In this document: positions 1 to 64,000 of the stretch, one piece after another
Layout: every line of letters starts with the position of its first letter
Position numbering within the stretch: the first letter of the stretch is position 1
Source of the DNA: Deltaproteobacteria bacterium
GTDB taxonomy: Bacteria; Desulfobacterota_D; UBA1144; Nemesobacterales; Nemesobacteraceae
Reading direction: 5' to 3'
Assembly: GCA_029262295.1 (NCBI GenBank)
Contig: JAJCZR010000011.1
Coordinates: 802-64,801 of the forward strand
Length of the DNA: 64,000 bases
Notes under the pieces: generated by a model
The model's input: the letters and a program-made list of their open reading frames with translations, nothing else
Databases searched by the model: none
Told to the model about the DNA's origin: nothing
Made by a program: the position numbers and the translations under genes

Positions 1-53
1 TTTAATATTATGAGTATTTAGGAACATTCAAATGAGGTAAGATACTAGCACAA

Positions 54-392
54 CTATTGGTCTTCATCAAAAAAGCCTTCCAGGTCTTCAAATAAGTTTG
101 TGGAAAATTCAACCCATTCTTCCCACTCGGCCATATAGTCTTTTGACTCATCAACCTTTTTCCTGACAATTATTCCTCTGTTTGTATTTTCAACAAGAAA
201 AAAGCCAAGATTCTGTAACTTGCTTTCTAAAATAGTTGAATATCTATGAAGAATATCAACCACTTTTTTTTCTGAATCCCTTATCTCGGCAAGAAAGTAC
301 CCATTGGTTTTAGATGAAGGCATATCCATTGTCATATGTTTAAACATTGTTGGGTTTATATCCTCCGCCTTCATTGAAATAAAAAGTTCCAT
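54..392 (-). CDS. Hypothetical protein, 112 aa
   Basis: ATG start and natural amino-acid composition; divergent from the SDR gene; no family recognised. Confidence 0.6.
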   Translation of the reverse strand: MELFISMKAEDINPTMFKHMTMDMPSSKTNGYFLAEIRDSEKKVVDILHRYSTILESKLQNLGFFLVENTNRGIIVRKKVDESKDYMAEWEEWVEFSTNLFEDLEGFFDEDQ

Positions 393-508
393 AGTTAGTT
401 TACTTTGAGTGATATTTTATGACATTTTTTGAAATAATAGTCAAATCATATGTTGCAATATAAATAAAGGGAACTAATATTAGATAATAGGTTTTTATAG
501 GAGTTATT

Positions 509-1222
509 ATGACTAGTTTAGAGGGGAAAACAGCAATTATTACGGGCGGGACTGGTGGGCTCGGAAAAGATGTTGTAAAACTGTTTCTGGAAAAAAATTG
601 CAACGTAATTTCTACTTACATAATAGATGATGAAATAGATAAATTTGTTTATCTAAGAGAACAGTATAAATCAAAGGTAATATTTGCCAAAGCTGATGTA
701 ACTAATGAAAATCAGATAAATAAGCTCGTATCAAAAGCTAAAGAGATTTACGGGAAGATCGATATATTAATAAACCTGGTTGGCGGATTCACAAAGGCGA
801 ACATTTATAAAACAGATATTGAAAGCTTTGATGAAATGATCAATATAAACCTTAAAAGCTGTTTTGTTTGTACAAAACAGATACTGCCCCATTTCATTGA
901 AAATAATAGTGGAAAAATAGTAAATATTGCAGCAAAACCAGCTGTAAAGAGCTATTCAGGAGTTGGGGCTTATGGTGCATCAAAAGCAGGTGTTGTTGCC
1001 CTCACAGAAACAGTTGCTGATGAAGTAAAGGATTATGATATAAATGTAAATGCAATCATTCCTGGCACAATTGACACAGCTCAAAACAGGATTGATATGA
1101 AGGATGCTGATTTTACCAAATGGGTAAAACCGGAAGAACTTGCTAAAGTTATTCTATTTCTTGTGACCGAAGATTCGAAGTCGATTAGTGGTGCTGTGAT
1201 TCCTGCCCTTGGGAAATCTTAG
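509..1222 (+). CDS. Short-chain dehydrogenase/reductase (SDR)
   Basis: TGGTGGLG Rossmann motif, catalytic YGASK (YxxxK), NAIIPG motif; GGAG SD upstream. Confidence 0.92.
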   Translation: MTSLEGKTAIITGGTGGLGKDVVKLFLEKNCNVISTYIIDDEIDKFVYLREQYKSKVIFAKADVTNENQINKLVSKAKEIYGKIDILINLVGGFTKANIYKTDIESFDEMININLKSCFVCTKQILPHFIENNSGKIVNIAAKPAVKSYSGVGAYGASKAGVVALTETVADEVKDYDINVNAIIPGTIDTAQNRIDMKDADFTKWVKPEELAKVILFLVTEDSKSISGAVIPALGKS

Positions 1223-1226
1223 AATC

Positions 1227-2753
1227 CTATAAGCTCTCTTTTAAAGAATTAAGCTCAATATCATCTTTATCTTCAAAGACTTTATCAAGAACATATTTTC
1301 CAAATTCAGAAGCAACTTTAATATCATTTTTTCTAATTTGCACATTATTCAGATACTGCATCCGCAGCACATCACCATTTCTTAATTCAGGGATAATTCC
1401 ACCAATAAAAAACCCAGATTCTCTAAGTTTGGAAATAATCTGAGATGCATGTTGGTCAAATATAGGAAGATCAACGTATATACAATCCATTCTGAGTGTG
1501 CACATTTGTCTTAAAACAAAGTTTATTTCTACTAAAGTATCCCTTCCATATTCCTCTATAATTACAAAAACCTGACCATAATCTTTTCTCATTACTATTT
1601 CACTTTTTCCAAGATTATTTTCGGATTCACTTATAGGCAGATTACTTGTCTCAATATCCCGTTTAAATTCAAGTTGTTCGTATATTCTTGAAGCAACTTC
1701 ATGATATATTAAAGGAAGGAAAACACTTTTTTTCTTGTTGTAAAGTACAGTGGTGTACATTAAAGCTATTGATTGCCTTCTTGAATCAGCTTTAACTTCA
1801 ATATCTTTTACTGTAATTTCTCCCGGTGTATATCCAAAGAGAAAACCTACTTCTTTTGCCCCAAATTTGGCAACACCCTTTTGCGTGAAAGGATGAATTG
1901 TTACTGCTTCTCCATAAATACCAATAATCTTATTTTCACGGGCATAGTTTTGAAGAAACTCCCTCATCTTCTTGAAAACGCCCTGGCCACGGTAACGTGT
2001 ATCAACAATAGCAATACCACTTTCGCAAACCCTGGACTGTTGTGTTTCAAAGGTTAATCCGAGATGTCCAATAATTTCACCATTGGTTGTAGATGTAACA
2101 CAAGAAATCAAAAGCCCTGATTTAATCCTTGCCTCTATACGCTCTGGATAATACATAAATTCACTTGGGTAACTGTGCCCATAGCTTCTGTAAACAACCT
2201 TCACAAGCTCTTTTATGTCATCAAATTCCAATAACCTTACATCTAATCTCTCATTTGTATCAATTACTTCACTTTCAGGGGATTTATTCTCATCAGATAT
2301 CTCAGAACTATTTCGAATATCACTTGCCGGTAGAAATTTTCTTATTTCTATTCTGTTTCCATCAGGTCCAAGATTTTTGTAGTAAACCCTGTCTGCGTAT
2401 CCAAGTGCCATATATGTTTGAAACCTTTTGTCATTACCCTCTTCAATGCTATCAAATTGAAACGGAATCCCTTTGTCTTCCACAGCAATTACAAGCGAGT
2501 TAAACCTTCTTGCAGCAATTACATTTATATTCTGATCGTTACATCCTTCGTAACAGTCGTTAACTACTGTCTCTAAAATTTCATTTAAAACTTTTTCTAG
2601 CTTATGAGAATCATCACTTGAAACTCCAAGCGAGTTTGCAATATGTGAAACCATATTTATGGCAGTATCATAAAGACAAGGGTCAGACAGGATTGTAAGT
2701 TTAGCAATTACTACATCCTTTGCACTTGAATGAGAAATAGTCTGTGTAGACAT
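1227..2753 (-). CDS. RsbW-like GHKL (HATPase) domain fused to GNAT N-acetyltransferase domain(s)
   Basis: N-terminal ~140 aa have the anti-sigma-factor kinase layout (LNEILETVVND ... IAVEDKGIPF ... GNRIEIRK). Central GNAT acetyl-CoA motif A (VDTRYRGQGVF). Confidence 0.7.
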   Translation of the reverse strand: MSTQTISHSSAKDVVIAKLTILSDPCLYDTAINMVSHIANSLGVSSDDSHKLEKVLNEILETVVNDCYEGCNDQNINVIAARRFNSLVIAVEDKGIPFQFDSIEEGNDKRFQTYMALGYADRVYYKNLGPDGNRIEIRKFLPASDIRNSSEISDENKSPESEVIDTNERLDVRLLEFDDIKELVKVVYRSYGHSYPSEFMYYPERIEARIKSGLLISCVTSTTNGEIIGHLGLTFETQQSRVCESGIAIVDTRYRGQGVFKKMREFLQNYARENKIIGIYGEAVTIHPFTQKGVAKFGAKEVGFLFGYTPGEITVKDIEVKADSRRQSIALMYTTVLYNKKKSVFLPLIYHEVASRIYEQLEFKRDIETSNLPISESENNLGKSEIVMRKDYGQVFVIIEEYGRDTLVEINFVLRQMCTLRMDCIYVDLPIFDQHASQIISKLRESGFFIGGIIPELRNGDVLRMQYLNNVQIRKNDIKVASEFGKYVLDKVFEDKDDIELNSLKESL

Positions 2754-2771
2754 AGTAATAATAAATATATA

Positions 2772-4184
2772 TTACTTTTTCGGCTTATAGTAGCTTGTGC
2801 TACTTCCATATATTCCTTCAGCAGCTTCCATAAATGTTTCCGTAAGAGTGGGATGAGGATGAATTGATAGTGCAATATCTTTAGCAGTGGCCGCCATTTC
2901 AACAGCTAATACAGCCTCTGATATGAGCTCTCCAGCTCCGGGGCCGACAATTCCTACTCCTAAAACCCTTTTAGACTTTGAATCAACAATAAGTTTTGTA
3001 AGGCCATCGGTTCTATTTAAAGTCATAGCCCTTCCAGATGCAGCCCATGGGAATTTTGAGATTTCTATATCAATATCTTTTTCTTTCGCTTCAAGTTCTG
3101 TAAGACCACACCATGCGATCTCAGGATCAGTAAACATTACTGCCGGAATGGCCGCAGGTTCATAAGCTGATTTTTCTCCAGCTATTACTTCTGCCACAAC
3201 AATTCCTTCATGTGTGGCCTTATGTGCAAGCATTGGATCGCCTGCAACATCTCCTATTGCATATATGTTTTTTTCAGAAGTTCTTCTAAATTCATCAACA
3301 ACTATAAAACCTCTGTCATTCACTTTCACATTTGTATTTTCAATCTTAATTGTATCAGTAACAGGTTTTCTTCCAATTGAGACTAAAACCTTATCAAACT
3401 CTTTTTCTATAGCCCCATCTTTGCCTTCAAGTGATACTTTAACTTTATCACCCAAGTCTTCTACAGAATTGACTTTCGTTTCAAGCAAGATTTCTTTAAA
3501 CTCTTTTTTGAGCTTTTTGTGTAGTACATTCACAAGATCTTTATCTGCACCCTGAACAAGATTTGGGAGCATCTCAACCACTGTTATATCTGTTCCCAAT
3601 GCAGAATAAACAGTACCAAGTTCAAGGCCTATATAACCTCCGCCAATAATAAGCATATTTTTTGGAATTTCACCGAGGCTAAGTGCAGTTTTTGAACTGA
3701 GAACATTTTTGGAGAACTCTACATTTGGGATAGCGCTTGGAACTGAACCTGTGGCAATTACAGCATTTTCAAACTCAAGTTCAATTTCCTCATCATCCGC
3801 AGTTTTAACTATTAAAGCATTACTTGAGTTAAAAGTTGCATAACCTTGAATATACTCAATTTTTCTTGATTTAGTTAAAGTTTTAAGCCCGCCTGTAAGT
3901 TTAGTCACAACATCTTCTTTCCAGGAAAAAAGCTTTTCGACATCTATCTTCGGTTTTTTGTATTCAATTCCAAATGCTTTTGCATCTTCTGCCTCATGAA
4001 TAACTTTTGCAGCATGAAGAAGAGCTTTTGAGGGAATACATCCCCTATAAAGACAAACTCCGCCAGGATTAACCTCAGGATCAATCAAAACAACTTTTTT
4101 CCCTTTATCCGCAGCGTGAAAAGCTGCGGGATAACCTCCTGGCCCTGCTCCTATTACAGCAACTTCTGTAGACATCTTTTTCAT
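2772..4184 (-). CDS. lpdA: Dihydrolipoyl dehydrogenase (E3) of the PDH operon
   Basis: GAGPGG FAD motif, GGVCLYRGCIPSK redox disulfide, C-terminal HPHPTLTE. Confidence 0.97.
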   Translation of the reverse strand: MKKMSTEVAVIGAGPGGYPAAFHAADKGKKVVLIDPEVNPGGVCLYRGCIPSKALLHAAKVIHEAEDAKAFGIEYKKPKIDVEKLFSWKEDVVTKLTGGLKTLTKSRKIEYIQGYATFNSSNALIVKTADDEEIELEFENAVIATGSVPSAIPNVEFSKNVLSSKTALSLGEIPKNMLIIGGGYIGLELGTVYSALGTDITVVEMLPNLVQGADKDLVNVLHKKLKKEFKEILLETKVNSVEDLGDKVKVSLEGKDGAIEKEFDKVLVSIGRKPVTDTIKIENTNVKVNDRGFIVVDEFRRTSEKNIYAIGDVAGDPMLAHKATHEGIVVAEVIAGEKSAYEPAAIPAVMFTDPEIAWCGLTELEAKEKDIDIEISKFPWAASGRAMTLNRTDGLTKLIVDSKSKRVLGVGIVGPGAGELISEAVLAVEMAATAKDIALSIHPHPTLTETFMEAAEGIYGSSTSYYKPKK

Positions 4185-4187
4185 GTA

Positions 4188-5702
4188 TTATCCTTCTAAC
4201 ATAATATTGAATGGCTGTTCCATAGCTTCACAAAACCATCTTGCAAACCTCGCAGCTTCTGCCCCATCTATTATTCTGTGATCGTAGGATAGACAGATTG
4301 GCATCATAAGTCTTGGTTTAAAATCTTTGCCATCATATACAGGTTCAAATGATGATCGGGTAACGCCAAGTATTGCAACATCGGGCTGATTAATAATTGG
4401 TGTAAAATAAGTTCCGCCAATTCCTCCAACATTTGTTACTGAGAATGTACTTCCCTGAAGCTCATCCGCTTTAACTTTTTTATTTCTTGCCCTTTCAGAG
4501 AGATCGCCAAGTTCTATGGATATTTCAGTAATATTTTTTTCGTCAACATTCTTTATAACTGGCACTAAAAGCCCTCTTTCCGTGTCCACGGCCACACCAA
4601 TATTTATATAATTTTTATAAATTACTTTTTTGTTCTGCATATCAATACTGCTGTTAAATTTAGGAAATTTTTCAAGCGCAGATGCTACAATTTTAATAAT
4701 TATCGCAGTCATGGTAAGGTTGCCACCGGAGTTTTTAACCTTTTCCTTGTTCTGCTTTCTTATCTTCTCAAGCTCTGTAATATCTGCTTTATCACACTGT
4801 GTAACATGAGGGGCAATCCATGCCTTTGAAAGGTGTTTAGCTGTAAGCTTTCTTATATTAGACATATCCTCAGTAGTTACATCACCCCACTTTGAGAAAT
4901 CTGGAAGATCGCCATAATTCACAGTCGCACCTGGTGAACTTCCGCTTAGTATGGCTTTTGCATGGCTTTTTACATCTTCTTCAAGTATTCTGCCGCTAGG
5001 TCCTGAGCCAGAGACAGAATTTATATCCACACCTATTTCCCTCGCAAGGCGCCTTACAGATGGAGGAGCTGGCACAGGAACTAAATCATCATCTTCTTCA
5101 TCAATATTACTCTCATTACTATCTTCTTTTTTAGATGCTTCTGAAGGTGCATCTGCCTTTTCATCTTTATCTTTTGATTCTTTCTTTTGATTTTTTGATT
5201 TTTTTTCTTCCTTGTTTTCTTCTACAGAATCATCAGGTTTTTCTTTTTTATCTTTTTTCTCATCAACTTCATCAGAATTGTTATCTTTATCCTCTTTATC
5301 ATCAGCTTTATCAGAACTTTTATCTTTAGCCTCTTTTTTATCTTCTGAGTCATCTTCTTTTTTTGTCGTTGAATCTTTGCTTTCTTCTTTTGATTCTTCG
5401 GGCTCAGACTCTTTTTCTTTACTTTTATCTTTTTCTTGCGAACTTTCATCATCTCCACTATCAGATGATCCATCATCTATTTTCACAAGCACCTGACCAA
5501 TTTTGACTGTGTCTCCATTACTAACAAGCACTTCACTGATCTCACCATCAGCGGGAGAAGGAATCTCAAGTGCAGCCTTGTCTGTTTCCAGTTCCAGCAA
5601 TGATTGTTCTTTCTTCACTTTGTCGCCGGGCGATACAAAAACATTAACTACACTTCCTTCTTCAATATCCTCTCCAATTTCAGGCAATTTAAATTCAATC
5701 AT
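4188..5702 (-). CDS. aceF: Pyruvate dehydrogenase E2 acetyltransferase with a single lipoyl domain
   Basis: Lipoyl motif ETDKA, subunit-binding domain PSVRRLAREIGV...GSGPSGRI, catalytic DHRIIDG. Confidence 0.95.
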   Translation of the reverse strand: MIEFKLPEIGEDIEEGSVVNVFVSPGDKVKKEQSLLELETDKAALEIPSPADGEISEVLVSNGDTVKIGQVLVKIDDGSSDSGDDESSQEKDKSKEKESEPEESKEESKDSTTKKEDDSEDKKEAKDKSSDKADDKEDKDNNSDEVDEKKDKKEKPDDSVEENKEEKKSKNQKKESKDKDEKADAPSEASKKEDSNESNIDEEDDDLVPVPAPPSVRRLAREIGVDINSVSGSGPSGRILEEDVKSHAKAILSGSSPGATVNYGDLPDFSKWGDVTTEDMSNIRKLTAKHLSKAWIAPHVTQCDKADITELEKIRKQNKEKVKNSGGNLTMTAIIIKIVASALEKFPKFNSSIDMQNKKVIYKNYINIGVAVDTERGLLVPVIKNVDEKNITEISIELGDLSERARNKKVKADELQGSTFSVTNVGGIGGTYFTPIINQPDVAILGVTRSSFEPVYDGKDFKPRLMMPICLSYDHRIIDGAEAARFARWFCEAMEQPFNIMLEG

Positions 5703-5714
5703 TTTAATTCTCCA

Positions 5715-8399
5715 CTAAGTAAAAATAGGATTTGTTTTTTTAGGATTAATACCTAAATCTTTTACTGCTTTAGTTACAACTTTGTTATCAACAAGGTCTT
5801 CCTTATTAAGTTCATAAAGTGTAGTTAAGACAATATATCTGTAGTCAACTTCAAAAAAATCACGAAGGGCCTCACGAGTGTCACTTCTGCCAAAACCATC
5901 GGTACCAAGAGATACAAGCGGTCTGGGAAACCAGTTGGAAATTGAATCAGGAAGTGATTTAAGATAATCAGTAGAAGCTACAAAGACTCCATTTTCATTC
6001 TTGAGGCATTCTTGAATATAGCAATTTTTTTGCTTTTTATCGGGGTTCATACGATTCCACCTTTCAATATCATGGGCGTCCAGATAAAGCTCTTTATAAC
6101 TTGTAATACTCCACACATCAGAAGAAACTTTGTAGTCACCCTCAAGGACTTCCTGTGCCTTTAGTACTTCATTAATAAGCGCTCCACTTCCAAACAAATG
6201 CGCCTTTACTTTTGAGTCTTTCATTTCAGACTTCTTAAAACGGTACATACCTTTTATTATTCCTTCTTCCACACCCTCTGGTATTGGAGGTTGAAGATAC
6301 TGTTCATTCATCACAGTTATATAATAAAAAATATCTTCCTGGTCTTGATACATCCTTTTTATTCCATCTCGAAAAATAACGGCTATTTCATAGGCAAATG
6401 CCGGGTCGTAGGCTTTTAAATTTGGATATGCATAAGCAAAGTGGTGGCTATTTCCGTCTTGATGTTGAAGCCCCTCACCTGCCAATGTTGTCCTTCCAGC
6501 AGTGCCGCCAATCATAAAACCTTTACATCTCATATCAGCTGCTGCCCACACAAGATCACCAATTCTTTGAAGTCCAAACATAGAGTAATAAATAAAGAAC
6601 GGAATAGTATTTATACCATGCGTGGCATAAGCTGTGCCAGCAGCAATGAAAGACGACATTGATCCGGCTTCAGTTATACCCTCTTCAAGTATTTGACCAT
6701 CTACAATTTCCTTATAAAAAAGGAAAGTATCTGCATCTACGGGTTCATATAATTGGCCTACGTGAGAATATATACCCACTTGCCTGAAAAGTGATTCCAT
6801 CCCAAATGTCCTTGCCTCGTCGGGTACAATTGGAACAATGAGATCACCGATATTCTCATCACGAAGAAGTTTTGAAAGTAGTCTCACAATTGCCATTGTT
6901 GTAGCAGTTGTTCTGTCACCAGAACCTTTTAAAAATTCATCAAATAGCTCATAAGGGATATTTTCAAGTGGTTTAGCTGTAACTTTTCTTTCTGGAAGGT
7001 AACCCCCCAGTTTTTTTCTTTTTTCATGTAAATATTTCATCTCAGGAGTATCATCAGATGGTTTATAGAAAGGTGCTTTTACTACTTCTTCTTCTGATAT
7101 TGGGATATAAAACCTTGCCCTGAAATTTTTTAATTCCTGTTCGTTAAGTTTTTTTTGCTGATGTGTAATGTTTTTCCCTTCACCACTTTCACCAAGGCCA
7201 TAGCCTTTTATAGTTTTTGCAAGAATAACAGTTGGTGCACCTTTATGTTCTACCGCAGCTTTATAAGCAGCATAAACCTTTTCAGAATCATGGCCCCCTC
7301 TTCCGAGTTTCTCAAGCTGAATATCTGAATAATTTTTTACCAGTTCTTTAAGTTCAGGATGGGTACCAAAAAAGTGATTTCTTATATATTCTCCTTTAGA
7401 GACAACATACTTTTGATAATCACCATCAACAGCTTCTTCCATTCGCTCCACAAGAAATCCGTTTTCATCTTTAGCAAGAAGTGGGTCCCAGTCGGAACCC
7501 CAAACAAGTTTTATAACATTCCAGCCAGCTCCCTTAAAGTTTCTCTCAAGTTCCTGAATTATTTTTCCATTTCCCCTTACAGGACCGTCTAAACGTTGAA
7601 GGTTGCAGTTAATAACAAATATGAGATTATCGAGCTGTTCCCTTGATGCAAGGGAAATTGCCCCAAGGGATTCAGGCTCATCAGTTTCACCATCTCCAAG
7701 AAATGCCCAAACTTTACTATTAGATTCTTTTTTTAAACCCCTGTCTTCGAGATACCTGTTAAATCGGGCCTGATAAATCGCCATTATTGGCCCAAGCCCC
7801 ATTGAAACTGTTGGAAACTCCCAAAAATCAGGCATAAGCCAGGGATGAGGGTAAGAAGATAGTCCTTTATCTGTGTATATTTCCCTTCTAAAGTTCTCAA
7901 GCTGTTCTAAAGACAATTTTCCTTCAAGATAAGCCCTTGCATATATCCCTGGTGCTGCATGGCCTTGAAAGTAAATGATATCACCTTGCTGCTTCTCATT
8001 TTTAGCCTTAAAAAAGTGGTTAAAACCTATTTCATAGAGTGTTGCTGAAGAAGCATAAGATGAGATATGTCCACCAATACCGTCTTCAAGCTTATTAGCA
8101 TGCACCACCATAGCCATTGCATTCCATCTTATTATGCTTCTTATTGTCCGTTCAATTTCATAGTTGCCAGGATAAAGTGGCTGTGCATCTCTGTGGATAG
8201 TGTTTATATATGGAGTATTTGCGGTGTATGGAAGAGTTACACCTTTTTCGTGTGCATAAATCTGAAGTTTTTTAAGAAGATATTTTACCCTTTCAGGTCC
8301 TGATTCTTCTAAAACATATTCAAGTGATTCAATCCACTCCTGTTCTTCAATGTCTTCAGTTGATTCAATATTTCTTTCTTTAGCCATAGTATTTTCCAA
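5715..8399 (-). CDS. aceE: Pyruvate dehydrogenase E1, homodimeric AceE type
   Basis: 894 aa; IRWNAMAMV, GGHISS, TPP motif GDGETDEPES, GTDGFGRSDTR. Confidence 0.97.
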   Translation of the reverse strand: MENTMAKERNIESTEDIEEQEWIESLEYVLEESGPERVKYLLKKLQIYAHEKGVTLPYTANTPYINTIHRDAQPLYPGNYEIERTIRSIIRWNAMAMVVHANKLEDGIGGHISSYASSATLYEIGFNHFFKAKNEKQQGDIIYFQGHAAPGIYARAYLEGKLSLEQLENFRREIYTDKGLSSYPHPWLMPDFWEFPTVSMGLGPIMAIYQARFNRYLEDRGLKKESNSKVWAFLGDGETDEPESLGAISLASREQLDNLIFVINCNLQRLDGPVRGNGKIIQELERNFKGAGWNVIKLVWGSDWDPLLAKDENGFLVERMEEAVDGDYQKYVVSKGEYIRNHFFGTHPELKELVKNYSDIQLEKLGRGGHDSEKVYAAYKAAVEHKGAPTVILAKTIKGYGLGESGEGKNITHQQKKLNEQELKNFRARFYIPISEEEVVKAPFYKPSDDTPEMKYLHEKRKKLGGYLPERKVTAKPLENIPYELFDEFLKGSGDRTTATTMAIVRLLSKLLRDENIGDLIVPIVPDEARTFGMESLFRQVGIYSHVGQLYEPVDADTFLFYKEIVDGQILEEGITEAGSMSSFIAAGTAYATHGINTIPFFIYYSMFGLQRIGDLVWAAADMRCKGFMIGGTAGRTTLAGEGLQHQDGNSHHFAYAYPNLKAYDPAFAYEIAVIFRDGIKRMYQDQEDIFYYITVMNEQYLQPPIPEGVEEGIIKGMYRFKKSEMKDSKVKAHLFGSGALINEVLKAQEVLEGDYKVSSDVWSITSYKELYLDAHDIERWNRMNPDKKQKNCYIQECLKNENGVFVASTDYLKSLPDSISNWFPRPLVSLGTDGFGRSDTREALRDFFEVDYRYIVLTTLYELNKEDLVDNKVVTKAVKDLGINPKKTNPIFT

Positions 8400-8472
8400 T
8401 AAATATTTTAATGAATGTTATTAATACTTATACACAAAGTATCTTTCTTTTAAAGAAATCTTTACCATATCT

Positions 8473-8508
8473 TAGTATATTGACCATAGTGCAATTGTTA
8501 ATATACTA
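8473..8508. promoter_or_regulatory. 12-bp inverted repeat forming overlapping divergent sigma70-like promoters for aceE and lpd2
   Basis: TAGTATATTGAC-N12-GTTAATATACTA (11/12 match). Plus strand TTGACC-N16-TATACT (8480-8507); minus strand TTAACA-N16-TATACT (8501-8474). Confidence 0.6.
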
Positions 8509-8517
8509 TACGCCACC

Positions 8518-9948
8518 ATGGATAAATTTGATTTAACAGTAATTGGATCTGGCCCCGGCGGCTATATTGCTGCAATAAGGGCAGCGCAGCTTGGAATGAA
8601 TGTTGCTATTATTGAGAGGGATAAACCAGGCGGAACTTGCCTTAACTGGGGATGTATTCCTTCAAAAGCATTACTTAAGTGCGCTGAAATGTACACACAT
8701 TTTACCCATTCAGAAGACTACGGAATCAGCCACAAGGGTTTATCATTTGATTACTCAAAAGTAGTTGAAAAAAGCAGAAATGCTTCTTCCACTCTCAGTA
8801 AAGGAGTAGAGTTTCTTATGAAGAAAAATAAAATAACTTCATTAAAAGGAACTGGAAGATTAATTGGTAAAAACAAGATTGCAATTACAGGTGAGAATTC
8901 TTCAGAAATTGAATCTGAAAGGATTCTTCTAGCTACTGGCTCAGTTCCCAGAACAATTCCGGGCCTGGAAATTGATAAAAAGATAGTTATGACAAGTGAT
9001 GAAGCAATAATGCATAAGGAAATTCCCAAATCGGTTGCAATTATTGGTGGCGGCTATATAGGTGCAGAGTTTGCTTATGTTTATAACTCTTTTGGCAGCA
9101 AAGTAACTATTATCGAAATGGAAAAACAGATTATGCCTGGTGCTGATGAAGAAGTGGCAAAAGAAGCTGAAAAATTATTGAAAAAACAGGGAATGAATAT
9201 ACTTACCGGAACCAAATACAAATCATTAAAGAAAAACAAGAGTTCTGCCACTCTCACTGTAGAAGATTTAGTTTCAGGTGAAGAAACACAAATAAAGGCA
9301 GATATGGTTTTAGTTTCGATCGGAAGAAAAGCTGTAGCAAATGCTGCACCTACCTCTTTTAGTTATTATGAAACAGGAGACAGCCTGGGATTAAGTGATA
9401 TTGGAGTTGAACTTGATGATTATGGACACATAAAAGTAAATGATGATTATATGACAACCTGTAGTGATGTATATGCAATAGGTGATGTTATTGGCCCACC
9501 AATGCTTGCACATAAAGCTTCTGAAGAAGGGGTCGTGGCAGTTGAAAGAATGATGGGAATGAACTCAAAAGTTCATTACAACAGAATCCCCGGATGCGTT
9601 TACTGCCAGCCTGAAGTAGCAATGATAGGCCTCACAGAAAAACAGGCAAAGGACCAGGGCTACAATGTTGATATTGGCAAATTCCCTTACAAAGCAGTGG
9701 GTAAAGCCGTTGCAGTTGGTGAGACAGATGGATTTGTAAAAATTATTTCTGATTCTAAAACAGGTGAAATACTTGGCGGGCATATTATTGGACAGGGTGC
9801 AACTGAGATGATAGCTGAAATTGGAATTGCCCAGACACTCGAGTCAACAGCTTTGGAAATAGCTATAACTTCACATGCACACCCCACTCTTTCCGAAGCA
9901 GTAATGGAAGCGGCCCTTGGGGCACTCGGAAGGACCCGCAACTTCTAA
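8518..9948 (+). CDS. lpdA: Second dihydrolipoyl dehydrogenase
   Basis: GSGPGG, GGTCLNWGCIPSK, HAHPTLSE; adjacent to lipB. Confidence 0.95.
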   Translation: MDKFDLTVIGSGPGGYIAAIRAAQLGMNVAIIERDKPGGTCLNWGCIPSKALLKCAEMYTHFTHSEDYGISHKGLSFDYSKVVEKSRNASSTLSKGVEFLMKKNKITSLKGTGRLIGKNKIAITGENSSEIESERILLATGSVPRTIPGLEIDKKIVMTSDEAIMHKEIPKSVAIIGGGYIGAEFAYVYNSFGSKVTIIEMEKQIMPGADEEVAKEAEKLLKKQGMNILTGTKYKSLKKNKSSATLTVEDLVSGEETQIKADMVLVSIGRKAVANAAPTSFSYYETGDSLGLSDIGVELDDYGHIKVNDDYMTTCSDVYAIGDVIGPPMLAHKASEEGVVAVERMMGMNSKVHYNRIPGCVYCQPEVAMIGLTEKQAKDQGYNVDIGKFPYKAVGKAVAVGETDGFVKIISDSKTGEILGGHIIGQGATEMIAEIGIAQTLESTALEIAITSHAHPTLSEAVMEAALGALGRTRNF

Positions 9949-9978
9949 ACAGATATTTTCTGTTATCATACTTCTATA

Positions 9979-10671
9979 ATGCCAGAGCTTGATATATATG
10001 AATTGGGAACAGTTCCATACAGGGAAGCCCTTAGAATCCAGGAACTATTTCTTGAGAAAAGAATTAATAATGAGATAAATGATTCTTTGATCCTGCTTCA
10101 ACACCCACCCACTTTCACAACAGGCAAAAGAGGCGATCCAGCCAATCTATTAGCATCCGAAAAAAAACTAAAGGAACTTGGAATTGATCTTGAAATAATC
10201 TCAAGGGGCGGGGATATAACATTCCACGGCCCAGGGCAAATTGTGGGTTACCCGGTTATAGATCTAAACAACTTTGGAAAAGATATTCACAGATATTTAA
10301 GAGCTCTGGAAAAAGTATTGATTTTGACTTTAAAAGATTTTGACATAGAAGCAAAAACTATTTCAAAACTTACAGGGGTATGGGTTAAAAGAAGCAAAAT
10401 TGCTTCAATAGGAGTTGGTGTGAGAAGATGGGTAACCTACCATGGTTTTGCTTTGAATGTTAACACCAATCTTGATTACTTTGATTTAATTATCCCATGT
10501 GGCATTCAAAACATTCGGATTACATCAATAAAAGACTGGCTTAAGGCAAATTCTGAAATTGATATTCAAGAAGTTATTGAGAATGTAAAAAAGAATTTTC
10601 AATCAGAGTTTCAGTTCTCAAAGTCTAATATTAAAGAAATGAACAATCTTCAAAAAACCTTTCAAACTTAA
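9979..10671 (+). CDS. lipB: Lipoyl(octanoyl) transferase
   Basis: LLQHPPTFTTG, RGGDITFHGPGQIVGYP, KIASIG, HGFALNV, IIPCGI. Confidence 0.95.
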   Translation: MPELDIYELGTVPYREALRIQELFLEKRINNEINDSLILLQHPPTFTTGKRGDPANLLASEKKLKELGIDLEIISRGGDITFHGPGQIVGYPVIDLNNFGKDIHRYLRALEKVLILTLKDFDIEAKTISKLTGVWVKRSKIASIGVGVRRWVTYHGFALNVNTNLDYFDLIIPCGIQNIRITSIKDWLKANSEIDIQEVIENVKKNFQSEFQFSKSNIKEMNNLQKTFQT

Positions 10672-10754
10672 GTCCTAAACAACCTCCTCAAAACATTAAT
10701 TTTATTAACTTTTTTATACATGTATATTTTTAAGTAGTTTTGTGGACAAAAAAC

Positions 10755-13214
10755 ATGCATGAAATTCAAACAAAAGATAAAAAACCTGAAAACTTTCTAT
10801 ATAACATCAGCTCTGAAGATTATACCAACAGTGAGCTTGAAAAACTTCTTGGAAGACAGATTTGGATTACAAACCAGCTTCGCTCAGAACTCTTTGAACT
10901 AACCCAGAAGAACAAATATGATTCAATTATAAATTCAGTTGTTTTAAGCATTTACAGATCTCAAAACATTAAGGAAATTTTCGAAAATGTAGTTGACTCA
11001 ATCTACAAGGTAATTGAATCAATTGACTATATCGCAATATTTAAAGTAGACAAGGATATTGCAAAATTGCAAGCAGATAGGGGTTTTGATGAAAAACAAA
11101 AAACCGGTTTACAAAAAACATCAGATAAAAAAGGGTTCATCTGGAAAACCATAAACAAGAATAAAACCCTTGTTTGTGACGATATATCCCATGAAAAATC
11201 ATTTTCAAGCCATGAAAAATTACTTGGAATCAATTCATACCTTTCAACTCCAATAAAATATTCCGGCAGGTCAATTGGTTCTTTACTTTTATCTTCAAAA
11301 CAAAAGTACATTTCAGATAAAAATATTATAAGACTAATCGAAACTGTGGCACTTCAACTTGAAATTGCACTTAAATATCATTTTCAGGAAAAAAAACTGA
11401 TTGATTCGCAAACTGAACTCCAAAGCAAATTCAAGCAGCTTAAAAAAATGTCGGACCATGAAACAATTATCAGATATGTAGCCGAAAATGTTCATAAATC
11501 CATTGAGCTCCAAGAAGTTATGGATAATTCAGTAAATGCTATGTGCAGATATATGAATACTGCTGAGAATGTCTCAATATATATGGTGGATGGTAATAAA
11601 GCTGTTTTAAAATCATTTCATGGAAAACCCGACTGGAAAGCAATTGGGCTTGAAGAAATACCTTATCCAAAAGGGCTTACCTGGGAAATAATCTCAAATG
11701 GCAACTCACAAATTATTAATAATTCAGAAGAAGGTAATTCAATTGGTAAAAAAGGGTTTGAGTCTGGAATTAGAAGTGTTATTTCAACTCCACTCAAATC
11801 TGCTCAACAAACAGTAGGTGTAATACATATTGTTTCTTCTGAAAAAAACGCCTTTGCCAATGAAGATCTTTCCCTTCTTGAAATTATTGGAAGGCAAATA
11901 GAAAATGCAATAAATAATGCTGGCCAGGCTGAATCACTCAAAAGATCGGAAGAAGCACTCAAAAACAATGTTGAACAGCTTTCCAAAAAAAACCGTTATG
12001 AAACAATAATAAATGCAATTACACAAAGTGTGCACCAATCAATAGAGCTGAAAGATGTTTTGGATAATGCAGTTAAAGCTATGAGTGATAACATAGAAAA
12101 TATTAATAATGTTGCTATTTATTTTGTTGAAGATAATGCCGCTGTCCTTCAGGCTTACAATGGTTATCCAGATTGGTTTATTAAACGCGTTTCCAGAATC
12201 CCAAAACCAAAGGGGCTTACCTGGAAAACAATAATTGATGGAACATCAAGGTATGTTGATGATGTGGAAAATGATGAACATATCGGGACTGCCGGGAGGA
12301 AAGTTGGAACTAAAAGTTACGCGTCTATGCCGATTATTCTTAAAGATAAAACTATTGGGTCTATAAACCTTAGTTCTCAAAAGATTAAAGCTTTCAACGA
12401 AGATGAATTAAGTTTACTTGAACTTGTTTCTAAACAAATAGGCACGGCTATAAATAATGCAACACAGGCTGAGTTGCTTAAAAAAGCCAATGATGAACTT
12501 GAATTAAGGGTGGAAGAAAGAACAAGAAGTTTATCCGTTGCGAATGAAAAACTTATAACAGAAATAAATGAAAGAAAAAAAGTTGAGAATGAAATAAAGA
12601 ACTCTTTGCGTGAAAAGGAAGTACTTCTTATGGAAATTCACCACAGGGTAAAAAACAATTTGCAGATAATCACTAGTCTTTTAAATCTTCAGGCAAACAA
12701 AATTACAGATAAAGACTCACAAAAAATGTTTAACGAAAGCAAATCCAGAATAAAATCAATGTCAATTCTTCATGAACAGCTCTATAGATCAAAAGTAATG
12801 AATCGAATTGACTTTAAAAAGTATTTAACTGATCTATCCAATCATATTTCAAGATCTAATAGTTCACTTAATAAAGATATTAAGTTAAGAATCAAAGCTG
12901 ATGGTGCAATGATTGATATAAACAAGGCAATCCCTTGTGGGCTGATTGTAAATGAGCTTGTATCAAATGCATTTAAACACGGATTTAAAGAAAAACAAAA
13001 ATCAGGGATTATTGAAATTGAGTTTTTTGAAGAAAAAAATCAATGTTACCTAACTGTACAAAACAATGGATCAAGGCTTCCTGATGATTTTAGCCTGGAA
13101 AAATCTGATTCACTTGGTTTACAGCTAGTCTCTTCATTAACAAGACAAATTGATGGAAAACTTAAAATAAATAATGACAAAGGGGCTGAGTTTAGTATTA
13201 AATTCAGTGCATAA
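10755..13214 (+). CDS. Soluble sensor histidine kinase with three GAF domains and a HisKA_2-type core
   Basis: Three GAF-like repeats, H-box [12 protein letters not shown]-box [11 protein letters not shown]-box SLGLQLV; no TM segment. Track start is TTG 10740; in-frame ATG 10755 preferred. Confidence 0.9.
11457..12470 (+). repeat. Tandem ~540-bp intragenic duplication (GAF2/GAF3 modules)
   Basis: CATGAAACAATT (11457) vs TATGAAACAATA (11997), and CCAAAAGGGCTTACCTGG (11667) vs CCAAAGGGGCTTACCTGG (12207); both pairs exactly 540 bp apart. Confidence 0.8.
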
Positions 13215-13216
13215 AA

Positions 13217-13756
13217 ATGGAAACAAAAAAAATACTTGTTGTCGAAGATGAAGTTATTGTTGCTGAAGATATTGTTCAAACACTGAAATCACTAGGATAT
13301 GAGGTTCATGGTTATGTAACCTCTGGTGAGGAAGCAATATCAAATGTAAAAGATGAAACACCTGATATCATTCTCATGGATATAAGGCTTTCAGGCGAGC
13401 TAGATGGCATTGAAACTGCGGAAAAAATCAACGAAAAATTTAATATTCCTATTGTTTATCTTACAGCTTATTCAGGCACACATATTCTTGATAGAGCCAA
13501 AATCTCAAGACCTTATGGTTACATAGTAAAACCATTTGATGAGATCAATCTTTATACAACAATAGAAATTGCAATACATAAACACAATGTTCAGGCCCAG
13601 CTTGTAGATGAAACAGAGAATGCCCTGGCATCTGTATATGGATGCATTGAAGTTTTGATTGAAAACTCAGTAAATTTACCAAAAGAGATAAAAGACAAAA
13701 TAGATTTAATAAAAAGATCAACAGATAAAATCAAAAACAGTATTGAAAAACTTTAA
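13217..13756 (+). CDS. Response regulator: REC domain plus short helical C-terminal tail
   Basis: VVEDE acidic pocket, ILMDIRL phosphoacceptor, YLTAYS, YGYIVKPF. Confidence 0.92.
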   Translation: METKKILVVEDEVIVAEDIVQTLKSLGYEVHGYVTSGEEAISNVKDETPDIILMDIRLSGELDGIETAEKINEKFNIPIVYLTAYSGTHILDRAKISRPYGYIVKPFDEINLYTTIEIAIHKHNVQAQLVDETENALASVYGCIEVLIENSVNLPKEIKDKIDLIKRSTDKIKNSIEKL

Positions 13757-13772
13757 TCAGGATAAAAATAAC

Positions 13773-14564
13773 ATGAAAGAGTCCATTTTTAATTATTTCG
13801 ACTCTATACAGGCAAACGATCACATTGCCCATTTGTATGGAAACAATTCTGAAAGATTTGAAATAGCGGCGAGGATTATTGCAGATGGTTTATCAAAAAA
13901 ACAAAAGTGCCTGATTATCAACGATCAAAAAACCCCTTCCGGCCTAATCTCAAGGATTGAAATTTATAAAATTAATTTAAAAAAACATAGAGACAACGGT
14001 GAATTTGTTGAAATTGATCTACAAAAAAGTGGCTTAAATGAAAAAAACCCTGAAGACCTTATTGAGCTACTTGAAAATATAGCAAGCGAAGGAGCTGAGA
14101 CTAAAAGAATAGTTTTAAACAGAAAACTCTCTTTTATATATCTTCATGAAAATTACCAACTTAACCTTGAGGCAAACTTAAATCTTATTGTAAAAAATAA
14201 TCCAATAATTCTTTTCAACCAGTTTGATATAACAAAAATAAGTTCAAGATCACTTTTGAATATCCTAAAAACTCATCCTTTGGTTATAGAAGAAGATTCA
14301 GTTTATAAAAACCCTTTCTATTCAAACCCCAGAAACATAATATTAAAACTGGATAGTGAAATAAACAGACTTGAGAAACTAACACCAAAAGAAAACCAGG
14401 TATTATCGGGTATTGTAAATGGAAAGAGCAATAAAGCTATTGCTGAAGACCTTTCTATTAGCATAAGAACGTTTGAAACTCACAAATATAATATTATGAA
14501 TAAAACTGGTTCAAACAGCATTATTGAACTTATAAAATTTGCTATAAAAAACGGACTTTATTAA
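13773..14564 (+). CDS. MEDS-like sensory domain plus LuxR-type HTH regulator
   Basis: N-terminal DHIAHLY...IADGLSKKQKCLII and LFNQFD...LKTHPLVI resemble MEDS. C-terminal LTPKENQVL...GKSNKAIAEDLSISIRTFETHKYNIMNK is a LuxR HTH. ATG 13773 preferred over TTG 13743. Confidence 0.8.
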   Translation: MKESIFNYFDSIQANDHIAHLYGNNSERFEIAARIIADGLSKKQKCLIINDQKTPSGLISRIEIYKINLKKHRDNGEFVEIDLQKSGLNEKNPEDLIELLENIASEGAETKRIVLNRKLSFIYLHENYQLNLEANLNLIVKNNPIILFNQFDITKISSRSLLNILKTHPLVIEEDSVYKNPFYSNPRNIILKLDSEINRLEKLTPKENQVLSGIVNGKSNKAIAEDLSISIRTFETHKYNIMNKTGSNSIIELIKFAIKNGLY

Positions 14565-14879
14565 ATGAGTAACTCAAAACTAAATAAAATCAAAGAACTT
14601 TATGACAAAAACCCCACAAATCCCCTTGCTAGTTATGGTTTAGCAAATGAATACTTTAAGCTACAAATGTATGAAGAAACAATAAACCAGATTAATGAGT
14701 ATTTAAAAATTAAAGACGACGAGGGTGCAGTATATAGAATGCTGGCTGAATCTTATATTGGACTTGGAAAGACAAAAGAAGCCAAAGAAGCATATAATAA
14801 AGGAATGGAAGCTGCTCTCAGGCATAGCCATGATGGGATGGCTGAAGAGTTTCAGGAAAATATTGATTTCCTTGAATAA
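14565..14879 (+). CDS. Small TPR protein
   Basis: Two TPR-like helical pairs (YGLANEY..., YRMLAESY.GLG..KEA); ATG directly follows the upstream TAA. Confidence 0.8.
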   Translation: MSNSKLNKIKELYDKNPTNPLASYGLANEYFKLQMYEETINQINEYLKIKDDEGAVYRMLAESYIGLGKTKEAKEAYNKGMEAALRHSHDGMAEEFQENIDFLE

Positions 14880-17800
14880 CTATTCTATCTCTAAAACAAG
14901 GTCGCCAGCCTCAGCATTACTTCCTTGTTCAATGACTATTCTTTTTACTTTTCCTTTTATCTGAGATTTCACATTTGTTTGCATCTTCATTGCTTCAATA
15001 ACAAAGAGCGGCTGATCTTTTTTAACAATATCCCCTACTTCAACAAGATAGTTCATAACCTTTCCTGGGAGTGGCGAACCTATATGACCTTCAACCGAAG
15101 GGTCGGCTTTTTCATTAGCTTCACTTTTCAATTCACTGGAACTATCAACAACCCGCACTGGCCTTGGATGTCCATTCACTTCAAATAGCATGGGTACCAT
15201 ACCATTTGATTCTGTCTCCCCAATTGCAAAAAGTTTTATCTGTGTAGAAATACCTTCTTCATCCAAAATAGTTAATTCTTCGCCAGGCTCCATACCAAAG
15301 TAAAATGCTTTTGTAGGTATTACTGAAATATCGCCATACTGTGATTTTTTATTATAAAAATCTTTGAACACCTGAGGATAGAGTTGATAAGAAATAAAAT
15401 CAGTTTCATCTATATTATCTCCAAGCTCCTTTTTAAGTTCTTCCATCTCCTTATTAAAATCAATATTTTTTATATGCTTACCTGGCCTTATTTTTGATGG
15501 TTTTTCATTATCTAAAACAGCTTTTTGCAACTTTTTTGGAAATCCTTTATAAGGTTGTCCTAAATCACCCCTCAACATCTCAACAACTGATTCTGGAAAA
15601 CTAATATTTTTATCAGAGTCAAAAACATCATCCGTAGTAAGGCTGTTTTGAACTAAATACAAAGACATATCCCCAACTACTTTTGAAGAAGGTGTAACTT
15701 TAATAATATCTCCAAAAAGCTGGTTGACTTCAGCATACATTCTCTTCACATCTTCCCATCTGTCACCAAGGCCAAGAGAAGTTGCCTGTGCCCTTAAATT
15801 TGTATACTGGCCACCTGGTATTTCATAAAGATATACATCCGCATTAGGTGATTTCATATCTGTTTCAAATGGGAAGTAAAACTCTCTTACTGACTCCCAA
15901 TAAGAAGAAAGCTTATTAAGCTTATTTAGATCAAGCTCTGTATCTCGCTTTGTACCTTCAAGGGCAGCAACTACTGCGTTTAGGCTTGGTTGTGCTGTAG
16001 TCCCGGAAAGTGAACTAATGGCAAGATCAACTATATCAACTCCTGCCTCAGATGCCTTAATAATCGTAGCCTCACCATTACCACTTGTAGCATGTGTATG
16101 AAAATGAATAGGCAAACCAGTCTCTTCTTTAACAGCTTTTATAAGCTTCTCGGCAGCAAAAGGTTTACAAAGCCCTGCCATATCTTTTATTGCAATAATA
16201 TGGACTCCCATCTTTGCAAGCTTCTTTGCCACATTAACGTAGTAACTAAGAGTATATTTATCTCTGCTTTCATCTGTAATATCACCTGTATAACAGATAG
16301 CTGCTTCAACAACTTTGCCTGTCTTGAGAGCAGAGTTAATAGCGAGCTTCATATTTTCAACCCAGTTAAAACAGTCAAAAACCCTAAAAACATCAATTCC
16401 ATTTGAGGCTGCTTTTTTTATAAACTCATCAACAACATTATCAGGATAGTTTTTATAACCAACCGCATTTGATCCCCGAAGAAGCATCTGAAACATTCCA
16501 TGCGGAATTTTTTCCCGGAGCCTAGAAATTCTTTCCCAGGGAGATTCATGAAGAAATCTCATACAAACATCAAAAGTGGCGCCTCCCCACATCTCAAATG
16601 AAAAAACATCTTTTTCAGCCTGTGAAGTAAAATCTGCAGCTCCCAATATATCAAAAGTTCTCATTCTGGTTGCAAGTAAAGACTGGTGGGCATCACGGAA
16701 AGTTGTGTCAGTTACAAGAAGTTTCTTTTGTTTTAAAATCCACTTTGATAAAGCTTCAGGCCCTTTTTCAGTAAATATTTTTCTGTGTTCAGATGGAAGG
16801 ACATCATCCACCAGACTTTCTAATTTAAATATTGTTGGTGGATTTGATTCCCATTTCAAAGGCCTTTCAATTGCCCTATTAATCGTGATATCACCAATAA
16901 AGTTTAGTACTTTAGTTGTGTTGTCTGGATCTTCTTCAATGTTAAAAACTTCAGGGTTTTTCTCAAGAAAAGTGGTCTCACACTCCCCATTTTTAAAAAC
17001 AGGATGGGATATTACGTTTTTAAGGAATTGAATATTTGTAGCGACGCCTCTTATCTTAAATTCATCAAGTGCACGATCCATCTTGCTTATAGCTTCATCA
17101 AATGTATCCCCCCAAGTTGTAAGCTTAACAAGCATAGAGTCGTAGAAAGGGGTAATAGCTGCACCCACAAATGCACTTGCAGCATCAAGACGTACACCAA
17201 ATCCCCCGGGTGATCTGTATGCATTAATATAGCCTATATCTGGTCTGAAATTTTCATTAGGATTCTCAGTGGTAATTCGACACTGTATTGCGTTACCCCT
17301 TAACTCAATTTTATCCTGCGGGGGAATTTTTATTTCTTTGTCTTCAAAACTGTAACCTTCTGCTATCCTTATCTGGGCTTTTACAATGTCTATACCTGTT
17401 ACCATTTCTGTTACTGTATGCTCAACCTGTATTCTTGTATTCATCTCTATAAAATAAAAATTTTCATCAGAATCAACAAGAAACTCGACAGTTCCGGCGT
17501 TATTGTATTTTGCACCCTTTGCTATTCTTACTGCAGCATCATATATACTGTTTTTTAACTCTTCACTCAAAGTAACAGAAGGGGCAATTTCAACCACTTT
17601 TTGATGACGCCGCTGCACTGAACAATCTCTTTCAAATAGGTGGACAACATTTCCATGTTCATCGGCAAGTATTTGCACTTCTATATGTTTTGGGTCTATT
17701 AGAAATTTTTCAATCAGCATTGCATCATTTCCAAAGGCATTTTTTGCTTCCTGTCTTGCTTCAGAAAGTTGTCCTAAAAGTGATTTTTTATCTTTACAAA

Positions 17801-18344
17801 TCCTTATTCCTCTTCCCCCTCCACCATAAGCTGCTTTTATAAGCACCGGGTATCCGGCTTTTTTTGCAAACTGCGCTGCCTCATTATCATTTTTTATAAA
17901 GTCTTTTGTTCCAGGAACTATTGGCACATTTACCTTTTCAGCAATTTTTCTTCCCTCTGCTTTATCTCCCATTTTAAATATTGCATTTGAAGAAGGGCCA
18001 ATAAATTTAATTCCTGCTTTTTTACATGCTTTTGCAAAATCAGGGTTTTCAGAAAGAAATCCATAACCGGGGTGAATTGCATCCACATCTTTTTCAAGTG
18101 CAAGCTCTATAATTCCTTCAATATCCAAATAGGCTTCAACAGGGCCCTTCCCTTTTCCCACGAGATAAGCTTCATCGGCTTTTATTCTGTGAAGTGATAG
18201 ATAGTCTTCTTCCGAATATATAGCAACTGTGGTTATATCAAGTTCGGTACACGCCCTTATAACCCTTATTGCAATCTCACCACGGTTTGCTATCAAAACT
18301 CTATTGAATGGTCTAATTCTATTACTGCTATTTTTTTTATTCAT
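14880..18344 (-). CDS. pyc: Pyruvate carboxylase, single chain
   Basis: IANRGEIA, HPGYGFLSEN, RDCSVQRRHQK, DTTFRDAHQSLLATR, biotin motif EAMKM; 1154 aa. Confidence 0.97.
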   Translation of the reverse strand: MNKKNSSNRIRPFNRVLIANRGEIAIRVIRACTELDITTVAIYSEEDYLSLHRIKADEAYLVGKGKGPVEAYLDIEGIIELALEKDVDAIHPGYGFLSENPDFAKACKKAGIKFIGPSSNAIFKMGDKAEGRKIAEKVNVPIVPGTKDFIKNDNEAAQFAKKAGYPVLIKAAYGGGGRGIRICKDKKSLLGQLSEARQEAKNAFGNDAMLIEKFLIDPKHIEVQILADEHGNVVHLFERDCSVQRRHQKVVEIAPSVTLSEELKNSIYDAAVRIAKGAKYNNAGTVEFLVDSDENFYFIEMNTRIQVEHTVTEMVTGIDIVKAQIRIAEGYSFEDKEIKIPPQDKIELRGNAIQCRITTENPNENFRPDIGYINAYRSPGGFGVRLDAASAFVGAAITPFYDSMLVKLTTWGDTFDEAISKMDRALDEFKIRGVATNIQFLKNVISHPVFKNGECETTFLEKNPEVFNIEEDPDNTTKVLNFIGDITINRAIERPLKWESNPPTIFKLESLVDDVLPSEHRKIFTEKGPEALSKWILKQKKLLVTDTTFRDAHQSLLATRMRTFDILGAADFTSQAEKDVFSFEMWGGATFDVCMRFLHESPWERISRLREKIPHGMFQMLLRGSNAVGYKNYPDNVVDEFIKKAASNGIDVFRVFDCFNWVENMKLAINSALKTGKVVEAAICYTGDITDESRDKYTLSYYVNVAKKLAKMGVHIIAIKDMAGLCKPFAAEKLIKAVKEETGLPIHFHTHATSGNGEATIIKASEAGVDIVDLAISSLSGTTAQPSLNAVVAALEGTKRDTELDLNKLNKLSSYWESVREFYFPFETDMKSPNADVYLYEIPGGQYTNLRAQATSLGLGDRWEDVKRMYAEVNQLFGDIIKVTPSSKVVGDMSLYLVQNSLTTDDVFDSDKNISFPESVVEMLRGDLGQPYKGFPKKLQKAVLDNEKPSKIRPGKHIKNIDFNKEMEELKKELGDNIDETDFISYQLYPQVFKDFYNKKSQYGDISVIPTKAFYFGMEPGEELTILDEEGISTQIKLFAIGETESNGMVPMLFEVNGHPRPVRVVDSSSELKSEANEKADPSVEGHIGSPLPGKVMNYLVEVGDIVKKDQPLFVIEAMKMQTNVKSQIKGKVKRIVIEQGSNAEAGDLVLEIE

Positions 18345-18413
18345 GAAAACCTCATGTAAAATGTAAGTTGTAACTATAGAAAATATATTAAAAATCCTAT
18401 ATTAACAATAAGT

Positions 18414-18596
18414 ATGAAAGAATTAACATATAAAGTAGTAGAAATTTCTCTTGTAACTGACGAAGAAATTGAAAAAACTATAAACGAGTGGGTTAAAGAA
18501 GGCTGGGATTATGATGGTATTCAGTTTGCAATGAGAGACTCATCAAAAAGGCCTTCTATGGCATTTCTTACTTTTATAAAAAAAGAGACCAAATAA
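18414..18596 (+). CDS. Small DUF4177-like protein
   Basis: YKVVEI...IEKTINEWVKEGW pattern typical of DUF4177; 60 aa. Confidence 0.65.
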   Translation: MKELTYKVVEISLVTDEEIEKTINEWVKEGWDYDGIQFAMRDSSKRPSMAFLTFIKKETK

Positions 18597-18597
18597 A

Positions 18598-19032
18598 TTA
18601 ACTGCTTACAAACCCTTTCCAATTAATTAGTATTGCACCTGTAATAACAAATACTATTCCAAGTATTCTTACAGGGCCGAAGTTCTCACCAAGAAACATA
18701 TAGGCATAAAAAGCTGTAAACATAGGGAATGTTGCAACAATTGTAACAATTTTAGAAGCATCATCCATTTTTAGTGCATAAAGATATAAAAGAAGACCAA
18801 CCATTGCACCAATTCCAGAAAGTATTATCCATATTAGCGCCCTTTTGTCAGTCTCAACAAAATGAATAATTTTGCCTGTAGTAAATCCATATATCGTGAG
18901 ACATAAAGTAGTGAATATAAACCTTATGGTAATCATTGTATAAGGAGATGCGCCCTTTAAACCAAGTTTTTCAAAAATTGGGTTTATTCCCCATATACAT
19001 GCAACAAAAAAAGCGATTAGAGCAGCCTGCAT
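18598..19032 (-). CDS. Single-domain EamA/DMT membrane protein
   Basis: About 5 hydrophobic helices; WGINPIFEK, LGENFGPVRILGIVFVITG. Confidence 0.85.
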   Translation of the reverse strand: MQAALIAFFVACIWGINPIFEKLGLKGASPYTMITIRFIFTTLCLTIYGFTTGKIIHFVETDKRALIWIILSGIGAMVGLLLYLYALKMDDASKIVTIVATFPMFTAFYAYMFLGENFGPVRILGIVFVITGAILINWKGFVSS

Positions 19033-19047
19033 AACAACCTCCAGTTT

Positions 19048-19776
19048 TTAAAGAAATTGAATAATTTCAATAATATCATTAATTCTGTTAACACTTTGCT
19101 GATTAATATATTTTTGATCCTTGTCCAAAAAAACAGCGTTCAATCCTAAGGTGATGGGAGATATATAATCATTAACATAGTTGTCACCTATATGAACACA
19201 CTCAAATGGTTGTAAGCCATTTCTATCTAATGCAAGTTGAAATATTTCTGTATCGGGTTTGGCGTAACCAGACTCACTCGAGATAACAAAATCATCAAAA
19301 AAATCATATATCTTGAGGCTCCTACATACGTCATAAACTCTTGAATCAAAATTAGATACAACAATTAGTTTGTAGTTTTTGTTTTTGAGAAATGAAAGTG
19401 TATCAATAGTGTCAGGGAATATCTTCCAGGCACTTGTTCTGAATATTTCAAAAAGATCTTCAAAATAACTATCAAAATCAGGGAACATTCCAATATCATC
19501 ATAAACATTTTTCACAACATCATACCACCATTTTTTCTCGAGAATTTTTCTCTCGCCGTCTGTTACATTACCAAAAGCCAAAGGAGGTGCGGAAGAAAAA
19601 TGTGTTGAAAATGCTTTTTTCAAATCATCAGAAGATGGATTAATTCCATATTTTTTTGCAGGAAAAGCATAAGTGTTACCTAAACCATTTTTTATATAAA
19701 AAAGTGTGTCGGCTGCATCAAAAAACACAGCTTTAATATTTTCAAATTTCAAATTATCCTCCAGTGTTAAAAGCAA
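19048..19776 (-). CDS. HAD-superfamily hydrolase (subfamily IA)
   Basis: FFDAADTL motif I, VSNFD, GYAKPD, HIGDNYVND; TTG start is uncertain. Confidence 0.88.
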   Translation of the reverse strand: MLLTLEDNLKFENIKAVFFDAADTLFYIKNGLGNTYAFPAKKYGINPSSDDLKKAFSTHFSSAPPLAFGNVTDGERKILEKKWWYDVVKNVYDDIGMFPDFDSYFEDLFEIFRTSAWKIFPDTIDTLSFLKNKNYKLIVVSNFDSRVYDVCRSLKIYDFFDDFVISSESGYAKPDTEIFQLALDRNGLQPFECVHIGDNYVNDYISPITLGLNAVFLDKDQKYINQQSVNRINDIIEIIQFL

Positions 19777-19936
19777 TTTTAATATACACTCTATACTCAG
19801 AAGAAATAGATAAAATAGGATATTTTTTGGTAATCAGAAAGATAATTGGAAAACAATGAACTAACTGATAAAATAAAGTCACTAATCGAGGAACACTGTT
19901 TTACAACTAAACCTTATTTCCCTCGGAGTTATAACT

Positions 19937-20299
19937 TTGGCAAAAGCAATTTATGCAATATTGGAGGATGAAGAACTTGAATCAAAAGTAAAAGCTTCGG
20001 CAGAAAAACAAGAATTGGAATTATATGTAATAGATGACATAAATGTATTTAATGAAACTATTAGCAAGAAAGTACCAAGAATTATAATTATTGCCCTCGG
20101 TTCGCAAAATATCGCAGTTGAAGCTATCATTAATATAGTAAGAAGCACAAACAGATTAAAATATGTTTATATCATCGGTGTTACTCCAAATGTTGATACA
20201 AACAGTATGAGCAAATTTGTTGCAAGTAAGTGTAATATAGTTGTTTCAAAAGCAAAATTTACAAGAGAAATAGATCAACACATCAAAAGAAATTTATAA
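19937..20299 (+). CDS. Stand-alone receiver-like domain lacking the phosphoacceptor Asp
   Basis: Alternating beta/alpha REC pattern; IIIIALG where REC has xxxxD; TTG start with GGAG SD. Confidence 0.6.
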   Translation: MAKAIYAILEDEELESKVKASAEKQELELYVIDDINVFNETISKKVPRIIIIALGSQNIAVEAIINIVRSTNRLKYVYIIGVTPNVDTNSMSKFVASKCNIVVSKAKFTREIDQHIKRNL

Positions 20300-20305
20300 T
20301 TACAC

Positions 20306-20755
20306 TTAAGACAAAACATACTCCAAAATAGAAACAACCTGTTCAGGTGTTCTGGCTGTTGCTTTAGAAGCTGAGTCGACTTCCTTTAACGCGTGATCGT
20401 GCTCTTCATCATGGAGGGTTATTAGTGATTTGTTTAAAGCAGATGCAAAACCCGCATCAAAGGCGGCATTCCACTGTTTATACTTTGGGCCAAACCTTAC
20501 TACAACAACATCAGAATCCTTTATCATTTTTTGTCTTCTGATAGCATTTAATCCTGAACCCTTTCTGTCACGCCAAAAAGGACTTTCTTCACTACCCAAT
20601 ATATTCACACCAGCCATGTCGCTTAAATCATGATCTGTAACTGGTGAGGTAAATTCAATAGCTAATCCTTTATCACTCGACCCAGAGACAATCCTCTCTC
20701 TCCAGTCAGTATGAATTTCACCTGCAAGATAGACGTTTAATTTGTTATTTTTCAT
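20306..20755 (-). CDS. ytoQ: YtoQ-family protein (nucleoside 2-deoxyribosyltransferase-like fold)
   Basis: VYLAGEIHTDWR, DVVVVRFGPKYKQWNAAFDAG, HALKEVD. Confidence 0.85.
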   Translation of the reverse strand: MKNNKLNVYLAGEIHTDWRERIVSGSSDKGLAIEFTSPVTDHDLSDMAGVNILGSEESPFWRDRKGSGLNAIRRQKMIKDSDVVVVRFGPKYKQWNAAFDAGFASALNKSLITLHDEEHDHALKEVDSASKATARTPEQVVSILEYVLS

Positions 20756-20810
20756 TTTTGTAACCTCTCAAATTGAAATTATTCGGAGAATAAATTAACA
20801 TAAAACACCC

Positions 20811-20828
20811 ATCTTTAATATTAAAGAT
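20811..20828. promoter_or_regulatory. Perfect 18-bp palindrome, candidate operator between ytoQ and frmA
   Basis: ATCTTTAATATTAAAGAT is its own reverse complement and lies in the 121-bp divergent intergenic region. Confidence 0.55.
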
Positions 20829-20876
20829 TTCTTTTACGAAGTTAATAATTTATCTTTTTGGAAAAGGGAGAACAAA

Positions 20877-21986
20877 ATGAAAACAAAGGCAGCAGTCGCA
20901 TGGGAAGCCAAAAAAGATTTAGAAATAGAGGAAATTGAACTTGAAGGCCCAAAAAAAGGGGAAGTTCTTTGCAGGATGGTTGCAACTGGTGTTTGCCATA
21001 CTGACGCATACACACTTTCAGGAATAGATCCTGAAGGAGTGTTTCCAACCGTTCTTGGCCATGAAGGGGGGGCAATTGTTGAAGAAGTTGGACCTGGGGT
21101 GAAAAATATAAAAGTGGGTGACCATGTAATTCCACTTTATATCCCAGAGTGCCAAAACTGTGAATACTGTAACTCAGGCAAAACAAATCTTTGCCAGTCT
21201 GTACGTGAAACTCAGGGAAAGGGTTTAATGCCTGATGGCACATCACGGTTTTCAAAAAATGGAAAAACTATTTATCATTACATGGGCACATCCACATTTT
21301 CTGAGTACTCGGTTATACCTGAAATATCTCTTGCAGTTGTAAATAAACAAGCACCTCTTGATAAAGTCTGCTTACTTGGGTGTGGAATTACGACTGGAAT
21401 TGGTGCAGTTTTGAATACAGCAAAAGTGAAGCCTGGTTCCTCTGTTGCGGTGTTTGGACTTGGTTGTATTGGGCTTTCTGTTATTCAGGGAGCAGTCATG
21501 GCAAAAGCCGAAAGGATAATTGCTATTGATATAAATAAAGACAAATTCGAGATTGCAGGCCAACTTGGAGCCACTGATTTTGTAAATCCTCAGAATTATG
21601 ATGATCCTATCCAGGAAGTAATCGTTGATATGACAAAAGGAGGAGTTGATTACTCATTTGAATGCGTTGGAAATGTTGGACTTATGCGTTCAGCACTTGA
21701 ATGTTGCCACAAAGGTTGGGGAGAATCAACAATAATTGGAGTTGCAGGAGCTGGTGAAGAAATTCAGACCCGTCCTTTCCAACTTGTCACAGGAAGGGTT
21801 TGGAGAGGAAGTGCATTTGGAGGGGTAAAAGGAAAATCTGAACTTAATAGTTATGTAGACGACTATATAAAAGGTGAAATTAAAATAGATGAACTTGTGA
21901 GTTTTAATCTTCCTCTTGAGAAAATAAACGAAGCATTTCATCTGATGCATGAAGGAAAAAGTATAAGGAGCGTTATTCACTATTAA
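20877..21986 (+). CDS. frmA: S-(hydroxymethyl)glutathione dehydrogenase / class III alcohol dehydrogenase
   Basis: GVCHTD, LGHEG, structural Zn CQNCEYC...[22 protein letters not shown]. Confidence 0.96.
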
Positions 21987-21992
21987 TTAGCT

Positions 21993-22847
21993 ATGGAGAC
22001 AATAAATCTAAAAAGCACGCACAGATCTTTTGACGGTTTTGTGGAATTTTACACACACAAATCAGAATCTACTTCAACTGAAATGACATTTTCAGTTTAT
22101 AAGCCCGATCTTGAAACCAAAGAAAAAGTTGCAGCACTTTTCTTTCTTTCAGGGCTCACATGTAATGAAGAAAATTTTATTACTAAAGCCGGAGCAATCC
22201 AGTATGCATCAAAACACAACCTTATGCTTGTCTGTCCTGATACAAGCCCGAGGGGAACAAATATTGCTGGAGAATTTGATGATTGGGATTTTGGATCAAG
22301 TGCAGGTTTTTATGTGAATGCTACGACTTTAAACTGGAATAAACACTACAGAATGTACGACTATGTCGTAAAAGAACTTCCAGAGATCATATTCACTTAT
22401 TTTAATGTAGACAAAAATAAAGTTGCAATTTCTGGTCACTCTATGGGCGGACATGGCGCATTGGTCATTGGTTTAAGAAACCCTGACATCTTCAAATCAA
22501 TCTCAGCATTCGCTCCTATTTGTGCACCTTCTGATTGCCAGTGGGGAATAAAAGCATTTACTTATTACCTTGGAGAAAACAAAGAAGACTGGAAACAGTA
22601 TGATGCTTCGGAATTAATTAAGACTGCAAACCCTAAAAAGAAAATACTTATAGATCAGGGAACTTCTGATAAATTTCTTGATGAACAACTATTGCCAGAA
22701 ATACTTGTTGAATCGGCAATGAAAGCAAAATTTCCTGTAGAAGTAAGAATGCATGATGGATATGATCACAGTTTTTACTTTATCTCAACATTTATTAAAG
22801 ATCATATCGAGTTTCATGTGGAAAATCTGAATTCTTTACAATTATAG
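21993..22847 (+). CDS. fghA: S-formylglutathione hydrolase
   Basis: LSGLTC, PDTSPRG, GHSMGGHGAL, YDHSFYFI. Confidence 0.95.
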   Translation: METINLKSTHRSFDGFVEFYTHKSESTSTEMTFSVYKPDLETKEKVAALFFLSGLTCNEENFITKAGAIQYASKHNLMLVCPDTSPRGTNIAGEFDDWDFGSSAGFYVNATTLNWNKHYRMYDYVVKELPEIIFTYFNVDKNKVAISGHSMGGHGALVIGLRNPDIFKSISAFAPICAPSDCQWGIKAFTYYLGENKEDWKQYDASELIKTANPKKKILIDQGTSDKFLDEQLLPEILVESAMKAKFPVEVRMHDGYDHSFYFISTFIKDHIEFHVENLNSLQL

Positions 22848-22966
22848 TATTTCAATATTTGCGAGAACCAACTGATATTCTTTTAAACACTGGTTTCCTA
22901 TTAAGTTGATAGGGTATATTAATATTTGTTTATTTATGTAATTGAAACATAAGTAAGGAGATAGAA

Positions 22967-24259
22967 ATGGAATATCAAAACCCTGTAATTGTAATCCCGG
23001 GGATTACTGCCACAGACCTTTATGACGACTATCCATTAGCCACTGAAAAAATATGGTCGATGGTATTAAACAAAGATTACGAACGGGTAAAACTACATCC
23101 CGACAATCTAAAATTTGAAGCTATTGAGCCTTCCCGCACTTATCCCGGCAGAATCTTTGATATTTACAATGATTTAATCAAAGCAATGAGATACGAATTA
23201 TCACCTAAAGCTGACAGACCAACCCCTGTATTCGCTTTTTCTTATGACTGGAGAAATGATATACAGATTACAGCTAAAAAATTATCCGACTTGATAGATG
23301 AAGTGCTAGACAGAACTCTTTTATTAAAACATTACAAAGGAGCAAAAGGAAAAATAAAAGTAGATATTGTAGGGCATTCTATGGGTGGATTAATAATTAC
23401 TGAATACCTCTCGCAACAGAAAGGCAAATCAAAAGTTGGGAAAGTTGTCTCAATGGGCACTCCTTTTCTTGGTTCAATAGAGGCAATAGTAAAAATCACA
23501 ACTGGAATGGGGCTAATATCCGGGAGTATCCCAAAGGAAAGGGAGCGTGAAGCAGCAAGGGCAACGCCTTCCATTTACCAGCTTTTTCCATCTTATGAGA
23601 AATGTGTAATTGATCAGGATGGTAACCAAGTTGATTTATTTAAACCTGTTAATCTTCAAAGAAGCATAATGAAGAGTTTGGCAGAATACGTTCGTCTTTA
23701 CTCTGTTGATACACTTGCAGATGATAGAGATAAAAAAGCAAATGAAATACTTCTGGATTTATTAATAGGCGGCGTTGAGCATAGAGAAAAAGTTAACAAT
23801 TTCAGTTTGTCTGATGCAAAATTAAAACAAAATGACTGGCTTGCAATTGTTGGTGTAAATAGTGAAACAAGGATCCAGATAAGTGTCAAAAACACAAATC
23901 GTGGCCCCTGGTTTTTAATTGATCAAGATCAATTTATAAATGAATTAGAAGAAGATTCAAAATCCAGAAAAACAGGTGATGGCACCGTTCCTCTATTAGG
24001 TGCAATTCCACCATTTATTCCAGAAAGCAAACTTGTTTGCGTAACTCCAGATGATCTAGGAAGATTCGAGTTATGAGATAAATTCTTTTTAAAAATGGCC
24101 GGATTACATGGGGTCTTGCCTACTTTAAACCTTGTACAAAGGTTAACTGTCAAACATCTAAAAACTGATTATAGAGGGGAAATATGGGGAAGAAGAGTCC
24201 CAGGAGCAACTAACTGGAATCCTCCAATTGAGGATTTAACTGATGAAAGGGGGTACTAA
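22967..24259 (+). pseudogene. LCAT/PGAP1-like lipase or acyltransferase interrupted by one in-frame TGA at 24074-24076
   Basis: VIPG...YDWR, nucleophile GHSMGG, GDGTVP. The frame stays open for 60 codons after the TGA (DKFFLKMAGLHGVLPTLNLVQRL...PPIEDLTDERGY) to TAA 24257-24259. Confidence 0.7.
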
Positions 24260-24295
24260 CTCAATTCTATTAATTAAAATATTTAGCAATAATAT

Positions 24296-27200
24296 TTAAT
24301 ACCCCAAATTAGGCTGCAACCATTTTTCTGTTTCTTTAATAGACTGCCCTTTTCTTTTTGCATAGTCTTCAACCTGATCTTCTAGGATTTTACCAAGATT
24401 AAAGTATCGTGATTCAGGATGTGCAAAGTAAAAACCTGAAACAGAACTTGGAGGGTTCATTGCATAGCTTTCAGTAAGGGTAATTCCCGTATGCTTTTCA
24501 GCATCAAGAAGTTTCCAAAGAATTCCCTTTTCAGTATGATCTGGACATGAAGGATATCCAGGAGCTGGCCTGATTCCTCTGTATTTCTCGTCTATCAGTT
24601 CTTCGTTATCAAGGTTTTCTTTTTTCCCGTAGCCCCAAATTTCCCTTACTTTTTTATGTATCATCTCAGTCATTGCCTCAGCAATTCTATCGCCAAGGGC
24701 CTGTATCATTATGGCAGTATAATCATCGTTATTATTTTTAAATTCTTTTGAATACTCATCTACTTTACTTCCAGAAGTTACTGCAAATCCTCCAATATAA
24801 TCAATTTTGCCAATTTCTTTTGGAATAATAAAATCAGAAAGGCAGTAAAAAGTTTGATCATTAGCTTTTTTTCTCTGGCCTTGTTGCCTTAAGAAATGAA
24901 CAGTTTTAATAATTTGCGACCTGGACTCATCAGAGTATATCTCGATATCATCCCCTACCCTGTTTGCTGGCCATATTCCAACAATAGCTGATGGATTAAA
25001 TTTTTTTTCATTAACAATCTCACCAAGAAGCTTCTCAGCATCATTATAAAGTTCTCTTGCCTGTTTGCCCCATTTTGGATTATCCAATATTTTTGGAAAA
25101 GAACCTTTTAGTTCCCAAGTCCAGAAAAATGGTGACCAGTCAAAATAATTGACCACTTCTTCAAGATCAATATCATTAAAATGAATTAACCCGGTCTGAG
25201 ATGGCACATCAGGAGTATAACTCTCCCAATCTGCATTAAATCCTTTTTTCCTTGCTTCATTTATTGAGACATAATCTATTTTAGTCTTACTTTGTTCAAA
25301 CCTTTCTCTTTGCTTTTGCTGAGTTTCTTTTAACTTATCTTTATATTCATCCACTTTCTTTGGGTTAAGAAGATCATTACACACATTAACAACCAAAGAG
25401 GCATCCTGCACATGATCCACAACTCCATTGTAATGAGGTGCTATTTTGATTGCAGTATGAGCACTGCTTGTTGTAGCCCCACCAATTAAAAGTGGAATAT
25501 CAAGCTTCAGTCTTTCCATCTCTGTGGCGTTATAAGCCATTTCATCGAGAGAGGGGGTAATAAGTCCACTTAGTCCAATAATATTCGCCCCAACTTCTTT
25601 TGCTGTGTTAAGGATTTTTTCACAAGGAACCATTACACCTAGATCAATTACCTCATAGTCGTTACAGGAAAGAACAACTGATACAATATTTTTTCCAATA
25701 TCATGTACATCGCCCTTTACAGTGGCAATCACAAATTTGCCTTTTACTTTTTTATCTGCTTGATCTTCTTCATCTTCCATAAAAGGAGTAAGATAGGCAA
25801 CTGCCTTTTTCATTACACGTGCACTTTTAACTACCTGTGGTAAAAACATCTTACCTTCTCCAAAGAGCTTACCTACAAACTTCATTCCATCCATAAGTGG
25901 TCCTTCTATAACATCAAGTGGCCTGGGAAATTTTTGTCTTGCTTCTTCTGTGTCATCCTCAACGAAATCGGCTATACCATTTACAAGTGCATAACTAAGT
26001 CTCTTCTCGACAGGGTTACTTCGCCACTTCTTCTCTTCTTTCTTCTTATCCTCACTTTTTTGTCCTTTGAACTGCTCTGCAAATTCAACGAGATTCTCTG
26101 TTGCTTCAGATGTTTTGTTTAAAAGAACATCTTCAACTTTTTGAAGGAGCTGCTCTTCAACATCATCGTATACAGCAAGCATACCGGCATTTACAATCCC
26201 CATATCAAGCCCTGCATTAATAGCATGATATAAAAATGCACTGTGCATTGCTTCCCTTACAATATTGTTTCCACGAAGCGAAAATGAAACATTACTTACG
26301 CCACCGCTTGTAAGTGCCTCTGGACACTTTTCCTTTATTTCTCTCACAGATTCAATAAAATCGACAGCGTAATTGTTATGTTCTTCAATTCCCGTGGCCA
26401 CAGTCAAAATATTAGGGTCAAAGATAATATCACTTGGCTCCATTCCAACTTGTTCAGTCAGTATTTTATAAGCCCTCTCACATATTCTTACTTTATCTTC
26501 TTTATTTGCAGCCTGTCCTTTTTCATCAAATGCCATCACAACAACAGCAGCACCATAACGCATTACTTTTTTTGCCTGTTCAATGAACTTTTCTTCTCCT
26601 TCTTTCATGCTTATTGAGTTAACAATACATTTCCCCTGAACGCATCTAAGGCCAGCTTCAATTACAGAAAATTTGGAACTATCTATCATTATGGGCACTT
26701 TTGCTATATCAGGTTCTGAAGCGATTAGGTTTAAGAACCTCTCCATACAGGCTTCGCTATCAAGAAGTCCTTCATCAAAATTCACATCTATTATATTTGC
26801 CCCATTTTCAACCTGCTGGAGCGCAACACTAAGTGCCGACTCATAATCATCATCTTTTACTAATTTAGCGAATCTTGGGGAACCTGTAACATTGGTTCTC
26901 TCCCCCACCATAATAAAAGGAGAGTCTTTTTCATTTTTTATTGTTAGTGGTTCAAGGCCACTCAATCTTGTAGCGGGTTCAATATCCGGGATTTTTCTTG
27001 GTGGATGATCCTTAATTGTTTTAACGATTTCACCTATATGATCAGGAGTCGTTCCACAGCAGCCACCAACCATGTTTAAAAAACCACTTTTTCCAAAATC
27101 ATCGAGAAGCTCTGCTGTAATATTTGGTGTTTGATCGTAGCCTGTTTCGCTAAGTGGATTTGGAAGACCTGCATTTGGATAGCAACTAATAAAACAGTCG

Positions 27201-28009
27201 GCTATATTGGAAAGTTCCTGTATATAAGGCCTCATATCTTCTGCACCTAATGCACAGTTAATACCAACGCTTAGAGGCCTTGCGTGCCTAACTGAGTTCC
27301 AAAACGCCCCGATAGTCTGCCCAGACAAGGTTCTGCCAGATTGATCTGTAATTGTAGCTGAAAGCATTACAGGAAGTCTTTTTCCAATATCTTCAAAAAG
27401 CTTTTCAATCGCAAAAATAGCTGCTTTCAAATTGAGTGTATCAAATGTTGTTTCAGGAAGCAGTATATCTACTCCGCCTTCTACAAGAGCTTCTGCCTGC
27501 TCATAGTAAGCTTCAACCAATTCTTCAAATGAAACGGCGCGAAATGCCGGATCATTTACATCCGGCGACATTGAAGCAGTTTTATTTGTTGGGCCCATTG
27601 CCCCTGCAACAAAACATTCACGCCCAGGATTCTCGTCCATTATTTGCCTGGCTACTTTTTTTGCAAGTTGAGCAGATTTAATATTTAAATCTTTTACAAC
27701 ACTTTCAAGCCCATAATCTGCCTGTGCAATGGAAGTGGAACTAAAAGTATTTGTCTCAACAATATCAGAGCCTGCTTCAAAATATTGGCGGTGAATTTCA
27801 GAAATAATATCAGGTCTAGTTAGAGAAAGAAGGTCGTTATTCCCCTTGAGATCAAGATTATGATCTTTAAATATTTCTCCTCTGAAATCCTCTTCTTCCA
27901 AGGTATGGCGCTGTATCATTGTGCCCATTGCACCATCTAAAAAGAGTATTCTTTCAGCGAGGAGTCTCTCTAATTTTTTATAAGTATCCGTTTTTTTTAA
28001 ACTATTCAT
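24296..28009 (-). CDS. metH: Cobalamin-dependent methionine synthase
   Basis: [25 protein letters not shown]12 motif [20 protein letters not shown]. Confidence 0.98.
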
Positions 28010-28067
28010 TTCGTATTTTTAACCAATAAATTAAAGATTATTAAATCAAGAGTGTATTACTTGGAAT

Positions 28068-28859
28068 TCACCAACTATTACGTAGCTCTCTTAACTTAAC
28101 AAAGACAGACTTTGGATCATCAGACATATCAGGGTCGTTTTTCTTTAGACCACTAATTATATTTGGATCATCCAAACGCATAAAAGGATTGTAAGTTTTT
28201 TCTTCACCTATTGTTGTAATTTTCTCGCCATTTTTTTCAACTTCTTTCAGTTTATCTTTTGCAGCCTGGTTATCTGGGGCAATACTCAAGGCAAACTTAA
28301 GATTATTTTCAGCATATCTGTGGCCTACAAGGAGTTTTAGGTTATCATCAAAACCCATAATTTTATTTGCAAAAGTAGTGTAAAGAATTTCAGGATCACC
28401 TCCATATCTGGTGTTTCCACAACCTGAAACAAAAACTGTATCTCCTATAAACAAATAATTCCCAATTTTTAAAGTTACGTGCTCAGGACAATGCCCTGGT
28501 GTATGGATTACTTTTATTGAATGTCTTCCAAAGCTTATTTCATCTCCATCTTCAATTGTTTCACTTCTGGGAGAAACATTATCCAGGCCTTTCTCGTGAA
28601 CAAGTATCTTGGACTCAAGGAAAACTTTAATTACCGGGTCATTTCCATGAATATGATCAGGATGAGTATGTGTATTTACAACATAATTAACCCTAAAATC
28701 ATTTTCCCTGATGATTTGCATAATTGTAATTACGTCAAATGGATCAATTACCAGACACTCTTTTGTTTCATCACAACTGATTATATAATTGTAGTTACTT
28801 CCGCTTTGCTCAGCAAGAAACCTGTGAATTGTAAAACCGTCTTCATTAATAATATGCAT
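28068..28859 (-). CDS. gloB: Hydroxyacylglutathione hydrolase (glyoxalase II)
   Basis: THTHPDHIHG metallo-beta-lactamase motif, TPGH, GDTVFVSGCG, EEKTYNPFMR. Confidence 0.85.
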   Translation of the reverse strand: MHIINEDGFTIHRFLAEQSGSNYNYIISCDETKECLVIDPFDVITIMQIIRENDFRVNYVVNTHTHPDHIHGNDPVIKVFLESKILVHEKGLDNVSPRSETIEDGDEISFGRHSIKVIHTPGHCPEHVTLKIGNYLFIGDTVFVSGCGNTRYGGDPEILYTTFANKIMGFDDNLKLLVGHRYAENNLKFALSIAPDNQAAKDKLKEVEKNGEKITTIGEEKTYNPFMRLDDPNIISGLKKNDPDMSDDPKSVFVKLRELRNSW

Positions 28860-28918
28860 CTTAGACTCCTTTTAGATATACTTTTAAATTACCTTTAAGT
28901 AATTACATAGGCAAAAAA

Positions 28919-29314
28919 ATGAATTTAATACCAATAAATATAATTGCAATACTACTTTTATTTGTGTCATGTGCAAAAGAAGAAATTGCCCCTGAATTCA
29001 ATATTCCGGGTATAAAAACCACAATTGCAAGAATTCAAATTTCCCCGCTTGCCCATGATGGTGCAAGAGTTGTAGTGACCGGATTTATTAAAAGCATTGA
29101 ACCTACAATAAAAGATGGGGAATCACACAAACTTATACTCTCTGACATTAAAGACAACAAAATAGAGATAGAATATAGTTCTGATTTTACAGGGGAAGTG
29201 GGAGAGCAGGTAGTAACCGGTGGATTATATAAAATGGATGTTAACAGGATTGTGGATGCAGAGGTTTACAGGTTTACAGTTGAAGATGATGTTATAAAAC
29301 CCCTTGAGAACTAA
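28919..29314 (+). CDS. Hypothetical lipoprotein, possible OB fold
   Basis: Signal peptide ending LFVSC; VVVTGFI...VVTGG.Y strand pattern. Confidence 0.65.
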   Translation: MNLIPINIIAILLLFVSCAKEEIAPEFNIPGIKTTIARIQISPLAHDGARVVVTGFIKSIEPTIKDGESHKLILSDIKDNKIEIEYSSDFTGEVGEQVVTGGLYKMDVNRIVDAEVYRFTVEDDVIKPLEN

Positions 29315-29326
29315 CAAATCCCAACT

Positions 29327-29355
29327 TTGACAACAATATTAATTATAGGTAATTT
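29327..29355 (+). promoter_or_regulatory. Sigma70-like promoter of the thrC-like/moaD-like pair
   Basis: TTGACA (29327-29332), N17, TAATTT. Confidence 0.5.
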
Positions 29356-29388
29356 TTACTGCTTTTATCAGCTTTTACGGGAAAATTT

Positions 29389-30624
29389 ATGAGTTTTGTT
29401 GAATCATTAAAATGTAAGGAATGCGGAGAGATATACCCAAAAGAGCCAATTCATGTTTGTGAAATATGCTTTGGACCACTTGAAGTAGTTTATAATTACG
29501 AAAAGATAAAATCCGTTTTAACAAAAGAGAAAATCTTATCCCGAAAGAAAAATATTTGGAGATATGCAGAGCTTCTTCCCATAGATGAGGCTCCAACCCT
29601 TGGGACCCAGGTTGGCTATACACCGCTTGTTAAAGCAGACAATCTTGCAAAAGCATTAGGAGTAAAAGAACTTTACGTAAAGAATGATGCGGTTTGCTAC
29701 CCCACTCTATCTTTTAAAGACAGGGTTGTATCAGTAGCACTTTCAAAGGCAAAAGAGTTTGGTTTTGATACAACTGGTTGTGCATCAACTGGAAACCTCG
29801 CAAATTCTGTTTCTTCAATTTCAGCATCAGGGAATTTAAAGAGTTTTATTTTTATTCCATATGATCTTGAACCCTCAAAGATAATGAACACATCTGTATA
29901 TGGAGCAAATGTAATTGCAATTAATGGAACTTATGACGATGTTAACAGACTTTGCAGTGAGATAGCCGGTGAATACGGCTGGGCATTTGTAAATATCAAT
30001 ATGAGGCCATATTACTCTGAAGGTTCTAAATCATATGCCTATGAAATAATGGAGCAACTCGGCTGGAAAACCCCCAAACATATTGTCTCACCAATGGCAA
30101 GTGGCTCACTTTTAACTAAAATCTGGAAAGCTATTAAGGAATTTGAACTTCTTGAATTCATTGAACCTTCTGATACAAAAGTTTATGGGGCACAGGCTAC
30201 AGGTTGTTCTCCAATATCCACTGCACTAAAAAACGGCTGGGAGATATATAAACCAGTAAAACCTGATACAATAGCCAAATCCCTTGCTATAGGCACGCCA
30301 GCTGATGGTTTTTATGCTATGAGCGTGATGAAAGAAAGCGGCGGCTGGGCTGAAGATGTAAGTGACCAGGAAATTATTGATGCAATTAAACTTCTTGCTG
30401 AGACTGAAGGTATATACACTGAAACGGCAGGCGGGGTTACCCTTGGCGTTGCAAAAAAACTTATTGAACAAAATAAAATACCGAAAGATGAATCTATTGT
30501 GGTTTGTATCACTGGAAATGGTTTAAAAACACAAGATGCAGTTGAAAGCAGTATTTCTAAACCGCATACTATTGAAGCTGACATAAAAGAGTTTCAGGAA
30601 CTTTATAAAAAATTAGAAAATTAG
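29389..30624 (+). CDS. thrC: Threonine synthase-like PLP enzyme (fold type II)
   Basis: N-terminal CKEC...CEIC ribbon, PTLSFKDR PLP lysine, ASTGNLA, ITGNGLK. Confidence 0.85.
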   Translation: MSFVESLKCKECGEIYPKEPIHVCEICFGPLEVVYNYEKIKSVLTKEKILSRKKNIWRYAELLPIDEAPTLGTQVGYTPLVKADNLAKALGVKELYVKNDAVCYPTLSFKDRVVSVALSKAKEFGFDTTGCASTGNLANSVSSISASGNLKSFIFIPYDLEPSKIMNTSVYGANVIAINGTYDDVNRLCSEIAGEYGWAFVNINMRPYYSEGSKSYAYEIMEQLGWKTPKHIVSPMASGSLLTKIWKAIKEFELLEFIEPSDTKVYGAQATGCSPISTALKNGWEIYKPVKPDTIAKSLAIGTPADGFYAMSVMKESGGWAEDVSDQEIIDAIKLLAETEGIYTETAGGVTLGVAKKLIEQNKIPKDESIVVCITGNGLKTQDAVESSISKPHTIEADIKEFQELYKKLEN

Positions 30625-30634
30625 GAGAAATATT

Positions 30635-30910
30635 ATGGCTACAGTAAGAATTCCAACACCATTAAGAAAACTTTCCGCAGATAGAGACGAGCTTGATATA
30701 AGTGCTGCAAATGTTTCAGAAATGATCGAAAAGCTTGAACAGGAATGCCCAGGGATAAAAGACAGAATTTGTGATGAGAATGGTGAAGTGCGGAGATTTA
30801 TCAATCTTTATGTTAACAATGAAGATATAAGGTTTCTTGATGGAAAAGACACAAAACTTGAAGATAATGATTCAGTTTCAATTATTCCGGCAATAGCTGG
30901 CGGGATATAA
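30635..30910 (+). CDS. MoaD/ThiS/CysO-family ubiquitin-like sulfur carrier
   Basis: VRIPTPLRK, RRFINLYVNNEDIRFL, C-terminal IIPAIAGGI; GGAG SD, 10 nt after thrC. Confidence 0.9.
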   Translation: MATVRIPTPLRKLSADRDELDISAANVSEMIEKLEQECPGIKDRICDENGEVRRFINLYVNNEDIRFLDGKDTKLEDNDSVSIIPAIAGGI

Positions 30911-30916
30911 CTTATA

Positions 30917-31999
30917 CTAATTAATAAGCTCTTTAAACTTATTAAGATATTTTTCAATTAGCGGCTCTGAATTGTCATTATAATCTTTCGAAAACTCTTT
31001 TAGTAGTTCTTTTTGATTTTTGTTTAACTTTTTTGGTATTACTACATTTACAACAACATACACATCGCCAAGGTTCCCCGTCTGAATATCAACAAGCCCC
31101 TTTCCTTTTATTCTGAATGATTGTCCTGGTTGTGTGCCCGAAGGTATTTTCATCTTTGTTGTGCCTTTTAATACAGGCACTTCTATCTCATCACCCAAAG
31201 CTGCTTGAACAAAATTAATTGGAACTTCACAGAAAAGGTTACTTCCATCTCTCTCAAAAAGAGGATGTTCCTTTACAATCATCCTGATATACAGGTCTCC
31301 GCTTTGACCTCCACCTAACCCAGGCTCACCCTCTCCTCTCATTTTAAGCCTTGCACCATTTGAAATACCTGCAGGAATATTAACCTGTACTTTTTGTTCA
31401 AAATACTCAGTGCCCACTCCCGAGCAATTCTTGCATGGATTGGTAATAATCTTTCCTCTTCCACTACATGCAGAACAACTCTGATTTATTGAGAAAAAAC
31501 CCTGTGAGTAAGCTACAGCCCCTTTTCCACCACATGTATTACAAATAGTTTCTCCTCCTGCCTCAGCACCTGAGCCTTCACAATTATCACAAAGCTTTCT
31601 TTTCTTGATTTTTATCTCTTTTGCTAAGCCAAAAGCAGCTTCATCAAACTCAAGCTGCAGATCATACTTCAAATCATTGCCACGATAAGCTGTTGATCTT
31701 CCACCTGAGCTAAAAACCTCATCAAACAAGTCTCCAAAAAGATCGTTAATATTAGAGTAGTTTGATCTGTAACCACCTTCATTTGATATATGGCCAAAAC
31801 TGTCATATTGGGCCCTTTTACCCTCATCACTAAGAACCTGATAAGCTTCATTTATCTCTTTAAACCGCTCTTCTGCTTCAGTGTTATCAGGATTTCTATC
31901 CGGATGGTACTCAAATGCCAGTTTCTTATATGTGGTTTTTATATCAATGGTTGTAGCTTCTCTGCTAATCCCCAAAACTTCATAGTAATCTTTAGACAT
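30917..31999 (-). CDS. dnaJ: Chaperone DnaJ (class A)
   Basis: J domain with HPD, four CxxCxGxG repeats, PSGTQPG. Confidence 0.95.
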   Translation of the reverse strand: MSKDYYEVLGISREATTIDIKTTYKKLAFEYHPDRNPDNTEAEERFKEINEAYQVLSDEGKRAQYDSFGHISNEGGYRSNYSNINDLFGDLFDEVFSSGGRSTAYRGNDLKYDLQLEFDEAAFGLAKEIKIKKRKLCDNCEGSGAEAGGETICNTCGGKGAVAYSQGFFSINQSCSACSGRGKIITNPCKNCSGVGTEYFEQKVQVNIPAGISNGARLKMRGEGEPGLGGGQSGDLYIRMIVKEHPLFERDGSNLFCEVPINFVQAALGDEIEVPVLKGTTKMKIPSGTQPGQSFRIKGKGLVDIQTGNLGDVYVVVNVVIPKKLNKNQKELLKEFSKDYNDNSEPLIEKYLNKFKELIN

Positions 32000-32012
32000 T
32001 TATATTCTCTTT

Positions 32013-33926
32013 TTATTCTGGATCTTGATCCAATTCAATGTCAATTGGATCAGGTTTAGGATCAAGTTCTAACTTTAGCTCTTCTTCCTGTTCAGGAGCA
32101 GGCTGTTCTGATCCTTGGGATTTTTTACTTTTTCCATATATTGATTCAGCAAATTTATATGAGATCTCTTGAAGACTATCATAAGCGCTTTTTATAGTTA
32201 AATAGTCATTTGAAGAAAGATTTTCTTTTAAATTTGCAATTGCGGCATCAATCCTTACTTCCATGTCGCTGCTGATTTTATCAGGATAAGACTTTATTGT
32301 TTTTTCAACTGAGTAAATAAGGCCATCCGATTGATTTATAAGAAGTGCAATTTCTTTTTTCTCAGCATCCGTTTCTGAACTCTCTTCACTTTTGGCAATA
32401 ATTTCCTTTAGTTCATCATCATTTAATCCACCTGAATTAACTACTTCGACTTCCTGTTTTTTACCTGTGCCAAGATCTTTTGCAGAAACATTTAAAATAC
32501 CATCCACATCTATTTCAAAAGTAACTTCAATTTGGGGAACACCTCTTGGAGAAGGCGGGATTCCAACAAGGTTAAAATTTGCAAGTGATATATTATCACC
32601 CACCATCTCACGCTCTCCCTGCAATACATGGATACCCACAAAATCCTGGTTATCAAATGCAGTAGTAAAAACCCTGCTTCTTCTTGTAGGAATAGTGGTA
32701 TTCCTGTCAATAATCCTTGTAAAAATACCTCCCTTGACTTCTACCCCTAAAGATAAGGGTACAACATCAAGTAAAAGCACCTCATCAATTTTTCCTTCCA
32801 GTACCCCACCCTGTATGGCTGCACCAATCGCAACCACCTCTTCAGGGTTGATATTCATTTGTGGTTCTTTACCAAATATTTCTTCAACCTTTGATTTTAC
32901 TTTAGGCATCCTTGACATTCCACCCACAAGCACAACTTCATCAATTTCCTCTTTTTTAATATGAGAATCCTCTATTGCTTGTCTGCATGGTATCTCCAGT
33001 CTATCAATAAGATCATGAACCATCTCTTCGAGCTGCCCTCTTGTAATAGCAACGTTCAGATGTTTTGGCCCTGTTGAATCAACAGCTATAAAAGGCAAAT
33101 TAATATTTGTTTCCATTACCGAAGATAGTTCATGCTTTGCCTTTTCAGAAACTTCTTTAATTCTTTGAAGTGCCATTTTGTCTTCTCTAAGATCAATATC
33201 GTTTTCTTTTTCAAACTCTGCTATTACAAATTCCAGGAGCCTTTGATCAAAGTCATCACCACCTAGAAATGTGTCTCCACTAGTGGATTTTACATTAAAA
33301 ACGCCATTTGCTATTTCTAGTATTGTAATATCAAAAGTACCGCCACCAAGGTCAAATACCGATATGATTTTGTTTTCTTTTTTGTCAAGTCCATAAGCAA
33401 GTGCAGCAGCAGTGGGCTCATTAATAATCCTTTTAACATTAAGGCCTGCAAGCTTGCCAGCATCTTTTGTAGCCTGTCTTTGTATATCATTAAAGTGTGC
33501 GGGAACAGTAATAACTGCCTCATTAATATCATATCCAAGATACTCTTCTGCTATCATCTTCATTTTAGAAAGAATAATTGATGATATTTCCTGTGGACTA
33601 TAGGTATTTTCAGCAACTTTTACCCAGGCATCCCCGGAATCCGAAGAAACCAGTTCAAATGGAACAAGTTTTTGCATTTTATCAACTTCTGCCGACTCAA
33701 GCTTTCTGCCAATAAGCCTTTTTACAGCAAAAATCGACCTGTATGGATTTACAAGTGCCTGCCTTTTTGCGATAGCACCTGCAATCTTTGATCCATCTTC
33801 TGTAAAAGCTACCACCGAAGGAGTGATCCTGTTTCCTTCTTCATTTGGTATTACAAATGGTGAGCCAGCTTCTATGATCGCAATACAAGAGTTTGTTGTG
33901 CCTAAATCTATTCCTACTATAGCCAT
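32013..33926 (-). CDS. dnaK: Hsp70/DnaK paralog 2
   Basis: [40 protein letters not shown]; non-canonical C-terminal tail. Confidence 0.93.
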
Positions 33927-33928
33927 AA

Positions 33929-34639
33929 CTAGTTATTAGTCTCCCGAGTTAAATCAATAATATCTTCAATATCAGATATATCTGAATCCGCTTCCAATTC
34001 TGAAAATTCTAAAGTTCCAGAACCGTCATCTTCTATAATTTCAATTTTTTTATCTTCCAGTTTCTCATCTGTCTCTTCTCTCTTTTCAACCATACCTTTT
34101 GACACTGAAACCATTGATGGCCTGATTAATCTATTATTTAAGGTATAACCTTTAACCATTTCAGAAATAATAATACCACTTTCATACTTAGTGGAATCAA
34201 CCCTCTCGATTGCTTCGTGAAACTTTGGATTAAATTCTACACCTTCACCTGATTCAACTAGTTTCACATTAAACTTTTCAAGACAGTTAATAAACTGATC
34301 ATAAACAAGGCTTACACCTTCAAAAAGGCCATTACTACCTTCTGACTTCTCTGCATGATCAAGTGCCCTTTCCAGATTATCAAGTACATTTAAAAGACCT
34401 TTTATTAACTCTTCATTCCCAAAACTTTGTACATCTGATTTTTCCTTACTTGTTCTCTTTTTAAAATTATCAAAATCTGCTGCAAGTCTTACAAACCTTT
34501 CATAAAGATCATCATACTTTTTTTGTATGTTGTTTTTTTCTTCAACAAGTTTTTCACCATCACTATCACTCGGGGCTTCAAATTCTTCTTGCCCGGTTTC
34601 TTTAAGTTCATTATCAACATTATTATCTTCGTTATTCAT
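33929..34639 (-). CDS. grpE: Nucleotide exchange factor GrpE with an acidic C-terminal extension
   Basis: RLAADFDNFKKR, FNPKFHEA, GYTLNNRLIRPSMVSVS. ATG 34639 with GGAGGTGA SD overlapping the end of hrcA. Confidence 0.92.
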   Translation of the reverse strand: MNNEDNNVDNELKETGQEEFEAPSDSDGEKLVEEKNNIQKKYDDLYERFVRLAADFDNFKKRTSKEKSDVQSFGNEELIKGLLNVLDNLERALDHAEKSEGSNGLFEGVSLVYDQFINCLEKFNVKLVESGEGVEFNPKFHEAIERVDSTKYESGIIISEMVKGYTLNNRLIRPSMVSVSKGMVEKREETDEKLEDKKIEIIEDDGSGTLEFSELEADSDISDIEDIIDLTRETNN

Positions 34640-35672
34640 CGAATTCACCTCCATTAACAACTTTTGTAACAACTTTTGCTGCATAACTTACGATTGGAAT
34701 TATTTTTGAGTAGTTCATTCTGGATGGTCCAAATACTCCAAGGCTTCCATAACTTTTCCCTTTATTATATGGTGCTGCAACTAAACTCAGGCCATCAGGG
34801 ATTCCATTTTGAGAACCTATAAATACCTTGGTGCAGCTATCTTCAACTACTGATTCAAGTAAGCTTGATAAAAGATCTTGCTCTTCAAGGACTTCTAAAA
34901 TATTTTCGTAAAACTTTGTATTACCAATATTAAGGAATTTAATCAGGGTGTTTTTACCATTCACTAAAATGTCGGTCTTTTTATCTTTATCCAAAAGTTC
35001 AAAACTTATCCTTAAAACCTTTACCAGGAACTCATCATAATCATTTCTTATCTTATTAATTTTATCGAGAAGTATTTTTCTTACCTGGTCAATAGTTAAA
35101 CCAAGTGTAAGCTCATTCAGGTAATTGCTTATTTTATTTACATGGGTATCAGGCAACTGCCTTTCAAGTTTAATAAAAGTCCTCTCAGCAAGTCCGCCTT
35201 CGAGAACAAGCATTAACAGGTAGTTGTTCTTAGTAATATTTAAAAACCTTACAGACTTAATTTTCAGCGTGTTTCTCGTAGGGAGTGTTGCAAGGCTGGT
35301 AAGATGGGTAAAATCAGAAAGTATTGTACCTGTCTCATTAATAACGTAATCAAGTGTTCCGTCAAGTCTTTCATACTCATCTTCAAGGAAAGTAAGATTT
35401 AAATCAGAAAGATCGTCGATATTAAGAATATTTTTTATATAGAAGCTAATCCCCTTTTCAGTAGGAAATCTTCCAGAAGATATATGGTTTTGACTCAGAT
35501 AACCAAGGCTCATTAAAGAACTAAACTCTTTTCGTACAGTAGCTGAACTCCACTTGAGTTTATTCTTTGAAATAAGCTGCGTGGAACCAATAGATTTGCC
35601 CGTTTCTATGAAGTAATCGACCACATAGCCAAGTATCGTCTTTTTTCTTAGGGAAAGTTCTTTTTCACTCAT
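34632..35672 (-). CDS. hrcA: Heat-inducible transcription repressor
   Basis: SSATVRKEFSSL..LGYL.Q.HISSGR.PT.KG; C-terminal LGVFGPSRMNY. Confidence 0.93.
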   Translation of the reverse strand: MSEKELSLRKKTILGYVVDYFIETGKSIGSTQLISKNKLKWSSATVRKEFSSLMSLGYLSQNHISSGRFPTEKGISFYIKNILNIDDLSDLNLTFLEDEYERLDGTLDYVINETGTILSDFTHLTSLATLPTRNTLKIKSVRFLNITKNNYLLMLVLEGGLAERTFIKLERQLPDTHVNKISNYLNELTLGLTIDQVRKILLDKINKIRNDYDEFLVKVLRISFELLDKDKKTDILVNGKNTLIKFLNIGNTKFYENILEVLEEQDLLSSLLESVVEDSCTKVFIGSQNGIPDGLSLVAAPYNKGKSYGSLGVFGPSRMNYSKIIPIVSYAAKVVTKVVNGGEFDE

Positions 35673-35686
35673 AATTCACTTTAAAA

Positions 35687-35714
35687 ATATTATAATACTA
35701 TAATTCATTGTCAA
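35687..35714 (-). promoter_or_regulatory. Sigma70-like promoter for hrcA
   Basis: Minus strand TTGACA (35714-35709), N16, TAATAT (overlapping a TATAAT). Confidence 0.5.
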
Positions 35715-35734
35715 CGATCTAAAGTCTTTAAAAT

Positions 35735-36661
35735 TCAGTGCATTTCATATAAAATGCCTTCCAAAAGACCTCCTTCACTCACCATAAACTCTTTTGCTTT
35801 CAACATCATCAAAATTTCATCTAGAATTAACACTCCACAAATTATAAGGTCTTCTCTACCATTTTCTATAGCTGGAAACATTTTTATCCTATATTCCGGC
35901 TTAAGAGTTGCTATTTTATTAAAAAATTCCATTAGTTCCACTTCAGTAATAATACTCTCATTTACATCTTTCGGATTAAAACGAGCTAAACCTTTAATTG
36001 ATGAAGCAACTGTAGATGGTGTGCCGGCATTACTAATAATTAAAAGATTTTCTATATCAACAATTGATAATATTTGATCTTGTATAGATTTTAGTTCATT
36101 TAAAATATGATTTTTTATCTTTATCAGATTTGCATTTGTTGGTATATCATGGGTTATAAAATTTTCTGTAAGTTTAACCACGCCTAAATCAATTGAAAAG
36201 AATTCTATAAACTCATTATTTTTCAAAAGGGATAACTCTGTGCTTCCACCACCGATATCAACAACTACAAAATATTGCGATTCAAAACTAACTGACTTAA
36301 TAGCACCAGTTGCACTAAGCTTTGCTTCGTCAATGCCGGAAATAACTTCAACTTGTAAACCAGTTTCAGAAAATACTTTTTCTGCAAAAAAATCTGCGTT
36401 TGAAGAACTTCTTACAATGCTTGTTGCCACCACTCGTAAATTCTCAACATTATGTTTTAGAATAAGCTCTGAGTATTTTCTAAGAACTTTTATTGACCTT
36501 CTAATAGAATCTTGATTTAGGGTTTTATCTTTGTAGCTAAAATCTCCGCCTAACCTTGTAATTTCAATCTTTTTTTCAATTGGTCTTAGATCACTTTCAT
36601 TTTTATCTGCAATTAGAATTTCAACTGTATTAGTGCCTATATCAACTGAAGCAACTCTCAT
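35735..36661 (-). CDS. ppx: Ppx/GppA-family exopolyphosphatase, short form
   Basis: VDIGTNT, ATSIVR, ISGIDEA, DIGGGSTE, GLLEG. Confidence 0.9.
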   Translation of the reverse strand: MRVASVDIGTNTVEILIADKNESDLRPIEKKIEITRLGGDFSYKDKTLNQDSIRRSIKVLRKYSELILKHNVENLRVVATSIVRSSSNADFFAEKVFSETGLQVEVISGIDEAKLSATGAIKSVSFESQYFVVVDIGGGSTELSLLKNNEFIEFFSIDLGVVKLTENFITHDIPTNANLIKIKNHILNELKSIQDQILSIVDIENLLIISNAGTPSTVASSIKGLARFNPKDVNESIITEVELMEFFNKIATLKPEYRIKMFPAIENGREDLIICGVLILDEILMMLKAKEFMVSEGGLLEGILYEMH

Positions 36662-37176
36662 TTGTTGAAATTCTCAATAAAACTTCTTGAGTTTCTGACA
36701 TAGTTAGAAGCTCCGACTTTAATATCTTCTATTTCTTTATTTGTAAGATTTCTTTTCACTTTAGCTGGCACGCCCATAACCAAAGTTCCTGAAGGAACTT
36801 TAAAACCGGGGGGAACAAGGCTTCCAGCACCAACAAGTGAATCACTTTCAACTACTGCACCATCAAGCACAGTAGCCCCCATTCCAATTAAGGCCCTGTC
36901 TTTAATAGTACAACCATGAAGAATCACTCCGTGACCTGCAGTTACTTCATCACCAATCACGAGGGGATGAGTGTTGGTTGTCACATGCAGAACAGAGTTA
37001 TCCTGAATATTGGTTCTTTTCCCTATCCTTATGTAGTTGACATCACCTCTGATGACTGTGTTAAACCATACACTTGATTCTTCTCCTATCTTCACATCTC
37101 CTATTATTACGGCCTGATCTGCAATAAATACAGTGGGATGTATTTCAGGGAAAATTCCATTCAGTTCGCTTATCAT
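36658..37176 (-). CDS. Gamma-carbonic anhydrase family (YrdA/CaiE-like) protein
   Basis: Hexapeptide repeats, RGDVNYIRIG, NIQDNSVLH, GHGVILHGC; ATGA overlap with ppx. Confidence 0.92.
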   Translation of the reverse strand: MISELNGIFPEIHPTVFIADQAVIIGDVKIGEESSVWFNTVIRGDVNYIRIGKRTNIQDNSVLHVTTNTHPLVIGDEVTAGHGVILHGCTIKDRALIGMGATVLDGAVVESDSLVGAGSLVPPGFKVPSGTLVMGVPAKVKRNLTNKEIEDIKVGASNYVRNSRSFIENFNK

Positions 37177-37197
37177 ATTTATTTGGAATTAATTGAT

Positions 37198-37225
37198 AAG
37201 AAGCACTCTCAAGTGAGTGCTTCTT
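37198..37225 (-). terminator. 11-bp-stem hairpin downstream of dnaK1 (probable terminator with a CIRCE-like core)
   Basis: AAGAAGCACTC-N6-GAGTGCTTCTT perfect inverted repeat, 22 nt past the dnaK1 stop; U-tract is weak. Confidence 0.55.
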
Positions 37226-37247
37226 GAAAAATCGGGGATTTATAACA

Positions 37248-39200
<1,953 letters not shown>

Positions 39201-40049
39201 TTAATTTTTGAGTTTTAACTTAACCTGTTTGCTTATTTTACTAAGGGCTTTCGCCTCAATCTGACGTACCCTTTCTTTTGATATACCAAGTTCTTCCCCT
39301 ATATCTTTTAATTTTCTTGGTGTTTCATACATAAATCTTTCATTTATTATCTTTTGCTCTCTTTTTGTTAGCTTTTTCATAGCATCTGCTATTTCTTTAT
39401 TTGCTATATTTTCAAATTGAAGCTCTGAGACCAGGCTTTCTTGATTCTGCGACGAATCACTCACCATATCCAGATAAGTTGTATTCCCATCTTCATCTTT
39501 ATTTGCGTCTAAAGAGTAATCTCTGGCACTCATTCTTATCTGCATACTTTTTACATCTTTTTTCTCAACACTAAAATGGTCTGCTATTTTTTGAATATCA
39601 GTATCATCAAGTTCTCCAGAACTGAGACCAAGTTTTCTTTTTGCCCCTTCAATCTTGTTAAAAAGCTTTCTTTGCACCTGGGTAGTACCAATTTTTACAT
39701 TGCTCCAAAATTTCATTATATGGTTGTGGATTTTTGCACGAATCCACCAAACTGCATAAGATAGAAGTCTGTATCCTTTATATGGATTAAACTTCTTTAC
39801 AGCATGCATGAGGCCTAAAATGCCTTCCTGCACCAGATCCATAAGAGGAAACCCGTAAGATTTGTACTCAGAAGCAATCTTTACCACAAATTTCAGATTG
39901 GATACAACAAGATTATTGGCAGCCTCTAGATTTTTATTTTCATAAAAATCCACTGCCAGGTCATATTCCTTCTGCTTTGAAAGAAGCGGATGTTTATCAG
40001 CTTCTTTAAGAAACAGATTTAATGGAGTGCTAACTGCAACTGTGCTCAT
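39201..40049 (-). CDS. rpoH: RNA polymerase sigma-32 family factor
   Basis: DLVQEG region 2, YAVWWIRAKI, RpoH-box-like TTQVQRKLF, region 4 ISKERVRQIE. ATG 40049 has a GGAGG SD (track start 40064). Confidence 0.88.
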   Translation of the reverse strand: MSTVAVSTPLNLFLKEADKHPLLSKQKEYDLAVDFYENKNLEAANNLVVSNLKFVVKIASEYKSYGFPLMDLVQEGILGLMHAVKKFNPYKGYRLLSYAVWWIRAKIHNHIMKFWSNVKIGTTQVQRKLFNKIEGAKRKLGLSSGELDDTDIQKIADHFSVEKKDVKSMQIRMSARDYSLDANKDEDGNTTYLDMVSDSSQNQESLVSELQFENIANKEIADAMKKLTKREQKIINERFMYETPRKLKDIGEELGISKERVRQIEAKALSKISKQVKLKLKN

Positions 40050-40069
40050 AATGTTTACCTCCATATCTC

Positions 40070-40097
40070 AAACTAATCATGAAGGTAGATTTGTCAA
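40070..40097 (-). promoter_or_regulatory. Putative promoter of rpoH-dnaK1
   Basis: Minus strand TTGACA (40097-40092), N16, TAGTTT. Confidence 0.4.
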
Positions 40098-40153
40098 GGT
40101 TGCATTAACTATTTAGAAAGAATTAAATAAAAAGTAAATCTAAAGCATTAAAA

Positions 40154-41317
40154 CTAGGAATTTGCAGCTTCCACAGCCTTAGCAGCAGCTTCTCTCATAT
40201 CTGTGCCGGTTTGGATATTAAGGCCAGATTCGGCAAGAAGTTTTCTCCCAAGTTCCACATTTGTACCTTCAAGCCTCACTATTAATGGCACTTCTATTCC
40301 AACTTCATTTGCAGCAGAAATAATACCTTCGGCAATTGTATCACACTTCATAATACCACCAAAAATATTAACAAAGACAGCTTTCACATTATCATCGCTA
40401 AGAATCATTTTAAATGCCTGGGTTACCTGCTCTGTGGTAGCCCCTCCGCCAACATCAAGAAAATTAGCGGGTTCACCACCATGAAACTTTATGATGTCCA
40501 TGGTAGACATTGCAAGCCCAGCCCCATTTACAAGGCAACCTATATTTCCATCAAGGTTCACAAAACTTATTCCCACTTCTTTTGCTTCAAGCTCAAGCTG
40601 ATCTTCTTCTTGCGGGTCTCTGAGGGCTTCTATATCTTTATTTCTGAAAAGCGCATTATCGTCAAAATTAAGTTTTCCATCAAGTGCAATTATCTCTCCA
40701 TCCCCGGTTAATACCATTGGATTAATCTCGGCAAGAGAACAATCTTTTTCAATAAATGCATTATATAACCCGGAAACAAAAACAACTGCTTTATTTACTG
40801 CTTTACCATCAAGTCCCAAAAAATATGCAATCCTTCTTGATTGAAATGGCTGAAGGCCAACGGAAGTATCAACGTATTCTTTATGTATTTTTTCAGGAGA
40901 TTTTCTTGCAACTTCTTCAATCTCAACTCCGCCTTCCTTGCTTGCCATAATTACTATCTTTTCTTTTGATCTATCGATTACCATTCCAAGATAAAATTCC
41001 TTCGCAATATCGGAGCCTTCTTCAATTAGTACCTTACTTACAATCTTACCTTCAGGGCCTGTTTGGTGAGTAACAAGCTTCATACCTATCATATCAGTAG
41101 TTACCTGACCAACGTCCGCAGGCGTATCTACTACTTTAACCCCTCCAGCTTTTCCCCTGCCACCAGCATGCACCTGGGCTTTAACAACGTATTTGTTAAA
41201 ATTAAGGTCTTTGGCAATTAGCTCAGCCTCTTCTCCTGAAAAAGCAACTTTTCCTGCTGGCACTTTTACTGAAAAATTATCTAAAAGCTCTTTCGCCTGA
41301 TACTCATGAATGTTCAA
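40154..41317 (-). CDS. sucC: Succinyl-CoA synthetase beta subunit
   Basis: [44 protein letters not shown]. Confidence 0.97.
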
Positions 41318-41340
41318 TTAGTAACTCCTTCGAGATTGGT

Positions 41341-42099
41341 TTATTTTCCTACAAGGGCTTTAAAATACTCTCTTCTCATTCTTGCAATATTTGATATTGA
41401 TATTTCTTTTGGACACACAGCCTCACATTCTCCGTGATTTGAACAGCTTCCAAAACCTTCAGAATCCATCTGCTGAACCATACTAACAACCCTGCTCTGG
41501 CTTTCAGGTTTACCTTGGGGGAGAACTGCTAAATGTGATATTTTTGCGGATGTAAATAGTGATGCTGATGCATTAGGACAAGCGGCAACGCAAGCTCCAC
41601 AACCGATGCAAGCTGCAGAATCCATTGCCCGGTCAGCAACATCTTTTGGAATTAGTATCTCATTAGCATCAGGTGCACTTCCTGTATTAGCAGAAATATA
41701 GCCCCCCGCTTTTATAATATTATCAAATGAAGTCCTATCCACTACAAGGTCTTTAATAACGGGGAAACCTTTTGCCCTAAACGGTTCAATGTATATTTTA
41801 TCTCCGTTATTGAAATGCCTCATGTGAAGTTGGCAAACCGTTGTTGCCCTCTCAGGTCCATGTGCAACACCATCAATCACCATTCCACAGGTGCCGCATA
41901 TTCCTTCCCTGCAGTCACTATCAAAAGCAATTGGGTCTTCACCATCTTTTATGAGACTTTCATTTACAACATCAAGCATCTCTAAAAATGACATATCCGT
42001 AGATATATCGTCGGCTTTATACTCAACCATCTTGCCTTTGGAGCCTTGTCCATTCTGGCGCCATACATGTAAAGTTAAGTTCAGGTTATTTTCGGGCAT
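41341..42099 (-). CDS. sdhB: Succinate dehydrogenase Fe-S subunit
   Basis: [32 protein letters not shown]. Confidence 0.95.
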
Positions 42100-42110
42100 T
42101 ATTCACCTCA

Positions 42111-44021
42111 TTACTTGTAGCTTCTAGTTGTAGGAGTAACATTTTCAAAGTTTAAATCTTCTTTTTTAAAGTTTGGTTTGTCCTTTCCATTATACTCCCA
42201 GAGTGAAACATGGGTATAATTTTCATCATCTCTAAGAGCTTCACCCTCAGGGGTCTGATGATCTTCCCTAAAATGCCCTCCGCAAGACTCTTCTCTTTCA
42301 AGTGCATCACGCGCCATAACTTCTGCAAGCTCAAAAAAATCAGCAACTCTTCCTGCCATTTCCAAATATTTATTAAACATATTTTGATCGCCCGGGATCT
42401 TGAGGTTATTCCAAAACTCATCTCTCAACTTGGAAATTTCATCTATTGCCTTGTTAAGCCCTTCTTTGCTTCTGGACATTCCAACATATTCCCAAACAAG
42501 TCTTCCAAGTTCACGGTGAAATTCAGCAACTGTTTTATCACCCTTAATATCAAAAAGTCTATTGATTTTATTTGTTACTTCATTTTCAGACTGAGAAAAT
42601 TCGCTATTTTCAGTGCTGACTTCTTTTAGTTCAGCTCCTGCCAGATACTCTCCAATTGTATATGGAATAACAAAATAACCATCTGCAAGGCCTTGCATAA
42701 GTGCACTTGCACCAAGCCTGTTAGCACCATGGTCTGAGAAATTTGCTTCTCCAAGTACAAATAAGCCAGGAACATTACTCATAAGCCCATAATCAACCCA
42801 TAAACCACCCATGCAGTAGTGAACAGCAGGATATATTCTCATTGGGACATTATATGGGTTTTCACCAGTAATCCTTTCGTACATATCAAAGAGGTTTCCA
42901 TATCTATCTCTAATTACATCTTCACCCTGTCTTTCAATTGCAGTTTTAAAATCAAGGTAAACAGATAGGCCTGTTTCACCTACCCCCCTTCCTTCATCGC
43001 AAACTGCCTTTGCAGCCCTTGATGCAATATCCCTTGGGACGAGATTTCCAAAAGCGGGATATTTTCTTTCAAGATAGTAATCCCTGTCTTCATCCGGGAT
43101 TTCACTTGGAGGTCTTTTATCATCACCTGATTTTGGCACCCATGCCCTTCCATCGTTTCTTAAACCTTCACTCATAAGCGTGAGCTTTGACTGATAGTCT
43201 CCCGAAACTGGAATACACGTAGGATGTATTTGTGTGAAACATGGATTGGCAAAATACGCACCTTTTTTATAACATCTCCATGCTGCTGTTACATTTGAAT
43301 TTTGTCCATTTGTTGAAAGATAAAATACATTTCCGTATCCGCCTGTCGCAAGAATCACTGCATCTGCACTATAAGATTCAATTTCACCAGTTAATAGATT
43401 TCTGCAAACAATCCCTCTTGCTTTCCCATCAATTACAACAAGATCAAGCATTTCCCGATTGGCAAAAAGATCAACTTTCCCAGTATTAACCTGCCTCATT
43501 AGTGCACTGTAAGCACCTAGTAAAAGTTGTTGGCCAGTCTGGCCCCTTGCATAAAATGTTCTTGAAACCTGCACACCGCCAAATGACCTATTGGCTAAAA
43601 GTCCGCTATATTCCCTTGCAAATGGGACTCCCTGTGCAGTGCACTGGTCTATTATATTTGCACTTATTTCCGAAAGCCTGTGAACATTTGCTTCTCTTGA
43701 TCTATAATCTCCACCTTTAATAGTGTCATAAAAAAGGCGCCAAATACTATCACCATCATTTTGATAGTTTTTTGCAGCATTTATGCCACCCTGGGCAGCA
43801 ACGCTATGTGCCCTTCTTGGGGAATCCTGAATACAAAAGGTTTTAATGTTATATCCAAGTTCTGCAAGAGATGCTGAAGCTGAAGCGCCCGCAAGGCCAG
43901 TTCCAACCACAATTACATTGTATTTTCTCTTATTTGCCGGGCTAACCAGTTTTACATTGGATTTATATTTAGTCCATTTTTCGTCAAGGGAACCACTTGG
44001 AATGTTAGCATCAATCGCCAT
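42111..44021 (-). CDS. sdhA: Succinate dehydrogenase flavoprotein subunit
   Basis: GTGLAG, covalent-FAD motif [25 protein letters not shown]. Confidence 0.95.
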
Positions 44022-44024
44022 CAA

Positions 44025-44723
44025 TCAGACTCCTCCACCGGTATTAATAAAAATCCATATTGGTATTAATAAAAATCCTGCTGCAAGAACAATAGCAAGA
44101 ATATATCCGGTAGTGTTAATTACAGGAGTATATTTTGGATGGTTTGCACCAAGAGACTGAAAAGCACTCCAAAAACCATGCCTTAGATGAAAACCAAGAA
44201 GTACCATAACAATCACGTAGACAGAAACATTAAATGGATTGGCAAAATACTCATAAACAAGCTTGTGAAGATCTCTTGCAGTTTCTCCCTTTAGAACTGT
44301 TGTATAACCTTGATCAATACCAGGGCCAAACTTAAGTGAAATAACGTGCCATATTATAAATGCCATTAAAATTATCCCGGTGTAGATCATGGAAACAGAT
44401 GAAATTGATTTCCTGCTTGCACCGCCTGCATTTCCCTTCATGTGATAGCCATATGCCCTGGCCTTTCTTTTAGACATATAAACGGATATTGCACTAACAA
44501 TATGAAATATGAAAACTGCGAGGAGACCTATTTCTGCTGCATAGAGCAGAAAACCAAGGTCATGAAGTTTTTTGGCATAGCTGTTAAAAAGATCTGGGTT
44601 AGAACTAAAGAGTGTAAGATTGCCTCCGAGATGAACTATTACAAAAAAAACTAACCCTAAACCGGTAAGACCATTAATTAATTTTTTTCCGACAGAACTT
44701 AATCCCTTGGATTTTGCAGACAA
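44025..44723 (-). CDS. sdhC: Succinate dehydrogenase cytochrome b558 subunit (single ~5-TM anchor)
   Basis: TM helices with heme histidines (VHLGGN, IFHI, IWHV, FHLRHG); TTG start with GGAG SD. Confidence 0.9.
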   Translation of the reverse strand: MSAKSKGLSSVGKKLINGLTGLGLVFFVIVHLGGNLTLFSSNPDLFNSYAKKLHDLGFLLYAAEIGLLAVFIFHIVSAISVYMSKRKARAYGYHMKGNAGGASRKSISSVSMIYTGIILMAFIIWHVISLKFGPGIDQGYTTVLKGETARDLHKLVYEYFANPFNVSVYVIVMVLLGFHLRHGFWSAFQSLGANHPKYTPVINTTGYILAIVLAAGFLLIPIWIFINTGGGV

Positions 44724-44739
44724 TTTATATCTCCAGTAA

Positions 44740-45681
44740 TTAAACTATTCCCATTCCGTCAATCAGATCGCAAAGCTCTTTTACCTGACCAGCTGATATG
44801 TGAAGTTCTTCTTTTTCTTTATCGGTAAGCTCAATTTTTATTATTTCTTCCACGCCATTAGTTCCAAGTTTTACAGGCAGGCCAACAAAAGTGTTTTCTA
44901 TCCCAAATTCTCCATCAGCTAAAACACAACATGGAAGAATTTTCCTCTTGTCCCTCAGAATAGATTCAGCCATTTCCACAGCAGACACTCCTGGTGCATA
45001 AAATGCACTTCCGGTTTTAAGAAGGCCGACGATTTCAGCCCCACCCTTTCTTGTCCTATCTATAAGTGATTCGATTCTGTCTTGAGAAATTAAATCAGGT
45101 ATTGGTATCCCCGCCACTGTCGTATATCTTGCAAGAGGCACCATGCTATCACCGTGACCACCAAGCACAAAGGCATGGATATTTTCAACTGATACATCAA
45201 GCTCCATAGAGATAAAAGTCCGAAACCTTGCTGAATCAAGCACCCCGGCCATTCCCATCACTCTTTCCCTTGGGAAGCCACTTACTTTATGTGCAACATA
45301 AACCATTGCATCAAGGGGATTTGTAACAAGTATCAAAATTGCATTAGGTGAGTGCTTAGCCACCTGCTCTGTTACTTCTTTTACAATCTTAGTATTTGTG
45401 GAGATTAGGTCGTCCCTGCTCATACCAGGTTTTCTGGGAATTCCTGAAGTTATGATAACAACATCCGAGTTAGCTGTGTCATCGTAAGAGTTAGTCCCTG
45501 TAAACCTGACATCTTTTCCTGATACAGGGCACATCTGGTTTAGATCAAGGGCTTTTCCCTGGGGCATACCCTCAACAATATCAACTAGCACAACGTCCCC
45601 AAGCTCAAGCTCAGCAGCCCTGAAAGCAGCTGAAGCACCTACATTTCCCGCACCTATCACTGAAATTTTTGGTCTACTCAT
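44740..45681 (-). CDS. mdh: Malate dehydrogenase (LDH-like)
   Basis: [23 protein letters not shown]. Confidence 0.95.
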
Positions 45682-45733
45682 ATTTTTTCACCTATTCTTT
45701 TTTGAAATTAAAAAATTGGAATAAAAATCAAAC

Positions 45734-46981
45734 CTAACGGTTTAAAACCTTATCCATATTATTTGCAATTGCCTTTCCATATTCAGAACATTTTAGAAGA
45801 GTTGCCCCTTCCATCTGCCTTTCGAGATCATAAGTAACTGTTTTTTCCAAAACTGTTTCTTCCATTGCCCTGAATACAAGATCTGCTGCTTCATGCCACC
45901 CTAAATACTGAAACATCATCAAACCTGAAAGTATTACTGAGCCAGGGTTAACCTTGTCCTGACCTGCATACTTTGGAGCAGTTCCATGCGTTGCTTCAAA
46001 AACGGCTAAATAATCTCCAATATTGCCACCTGGGGCCACACCTAAACCACCTACTTGCGCAGCGCAGGCATCAGACATATAATCACCATTAAGATTAGGC
46101 ATAGCTAATACATCATACTCATTTGCCCTTGTTAATACTTGCTGAAACATGTTATCTGCAATTCTGTCTTTGATTAGGATTTTCCCATCAGGTTGCTTTC
46201 CACCAAAATCATCCCAGAGTTCATCTTCTGTGATTGTGATATCAGAGAACTCTTCTTTTGCAATTTCATATGCCCATTCTCTGAAAGCTCCTTCAGTAAA
46301 CTTCATAATATTACCTTTATGTACAATTGTTACGCTTTTTCTTTTATATTCAATTGCATACTCAATAGCTTTTTTTACAAGCCTTTTTGTTCCAAATGGA
46401 CTTATAGGCTTAATCCCAATACCGGATTTTTCTCTAATATTTACTCCATAATTATTTACGAGGAAATCAATTATTTCGTTTGCTTCTTTTGAGTCACTTT
46501 CCCATTCTATACCTGAATACACATCCTCAATATTCTCTCTGAATATAACAACATCCAGTTTAGAAGGGTTTAATATTGGGCTAGGAATTCCTTTAATCCA
46601 TCTTACAGGCCTTACACATGCATAAAGATCAAGAATTTGCCTAAGGGCAACATTGAGGCTCCTTATACCTCCACCAACTGGTGTAGTTAAAGGTCCTTTA
46701 ATTGCAACAACATATTCCCTTATATCTTCAATTGTTTTGTCAGGAAGCCATTCTCCTGTTTGTTCCTTGGCCTTTTCCCCTGCTAAAACTTCATGCCAGA
46801 CAATTTTTTTCTTACCATCATAAGCTTTTTCAACTGCTGCATCAAAAACCAGCTGTGAGGCATGCCAAATATCGGGGCCTGTACCATCACCTTCTATAAA
46901 CGGGATAATTGGATTATCTGGAACTATAAGCTTTTTGGCCGATTCATCAATCTGTATTTTTTCTCCACCTGAAATAGACAT
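45734..46981 (-). CDS. icd: Isocitrate dehydrogenase, homodimeric type
   Basis: [38 protein letters not shown]. Confidence 0.96.
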
Positions 46982-47249
46982 TATGCACTTCTCCTCACTT
47001 TATTTAGTTTCAATTTTTAGGTCTGAAAATATAATCTAAAAAGGTATATATTTCAAATTGGTAAAGTTAAATAAATTAGAAGTAAAGTTTAACTACTACC
47101 TGTTAAAGATGCAAAATGGGCCATACAAACGAATTTTTAGTAAATTTTCCAGTTTTTTTTCACTAAAAACAGATACAAATATAAATAAAACCCATAATAA
47201 ACACATTATTTGATATACTTTTAAGATATTTTATTTCTGGAGGGTAAGA

Positions 47250-47927
47250 ATGAAAAAAGCAATAAATATGAGTTTGGTTTTATTAATTTTTTTATCTATT
47301 TCATGTGCAGGGCTTGGAGTTGGTAATCAGGCTAAGTCTGAGTTTGATAAAGGCTTAAAACTTTTTAATCAATCAAAGTATTTAGAGGCAGCTCCATACT
47401 TTATTAAAGCCACCGAACTCGATACAGATTACTATCAAGCATACTTATATCTTGGAAGGTCATACATTAACTCTCAACAGTATATAAATGCACTTAACCC
47501 ACTTAGATCTGCCTACAGGGTTTCACCTAAAAAAGCACAGGGAGAAGTTGTTAATATCCTTACCGATGCACTATTCAGTGTAGGTCTTTCGTCTCTAAAA
47601 AAGGGTAACCTTACAGAATTCACAACTTATATTAATGAAATACTGGAGCTCAAAGGTAATACTAATGAGGCTAAAACTGATATTGCATCAGATTTGATTA
47701 AGTTTGGGAAACAAGAACTTTCAAATGGCAATGTTTCCACTTCAATTGACACATTCAAATCAGTATTAAATCTGACTCCTGCAAACTTTGATGCGTATCT
47801 TGGGCTTGCAAACGCATATTTTAAAGACGGCAAGATATTCAAAGCCTTATCAAATGTAAACAACGCTCTTCAAATCAGCCCAAATAATGAGGATGCTTTA
47901 TCAATTTATAATAGCCTTAAAAGATAG
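47250..47927 (+). CDS. TPR-repeat lipoprotein
   Basis: Signal peptide ending LSISC; multiple TPRs; GGAGG SD. Confidence 0.85.
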   Translation: MKKAINMSLVLLIFLSISCAGLGVGNQAKSEFDKGLKLFNQSKYLEAAPYFIKATELDTDYYQAYLYLGRSYINSQQYINALNPLRSAYRVSPKKAQGEVVNILTDALFSVGLSSLKKGNLTEFTTYINEILELKGNTNEAKTDIASDLIKFGKQELSNGNVSTSIDTFKSVLNLTPANFDAYLGLANAYFKDGKIFKALSNVNNALQISPNNEDALSIYNSLKR

Positions 47928-47946
47928 ATATTAACTATATAAATTA

Positions 47947-47974
47947 TTGATATAAAGGCCCATTATTGTATAAT
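47947..47974 (+). promoter_or_regulatory. Sigma70-like promoter of the small ORF at 48008
   Basis: TTGATA (47947-47952), N16, TATAAT (47969-47974). Confidence 0.6.
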
Positions 47975-48007
47975 CTCACTAATTCTATTTTAGTTTGGAG
48001 GTAATAA

Positions 48008-48151
48008 ATGAAAAGATTCAACAAGATGTTTATTAAACCAGTAATTCTTTTATCATTTGCTACATTTGTTTTCAGCTTTGGAATAGTAAGGTGTGCTGGA
48101 GAGGTTGATGCACAAGCTCAAACAACTCCGCAGGTTGAAGTTGAAAAATAA
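48008..48151 (+). CDS. Unannotated 47-aa small membrane/exported protein (possible lipoprotein)
   Basis: GGAGGT SD 5 nt before ATG; sequence MKRFNKMFIKPVILLSFATFVFSFGIVRCAGEVDAQAQTTPQVEVEK; below the ORF-track size cut-off. Confidence 0.75.
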   Translation: MKRFNKMFIKPVILLSFATFVFSFGIVRCAGEVDAQAQTTPQVEVEK

Positions 48152-48203
48152 GAAAGTTTTGACTTTAAGTCATTTCTTTTTGTACTTTGAAATTATATAA
48201 ATT

Positions 48204-48229
48204 AAAGGCAGCTAAAAGCTGCCTTTTTT
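48204..48229 (+). terminator. Rho-independent terminator, probably bidirectional
   Basis: AAAGGCAGCT-AAA-AGCTGCCTTT followed by TTT, between convergent genes. Confidence 0.85.
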
Positions 48230-48265
48230 ATAATAAGTATTAATAGTTTAAGGCCAAGAACCAGA

Positions 48266-48934
48266 TTAATTCTGGTTTAAAAAGTTTGCTAGTTTATCAA
48301 CAACATCAGACACGCCTTCACGGGCAAGTTCTTGTGCAGTAACCCACTTGCCACCTCTTTCAATAAACTTATCAAGATCATAGATATTGCCGAGTAAAGG
48401 TTGCTGAGTCTCAGAATACGTATCTCTCCAGATTACAACACCTGATTTTGTATCCAAAACTTCAACAGTAAATGAAACAGATGCCGGAGACTCAACTCCA
48501 AGCTCTGAACCTTCCCTTTTTATGAATCGCGAAATATTTCCTGTAATAACAGCATCGGTATTAAATTTCTCGGCAATCTTTAAGGCAACCTGATTATATG
48601 GCAGCTCAGGTTTGGTATTAACTATGTTTTCATATTCTTTTGCTGCTGAATCAAGCAATATAAAATCCACACCATTTACCTTTGGAACAAGGTCATTATA
48701 AAAAGCCATAGTCAATATTTTTTCTTTGGTTAAAATGGCGGGTCTTAACTCACCCTCTAGGTTGTCAGATTTTGAAGAGAAAGGAATAACAACCAAATTA
48801 TTTATCTCTACCTTTGCTTTAGTAGCAAAATTTTCATTAGGTGTATTTACATCTTCTTTGTTTCCCCAAAGTGGCACAGCACATGAAGAAACAATGAAAA
48901 CAAATAAGATTAAGCTTAATGAATATTTTTTCAT
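48266..48934 (-). CDS. Lipoprotein, CsgG/LpoB/DUF799-like alpha-beta fold (tentative)
   Basis: Lipobox IVSSC; LVVIPF ... DAVITGNI ... ASVSFTVEVLDTKSGVVIW. Confidence 0.65.
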   Translation of the reverse strand: MKKYSLSLILFVFIVSSCAVPLWGNKEDVNTPNENFATKAKVEINNLVVIPFSSKSDNLEGELRPAILTKEKILTMAFYNDLVPKVNGVDFILLDSAAKEYENIVNTKPELPYNQVALKIAEKFNTDAVITGNISRFIKREGSELGVESPASVSFTVEVLDTKSGVVIWRDTYSETQQPLLGNIYDLDKFIERGGKWVTAQELAREGVSDVVDKLANFLNQN

Positions 48935-49008
48935 AGATGATAATATACTTTAATCTACTGAGTTAGGAATCCTTTATCTTTGCTTATCAAAAACTTTATA
49001 GCTAAAAA

Positions 49009-50337
49009 TTAATCTTCAGTCCCTTCATTAGCAATTTCTTCAAGCTCATCAGGACTGAGTTTTCTAATTTCCATTCTAACTATTTTCTTTGGTTGGGCTT
49101 CCAAAACTTTATATTCATGTTTATCCACAACTATTTTTTCGCCAATTTCAGGAATATGGCCAAATTCTTCAGTCAGTACTCCCCCGATTGTATCTGCATT
49201 TTTGTTTGATACTTCAATTTGAAGCCTTTTTTTAATCTCATCCACAGTGCAAGATGCATCCACTTCAAAAATATCATCACCTTTTTTTATTATTAATGGA
49301 GTTTCACTATCAAACTCATCCTGAATAGGCCCTACCAGTTCTTCAAGCACATTCTCAAGTGTTATCATCCCGGAGACTGTTCCGTGTTCATCCACAAGAA
49401 TTGCAAGCACTGCATTATTTTTTTGAAATTCACGCAGTAAAACATCGAGCGCCGCAGTCTCAGGAATAAAAGTGGCATCTCTGGCTACATCAATCAAATG
49501 TGTGAGATTTTCATTTTTAGCCAAAGACTGAAAAATATCTTTTACATGAACTACGCCAATAATATTATCAAGGTCACCATCACAAAGTGGGAGGCGCGTA
49601 TGGTTTGATTCAGAAGCCTTTTTTAATTTTTCTTCCATAGAGTCATTTTTATCAAGGTAAATAATCTGGTTTCTTGGTATCATATAACGCCTTGCAATCT
49701 TATCTTCAAGATCAAGCACATTTTCCATGAGAAGACGCTCACGTAATGTGAGATGGCCAACAGATGCTGATTCTAAAAGGATTGCCCTCAGTTCATCTTC
49801 TGATAAAACTTCTCCATGTTCAGATTGCATCTGTATTCCAATTGCCCTTAGCATTACGTTGCTTATCCCATTTAAAGCCCAAATAAACGGCTTAAAAATC
49901 TTGTAAAAAATCACTATAGGCAGAGAAGTTGCCAGGGATGTTGATTTATATCTTTTTATAGCCAGTATCTTGGGAACTTGTTCACCCAGGGTTATATGAA
50001 GAAAAGTGATAAACATAAAAGCAACGGGGAAGGCAATATAGTGGACTTTATTTTCAGGCACATCAAAATATTCAAAAAGTGGTTCAAGGGACTTTGCAAC
50101 AAGCGGTTCACCTACCCAACCAAGACCAAGACTTGCAAGTGTTATTCCCAGCTGACATGCAGACAGATATGCATCAAGATTCAACATTATCCGTTCTAAA
50201 AGTTTCGGGGCCCGCCCTCCCCCTTCGGCAAGAATTTTTACTTCCTGAAGTCTGAGTTTAACAAATGCAAATTCAGCAGCAACAAATAATCCGTTTAATG
50301 CAACTAAAAGAAATACTAACAAAAAATTCCAGATCAT
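49009..50337 (-). CDS. TlyC/CorC-family CNNM-CBS-CorC membrane protein
   Basis: LNGLFVAAEFA, CQLGITLASLGLGW, LGEQVPK, CBS pair, VDEHG...TLENVLEELVG. Confidence 0.92.
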   Translation of the reverse strand: MIWNFLLVFLLVALNGLFVAAEFAFVKLRLQEVKILAEGGGRAPKLLERIMLNLDAYLSACQLGITLASLGLGWVGEPLVAKSLEPLFEYFDVPENKVHYIAFPVAFMFITFLHITLGEQVPKILAIKRYKSTSLATSLPIVIFYKIFKPFIWALNGISNVMLRAIGIQMQSEHGEVLSEDELRAILLESASVGHLTLRERLLMENVLDLEDKIARRYMIPRNQIIYLDKNDSMEEKLKKASESNHTRLPLCDGDLDNIIGVVHVKDIFQSLAKNENLTHLIDVARDATFIPETAALDVLLREFQKNNAVLAILVDEHGTVSGMITLENVLEELVGPIQDEFDSETPLIIKKGDDIFEVDASCTVDEIKKRLQIEVSNKNADTIGGVLTEEFGHIPEIGEKIVVDKHEYKVLEAQPKKIVRMEIRKLSPDELEEIANEGTED

Positions 50338-50394
50338 TTTTTATCCCTTATCCTTGCTTAAAATAAATTTCTATACAGTTGCAATTTGTTTTAC

Positions 50395-50422
50395 AAAAAA
50401 GGCAACTCAACTGAGTTGCCTT
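50395..50422 (-). terminator. Rho-independent terminator after acnA
   Basis: Minus strand AAGGCAACTC-AGTT-GAGTTGCC followed by TTTTTT. Confidence 0.85.
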
Positions 50423-50456
50423 ATATTATAGTTATGTCTTTTAAATATCACTAAAA

Positions 50457-53135
50457 TTACTTAGCTGTCATTTTTCTTAAAACAGTTTGAAGGATTCCAT
50501 TATTTTTATAGTAGTCAATTTCCACATTGGAATCTAACCTGCAAACAGCTTTAAATTCTTTTTCTCCATCAACTTTCACAGTAATCTCTTTTCCCGGAGT
50601 CAGCCCTTCTTCTACACCTGTAATATCATAAGTCTCAAAACCACTAAGCCCTAAAGACTCTGCACTATCTCCATCTTTAAACTGAAGTGGCAATACTCCC
50701 ATTCCCACAAGATTACTTCTGTGAATTCTTTCATAACTCTCAGCTATTACACATTTAACCCCAAGGAGAATTGTCCCTTTGGCGGCCCAGTCTCTTGAGC
50801 TACCAGTGCCATACTCTTTTCCACCAATTACAATCAACGGAATATCATCACTTTGGTATTTCATAGAAGCATCATAAATGCTCATCTGCTCATCAGATGG
50901 AATGTGAACTGTTACGCCACCTTCAGTGTCGGGAACAAGTTTGTTTTTTATTCTGATATTTGCAAATGTGCCCCTCATCATAACTTCATGATTACCTCTT
51001 CGGGATCCGAAACTGTTAAAATCTCTTTTTTCAACACCCCTTGAAATCAAATATTTCCCAGCCGGGCCATCCGCAGGAATATTACCTGCCGGAGAGATAT
51101 GATCTGTGGTTATCGAATCTCCAAGGAGAGCTAAAACTTTAGCACTTTTGATATCCTTTGGATCGGTGGGATTCACCGGAAGATTTTTGAAAAATGGCAA
51201 CTCTCTAATATAGGTTGAACTATCTTCCCAATCATACTGTTCACTCTTTGATGTTGGCATAGAGCTCCATAGTTCATCACCATCAAACACCTTTGAATAT
51301 TGTTCAGTAAACATTTCCTTTCTAAGTGCCTTTGAAACAGTGGATTTTACATCAGCTTGGGTAGGCCATATATCTTTTAAATAAACTTCTTTACCATCTT
51401 CATTTTTTCCAATTGGATCATTATAAACATCAATATCCACTGTGCCGGCAAGTGCAAAAGCTACAACCAACGGTGGTGAGGCAAGATACGAAAATTTAAT
51501 ATGTGGATGAATCCTTCCTTCAAAATTTCTGTTACCACTTAGAACAGAGGCACAAACCATATCGTTATTTTTTATTGCATTTTCAACAGGCTCTGGAAGT
51601 GGCCCACTATTACCTATACAAGTAGTGCAACCATATCCAACAAGGTTAAAACCTAATTTTTCAAGGTAAGGCGTAAGCCCGGCATTATCAAGATAGTCAG
51701 TAACCACTCTTGAACCAGGTGCAAGACTTGTTTTTACAGTTGGACTCACAGATAATCCATTTTCAACAGCATTTTTGGCCACAAGACCTGCTGCAACCAT
51801 AACGGAAGGATTTGATGTATTAGTACAACTCGTTATTGCCGCTATCACTACTGAACCATTTGTGATCTCTTCTTTATTCCCGTTAAGTTCAACTGGAACT
51901 ATAGTATCAAGACCATTGGAATCACCTTTACTTTCTTTAAAAGAACTTTGAAATGAACTCTGCATGTTTTTAAGTGAAATTCTATCCTGCGGACGTTTTG
52001 GACCAGCAAGTGCTGGTTCTACAGTTGATATGTCAAGTTCAAGGGTATCCGAGAAAATCGGATCTTCTGTATCATCTGTTCTAAATAGACCTTGTTCTTC
52101 TGTATAAGCTTTTACTAGATCAACTTGCTGCGGATCTCTACCGGTTTGTTCAAGGTAATTTAAAGTTTCGGAATCCACTGGAAAAAATCCCATTGTGGCG
52201 CCATACTCAGGGGCCATATTAGAGATTGTTGCCTTATCAGAAAGCGCAAGCTGGCTTAAACCAGGGCCATAAAACTCAACGAATTTACCAACTACACCTT
52301 TTTCACGGAGCATTTCTGTAACTCTTAATACCAGGTCAGTCGCTGTAACACCCTCTGCAAGTACACCATGAAGTTTAAAACCAACTACATCAGGGACCAG
52401 CATATAGATTGGCTGGCCAAGCATAGCTGCATCTGCCTCAATACCACCAACACCCCAACCCATTACACTTAATGCATTTATCATTGTTGTATGTGAATCA
52501 GTTCCAACGAGAGTGTCTGGAAATGCCAACTCCGCACCATTTGCATTTTTGGTTGCCACAACACTTGCCAGATATTCAAGGTTTACCTGGTGTACTATCC
52601 CGGTTCCCGGGGGGACTACCTGAAAATTATCAAATGAGTTTTGTGCCCATTTTAAAAACTTATATCTTTCCTGGTTTCTCTCATACTCTCTTTCAACATT
52701 TTTTCTAAATGCATCTTCAGTTGCAAAATAATCAACCTGTACAGAGTGGTCTATTACAAGATCCACAGGGACAACCGGGTTTATCATGTCTGGATCGCCG
52801 CCCAGGCCTTCAACCGATGATCTCATTGATGCAAGATCAACAACACATGGGACACCTGTGAAATCCTGAAGTATTACCCTTGCCGGACAGTAAGGAACCT
52901 CTTTATCTTTTGGGCTGTCTGGGGACCAACTTGCAAGAAGTTTAAGATGATTTTCGTTTATTGAATCACCATCAAAATTTCGAAGCACATTTTCAAGTAG
53001 TATTTTTATTGAGAAAGGAAGTTTTGCTGCTGAAAAACCGAGCTCAGATTCAAGCTTTTTAAGGGAATAAAATTTATATTCCTTATTTTTAACTTTCAAA
53101 GTGTTCATCATATCTTGCATGTTATTTGCCGACAT
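50457..53135 (-). CDS. acnA: Aconitate hydratase A
   Basis: [42 protein letters not shown]. Confidence 0.97.
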
Positions 53136-53250
53136 TTGTAACCTCTCAATAGATTTTATTTTGTGGTAAACAGAAAATTATTTTACCGTAGTATATAAAT
53201 AAAGAAATTCAGGCTGGTTTTTAAATATTAATACCGTTATCCAAAAACAG

Positions 53251-54486
53251 TTAACTGAACTGCTGGATTGTTATGCTTGAGTTTGTCCCACCAAAACCAT
53301 AAGAATTGCTCAGGACTGTTTTTATCTTTTTTTCCCTCGGTTCAAAAGGCACATAATCCAGATCACACTCAGGATCGGGGTTAAAAAGATTTATGGTTGG
53401 GGGAATAACTGAATTATAAATTGCAAGTGAACAAATTGCAGTTTCAACTGCCCCTGCTGCCCCAAGCATATGGCCTGTCATGGATTTAGTGGAACTGACA
53501 GGAATATTATAGGCATTATCACCAAAAACCTTTTTTATAGCATTTGTCTCATTAACATCATTAAGCTGAGTTGAAGTGCCATGGGCATTTATATAATCAA
53601 TATCATCAGGATTTACTGAAGAATCTTTTAGTGCTGCCTGCATTGACCTTACAGGTCCGCTTAAAGACGGTGCAGTAATATGAAATCCGTCACCACTCAT
53701 TCCTGAGCCCAATATTTCTGAATAAATTCTGGCACCGCGTTTCTTTGCAAACTCAACTTCTTCAAGTATCAACATTGCCGATCCTTCAGACAATATAAAA
53801 CCATCTCTGTCTTTATCAAAGGGCCTTGAAGCAGTGGAAGGATCATCATTTCTTGTGGAAAGGGCCTTCATAGCATTAAAACCAGCAACAGTAAGTGGAA
53901 TCAATGGAGCTTCCGTCCCACCCACTATCATCACATCAGCATCACCTCTTTGAATAAAGTAGCTAGCCATTGTTATGGCATGACCACTGGCAGCACAAGC
54001 TGTTGTAGTGCAACAGTTTGGTCCTTTGGCATTAAAATTAATTGAGATATAGCCTGCTGCCATATTCGTAACGATATTCGGTATAAAGAAAGGTGATATC
54101 CTGCCTGGGCCCCTACTGTCCATTACCTTAAAGGTATCATAATATGATTTCATACCGCCAATACCAGATGAAACGACAGTACCTACCCTTTCTGATAACT
54201 CGTCATCTATTTCAAGCTGCGAATCATCAATCGCCATCTTCGCAGCAGCCATAGAAAATAGTATAAAATCATCACTTCTATTAGCTTCTTTGGCATCCAT
54301 ATAGTCATGTGGATTAAAATTATCCGTGACCTGGCCTGCAATCTGCGTTTTCAGCTCCGAAGGATCAAACTTTGTTATAGTGCTGACACCCGATTTCCCT
54401 TCCAAAAGGGCATTCCAGGTATTCTTTACACCCAGGCCTATGGGTGTAACAAACCCAATACCTGTAACAACAACCCTTCGTTTCAT
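53251..54486 (-). CDS. fabF: 3-oxoacyl-ACP synthase II
   Basis: TACAAS, AHGTST, KSMTGH, SYGFGGTN. Confidence 0.96.
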   Translation of the reverse strand: MKRRVVVTGIGFVTPIGLGVKNTWNALLEGKSGVSTITKFDPSELKTQIAGQVTDNFNPHDYMDAKEANRSDDFILFSMAAAKMAIDDSQLEIDDELSERVGTVVSSGIGGMKSYYDTFKVMDSRGPGRISPFFIPNIVTNMAAGYISINFNAKGPNCCTTTACAASGHAITMASYFIQRGDADVMIVGGTEAPLIPLTVAGFNAMKALSTRNDDPSTASRPFDKDRDGFILSEGSAMLILEEVEFAKKRGARIYSEILGSGMSGDGFHITAPSLSGPVRSMQAALKDSSVNPDDIDYINAHGTSTQLNDVNETNAIKKVFGDNAYNIPVSSTKSMTGHMLGAAGAVETAICSLAIYNSVIPPTINLFNPDPECDLDYVPFEPREKKIKTVLSNSYGFGGTNSSITIQQFS

Positions 54487-54728
54487 TACTGTTTTCTCTC
54501 TGAAATAAAGCTTAAAGCATCCTGCACTGTAATAATGCTTTCTGCATCTTCATCTGAAATCTCAAGACCAAACTCATCTTCCATAGACATTATGAGCTCT
54601 ACAAGATCAAGCGAGTCTGCACCCAGGTCTTCAATAAAAGAAGCATCCGGTGTGATTTCTTCATGTGATTTCCCCAACTGACTTGCAACCATATCCTTTA
54701 CTTTCGATAAAATTTCTTTATCAGACAT
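54486..54728 (-). CDS. acpP: Acyl carrier protein
   Basis: LGADSLD phosphopantetheine motif. Confidence 0.97.
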
Positions 54729-54751
54729 TAACTTAAACCTCCTAATATTTT

Positions 54752-55495
54752 TTACATATATAAACCGCCATTAACCCTTATTACTTCTCCGGTTATGTAT
54801 GACGCTTTTTTTGATGCCAAGAAGGTTACAACATTTGAAATATCTTTGGTAGTGCCAAATCTTTTCAAAGGTACACCTTCCATATATTTTTCTTTTGTTT
54901 TTTGTGGTAAATCCTTTGTTATATCAGTATCAACAAAACCAGGGCTTACTGCATTTACAGTTATACCCCTTGAACCAAACTCTTTAGCTGAAGATTTTGT
55001 AAATCCCATAATTGCAGATTTTGCTGAGGCATAATTAATTTGACCAGCATTACCCATTTCTCCAACAACTGAAGATATATTGATTATTCTTCCATACTTT
55101 TGCTTAATCATTGATCTGGCAACAGCTTTAGTGCAGTTAAAAACACCTTTAATGTTAACTTCAAAAACCCTGTCCCAGTCCCTCTCGTCCATCCTTAAAA
55201 AAAGCCCGTCCCTTGTTATACCTGCATTATTAACCAAAACATCTATTCCATTATGATTTTTAATAAAATCTGTAACTTTATTTTGTACGTCATCAAAATT
55301 AGAGACATCAAATTGAAGTGTCGTTCCCTTACCACCTGCTTTTTCTATTTCCGAAAGGGTTTGTTTAGCGGCATCTTCACTATTTGTATAATTAATAACA
55401 ACAAAAGCACCTTGCGAAGCAAGATCCATCGCCACTTCTCTTCCTATACCCCTTGATGCACCGGTTATTAAAGCAACCTGATTTTCAAATTCCAT
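54752..55495 (-). CDS. fabG: 3-oxoacyl-ACP reductase
   Basis: [21 protein letters not shown]; position within the fab cluster. Confidence 0.95.
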
Positions 55496-56417
55496 TTTCT
55501 TTAATATGATTTAATTGTTCGATTTTTTCAATATTTATTGTGTTTACATCTTTAATGGTTCTCTTTATTAATCCACTTAATACACTTGATGGACCAATTT
55601 CAACAAAATTCTCTACACCTTTATCATTTAGAAAATTTAAGGTGTCAGTCCATCTTACCGGACTTGTTACCTGCCTTACAAGTATTTCTTTTACTAAAGA
55701 CGGATCGCTATTTGCAGATGCATCAACATTCGTTACCACAGGAAAATCAATATTCTCAAATTTAATTGTGTCTAAAACATCTCCCAATCTCTTTGCAGCT
55801 TTGTCCATTAGTGAACAGTGAAATGGTGCACTCACATCAAGAGGCACAACTCTTTTTGCACCTTTTTGCTTTGCAAGTTCCGAAGCTTTTTCCACATTCT
55901 CTTTATTGCCAGATATTACAATTTGAGCAGGGGAGTTAAAATTTGCAGGGCTTACAATTCCATTATTATCGCAAGCAGATTCACAAATCTCATTAACATC
56001 ATTTTCAGATAATCCTAAAACTGCAGCCATTGCCCCAATACCAACAGGTACTGAATCTTGCATAAACTCACCTCTTTTTCTTACAACATAGGCAGCATCA
56101 GTGAGGCTCATACAACCGGAACAGACTAAGGCTGAAAATTCTCCAAGACTATGGCCTGCTACAAAATCGGGACTCATATCAGTTTCATTTTGCATTACCC
56201 TTAAAATTGCAACACTTGTTGTCAAGATTGCAGGCTGCGCGTTTGCCGTAAGTGAAAGTTCTTTTTGATCCGACTCAAAACAAAGTTTTCGAAGATCTTC
56301 ACCAACAGAATTGCTGGCCTCTTCAAAAGCCTGTTTTGCCAAAGGAAATTCAGTGCAAAAATCCTTTCCCATGCCAACATATTGTGACCCCTGACCAGGA
56401 AATACAAAAGTTATCAT
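55485..56417 (-). CDS. fabD: Malonyl-CoA:ACP transacylase
   Basis: FPGQGSQ, GHSLGE, VSAPFH. Confidence 0.96.
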   Translation of the reverse strand: MITFVFPGQGSQYVGMGKDFCTEFPLAKQAFEEASNSVGEDLRKLCFESDQKELSLTANAQPAILTTSVAILRVMQNETDMSPDFVAGHSLGEFSALVCSGCMSLTDAAYVVRKRGEFMQDSVPVGIGAMAAVLGLSENDVNEICESACDNNGIVSPANFNSPAQIVISGNKENVEKASELAKQKGAKRVVPLDVSAPFHCSLMDKAAKRLGDVLDTIKFENIDFPVVTNVDASANSDPSLVKEILVRQVTSPVRWTDTLNFLNDKGVENFVEIGPSSVLSGLIKRTIKDVNTINIEKIEQLNHIKENGI

Positions 56418-56436
56418 ATAATTTTTTTAATATTTA

Positions 56437-56634
56437 TTATTCTTCTACAACAATTTCTTCTTGTTGCTTAAAGAATGCCCTGCCCTTGTAATGGCCACAA
56501 CTCGGACATGCCCTGTGGGGAGGTTTTAGTTCATTACATTCCGGGCAAAGGGATACTCCTGGAATTATTGCCTTATAATGAGTACGTCTTTTACGTGATT
56601 TTGACCTTGAAGTTTTTCTTTTAGGTAATGCCAT
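56437..56634 (-). CDS. rpmF: 50S ribosomal protein L32 (zinc-ribbon type)
   Basis: MALPKRKTSRSK...CPECNELKPPHRACPSCG. Confidence 0.96.
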   Translation of the reverse strand: MALPKRKTSRSKSRKRRTHYKAIIPGVSLCPECNELKPPHRACPSCGHYKGRAFFKQQEEIVVEE

Positions 56635-56656
56635 AACTTACTCCTGATTTATTATA

Positions 56657-57166
56657 TTAAACTTTAATTCCTTTTAACTCCGAAAAACGTGGGTCTTCCC
56701 ATCTTGTATCACAACCGCACTTCTCGGAATTCATATTTATACCACACTTTGGACAAAGCCCTTTACACTGCTCATTACAAACAACTTTAAATGGAAGCGA
56801 AAGTGATATCTGTTGCCTAAAGTAGTCGTTTAGATCTAGATGTTCGCCTTCGTAAGTCTCATGATCAACATCTGCCCCTTCTTCCTCAACTGTCTCTTTT
56901 GGTGACAAAAGAAGGTTAGTAGCAATCTTAATATGTTGATCAACTCCATCCAGGCATAATGAACATGAAGAAACTATACCGAATTCCACCGTTCCTTTAA
57001 CACTTATTTCCCTAACAACTTTAAATAAATCTAAATTAAATTCAATATCTGAATTTACACGGATTAATCCATTTTTTTCTTCAGTAGATGAATTAAACCA
57101 CTCAGCTTCCTTTTTAAGGTTAAGATTGAGACCATTTTCTGCAATTTCTGAAACATTAATTATCAT
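56657..57166 (-). CDS. yceD: YceD/DUF177 protein
   Basis: CSLCL, CNEQCKGLCPKCG, DPRFSELK; upstream of rpmF. ATG 57166 with GAGG SD (track start TTG 57178). Confidence 0.9.
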   Translation of the reverse strand: MIINVSEIAENGLNLNLKKEAEWFNSSTEEKNGLIRVNSDIEFNLDLFKVVREISVKGTVEFGIVSSCSLCLDGVDQHIKIATNLLLSPKETVEEEGADVDHETYEGEHLDLNDYFRQQISLSLPFKVVCNEQCKGLCPKCGINMNSEKCGCDTRWEDPRFSELKGIKV

Positions 57167-57233
57167 TTTTAACCTCAAAAACTGCTTTAATATAATCTAA
57201 GACAAACTAAATGCAAGTAATTGAAATTACTCA

Positions 57234-58208
57234 CTAAACATTATGGCAGGCAGCTTTATGTCCAGACATTTTATCGAGTAAAACCGGAACTTCTTTTTTA
57301 CATATTTCAGTGGCAATCGGGCATCTTGGATGAAAACTGCAACCCTTCGGCACATTGATTGGGCTGGGGATCTCCTGGGCAGATAAATTTTCAATTTCAA
57401 GTTTACTCTTTTTATTAATCTCGGGAATAGCAGATATAAGTATTTTTGTGTAAGGATGAAGAGGTTTTTTATATATCTGCTCACTTTCTGCAATTTCAAC
57501 TATTTTGCCGAGATACATAACTGCAACTTTATCGCTTATATGTTTTACTGCACGAAGATCATGTGCAATAAAAATATAAGTAAGCCCATAGGTGCTTTGA
57601 AGGCTCTCAAGAAGATTGATTATCTGTGCCTGCACAGAAACATCAAGGGCAGAAACAGGTTCATCACAAACAATAAACTTTGGCTTAATTGCAATAGACC
57701 TTGCAATTGCAATTCTTTGTCGTTGTCCACCACTAAATTCATGAGGGTATCTATTTATAACATCCTTGTTTAAACCCACTTCGCCCAATAAGTCCAAGAC
57801 ATAATCCTTTCTATCTTTTTTAGGAACAGTGTTATGGACCGATATACCTTCAGAAATAATAGACTCAACATTCATTCTTGGATTAAGTGAGCCATAAGGA
57901 TTTTGAAAAATTATCTGCATATCCCTTCTAATAGGTCTTAAATCCCGGCTATTAAGGTTAGTAATATCTATATTATCAAAAACTATTTTTCCATCTGTTG
58001 GGTTTAGTAGCCTTATCAGGGTTTTTCCCAAAGTTGTTTTTCCACTTCCGCTCTCACCTACAAGACCAAGGGTTTTGGTCCTTTCAATTTCAAGGGTTAT
58101 ATCGTCAACTGCCTTAACATATTCAGCAGTTCTGGAAAAAATACCCTTTTTAACCGGAAAATACTTTTTAAGGTTCTCAACTTTTACAATGATATTATCT
58201 TTGTTCAT
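57234..58208 (-). CDS. oppF: Oligopeptide ABC transporter ATPase (OppF/AppF)
   Basis: GESGSGKT, FSGGQRQR, CDEP, C-terminal GCSFHPRC. Confidence 0.92.
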   Translation of the reverse strand: MNKDNIIVKVENLKKYFPVKKGIFSRTAEYVKAVDDITLEIERTKTLGLVGESGSGKTTLGKTLIRLLNPTDGKIVFDNIDITNLNSRDLRPIRRDMQIIFQNPYGSLNPRMNVESIISEGISVHNTVPKKDRKDYVLDLLGEVGLNKDVINRYPHEFSGGQRQRIAIARSIAIKPKFIVCDEPVSALDVSVQAQIINLLESLQSTYGLTYIFIAHDLRAVKHISDKVAVMYLGKIVEIAESEQIYKKPLHPYTKILISAIPEINKKSKLEIENLSAQEIPSPINVPKGCSFHPRCPIATEICKKEVPVLLDKMSGHKAACHNV

Positions 58209-59185
58209 TTCTTAAACTCATCATATTTAAAGCATGCTGATTTATGTGTGCCATCTAAACTTGCAAGTTCGGGTTCCGATTCAAAGCACTTATCAAATGC
58301 ATATTCACATCTGTTGTTAAATCTGCAACCCTTTGGGAATTCATTTGGGCTTGGAATTAATCCTGCAATTGAATACAGCTTTTCCTTTTTTTCCTCAAGG
58401 CTTGGGATTGAATTTATAAGCCCTATTGTATAAGGATGGCAGGGGTTTGAAAAAACCTCATCTATTGTGCCGCTTTCCACTACTTTTCCGGCATAAATTA
58501 CATATATTTCATCGGCAACCTGGGAGACAACCCCAAGATCATGTGTTATGAGCATAACAGCCATGCCAATTCGGTCTCTTAACTCATTGATAAGAGCCAA
58601 TATCCCCGCTTGAATTGTTACATCAAGTGCAGTTGTGGGTTCATCTGCAATTAAAAGTTCCGGATTACATGCAAGGGCCATTGCTATCATAACCCTCTGG
58701 CACATTCCTCCACTCATTTCATGGGGATAATTATTGTATCTGGATTCAGGAGAAGGTATTCCTACCAGTTTTAAAAGTTCAACAACCCTTTTCTTTTCTT
58801 CAGCCTTACTCGTATCTTCATGGGTTCTGATCACTTCTCCTATCTGGTCTCCAACTGTATAAACAGGATTTAGTGAACTTACTGGTTCCTGAAATATCAT
58901 AGATATCATATTCCCTCTATATTTTCTAAGCTCGTTGTCCGACAACTTGAGCAAATCTTCGCCGTTAAAAAGCACTTCCCCGCTGTCAATATTGGCCGGA
59001 GGGATTGGAAGAAGCCCCATAATTGACAGTGCTGTGAGTGTTTTGCCACATCCACTTTCTCCAACCACACCCACAATCTTGCCCTTTTCTATATCTATAT
59101 TTACACCACCGAGTACTTCCACACTCTCTTTACCCGACTTAAATGATACTTTTAAATCTTTTATTTTAAGTAGTTTGTCACTCAT
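58205..59185 (-). CDS. oppD: Oligopeptide ABC transporter ATPase (OppD/AppD)
   Basis: [33 protein letters not shown]. Confidence 0.92.
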
Positions 59186-59206
59186 AGCTAAAGTAAATTA
59201 TCAAGA

Positions 59207-60205
59207 TTATCCTTCTTTTAATTTTGGGTCAATTGCGTTTCTAAACCCTTCACCGATAAGGTTAAGTGATGTAACGGTAAGAAAAATTGCTATTCCCGGA
59301 AATAAAACAAGCCACCATGCAAAATCCACATATTTTTGTGATTGAGAAAGTATTTCTCCCCAACTCGGATCAGGAGGCGGCACCCCGAACCCTAAAAAAC
59401 TAAGACTGGATTCAACAAGTATAGCACCGGCTATTCCGAATGTGGCACTCACAAGTACAGGGGCAAGTGAATTGGGGAGCATGTGTTTTAACATTAATCT
59501 GATATCACTTCCTCCAAGTGCGGCTGCTGCTTCCACATAAGTGGTTTTTCTAAGTTTCAAAAATTCTCCCCTTACAAGTCTTGCCACTCCTGTCCAGCCT
59601 GTAAGCCCAATCACTATCATAATGTTGTATATACTTGGATTTGTAAAAGCAAGTATTGTCAAAATAAGAAAAAATACCGGAAATGTAATCATTATCTCAA
59701 TCAATCTTGAAATTACAAAATCCACTTTTCCCCCATAATAACCAGCCATCGATCCTAGAAATAAACCAATTATAAGTGCAATACCCACTGCCACAACACC
59801 AATTGAGAGCGAAACCCTGGCCCCATGTATCATACGGGCGAGAACATCCCTTCCCCTGTCATCTGTGCCAAGAAAATGGTCTGCAGATGGAGGGCTTAAC
59901 ACATTGAAAAGATCATTCTCAGTAGGGCTGTATTTTACAGGTGGAAAAATTGAAAAAGAGTTTTCATCATTGATGTACTTTTCTTTAATATCTATGCCAA
60001 ACAAATCTTTATGATTGGTTACAACAGGAAAATAATACTTGCCACTATCTATCAGCACTAAAGGTTTGTTTCCTGCGAGAAAATCCTGAAATATGGCAAC
60101 AAAGAGCAAAAAGGCAACCAAAACTAGTGATATAATTGCAAGCCTGTCTTTTTTAAACTCAAGCCACACTCCTCTCCAATAACTTATACTTTTTTGTTCG
60201 TTCAT
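59207..60205 (-). CDS. oppC: Oligopeptide ABC transporter permease (OppC)
   Basis: LGTDDRGRD, EAA loop YVEAAAALG, HMLPN. Confidence 0.92.
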   Translation of the reverse strand: MNEQKSISYWRGVWLEFKKDRLAIISLVLVAFLLFVAIFQDFLAGNKPLVLIDSGKYYFPVVTNHKDLFGIDIKEKYINDENSFSIFPPVKYSPTENDLFNVLSPPSADHFLGTDDRGRDVLARMIHGARVSLSIGVVAVGIALIIGLFLGSMAGYYGGKVDFVISRLIEIMITFPVFFLILTILAFTNPSIYNIMIVIGLTGWTGVARLVRGEFLKLRKTTYVEAAAALGGSDIRLMLKHMLPNSLAPVLVSATFGIAGAILVESSLSFLGFGVPPPDPSWGEILSQSQKYVDFAWWLVLFPGIAIFLTVTSLNLIGEGFRNAIDPKLKEG

Positions 60206-61203
60206 ACTTTTTCTTCAAAACTTATTCTTGGATCTACCACAGCATAAGCAATATCCGAGATTAAAATTCCTATTAATGTCAGAAACGCTGATATTGTTGC
60301 TATTGCCATTATTACTGGGTAATCCCTTGAAAGTATCGCCTCAAAACCAAGTTTTCCAATTCCTGGGATTGAAAATATTGTTTCTATAATCACGCTTCCT
60401 CCTATCATTGCAGGAAGTATTGAAGCAATGATAGTAATAATTGGAATAAGTGAGTTTCTAAGTGCGTGTTTAAATAAGATTATATCGTCTTTGAGCCCTT
60501 TGGCTTTTGCTGTGCGGATAAAGTCTTCCCTTAAAACTTCAAGCAGGCTTCCTTTTTGAAACCTTGAAAGTGAAGCAAAATCGGCGTAAGTTAGGCAAAA
60601 CACAGGCAATGTAATATGCCATAAAAAATCCAGAATCTTTTTATGTACTGGAAAATTTTCATATCCAGCCGAGTGAATCCCAAATATCGGAAATATATCC
60701 AGATAATCCCCACCACCCAGAAAGAAAATAAGAATTATTGCCATCCAAAAGCTTGGAATTGAGTAAAGCACGAAAAGAATAAAGGTAGATGTTCTTTCAA
60801 GTTTGGTTTTCTGTCTTATTGCAGAGTATGCACCAATGGGTATTGAAATAATATAAGCCAAAAAGATTGAAAAAAGGTTAAGTGTGAGGGTTATAGGAAG
60901 GCGCTCTTTTATTTTGTCTATTACAGGACGATGATCTTTATAAGAATCGCCAAAATCCAAGGTGATTATCTGTTTTAGCCATATTCCGTATCTCACGTGA
61001 ATTGGTTTATCAAGCCCGTAAAGCTTGTTTGTTTCTTCAATTATCTCTTTTGTTATCTCTTCTGCCTTTACACCCTCATCAAACCCAAGTTTACTTTGTA
61101 TTGGGCTTCCTGGGGCAAGCTGAATTATGAGAAAAGTTATAATGGTAATACCAAAAAGCGTTGGTATCATTAGCAAAAGACGCTTTATTAAATAATCTTT
61201 CAT
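60202..61203 (-). CDS. oppB: Oligopeptide ABC transporter permease (OppB)
   Basis: YGLDKP, FIRTAKAKGL, HALRNS, RDYPV. Confidence 0.92.
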   Translation of the reverse strand: MKDYLIKRLLLMIPTLFGITIITFLIIQLAPGSPIQSKLGFDEGVKAEEITKEIIEETNKLYGLDKPIHVRYGIWLKQIITLDFGDSYKDHRPVIDKIKERLPITLTLNLFSIFLAYIISIPIGAYSAIRQKTKLERTSTFILFVLYSIPSFWMAIILIFFLGGGDYLDIFPIFGIHSAGYENFPVHKKILDFLWHITLPVFCLTYADFASLSRFQKGSLLEVLREDFIRTAKAKGLKDDIILFKHALRNSLIPIITIIASILPAMIGGSVIIETIFSIPGIGKLGFEAILSRDYPVIMAIATISAFLTLIGILISDIAYAVVDPRISFEEKV

Positions 61204-61233
61204 CTTTGGACAATACGGAACTTAAAAGTGCAG

Positions 61234-62865
61234 CTAGTTTGCACTATATTTTTGCAGATTTTCCGGCACAAACCACTCTGTGTAGTCAATGCCAAGTGGG
61301 TAAATATTTACATCTCTAAACCTTTTGTTTATAGCCACAGTAGACTGTCGACAAAACAAAAATGTGTATGGCTGCTCTTCATGCACAATCTCTGCAAACT
61401 CATTGTAAAGCTTGATTCTTTTATCTCTGTCAAATTCAACCCTGGCTGCATTGATAAGCTCATCCGCTCTTTTATTTTTAAAACCAATAAAATTTGAACC
61501 TTTATTTTCAGCCTGAGTAGAACTCCAAATCTGATATGGGTCTGATTCCACCCCCATACTCCATGCTAACGTAACCGCATCAAATTTTCTTTGTTGCAAC
61601 CTGTCGGTAAAAACAGCCCACTCTGTTTTTCTGATATTCATCACTATTCCGTGTTTTTTAATTTCTTCTTTAAGTATAGTGGCAATTTTTTCACCGGTCT
61701 CAGAACCATTTGGAATTAAAAATTCAAACTCAAATTTCTCACCATCTTTATCCCGGATACTATCCCCATCAGAATCAATCCAACCGGCTTCATCTAAAAG
61801 CGCAACAGCTTTTTCAGGGCTGTATTCAAAAGACTTTATATATTTTGGATACTCAGGGCTTTTTAGGAAAAACGGGCTAGTAACAACTGTGCCAAGATCA
61901 AGAAGTATCTTTTCAAGTACAAGCTCTCTATCAAGGAAATGGGTCATCGCCCTTCTAACCATTTTATCAGAAAAAAAACTTTTTTTCTGGTTCCATCCTA
62001 TGAATGAATAGTTGGGAGTAAAATATGCATGCTTATTATAATTTTTCTTAAACGCCTCGGAAGCAGACTGCTTATCCCACTGCACAGGGGTTAAGCCAGC
62101 AACATCAATATCCCCGTTTTTCATTACCTGAAATTTTACAGTTTCATCATTTATTACTTTAAATACGACTTTTTCAATATTAGGTTTAGTGCCCCAGTAA
62201 TCATTGTTTTTTTCAAGCACTATCTCAGAACCTGTTTTCCATTCAATAAATTTGTATGGACCTGTGCCCACAGGGCTTCTTCCCGCGGTATGTTTATTAA
62301 AATCCCCATTCTCAAATATATGTTTTGGTATAATCGGCATACCACCGCAAAATTCAAGTGCTAAAAAATAAGGTTTAGAATAAACAAATTTAACTGTGTA
62401 ATCATCAAGGGCTTCAACGCTTTTTACATCATTGTAATAACTTTTAAGATGCGGGGCATCCACTTTTGGATCAATTATTCTTTCATAAGAATAGACAACA
62501 TCTTTAGAAGTAAAAGGTGTGCCATCATGCCATTTTACATTCTTTTTGAGATAAAAAACAAATGAAAGTTTGTCATCTGAGATTTCCCAAGACTCGGCCA
62601 AAAGTGGGATCAACTCAAGAGTTTCATTGTCTCTATCAACAAGTGTTTCATAGATATTTCTGTTTATTCTACTTTCATAGGCATCGGTGGCTGTTATCGG
62701 GTTTAATGTTCCAGGCTCAGATGCCATATGATAAATAAGCCAATCTCCATTAACAGGGGTTGCAGAATCACTTTTTTTATTTGTATCACTTGAAACACTT
62801 TTTTCTTCACTTTGCCCACATGATATAGCTATAAAACAAAGCAGCAGAAATAAAACTCTTTTCAT
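61234..62865 (-). CDS. oppA: Family-5 peptide-binding lipoprotein (OppA/AppA)
   Basis: Lipobox IAISC, TLNP, LAESW, WHDG.PFTS.DV, GTGPY. Confidence 0.92.
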   Translation of the reverse strand: MKRVLFLLLCFIAISCGQSEEKSVSSDTNKKSDSATPVNGDWLIYHMASEPGTLNPITATDAYESRINRNIYETLVDRDNETLELIPLLAESWEISDDKLSFVFYLKKNVKWHDGTPFTSKDVVYSYERIIDPKVDAPHLKSYYNDVKSVEALDDYTVKFVYSKPYFLALEFCGGMPIIPKHIFENGDFNKHTAGRSPVGTGPYKFIEWKTGSEIVLEKNNDYWGTKPNIEKVVFKVINDETVKFQVMKNGDIDVAGLTPVQWDKQSASEAFKKNYNKHAYFTPNYSFIGWNQKKSFFSDKMVRRAMTHFLDRELVLEKILLDLGTVVTSPFFLKSPEYPKYIKSFEYSPEKAVALLDEAGWIDSDGDSIRDKDGEKFEFEFLIPNGSETGEKIATILKEEIKKHGIVMNIRKTEWAVFTDRLQQRKFDAVTLAWSMGVESDPYQIWSSTQAENKGSNFIGFKNKRADELINAARVEFDRDKRIKLYNEFAEIVHEEQPYTFLFCRQSTVAINKRFRDVNIYPLGIDYTEWFVPENLQKYSAN

Positions 62866-62917
62866 AAATACCTCTGAATTTAGATTTTTGATAATTCAAT
62901 AAAAATTACTCAGAGCC

Positions 62918-63676
62918 TCACTCTTTTTCATCTTTATATTTATCCATGAATGGCCTTATAAGCTCCATAGGAAGTGGGAGTAAAATAGTTGAGCTTTTAT
63001 CATTAGACATTTCTATCAGGCTTTGAAGGAACCTTAGCTGCAGCGACATTGGATTTTTTGACATTATATTGGCTGCTTCGGTAAGTTTTTCTGAAGCCTG
63101 GAATTCACCTTTGGCAGCAATAACCTTTGCCCTTCTCTCCCTTTCAGCTTCCGCCTGCTTTGCCATTGCCCTTTGCATTTCCTGTGGAAGATCAACGTAT
63201 TTTACTTCAACAAGAGTTACTTTTATTCCCCAGGCATCTGTTTGTTTATCAAGCACTTCCTGAAGCTTAAGATTAAGCGTGTCTCGCTCAGCAAGAAGGT
63301 CATCAAGTTCAACTTGGCCCAATACACTCCTAAGTGTAGTCTGGGCAAGCTGCGATGTTGCATAGAGGTAGTTTTCAACCTCTATTATTGCTTTTATTGG
63401 TTCCAGTACCCTGAAATATACAACTGCATTTACTTTTACCGATACATTATCTTTTGTTATTACATCTTGCGGGGGCACGTCCATTGTTATTACACGGAGG
63501 CTAACTTTCACTATTTTTTCTATAAAAGGAATAATGAAAATAAATCCAGGTCCCCTGGCACCCACAATCCTCCCTAGCCTGAAAACAACCCCTCTTTCAT
63601 ATTCCAAAAGTATCTTTACAGCGGATATCAAAAATAAAGCAATTATTGCAATAAAAACTATTAATGGTGTAGACAT
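62918..63676 (-). CDS. SPFH/stomatin-like (slipin) protein
   Basis: [37 protein letters not shown]. Confidence 0.93.
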
Positions 63677-63702
63677 TTAAACCTCCAGATTTATAAATAT
63701 AA

Positions 63703-64000
63703 TCATGATTTTTTTACTTTCACTTCGAGATTACCTTTACTTTCGACAACTTCAATTTTATCTCCTGCATTAAGTGGATCATCACTTATAGCATTCCAGT
63801 ATTCACCGTGAACAAATATTTTACCATCTTTATTGTTCCAGGATATAACCTCTCCACCTTCGCCGAGAAGGCCTTCAAAACCTCCCTGCGGAGGAAGTCC
63901 AAATGATTTATTAAGAAAAAATACAACTAAAATAAAGAATATACCAAAAGCACCAACTGTGGCAGCGATTATTCCATAGCCCACTCTTATATCAGAGCCC
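63703..64000 (-). CDS. nfeD: NfeD-family membrane protein, 3' part only (runs off the window)
   Basis: TM helix then OB-fold GEGGEV...GKIFVHGEYWNA; frame is open to the window edge; canonical partner of SPFH. Confidence 0.85.
   Translation of the reverse strand, partial: GSDIRVGYGIIAATVGAFGIFFILVVFFLNKSFGLPPQGGFEGLLGEGGEVISWNNKDGKIFVHGEYWNAISDDPLNAGDKIEVVESKGNLEVKVKKS

Follow-up and report, generated by a model that had tools for sequence, protein, structure and literature searches.

The 64,000-nucleotide stretch analysed here (hereafter the window) carries on its minus strand an operon encoding a pyruvate dehydrogenase (PDH) complex of the E1p type (2772..8399), assigned from Pfam matches on the orthologous loci and consisting of aceE (5715-8399), aceF (4188-5702) and lpdA (2772-4184), the last of which clears the TIGR01350 cut-off. 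The operon is ended by an open reading frame of 508 amino acids (1227..2753, minus strand), hereafter X, for which Pfam, full-length homologues and an AF2 model indicate an RsbW-like head followed by a GNAT and by a degenerate GNAT-like domain. The initial annotation had located this frame 18 bp past lpdA, on the same strand as aceE-aceF-lpdA, and the coordinates of the ORF agree with this position. The lpdA-X spacer (2754..2771, minus strand) is AT-rich and its 18 nt contain no Shine–Dalgarno (SD) sequence, no terminator and no promoter above chance. On the other side, X converges with a FabG-like SDR gene (509..1222, plus strand), the distance between the two stop codons being 4 nt; the SDR gene adjoins X in 18 of 24 loci of a Dadabacteria-type sample (27 loci including L030 and L031), two of these 18 having no PDH genes upstream of X. 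A conserved 112-aa ORF further downstream of X (54-392) was considered as a hidden STAS partner and gave zero Pfam matches. A recent horizontal acquisition of X was also considered and was rejected, the composition running on without a break from the PDH genes into X.

The head domain (residues 14-140; 2334..2714, minus strand) has a GHKL fold of the RsbW/SpoIIAB type, an assignment secured by the comparison of the family profile A5 with the PDB (RsbW 6m36, E=6.6e-11; SpoIIAB structures 1til, 1l0o and 1th8, E about 1e-6). X alone scores 21.3 bits against Pfam HATPase_c_2, under the cut-off of 27.4, and a precomputed PF13581 match is present in most of its homologues. Canonical members of the family keep in this domain the N, G1 and G2 boxes (EExxxN, DxG and GLG, respectively). 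In the alignments, the N-box region of X (residues 57-68, NEILETVVNDCY; 2550..2585, minus strand) reads E58-I-L-E-T62, with Thr62 in place of the Mg-ATP-binding Asn that occupies this column in 285 of 360 family members; the Thr is common to X and its 83%-identical relative. The G1 box EDKGIP, likewise placed by alignments (residues 92-97; 2463..2480, minus strand), has an intact DxG (E92-D93-K94-G95), D93 being conserved in at least 90% of the family, G95 invariant and P97 invariant or nearly so. The G2 box/ATP lid (residues 107-118, NDKRFQTYMALG; 2400..2435, minus strand) is degenerate according to the motif table, reading DKRFQTY, with KRF for the G2 glycines, where canonical members read SGLGxxLM, and this loss is common to the entire Dadabacteria and Nitrospirota clade; the AF2 confidence at the lid is low (pLDDT below 50 for residues 98-108). 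All the motifs on which the first description of the head had relied, namely the retained EDKG, the EILET at the N-box and the missing GxGL of G2, are therefore present as quoted.

The head is under purifying selection: between X and its 83%-identical relative its dN/dS is 0.09, compared to 0.08 for the GNAT, all domains falling between 0.05 and 0.09. The loss of the N-box Asn and of the G2 glycines, together with the retention of the fold and the selective constraint, indicates that the head is probably a pseudokinase, a possibility already raised in the initial annotation, and its preservation by purifying selection argues for a role as a docking or regulatory module.

The domain that follows (residues 171-325; 1779..2243, minus strand) is a catalytic-looking GNAT, identified by Pfam Acetyltransf_1 (23.0 bits, above the gathering cut-off of 20.7) and by Foldseek, which gives nothing but GNATs among its top 50 matches (E=1.5e-8, TMt up to 0.84). 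Its invariant residues are Y191, G192, Y195, Y201, P203, R255, G278, E282, H287 and E301. Motif A, which corresponds to the acetyl-CoA pyrophosphate loop, reads IVDTRYRGQG (residues 249-258; 1980..2009, minus strand), with the core R253-Y-R-G-Q-G258 in X and an R-Y/F-R-G that is nearly universal across the family. The closest solved GNAT by profile is remote (E=9e-4, GNA1- or AAC(6')-like) and, because the similarity to solved GNATs is only remote, the class of acceptor is unreadable from homology; an attempt to assign the acceptor by this route failed, the profile reaching only ~1e-3 against any solved GNAT and NCBIfam giving nothing significant.

The remainder of the protein (residues 326-508; 1230..1778, minus strand) appears to repeat the GNAT-like fold in a degenerate form that lacks motif A, and closes with a long helix. 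This domain is modelled by AF2 with a pLDDT of 89.3 and Foldseek places GNATs alone at the top, as weak matches (E about 1e-3, TM 0.33-0.45 over ~100 columns), whereas by sequence it has no match in the PDB; for the AF2 model of the whole X the pLDDT is 85.7 and the pTM 0.87. The RYRGQG motif and the further alpha/beta domain noticed at the outset are thus both borne out, the former at residues 253-258 and the latter by the AF2 model (pLDDT 89) and its weak GNAT matches. Overall, X is a real gene and is predicted to encode an acetyltransferase whose head is a degenerate domain resembling an anti-sigma kinase.

As judged from its sequence, X belongs to a large, uncharacterised, multi-phylum family, named here “RsbW-head / tandem-GNAT”, which comprises 447 clusters at 50% identity, with members of about 500 aa each, and 1240 clusters at E<=1e-10, an extent that places the architecture of X far beyond chance. 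Homologues are also found in Nitrospirota, Actinomycetota, Chloroflexota, Cloacimonadota and Desulfobacterota. The searchable literature contains no relevant paper on the RsbW-head/GNAT fusion and no description of the family, in keeping with the earlier view of an undescribed module.

The strongest functional clue, missed by the initial annotation, is the recurrent place of the family in STAS/RsbW/PP2C cassettes devoid of a sigma factor. At least four arrangements place relatives of X beside STAS, RsbW and PP2C genes (STAS-X-PP2C-RsbW-PP2C-CoA transferase, STAS-RsbW-X, RsbW-X-STAS and X-STAS..PP2C), with STAS and PP2C partners present in Chloroflexota, Syntrophorhabdaceae and other groups, and in one lineage the homologue of X is found exactly in the slot normally held by the sigma factor. 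No sigma gene adjoins X at the window locus or in 80 genome loci with annotated conserved neighbours. A second recurrent context concerns acyl-CoA metabolism: in other phyla, relatives of X adjoin genes for CoA-transferase, AMP-binding ligase, LuxC and ECH, the AMP-binding ligase being the neighbour in 6 Cloacimonadota loci. In one clade the commonest neighbour is an MFS transporter (6/46), and for many members of the family the neighbours are uninformative. Partner switching at work in the window's own organism was considered and rejected: its genome (98.8% complete) contains no SpoIIE/PP2C and, with no HATPase_c_2 above cut-off, no stand-alone RsbW; for STAS it offers only a STAS-MlaE fusion and a weak 93-aa ORF at 21 bits, neither of them a clear candidate. 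The same genome encodes sirtuin and HDAC-type deacetylases, which speaks for the reading preferred below.

As to the association with PDH, X lies behind the PDH genes in one Dadabacteria-type clade, at 23 of its 26 loci, with gaps of 13-146 nt, and the linkage persists across a divergence of X corresponding to 40-58% identity; at one locus (L017) X directly follows aceF. Two loci of the Dadabacteria-type sample (L012 and L015) keep the X-SDR pair with PDH not nearby. Among 120 genomes of the phylum, AceE is present in 90 and X in 34, X being absent from 59 of the 90 AceE-bearing genomes, and in one relative (G009) lpd and the SDR gene meet directly, in an intact junction that lacks X. No PDH linkage is found in the distant homologues of Nitrospirota, Actinomycetota, Chloroflexota, Cloacimonadota and Desulfobacterota. 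In the phylogeny the PDH-linked loci make up one clade of 23 rows, which indicates that the linkage arose once and is limited to that clade; being a single evolutionary event, it could persist through operon inertia. The neighbourhood analysis of homologues suggested in the initial annotation thus divides its proposal of a PDH-linked regulator: the operonic link is conserved in the closer relatives, but it does not extend to the distant phyla, does not characterise the family as a whole and has a single origin.

The reading that we prefer, to which as a whole we would give about an even chance of being correct, is that X is a formerly switch-gated, acetyl-CoA-dependent acyltransferase, now co-expressed with PDH, that has a pseudokinase docking head and acetylates an acceptor. 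The family would consist of acyl-CoA-dependent acyltransferases in which one intact GNAT is backed by a degenerate GNAT-like domain and in which the transferase would be gated through the N-terminal anti-sigma-kinase-like domain. In canonical members, since the ATP boxes are kept and the gene lies among STAS, RsbW and PP2C genes, the head would most probably dock a STAS protein, and the switch would act on the transferase where it otherwise acts on a sigma factor. The head in the clade of the window has lost the G2 glycines and, in X, the N-box Asn as well, and would act as a docking or regulatory module, being no longer a kinase. X settled a single time behind lpdA, at the 3′ end of the PDH operon; it would most likely be co-transcribed with aceE-aceF-lpdA and, having no SD sequence, would be translated at a low rate; as a consequence of the co-transcription, both the expression of X and the supply of the acetyl donor would follow PDH. 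X would finally transfer the acetyl group to an acceptor, which is in our view a little more likely to be a protein of central acyl-CoA metabolism, perhaps a component of PDH, than a small molecule.

Against this reading stand the 59 AceE-bearing genomes of the phylum whose PDH operates without X, as well as the junction in G009. The MFS transporter that neighbours X in one clade points to a small-molecule acceptor and counts against a protein. Indeed, a possible, albeit somewhat unlikely, alternative is that X is an N-acetyltransferase that modifies a metabolite (amine, amino acid, polyamine or xenobiotic) with PDH-derived acetyl-CoA, the head serving to regulate or oligomerise the enzyme. 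This would fit the small-molecule enzymes (GNA1-type, AAC(6')) to which the GNAT profile comes closest by sequence in the PDB, as well as the prominence of SpeG in the fold matches of both GNAT-like domains; these likenesses, however, are all weak and generic to GNATs, the protein acetyltransferases RimI and Ard1 scoring equally, and the AMP-binding ligase found next to X in Cloacimonadota is a classical target of protein acetylation.

A further alternative is a dedicated regulator of PDH, whose pseudokinase head would dock the complex (through the lipoyl or subunit-binding domain of E2, or through E1 or E3) and whose GNAT would acetylate a subunit as feedback at high acetyl-CoA. The operon position kept with short gaps despite the divergence of X, its location directly after aceF at L017 and, in other phyla, the proximity to other acyl-CoA-forming enzymes, as expected if the protein regulates its neighbour, all speak for such a regulator, which would give bacteria a functional counterpart to the covalent control of PDH; the loci in which X remains with the SDR gene away from PDH, the majority of PDH-bearing genomes that do without X and the single origin of the linkage make it improbable. 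Another reading, namely that X has no functional tie with PDH, having been parked there when it was inserted a single time, in an ancestor, between lpd and the SDR gene, and that it acts elsewhere or is being lost, would account for the same single origin, for the patchy occurrence, for the clean junction in G009 and for the missing SD sequence, but the strong purifying selection on all domains and a tightly spaced linkage retained over deep divergence speak against it, and we consider it doubtful to a similar degree. An active, PDK-like Ser/Thr kinase acting on PDH, or a true anti-sigma factor with the GNAT as acetyl-CoA sensor, would suit the RsbW/SpoIIAB-type fold and the intact boxes of the canonical members but is scarcely credible for X, in which the Asn is replaced by Thr, the G2 glycines are gone, a PDK-type N-terminal domain is lacking and a sigma gene is found neither nearby nor in the 80 annotated loci.

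Returning to the preferred reading of a once switch-gated acyltransferase, its implications concern both the family and the operon. Protein and metabolite acetylation is widespread in bacteria, whereas to our knowledge few dedicated, signal-regulated bacterial acetyltransferases have been described. The members of the family that reside in sigma-less cassettes would connect Ser/Thr-phosphorylation switches to acetylation, and X would exemplify a module that lost its switch and was captured by an operon of central metabolism. The control of bacterial PDH is usually described as allosteric and transcriptional, and a covalent regulator encoded in its operon would therefore be new; what is shown at present is the genomic association. 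If STAS-gated acetylation, in place of transcription, were a new kind of partner-switching output in this family and the head of the Dadabacteria-type branch had become a kinase-dead module docking onto the PDH complex, X would be a dedicated, acetylation-based covalent regulator of bacterial pyruvate dehydrogenase, a full conjunction that must be regarded as quite improbable.

The eukaryotic kinases PDK1-4 and BCKDK, to which a parallel was initially drawn, share with X the GHKL superfamily and a tie, genomic or functional, to a 2-oxoacid dehydrogenase complex. The parallel stops at the superfamily, because the head of X belongs to the RsbW/SpoIIAB branch and lacks the PDK-type N-terminal helical domain (no Pfam match of X to BCDHK_Adom3 at E<=1); furthermore, its ATP boxes are degenerate and its catalytic module is a GNAT instead, and the analogy was rejected. 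Closer relatives are RsbW and SpoIIAB themselves (RsbV-RsbW-SigB and SpoIIAA-SpoIIAB-SigF), whose homologous domain forms the head and whose STAS and PP2C partners lie beside the canonical members. These proteins bind a separate sigma factor, whereas the head of the X family is fused to an acyltransferase, and X differs further by the lost N-box Asn and G2 glycines and by a genome that has no PP2C, RsbW or clear STAS.

Among acetyltransferases, the type III protein acetyltransferases (the cAMP-GNAT MtPat/MsPat, the ACT-GNAT AAPatA and the NADP-GNAT MxKat; PMC8556138) resemble X in placing a regulatory domain N-terminal to the GNAT and in being linked to acyl-CoA-forming enzymes, in the case of the relatives of X AMP-binding ligase, CoA-transferase and PDH. 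The GHKL head fits none of the described Pat regulatory types (NDP-forming acyl-CoA synthetase-like, cAMP, ACT, NADP Rossmann), and a review of protein acetyltransferases makes no mention of a HATPase or anti-sigma regulatory domain (PMC8556138). Unlike these enzymes, X has an extra degenerate GNAT-like domain, any protein substrate is putative and its GNAT profile has no similarity to solved Pat-type enzymes detectable at E<=0.1. The tandem GNATs of type V (Eis, MshD) combine a motif-A GNAT with a second GNAT-like domain lacking the cofactor loop, as X appears to do; X has no sequence similarity to either of them, its second domain is a partial structural match (TM 0.33-0.45) and it possesses in addition the N-terminal GHKL head.

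Finally, sigma-less partner switches with enzyme outputs are exemplified by SiaABCD of Pseudomonas aeruginosa and by HsbR-HsbA-HsbD, in which the STAS-like protein binds a diguanylate cyclase, a separate protein that serves as the output. There, as would be the case in the X family, a STAS-like protein, a kinase and a PP2C phosphatase control an enzyme and not transcription; in the X family, on the other hand, the output enzyme bears its own RsbW-like domain in cis.

The row of PDH genes on the minus strand, in which aceE (5715–8399), aceF (4188–5702) and lpdA (2772–4184, above the dihydrolipoyl dehydrogenase equivalog cut-off) follow one another, ends with gene X, an ORF of 508 aa (1227–2753) that begins 18 nt after lpdA and whose stop lies 4 nt from that of a convergent FabG-like SDR gene (509–1222, plus strand); the same gene order, i.e., PDH_E1_N/Transketolase/PDH_E1_M, then Biotin_lipoyl/E3_binding/2-oxoacid_dh, then Pyr_redox_2 in Pfam terms, is found at the orthologous loci. 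Since no terminator-like site is present between lpdA and X, the only promoter-like match near X (9/12) comes from a scan yielding no more sites than shuffled sequence, and the base composition shows no break from the PDH genes through X, co-transcription of lpdA and X would be the parsimonious arrangement. The operon promoter probably lies upstream of aceE at 8474–8507, where the region's highest-scoring promoter-like matches (10/12 on each strand) stand back to back. GGAG or AGGA is present ahead of each of aceF, lpdA and the SDR gene; no Shine-Dalgarno sequence occurs in the AT-rich 18-nt X leader (2754–2771, TATATATTTATTATTACT), which suggests that translation of X is either low or coupled.

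An ORF of 112 aa (54–392, minus strand), conserved but without a Pfam match, separates the SDR gene from ileS throughout the clade of X (13 loci); at the SDR-less loci (L017, L020 and L029) it comes immediately after X, in the same orientation. Within aceF, a low-complexity linker of ~150 aa rich in Lys, Glu, Asp and Ser (residues ~78–225, window 5030–5470) joins the lipoyl to the subunit-binding domain; with this linker AceF of the window measures 504 aa, as against 438–445 aa in some X-bearing relatives.

Pfam, profile and fold evidence together resolve X into an RsbW-like head (residues 14–140), a linker, a GNAT domain (171–325) and a pseudo-GNAT domain (326–508). Acetyltransf_1 matches residues 188–276 with 23.0 bits (cut-off 20.7) and HATPase_c_2 residues 28–138 below threshold (21.3 bits, cut-off 27.4), the best NCBIfam match being a weak one to RsbW. 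A head profile made from 35 family members and compared with the PDB matched the solved RsbW 6m36 (E = 6.6e-11) and SpoIIAB (1til, 1l0o and 1th8, E ~1e-6), which makes the head a true member of the anti-sigma serine-kinase branch of the GHKL proteins. The AlphaFold2 model of full-length X is confident (pLDDT 85.7, pTM 0.87), with disorder only at residues 98–108, the ATP lid; the 50 best PDB matches to it consist of GNATs throughout (E = 1.5e-8, TMt up to 0.84). The last 187 residues, modelled separately (pLDDT 89.3), have structural neighbours that are again all GNATs, albeit weak ones (E ~1e-3, TM 0.33–0.45 over ~100 columns); motif A is absent from the C-terminal domain and a PDB sequence search gave no match. 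The domain is best taken as a second, degenerate GNAT-like one.

The initial annotation had placed X 18 nt after lpdA on the strand of aceE-aceF-lpdA, as the sequence confirms, and had read in it a kept EDKG, EILET at the N-box Asn position, a missing G2 box and a RYRGQG motif, all correct by alignment. The G1 box is E92-D-K-G95-I-P97, with G95 and P97 invariant in the family and D93 conserved in ≥90% of its members. On the other hand, the N-box reads N57-E-I-L-E-T62, the column of Thr62 being occupied by Asn in 285/360 homologues, and the G2 lid is DKRFQTY vs SGLGxxLM in the canonical members, i.e., those whose head keeps the N-box Asn and the G2 glycines. Thr62 is no sequencing error, because an 83%-identical relative also has Thr, and the G2 loss is common to the whole Dadabacteria-type plus Nitrospirota clade. 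Actinomycetota heads are degenerate in another manner; members from Chloroflexota, Cloacimonadota, Sumerlaeota and Desulfobacterota retain EExxxNVIEHAF and GLG. Among 135 representatives at 50% identity both boxes are kept in 52, neither in 51 and the Asn only in 29, motif A of the GNAT (R-Y/F-R-G) being nearly universal. The dN/dS ratios relative to the closest relative (head 0.09, GNAT 0.08, C-terminal domain 0.05), approximate because dS is near saturation, indicate that the head is under selection and not decaying. The loss of both the N-box Asn and G2 supports the earlier suggestion that the window's copy is aptly termed a pseudokinase.

The family is large: an exhaustive HMMER search returned 1865 clusters at 50% identity (447 at E ≤ 1e-30), nearly all of 480–520 aa and aligning end to end, labelled in databases “anti-sigma regulatory factor / GNAT” or “ATP-binding protein”. 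Full-text literature searches found no description of the RsbW-head/GNAT fusion, and the regulatory domains named in a review of lysine acetyltransferases in bacteria (2021, PMC8556138) are cAMP-binding, ACT and NADP-Rossmann, with no GHKL type. X is a kinase-dead variant of this uncharacterised family, captured by a PDH operon, its function being read from context. Some genomes carry two family paralogues side by side, either divergent (L101, 6276–9503, with a CoA_transf_3 and a TetR gene nearby) or in tandem (L083 and L067).

As to the proposed link with PDH, it is conserved yet clade-specific. Among 80 genome loci, aceE-aceF-lpd precedes X only in the Dadabacteria-type group, where it does so in 23 of the 26 loci having enough upstream sequence (counting L061 and also L017, in which X directly follows aceF), with lpd–X gaps of 13–146 nt. 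In a maximum-likelihood tree the PDH-linked loci form one clade (23 rows, support 100/99). Sister to it stand two Dadabacteria copies (L012 and L015), which keep the SDR neighbour with PDH not nearby, together with Nitrospirota copies that have neither alongside; the association thus arose once. A survey of 120 genomes from the phylum of the window detected AceE in 90 and X in 34, and X is missing from the sister genus of the family to which the window belongs (~35 genomes, AceE 75% identical). In a relative from the same taxonomic order (L104, G009:C1, 4526–6651) lpd is followed 39 nt on by the convergent SDR gene and X is absent, so that the lpd–SDR junction is a clean presence/absence polymorphism; PDH is clearly independent of X, an accessory gene. 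Several MAGs (L025, L027, L031, L010, L017 and L020) bear the record titles Spirochaetia, Chloroflexia or “Deltaproteobacteria”, labels that look unreliable given the plainly Dadabacteria-type character of their X, AceE and synteny.

Outside the PDH clade, two signals emerge, namely sigma-less partner-switching cassettes, whose gene orders number at least four and which span several phyla, and enzymes that form or use acyl-CoA. Same-strand immediate neighbours, tallied by Pfam for the non-PDH members of the 80 genome loci, include AMP-binding acyl-CoA ligase (6), acetyl-CoA hydrolase/transferase (6), STAS (6) and SpoIIE PP2C (4), with LuxC acyl-CoA reductase and enoyl-CoA hydratase once each. 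In Actinomycetota a butyryl-CoA:acetate-CoA-transferase-like gene precedes X by 54–72 nt, and in Cloacimonadota a long-chain acyl-CoA ligase-like gene follows it. The order in Dehalococcoidales is STAS, X, 5TM-PP2C, RsbW (143 aa, full motifs), HAMP-PP2C and CoA-transferase, and on Syntrophorhabdaceae-type contigs STAS (110 aa), RsbW (143 aa) and X, which occupies the sigB/sigF slot. A second sample (80 metagenome loci and 5 further contigs) added the orders RsbW-X-STAS and X-STAS...PP2C, with STAS ≤4 kb from X in 17/85 loci; further neighbours are HAMP/PAS/GAF sensors, one MCP, or nothing informative. Neither HDAC-family deacetylases nor M20 deacylases figure in the top 25 families of the neighbour tallies. 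Upstream of P0160, a distant member of the family, lies the 3′ end of a gene for a PEP-utilising enzyme (PEP synthase/PPDK type; L096, 2–331), another pyruvate-node neighbour, encountered once.

The head of canonical members would most probably bind, and perhaps phosphorylate, a STAS antagonist as RsbW and SpoIIAB do, its other partner being the fused acyltransferase instead of a sigma factor; a STAS protein under PP2C/kinase control would therefore gate acyl transfer. In the window's genome neither PP2C nor stand-alone RsbW was found, and STAS is represented only by a STAS-MlaE fusion and a 93-aa ORF (L091, 1447–1728, contig C30), the sole stand-alone candidate, which scores 21 bits, below cut-off, and adjoins an anti-sigma-like membrane protein gene. 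Here the simplest reading is that a head under selection without ATP-binding determinants would be a kinase-dead docking/regulatory domain, and X probably an acetyl-CoA-dependent transferase expressed with PDH at a low level, the product of PDH being its acetyl donor; as a whole, this general reading seems to us evenly poised between right and wrong.

A protein acceptor finds support in the enzymes that neighbour X in three other lineages, which form acyl-CoA and take in the classical substrate class of Pat, in RimI and Ard1 among the best fold matches, and in the two sirtuins and the HDAC-type enzyme encoded in the window's genome. A small-molecule acceptor, to which we attach a minority chance, is favored by the best PDB sequence matches (GNA1 and AAC(6′) types), by the prominence of SpeG in fold searches and by the MFS transporters frequent beside X in the Syntrophorhabdaceae-like branch (upstream, same strand, 6/46 neighbours: L097, L123, L124, L126, L130 and L132), which hint at such an acceptor there. 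Within the general reading, that X specifically modifies PDH is improbable; a separate reading, in which X simply sits behind the operon with no tie to it, is improbable to the same degree.

An acetyl-CoA-dependent transferase of this kind would resemble the type III acetyltransferases in combining a regulatory domain with a GNAT. X does not belong to the Pat families, its regulatory domain being of a different kind and its GNAT having no detectable homology to theirs. The analogy with eukaryotic PDH kinases drawn in the initial annotation is not supported, since the relation ends at the GHKL superfamily and Pfam finds no PDK helical domain in X; the catalytic definition of RsbW does not extend to X either, N-box and G2 both failing. 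SiaABCD and HsbA-HsbD are sigma-less partner switches with enzyme outputs, and it is these that the X family resembles as a putative switch of the same type.

Follow-up and report, generated by a model that had tools for sequence, protein, structure and literature searches.

The window, by which we mean the whole 64,000-nucleotide stretch of DNA that was analysed, carries on its plus strand an open reading frame of 369 amino acids (22967..24076) that, according to the window's ORF list, starts at ATG 22967 and ends in ...DDLGRFEL-TGA, with the stop codon at 24074-24076. A Shine-Dalgarno sequence, AAGGAG, can be read from the sequence at 22955..22960 on the same strand, 6 nt 5' of the ATG. Judged by the reading frame, its Pfam match and its homologues, the ORF makes up the N-terminal 86% of an LCAT-like alpha/beta hydrolase; its exact 369-aa product is already on record in both NCBI and Logan. 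The genes upstream match the Pfam families ADH_N/ADH_zinc_N (Zn-dependent alcohol dehydrogenase) and Esterase (PF00756), and we read these two genes as frmA- and frmB-like; an ORF of metH length follows, convergent with the lipase gene, at 24296-28009 on the minus strand. Upstream of the alcohol-dehydrogenase-like gene, about 1.1 kb of sequence (19776-20877) is free of ORFs that reach 150 aa.

Beyond the TGA the same frame stays open for 60 sense codons, DKFFLKMAGLHGVLPTLNLVQRLTVKHLKTDYRGEIWGRRVPGATNWNPPIEDLTDERGY-TAA, with the TAA at 24257-24259. The metH ORF is 219 bp away when measured from the TGA, but only 36 bp away when measured from the TAA. The translated part contains a GHSMG motif with the putative nucleophile Ser138 (codon 23378..23380, plus strand) and a TGDGTVP motif with Asp338 (codon 23978..23980, plus strand), and no histidine follows Asp338 in the 369-aa product. 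The next histidine motif, GLHG (His381, codon 24107..24109, plus strand), lies 11 codons 3' of the TGA in the part of the gene that is no longer translated. This orphaned 3' end (24077..24259, plus strand) comprises the 60 intact codons and the original stop TAA, and encodes the histidine loop together with a conserved C-terminal WGRRxPG...WxPPI segment. An in-frame ATG within it (Met376, 24095..24097, plus strand) begins a 54-aa ORF; a genuine start at this codon is unlikely, and the sequence upstream of it, GAGATAAATTCTTTTTAAAA, has no purine run resembling a Shine-Dalgarno sequence. The original prediction described a lipase split by one in-frame UGA just before its probable catalytic histidine. 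When re-read from the sequence, all of its coordinates proved correct (the ORF end, the 60-codon continuation, the 219-bp gap and the ATG at 24095), as did its two remarks that the 369 residues hold no histidine after GDGTVP and that GLHG lies just beyond the stop.

We searched a large protein collection with the read-through product, in which the stop was replaced by X, and obtained 1600 matches. Almost all of the best 120 of these 1600 matches were 424-435 aa long (a few reached 520 aa), with 99-100% query coverage and 56-75% identity, and the sole one among these 120 that ended near residue 369 was a partial sequence at a contig end, 89% identical to the query. In alignments of 26 (A1) and 64 (A3) sequences the tail ran gap-free through to the last residues. 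Scanning species-representative genomes yielded 80 loci, from Woeseiaceae, Gemmatimonadota, Planctomycetota, Desulfobacterota, Acidobacteriota, Chloroflexota, Rhizobiales (including the cultured Neorhizobium huautlense), Cyanobacteria, Ignavibacteria and others. By tblastn, 67 of the 80, drawn from more than 12 phyla, spanned residues 365-400 and were used for the residue counts below; an in-frame stop was found in none of these 67 genomic loci. The concern that homologues might simply end where the TGA stands, leaving the extension spurious, was thus dispelled: they are full length (424-471 aa, coverage 99-100%). By our estimate, a random frame of 60 codons would be open about 1% of the time at roughly 36% GC, and the tail matches the C-termini of all homologues residue by residue, with the same end point; the open tail is therefore more than chance. 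More than 100 database homologues and the 67 loci, with lengths of 420-435 aa, align over the entire read-through product, and these comparisons show that the true product of the gene is about 430 aa long.

The relatives' gene neighbourhoods are not conserved and give no clue to function. A methylmalonyl-CoA mutase gene lies downstream in one relative (L001), a second (L002) has a HAD hydrolase upstream and metH about 4 kb away, and in a third (L003) the gene is accompanied by a CLC channel and a GGDEF protein. Two 50-aa members of the protein cluster of another relative (P0001) were considered as C-terminal fragments of a recurrent split and rejected, as they proved to be unrelated sequences.

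Family membership was assigned by the Pfam LCAT profile (PF02450), which matched with a score of 54.4 bits (cut-off 21, E = 1.6e-14), the aligned part being residues 86-212 only; no NCBIfam family matched. All three putative triad residues are invariant in the 64 aligned proteins, Ser138 and Asp338 also throughout A1, and among the genomic loci Ser138 is kept in 66/66 that could be scored, Asp338 in 67/67 and His381 in 67/67. The only other conserved histidine downstream, H397, is His in only 29 of the 67 loci and Phe in 36. Since His381 is invariant and completes the canonical Ser-Asp-His order, we infer that it is the sole candidate for the catalytic base, and the expectation that the histidine beyond the stop would be conserved was borne out. 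The intact allele described below encodes both the acid and the histidine of this putative triad, whereas in the window allele the histidine lies past the TGA and is missing from the translated product.

An AlphaFold2 model of the read-through protein reached a pLDDT of 82.3 and a pTM of 0.83, with the histidine loop (379-384) below a pLDDT of 50. Searching the PDB with this model by Foldseek placed Tle4, LPLA2 and LCAT at the top (E from 2e-10 to 1e-6) and classical bacterial lipases lower; LPLA2 (4x92, 4x97) and LCAT (4xx1, 4x96) were matched with E from 1e-7 to 5e-7, probability 1.00 and TM of 0.38-0.50. A sequence search of the PDB with the family profile aligned only the nucleophile-elbow region of small lipases, and His381 was not covered. 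On the model we regard the fold assignment as solid, with the predicted triad geometry modelled around a low-confidence histidine loop. Judging from the same model, Tle4-type lipases may be nearer in structure to the bacterial clade than the eukaryotic LCATs are, though the clade shows no T6SS context.

At position 370, where the window has its stop, close homologues carry mostly arginine (22 of 25 in alignment A1 and more than 90% in A3). The wider family is more permissive, with R in 25, Q in 16, G in 12, K in 6, E in 3, A in 3, T in 1 and S in 1 of the 67 loci. In L001, which comes from a Thermodesulfobacteriota metagenome-assembled genome (MAG) and is 89% identical, the codon matching the window's TGA is AGA; this makes AGA (Arg) the ancestral codon and the change an A-to-T transversion at 24074. 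The original prediction of a recent nonsense mutation held up, but not the suggested origin from CGA or GGA, given that the sister strain described below and L001 both have AGA. Relative to L001, dN/dS was 0.074 for the 60 codons after the stop and 0.053 for the 257 aligned codons before it, and the tail contains no further stop or indel. As the tail resembles the pre-stop part in dN/dS and is free of further decay, purifying selection acted on both alike for nearly all of the tail's history, and the stop is very recent.

The state of position 24074 in other samples was read from Logan contigs of five biofilm-metagenome runs (X1 to X5), all from one study and of low depth (2-7x), at which minor variants may hide, among them a minor intact allele in X1 or X2; a look for RNA runs returned none. 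Two runs have T, hence TGA, at this position (X1 with a word depth of 6.7 and X2 with 3.3), and three have A, hence AGA (X3, X4 and X5 with word depths of 3.0, 2.9 and 2.1). In X4 and X5 the nucleotide at 24074 is the only difference in the contigs that cover it (166-222 bp). Over 18000-30000, X3 and X4 share many linked SNPs relative to X1, X2 and the window, for example at 19924, 20094, 20108, 20763, 20939, 22448, 22469, 22547, 28985-29020 and 29386-29469. Because X3 and X4 carry this long series of shared linked SNPs, the contigs represent two co-occurring strains less than 1% apart, one with the nonsense allele and the other with an intact gene. The youth of the stop fits its absence from a sister strain so little diverged. 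The original prediction had foreseen that a sense codon might be read at this position in other data, as it was in the X3, X4 and X5 contigs, and had proposed that it would then signal an assembly error rather than biology; that reading did not survive, as TGA recurs in two independent runs and AGA goes with the second linked haplotype.

Several further differences between these contigs were observed. At 21224, and at four SNPs within 21 bp (22602, 22610, 22613 and 22622) in the PF00756 esterase gene, the window departs from X1 and X2 and agrees with the X3/X4 haplotype; the five mixed sites suggest either a consensus of a strain-mixing co-assembly or a short tract of inter-strain recombination. 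In metH, which lies on the minus strand, the X3 contig has five substitutions exactly 3 bases apart (25469, 25472, 25475, 25478 and 25481). This run resembles changes at the same codon position; it may be a recombination tract or have come as a patch from a strain that is more divergent. The X3 contig with the intact lipase allele shows three non-synonymous differences from the window, at 23619, 23669 and 23780 (D218A, M235V and H272N), the last at a position that is His in more than 90% of homologues, and the X3 sample may accordingly hold a third, more divergent variant of the lipase gene. Another X3 contig joins 27769 to 21007 across 32 unrelated letters; it is probably a low-depth chimeric contig and possibly a rearrangement in another strain. 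Finally, relative to the window an X4 contig has a 1-base deletion at 22853. This site is intergenic, between the lipase gene and the PF00756 esterase gene, and lies within an AT-rich stretch just 3' of a promoter-like site (22819-22848).

From these data, the explanation we favour, and hold to be very probably correct, is that 24074 is a segregating A-to-T nonsense polymorphism whose T state creates a histidine-less, young loss-of-function allele, or incipient pseudogene. An artefact, with AGA as the organism's true codon and the T at 24074 arising from an error or from a chimeric consensus, would be in keeping with the low depth of 3-7x and the A in three of the five runs; the window is also identical to no single run's contig (21224 and 22602-22622), so that the deposited contig may be a co-assembly consensus. 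However, the T is present in the independent X1 and X2 contigs with no other difference over the surrounding 480-2288 bp, and the A appears only in runs that have the other haplotype's linked SNPs. As the T is found again in two samples that were assembled separately and are both not identical to the window, a random error of sequencing or assembly, which the original prediction had listed among its explanations, is very unlikely, and we give the artefact reading as a whole little credence. We regard as even less credible the proposal that translation re-initiates at ATG 24095 and that the resulting 54-aa peptide with His381 complements the 369-aa body non-covalently. The in-frame ATG does stand only 18 nt past the stop, and the histidine-bearing tail is intact. 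Against this, the ATG lacks a Shine-Dalgarno sequence whereas the true start has AAGGAG; the contigs with the intact AGA codon are identical at 24095-24097, so the ATG was not recruited for re-initiation. The column of Met376 is V, I, L or M in homologues, with L (CTG) in L001. In the predicted model the break would also fall inside a helix (361-378), with both fragments losing part of it, and no split homologue was found among the best 120 matches or the 67 loci. Re-initiation, likewise one of the originally listed explanations, found no support in these data.

UGA is the leakiest stop codon in bacteria, and a further possibility is that near-cognate tRNAs (Trp, Cys or Arg) decode UGA-370 at a low but useful level, so that the allele would be hypomorphic and not null. 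Given how much position 370 varies among homologues, the protein should accept most residues inserted there and a read-through product would probably be active; the 60 codons past the stop are also still intact. However, the mutation is young, given a sister strain less than 1% divergent, and its youth would account for an intact tail equally well, and a stop at codon 370 occurs in 0/67 homologous loci. The stop is followed by G, as are three ordinary TGA stops in the window, and no stimulatory structure follows it: the fold of 24060-24150 is unremarkable against shuffled sequences (z = -0.9) and Rfam returned nothing relevant at E <= 1. Nothing thus points to read-through above background, and stop-codon read-through as originally suggested is without support here; we consider leaky termination at a useful level unlikely. 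The broader idea of a functional dosage polymorphism, in which the TGA allele is not null, owing to low and perhaps regulated read-through, or in which loss of the lipase is selected, seems to us more doubtful still. Programmed recoding of the UGA as selenocysteine, or an alternative genetic code, has an extremely small chance of being right. Thermodesulfobacteriota are a phylum rich in selenoproteins, and the closest named relative comes from a MAG of this phylum, yet the sister allele has Arg, and Cys and Sec are both absent from the position in all 67 loci. Selenocysteine was rejected as a candidate on the same unremarkable fold, in which no SECIS-like hairpin was present, and the alternative codes (tables 4 and 25) because the window is densely coding under table 11 and uses TGA as a terminator. 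The window is tiled by 48 long ORFs when read with table 11; of 44 long ORFs, 9 terminate in TGA, and in three of these a G follows, as it does at codon 370. No tRNA or suppressor tRNA was found within the window, and a scan of 22700-24500 gave no terminator-like site, so there is none past the TGA or the TAA.

Under the favoured explanation of a segregating nonsense allele, the intact gene, expressed from its own ribosome-binding site, would encode a serine hydrolase of about 430 aa that lacks a signal peptide and is cytoplasmic. In the lineage of the window's strain, the A-to-T change at 24074 would have turned codon 370 from AGA (Arg) into TGA, so that translation would stop 11 codons before the catalytic histidine and yield the 369-aa product. 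The loss of the histidine loop and the conserved C-terminal segment would take away the general base of the triad and with it the activity, leaving a product that would be catalytically dead and possibly unstable. Because the triad's general base, His381, is removed, the truncated protein is presumably inactive. In the sampled biofilm population the nonsense allele coexists with the sister strain's intact allele. We infer a loss that is either neutral or under mild selection.

For the databases, this means that the 369-aa protein on record would be the product of a truncated pseudogene and that the annotation should flag it as such, and that the 219-bp "intergenic" stretch before metH is the orphaned 3' end of a gene. 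Contigs from several samples offered a cheap way to tell whether a nonsense codon is a genuine strain-level allele or an assembly error. The nonsense allele implies no new mechanism, and recoding is unlikely. As a by-product, the comparisons define a putative triad (Ser138/Asp338/His381) and the true length for a widespread, uncharacterised clade of LCAT-like bacterial proteins.

The nearest characterised relatives by fold are Tle4, LPLA2 and LCAT. With LCAT and LPLA2 the window gene shares the alpha/beta hydrolase fold, the GHSMG elbow, the Ser-Asp-His order and the placement of Asp and His near the C-terminus; the triad of LPLA2 is Ser165-Asp327-His359 (PMC6027918). Unlike these enzymes, with which it has 12-18% identity and a TM of 0.4-0.5, the window protein is bacterial, has no signal peptide, begins directly at the first beta-strand and has 43 residues between Asp and His compared with 32 in LPLA2, and its gene is cut before the histidine. 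The best Foldseek match, the T6SS phospholipase effector Tle4 (PDB 4r1d; E = 2e-10, TMq 0.47, 16% identity), likewise has a lipase-like alpha/beta hydrolase fold and a large cap insertion, a likeness at the level of fold only. In contrast to Tle4, the family occurs in varied housekeeping contexts in many phyla, and no immunity or T6SS (VgrG/PAAR) gene stands among the immediate neighbours of the lipase gene.

The orthologues belong to a clade of proteins of about 430 aa, annotated as 'lipase/acyltransferase domain-containing protein' or 'pimeloyl-ACP methyl ester carboxylesterase', which are 40-89% identical over their full length. The clade spans Woeseiaceae, Gemmatimonadota, Desulfobacterota, Rhizobiales and others, has the same termini as the window gene and shares with it the motifs QNPVIVIPGIT, GHSMGG, PKEREREAAR, TGDGTVP, GxHG and WGRRxPG. 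The clade is a widespread group of uncharacterised bacterial LCAT/LPLA2-like serine hydrolases with a putative Ser138-Asp338-His381 triad. All members of the clade are intact, whereas the stop at codon 370 is present only in the window copy. Premature stops confined to one strain, in hydrolases that are not essential, are common and well understood, and compared with strain-level nonsense polymorphisms in bacterial populations the window's case has nothing distinctive. Like other young strain-level bacterial pseudogenes, the window gene combines a stop made by a single base, a downstream part free of decay and an intact allele in a sister strain less than 1% divergent.

Follow-up and report, generated by a model that had tools for sequence, protein, structure and literature searches.

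A predicted MetM/MetO-type gene pair near metH in a Dadabacteria genome, a candidate route from O-phosphohomoserine to homocysteine

In Streptomyces albulus, homocysteine is produced from O-phosphohomoserine by MetM, MetO, Mec and MoeZ, according to published summaries (Hasebe 2024, AEM 90:e0124724, in PMC13759103 and PMC12172450). MetM is a homologue of threonine synthase (ThrC), is 'often misannotated' as threonine synthase (GapMind 2026, PMC13759103), and its pathway with MetO is now part of GapMind (PMC13759103). These sources (PMC13759103, PMC12172450) list MetM as dependent on MetO thiocarboxylate, place a SAM riboswitch in front of S. albulus metM and report cyanobacterial copies without one. 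They also (PMC13759103, PMC12172450) give 51.6% identity to S. albulus MetM for cyanobacterial homologues that have a metO-like gene beside them, and record for a cyanobacterial homologue assayed in vitro weak threonine synthase activity, threonine deaminase activity and no clear MetM activity with sulfide. A second protein-thiocarboxylate-dependent synthesis of homocysteine, that of HcyS, HcyD, HcyF and MetY in Wolinella succinogenes, is credited to earlier work (Krishnamoorthy & Begley 2011, J Am Chem Soc 133:379, as cited in PMC5764234).

The stretch of DNA analysed here (the window, 64,000 nucleotides in all) contains a gene pair which resembles metM and metO. The features concerned are as follows.

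24296..28009, minus strand: metH, cobalamin-dependent methionine synthase, 1237 aa, an open reading frame divergent from the pair
28068..28859, minus strand: GloB-like MBL-fold thioesterase, 263 aa, from TIGR03413 and HAGH_C matches
29315..29388, plus strand: upstream intergenic region, 74 nt, containing TTGACA at 29327-29332
29389..30624, plus strand: MetM-like ThrC-fold PLP enzyme, 411 aa, from PALP and thrC models
30622..30637, plus strand: enzyme-carrier junction, TAG stop overlapping AGGAG, with ATG 7 nt on
30635..30910, plus strand: MetO-like sulfur carrier, CysO-type ThiS/MoaD beta-grasp, 91 aa, from ThiS PF02597
30905..30907, plus strand: ATA codon for Ile91, a one-residue cap after Gly89-Gly90, read from the sequence

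The ThrC-like enzyme and the ubiquitin-like carrier which the earlier note had described are both present as open reading frames with the expected family matches. In profile searches the 411-aa enzyme matched PALP (E 1.6e-69) and the thrC model TIGR00260, where its 278 bits exceed the curated cut-off of 167 bits, and its fold is settled by its similarity in sequence to ThrCs of known structure (E 1e-53). It carries an N-terminal CxxC...CxxC zinc ribbon (C9, C12, C24 and C27), and its PLP lysine is K110. The 91-aa carrier matched ThiS PF02597 (E 1.5e-15), its best PDB matches being 4n6e_B, at the top, and M. tuberculosis CysO 3dwg_C, with E of about 1e-17 (7e-17 for CysO), and no other ThiS-family gene turned up in the assembly. 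We predict that the 411-aa enzyme is a homocysteine synthase using O-phosphohomoserine and carrier thiocarboxylate, and we are fairly confident, on the strength of homology, that enzyme and carrier form a MetM/MetO-type pair which would make homocysteine from O-phosphohomoserine.

The carrier begins 10 nt after the enzyme open reading frame on the same strand, and since the enzyme stop overlaps an AGGAG Shine-Dalgarno sequence 7 nt before the carrier ATG, a two-gene unit is plausible; this overlap suggests that translation of the carrier is coupled to that of the enzyme. The promoter of its own that the earlier note gave to the unit was not confirmed: a perfect TTGACA in the 74-nt leader is spaced by 17 nt from a poor -10 (TAATTT), and a consensus scan called no plus-strand promoter in the leader, nor any plus-strand promoter or terminator around the pair. 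Read-through from upstream is possible, because a 131-aa open reading frame preceding the pair lies on the same strand. No riboswitch was found in the window or the leader, either at the Rfam gathering level or at E<=1. On the other side of the pair, the carrier stop lies 6 nt from the stop of a convergent dnaJ.

The carrier ends in PAIAGG-I-stop, encoded as GGC GGG ATA TAA, with a single residue beyond the diglycine, exactly as first noticed. Adenylation of the C-terminal glycine of the carrier requires that Ile91 first be cut off. HcyS of Wolinella reportedly also has one extra C-terminal residue, which is removed by a metalloprotease. We had considered the isoleucine cap as a conserved, specific feature, and rejected this because close relatives end otherwise: a 90%-identical relative ends in GG-REK, an 82%-identical one in plain GG, plain GG is found in 21 of the 29 relatives listed in the order, and fusions of the carrier of the form GG-NIL also occur among the relatives. 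A NIL-domain partner for the pair was likewise considered and dropped, as a search of this genome found no such gene.

The simplest alternative is that the 411-aa enzyme is an ordinary or redundant threonine synthase, the carrier serving CysM or MetY, and that their adjacency is meaningless. The database name of the enzyme is indeed threonine synthase, the label given to its gene in every source record seen, and a second ThrC, looked for elsewhere in the genome as the earlier note had suggested, was found on contig C24 (456 aa) and scored lower on TIGR00260 (222 bits) than the 411-aa enzyme. The TIGR00260 model is one that cannot tell MetM from ThrC. In a tree, five solved ThrCs (1uim, 2zsj, 6cgq, 2d1f and 1e5x) and the C24 paralogue were separated from the clade of the 411-aa enzyme with SH-aLRT support of 97-100; the C24 ThrC grouped with Arabidopsis ThrC (support 100), whereas the 411-aa enzyme was joined (support 97) by cyanobacterial homologues and a riboswitch-controlled actinobacterial homologue. 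The motifs follow the same division. The solved ThrCs read PTGSFKDRG, STGNT and N-S-x-N-P-x-R-x-EGQKT, and all ThrC motifs are kept in these five and in the C24 paralogue, while the 411-aa enzyme and 109 of 110 clade members read PT[LF]SFKDRV, STGN[LV] and NxNxRP[YF]Y-EGSKT. The 411-aa enzyme itself does not keep the canonical set of STGNT, N-S-x-N-P-x-R-x-EGQKT and the GNAGN loop, which we take to function in phosphate and PLP binding, and has in their places STGNL, NINMRPYYSEGSKS and, at the position of the loop, ASGSL. At the positions of T88, S155, N157 and R160 of Thermus thermophilus ThrC (numbered from the 1uim sequence) it reads L, IN, R and Y. ThrC-family genes number exactly two in each of the 31 genomes of the order, alongside a single carrier, so that both paralogues have been retained throughout. 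The weak threonine synthase activity reported for the cyanobacterial homologue, and a CysM operon in this genome without a carrier of its own, speak for a threonine synthase; the retention of both paralogues, the replaced motifs, the maintenance of carrier adjacency across more than 10 phyla and the presence of SAM riboswitches, rather than threonine-linked controls, in front of homologues speak against it, and we regard this explanation as very unlikely.

The remaining genes which a MetM/MetO-type pair would need were found outside the window, on other contigs. The earlier note had seen no MoeZ/MoeB or JAMM gene in the window and had proposed a search of the genome for both, and the only matches proved to lie on contigs C32 and C17, respectively. 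MoeZ, the single ThiF-family gene of the genome, encodes 387 aa with a C-terminal rhodanese domain and a C-H-H-G-G-R loop, and scored 499-536 bits on MoeZ/MoeB models. The JAMM peptidase, the single Prok-JAB gene (75 bits), has an intact H-x-H-P-x7-S-x2-D motif, adjoins cysM in a tusA-cysM-JAMM operon, and has counterparts in 30 of the 31 genomes of the order. No carrier gene was found in this operon or in 12 counterparts of it in relatives, and its CysM is closer to that of E. coli (233 bits) than to that of M. tuberculosis (178 bits). O-phosphohomoserine could be supplied by a homoserine kinase of the TIGR02535 type on contig C65 (530 bits, the cut-off being 446), classical thrB being absent from the genome (40 bits).

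The search for other homocysteine routes, also prompted by the earlier note, had a mixed outcome. A metX gene and a C-terminal fragment of metY, cut by the contig end, were found at the end of contig C4, which led us to reject the idea that this genome depends on the pair alone for homocysteine; in this strain there is probably another route, and because metX and the metY fragment are also present, prototrophy can be explained here without the pair. Among the relatives, many of them closed genomes, 26 of 30 had no Cys/Met-type (MetY-type) PLP enzyme at the family cut-off, and for this reason the pair is probably their only route to homocysteine.

From homology and gene context, the following sequence of steps can be proposed. 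The carrier would be made with its GG-Ile end, Ile91 would be trimmed by the single JAMM peptidase, and MoeZ would then adenylate Gly90 and convert it to the thiocarboxylate. The 411-aa enzyme would bind O-phosphohomoserine from the TIGR02535-type kinase and eliminate phosphate in the manner of threonine synthase, after which the carrier thiocarboxylate, in place of water at C-beta, would attack C-gamma to give carrier-bound homocysteine. Homocysteine could then be freed by hydrolysis, either directly or, once an S-to-N acyl shift has taken place, through cleavage by JAMM, and MetH would methylate it to methionine. The proposal in the earlier note of an O-phosphohomoserine sulfhydrylase which works with a thiocarboxylated carrier and feeds MetH agrees, as far as sequence comparison goes, with the published MetM/MetO pathway. 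As the only carrier, the 91-aa protein probably also serves CysM of the tusA-cysM-JAMM operon. We put forward more tentatively, as a possibility we hold to be less likely than not, that in Dadabacteria one carrier supplies both MetM for homocysteine and CysM for cysteine, forming a single thiocarboxylate pool and the sole homocysteine route in most of the order.

Gene order in homologous loci bears on whether the carrier is needed at all. An alternative in which the 411-aa enzyme makes homocysteine from O-phosphohomoserine with free sulfide, the carrier being dispensable or mainly for CysM, would be in line with the use of free sulfide by MetY, CysK and similar sulfhydrylases, with the 8 of 80 homologous loci that have no carrier nearby, and with the actinobacterial locus L104, where a riboswitch is present and an adjacent carrier is absent. 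Against this, the carrier is immediately downstream here (and probably translationally coupled), directly downstream in all 30 relatives of the order, and a same-strand downstream neighbour in 72 of the 80 loci, which span more than 10 phyla; published MetM, moreover, is listed as MetO-thiocarboxylate-dependent. Synthesis with free sulfide is in our judgement very improbable. ThiF/MoeZ, CysM, JAMM and NIL genes recur in the homologous clusters.

Identity of the 411-aa enzyme was 54-58% to carrier-linked cyanobacterial homologues and 50% to a Micromonosporaceae homologue. A search seeded with the latter returned Micromonosporaceae only, and a tblastn search against plasmids with an actinobacterial homologue as seed yielded nothing beyond haloarchaeal thrC genes and a Nonomuraea chromosome. 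Any kinship of the pair with S. albulus MetM (A0A059WBP2) and MetO (A0A059W7F4) is a transitive one, suggested for the 411-aa enzyme through the cyanobacterial homologues and the riboswitch-controlled actinobacterial homologue of its clade. Of 17 loci scanned, 6, the actinobacterial one included, have a SAM-I riboswitch (RF00162) directly upstream of the homologue. This riboswitch is probably not a defining feature of MetM/MetO systems, since the cyanobacterial copies are also reported to be without it.

A further alternative is that the pair makes some other sulfur compound, for which cysteate, a thiolated secondary metabolite and cysteine derived from O-phosphoserine are examples. Cysteate synthase is itself a ThrC-fold enzyme, to the model of which the 411-aa enzyme gave a weak match (62 bits), and CysO-type carriers also occur in thiosugar and thioquinolobactin pathways, 4n6e_B being the best PDB match of this one. 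However, the riboswitches in front of homologues indicate a link with methionine, the pair belongs to the core genome and is conserved across the order beside metH, a dedicated CysM exists in the genome, and no other homocysteine route was found in most relatives. A different product accordingly appears highly improbable, and a MetM/MetO-type pair remains our preferred reading.

The distance of 1.4 kb from the pair to metH given in the earlier note is correct (1,380 nt from the metH start to the enzyme ATG), and 5 of 6 closed relatives retain the linkage. As evidence it is weak, because the region in its entirety is syntenic across the order, and it may reflect nothing but this order-wide synteny. 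The intervening GloB-like gene, whose product scored 166 bits on TIGR03413, below the cut-off, invariably separates metH from the pair within the order (in 6 of 6 relatives and at loci L160-L164), and none of the 80 loci from other phyla contains it. In a bolder extension of the scheme, this thioesterase could release homocysteine from the carrier thioester.

The pathway itself is no new discovery; the pair is most likely, to judge from its homologues, a Dadabacteria copy of the known MetM/MetO pathway. The label 'threonine synthase' would lead automated reconstructions to give Dadabacteria two threonine synthases, and those of 26 of 30 relatives would lack a homocysteine route and wrongly predict methionine auxotrophy. 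Read as MetM and MetO, the pair would fill this homocysteine gap in a lineage that is widespread in marine habitats and biofilms, and would carry the Streptomyces pathway of 2024 into a further phylum, in a minimal version that has a single, probably shared carrier and neither a riboswitch nor a NIL partner.

Compared with MetM/MetO of S. albulus, the locus has the same ThrC-homologous PLP enzyme adjoining a CysO-like carrier; at other sites the genome likewise encodes MoeZ (ThiF and rhodanese), a JAMM/Mec peptidase and a distinct, canonical ThrC, a supply of O-phosphohomoserine is present, and the enzyme is labelled threonine synthase. The locus differs in that no SAM riboswitch precedes the pair, in that the carrier is Ile-capped and, as the only ThiS-family protein of the genome, probably shared with CysM, and in its homoserine kinase, which is of the phosphoglycerate-mutase-like TIGR02535 type, as well as in its phylum, Dadabacteria.

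With the CysO/CysM/Mec/MoeZ system of M. tuberculosis, which makes cysteine from O-phosphoserine and CysO thiocarboxylate, it shares a carrier most similar to CysO, a CysM-JAMM operon, MoeZ and, as predicted here, the attack of a thiocarboxylate on a PLP-bound intermediate. In contrast, the carrier adjoins a ThrC-fold enzyme and not CysM, the predicted substrate is O-phosphohomoserine (a gamma-replacement), and the CysM operon is carrier-less, its CysM being nearer the E. coli type.

The Wolinella HcyS system likewise leads from a protein thiocarboxylate to homocysteine, as would the pair, and the extra residue of HcyS is a precedent for the GG-Ile cap. MetY, however, is a fold-type I enzyme acting on O-acetylhomoserine, while a ThrC fold and, by prediction, O-phosphohomoserine are used here; the metY fragment and metX at the end of C4 are unlinked to the carrier, and the carrier is kept in the 26 of 30 relatives without MetY at the cut-off.

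With canonical ThrC, finally, the 411-aa enzyme shares its fold, the PLP lysine motif SFKDR, E-values to solved ThrCs reaching 1e-53 and probably both the substrate and the phosphate-elimination half-reaction, but it stands in a separate, well-supported clade which is carrier-linked and, in homologues, SAM-regulated.

The enzyme and carrier genes described in the earlier note are both real, and the features of this part of the window are as follows.

29389..30624, plus strand: ThrC-fold PLP enzyme, 411 aa (PALP, E 1.6e-69; thrC TIGR00260, 278 bits)
30635..30910, plus strand: sulfur carrier, 91 aa, ThiS-family beta-grasp (E 1.5e-15)
24296..28009, minus strand: metH, start 1,380 nt from the enzyme gene

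The enzyme scored over the TIGR00260 cut-off (167 bits) and carries a CxxC...CxxC zinc ribbon at its N-terminus, and the closest solved structures to the carrier were M. tuberculosis CysO (3dwg_C) and the carrier in 4n6e (E about 1e-17). The carrier ends PAIAGG-I-stop, one residue past the diglycine as had been stated, and metH indeed lies 1.4 kb away. An AGGAG 7 nt ahead of the carrier ATG is overlapped by the TAG stop of the enzyme gene. The claim that the pair has its own promoter was not borne out, as a perfect TTGACA (29327-29332) is joined by a poor -10 and a promoter scan made no call on the plus strand upstream of the pair; a riboswitch search of the window and the leader of the pair also found none. 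Directly upstream on the same strand is a 131-aa ORF (28919-29314, plus) that matched no family and has a lipoprotein-like signal (…LLFVSC); close relatives keep it at the same place (132-133 aa in loci L160-L164). The window also holds two HSP70 (DnaK-like) genes 3.3 kb apart (32013-33926 and 37248-39173, minus); the first sits between dnaJ and grpE in the source genus, and in the sister genus dnaJ adjoins grpE with no HSP70 between them.

One alternative is that the window enzyme is an ordinary ThrC. The source genome (Dadabacteria-like, judging by what its close hits are called; 2.2 Mb, 98.8% complete) encodes two proteins over the thrC cut-off, the window enzyme and a 456-aa protein on contig C24, so that the second thrC sought in the genome is present; each of 30 relatives from the same order likewise has exactly two ThrC-family genes. 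In a tree of five solved threonine synthases (B. subtilis, Aquifex, T. thermophilus, M. tuberculosis and Arabidopsis), exhaustive-search representatives and named loci, the C24 paralogue paired with Arabidopsis ThrC (support 100), the solved bacterial ThrCs formed their own clade (support 98) and the window enzyme fell in a separate clade (support 97) with cyanobacterial homologues and the Micromonosporaceae homologue P0127. The motifs common to all solved ThrCs (PTGSFKDRG, STGNT and N-S-x-N-P-x-R-x-EGQKT) include T88, N154, S155 and R160 in T. thermophilus numbering, which we take to bind the substrate phosphate, and read PTLSFKDRV, STGNL and NINMRPYYSEGSKS in the window enzyme. Variant motifs were found in 109 of the 110 members of its clade, the lone exception being a true ThrC whose gene adjoins a MetM-like gene. 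A published account reports weak in vitro threonine synthase and deaminase activity for one cyanobacterial homologue, which favours the ordinary ThrC; against this, the motif changes and conserved second ThrC, with the synteny and riboswitches described next, leave that reading disfavoured.

We compared 80 homologous loci from other phyla (54-67% identity; Verrucomicrobiota, Planctomycetota, Nitrospinota, Acidobacteriota, Cyanobacteriota, Chloroflexota and others), and in 72 a same-strand CysO-like carrier gene follows the enzyme gene. Other genes found repeatedly in these clusters encode ThiF/MoeZ (16 loci), CysM (11), JAMM (4) and NIL-domain proteins (23). In 6 of 17 scanned loci, the actinobacterial one among them, the ThrC-like gene is immediately preceded by a SAM-I riboswitch (RF00162, 71-89 bits). 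This is independent evidence for placing the clade in methionine rather than threonine metabolism. Two further alternatives, a homocysteine synthase using sulfide and a pair that yields another sulfur product, are likewise disfavoured by the motif changes, synteny, riboswitches and conserved second ThrC. Three loci encode the carrier as a ThiS-GG-NIL fusion of 171-190 aa (L026 5288-5803; L031 3326-3856; L032 5274-5846), and 20 more have stand-alone NIL proteins or other ORFs that contain NIL; the source genome has no NIL protein. A Thermodesulfovibrio MAG (L034 148-4756) has, in order, a MetM-like gene, carrier (GG-RGI), NIL, canonical thrC and a TIGR02535-type homoserine kinase, placing the O-phosphohomoserine producer beside both its consumers. 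A MetM-like gene is also present in an Aquificaceae MAG (L065 148-1377); Price et al. 2018 (PMC5764234) counted Aquifex among organisms without a known homocysteine pathway, a gap that this family may therefore fill.

The remaining pathway genes lie on other contigs.

L017 846-2478 (contig C17): operon of overlapping tusA-like, cysM and JAMM genes, JAMM overlapping the end of cysM
L019 3760-5151 (last 1.4 kb of contig C4): metX, 385 aa, 502 bits

Both the MoeZ-rhodanese and the JAMM peptidase that the earlier note would have sought were found: the only ThiF-family gene encodes a MoeZ of 387 aa that includes a rhodanese domain (contig C32), and the only JAMM peptidase, whose metal motif is intact, is that on C17. 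The C17 operon has no sulfur-carrier gene, and its CysM resembles the E. coli enzyme more closely than the CysO-dependent one of M. tuberculosis. With Pfam and a permissive custom profile, the window carrier was the only ThiS-family protein in the genome and, being the only one, probably also feeds CysM. Classical thrB is absent, and a phosphoglycerate-mutase-like homoserine kinase scored 530 bits. The search for metA/metX/metY/metB was answered in part: metX is present, and ahead of it stands a gene for a metY-type homocysteine synthase that runs off the end of C4, leaving just the last 76 residues; no further metY pieces were found in the assembly. Given metX and this fragment, the strain probably also retains the classical direct-sulfhydrylation route.

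Across the order, the ThrC-like gene is followed by the carrier gene in all 30 relatives, each with exactly one carrier, and 30 of the order's 31 genomes, counting the source, have a JAMM gene. All 12 relatives' loci inspected have the tusA-cysM-JAMM operon without a carrier, with moeZ directly downstream in two. A search for MetY-type enzymes gave a match over the family cut-off in only 4 of the 30; the others, many single-contig, gave weak matches alone (E 1e-4 or worse up to 6e-10), taken here to be unrelated aminotransferases. With no match over the cut-off, the pair appears in these genomes as the sole visible source of homocysteine for MetH. Among six closed relatives, metH adjoins the pair in five and a GloB-like MBL hydrolase in all six, which is weak evidence because the entire neighbourhood is syntenic in the order. 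In the window this GloB-like MBL-fold thioesterase (28068-28859, minus) scored 166 bits, under the glyoxalase II cut-off; in the order, though not in other phyla, its gene always separates metH from the MetM-like gene, and the protein could conceivably hydrolyse a carrier-homocysteine thioester.

What follows Gly-Gly varies between carriers. Where the enzyme is 90% identical to that of the window, one relative's carrier ends in GG-REK, and where it is 82% identical, another's ends in plain GG. Of the 29 listed relatives in the order, 21 have carriers ending in GG, and others end in GG-R, GG-N, GG-Y, GG-VVN and similar; carriers from other phyla extend past GG by anything from nothing to an entire NIL domain. 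The cap looks like a neutral, removable extension rather than a regulatory feature, and the JAMM peptidase is the obvious candidate for trimming it. JAMM is also kept alongside uncapped carriers and so must have another role, probably, like Mec, in freeing the carrier-bound amino acid.

In the proposed mechanism, JAMM would take off Ile91, MoeZ would adenylate and then thiocarboxylate Gly90, and the window enzyme would eliminate phosphate from O-phosphohomoserine as ThrC does. Unlike in ThrC, the carrier thiocarboxylate would then add at C-gamma; homocysteine would be freed by hydrolysis and pass to methionine via MetH.

Motifs, tree, synteny, riboswitches and the second ThrC support reading the pair as a MetM/MetO-type homocysteine synthase, and with it the suggested carrier-dependent route from O-phosphohomoserine to homocysteine for MetH. 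That suggestion is a rediscovery of the Streptomyces albulus pathway published in 2024 (Hasebe 2024), not a new pathway. According to a cyanobacterial study, a Microcystis 'ThrC' with an adjoining metO-like gene shares 51.6% identity with S. albulus MetM but lacks the SAM riboswitch of the latter. Specific to the window are the minimal form, with neither riboswitch nor NIL partner, the labile one-residue cap, a single, probably shared carrier, and the apparent dependence on a MetM/MetO-type route across the order.
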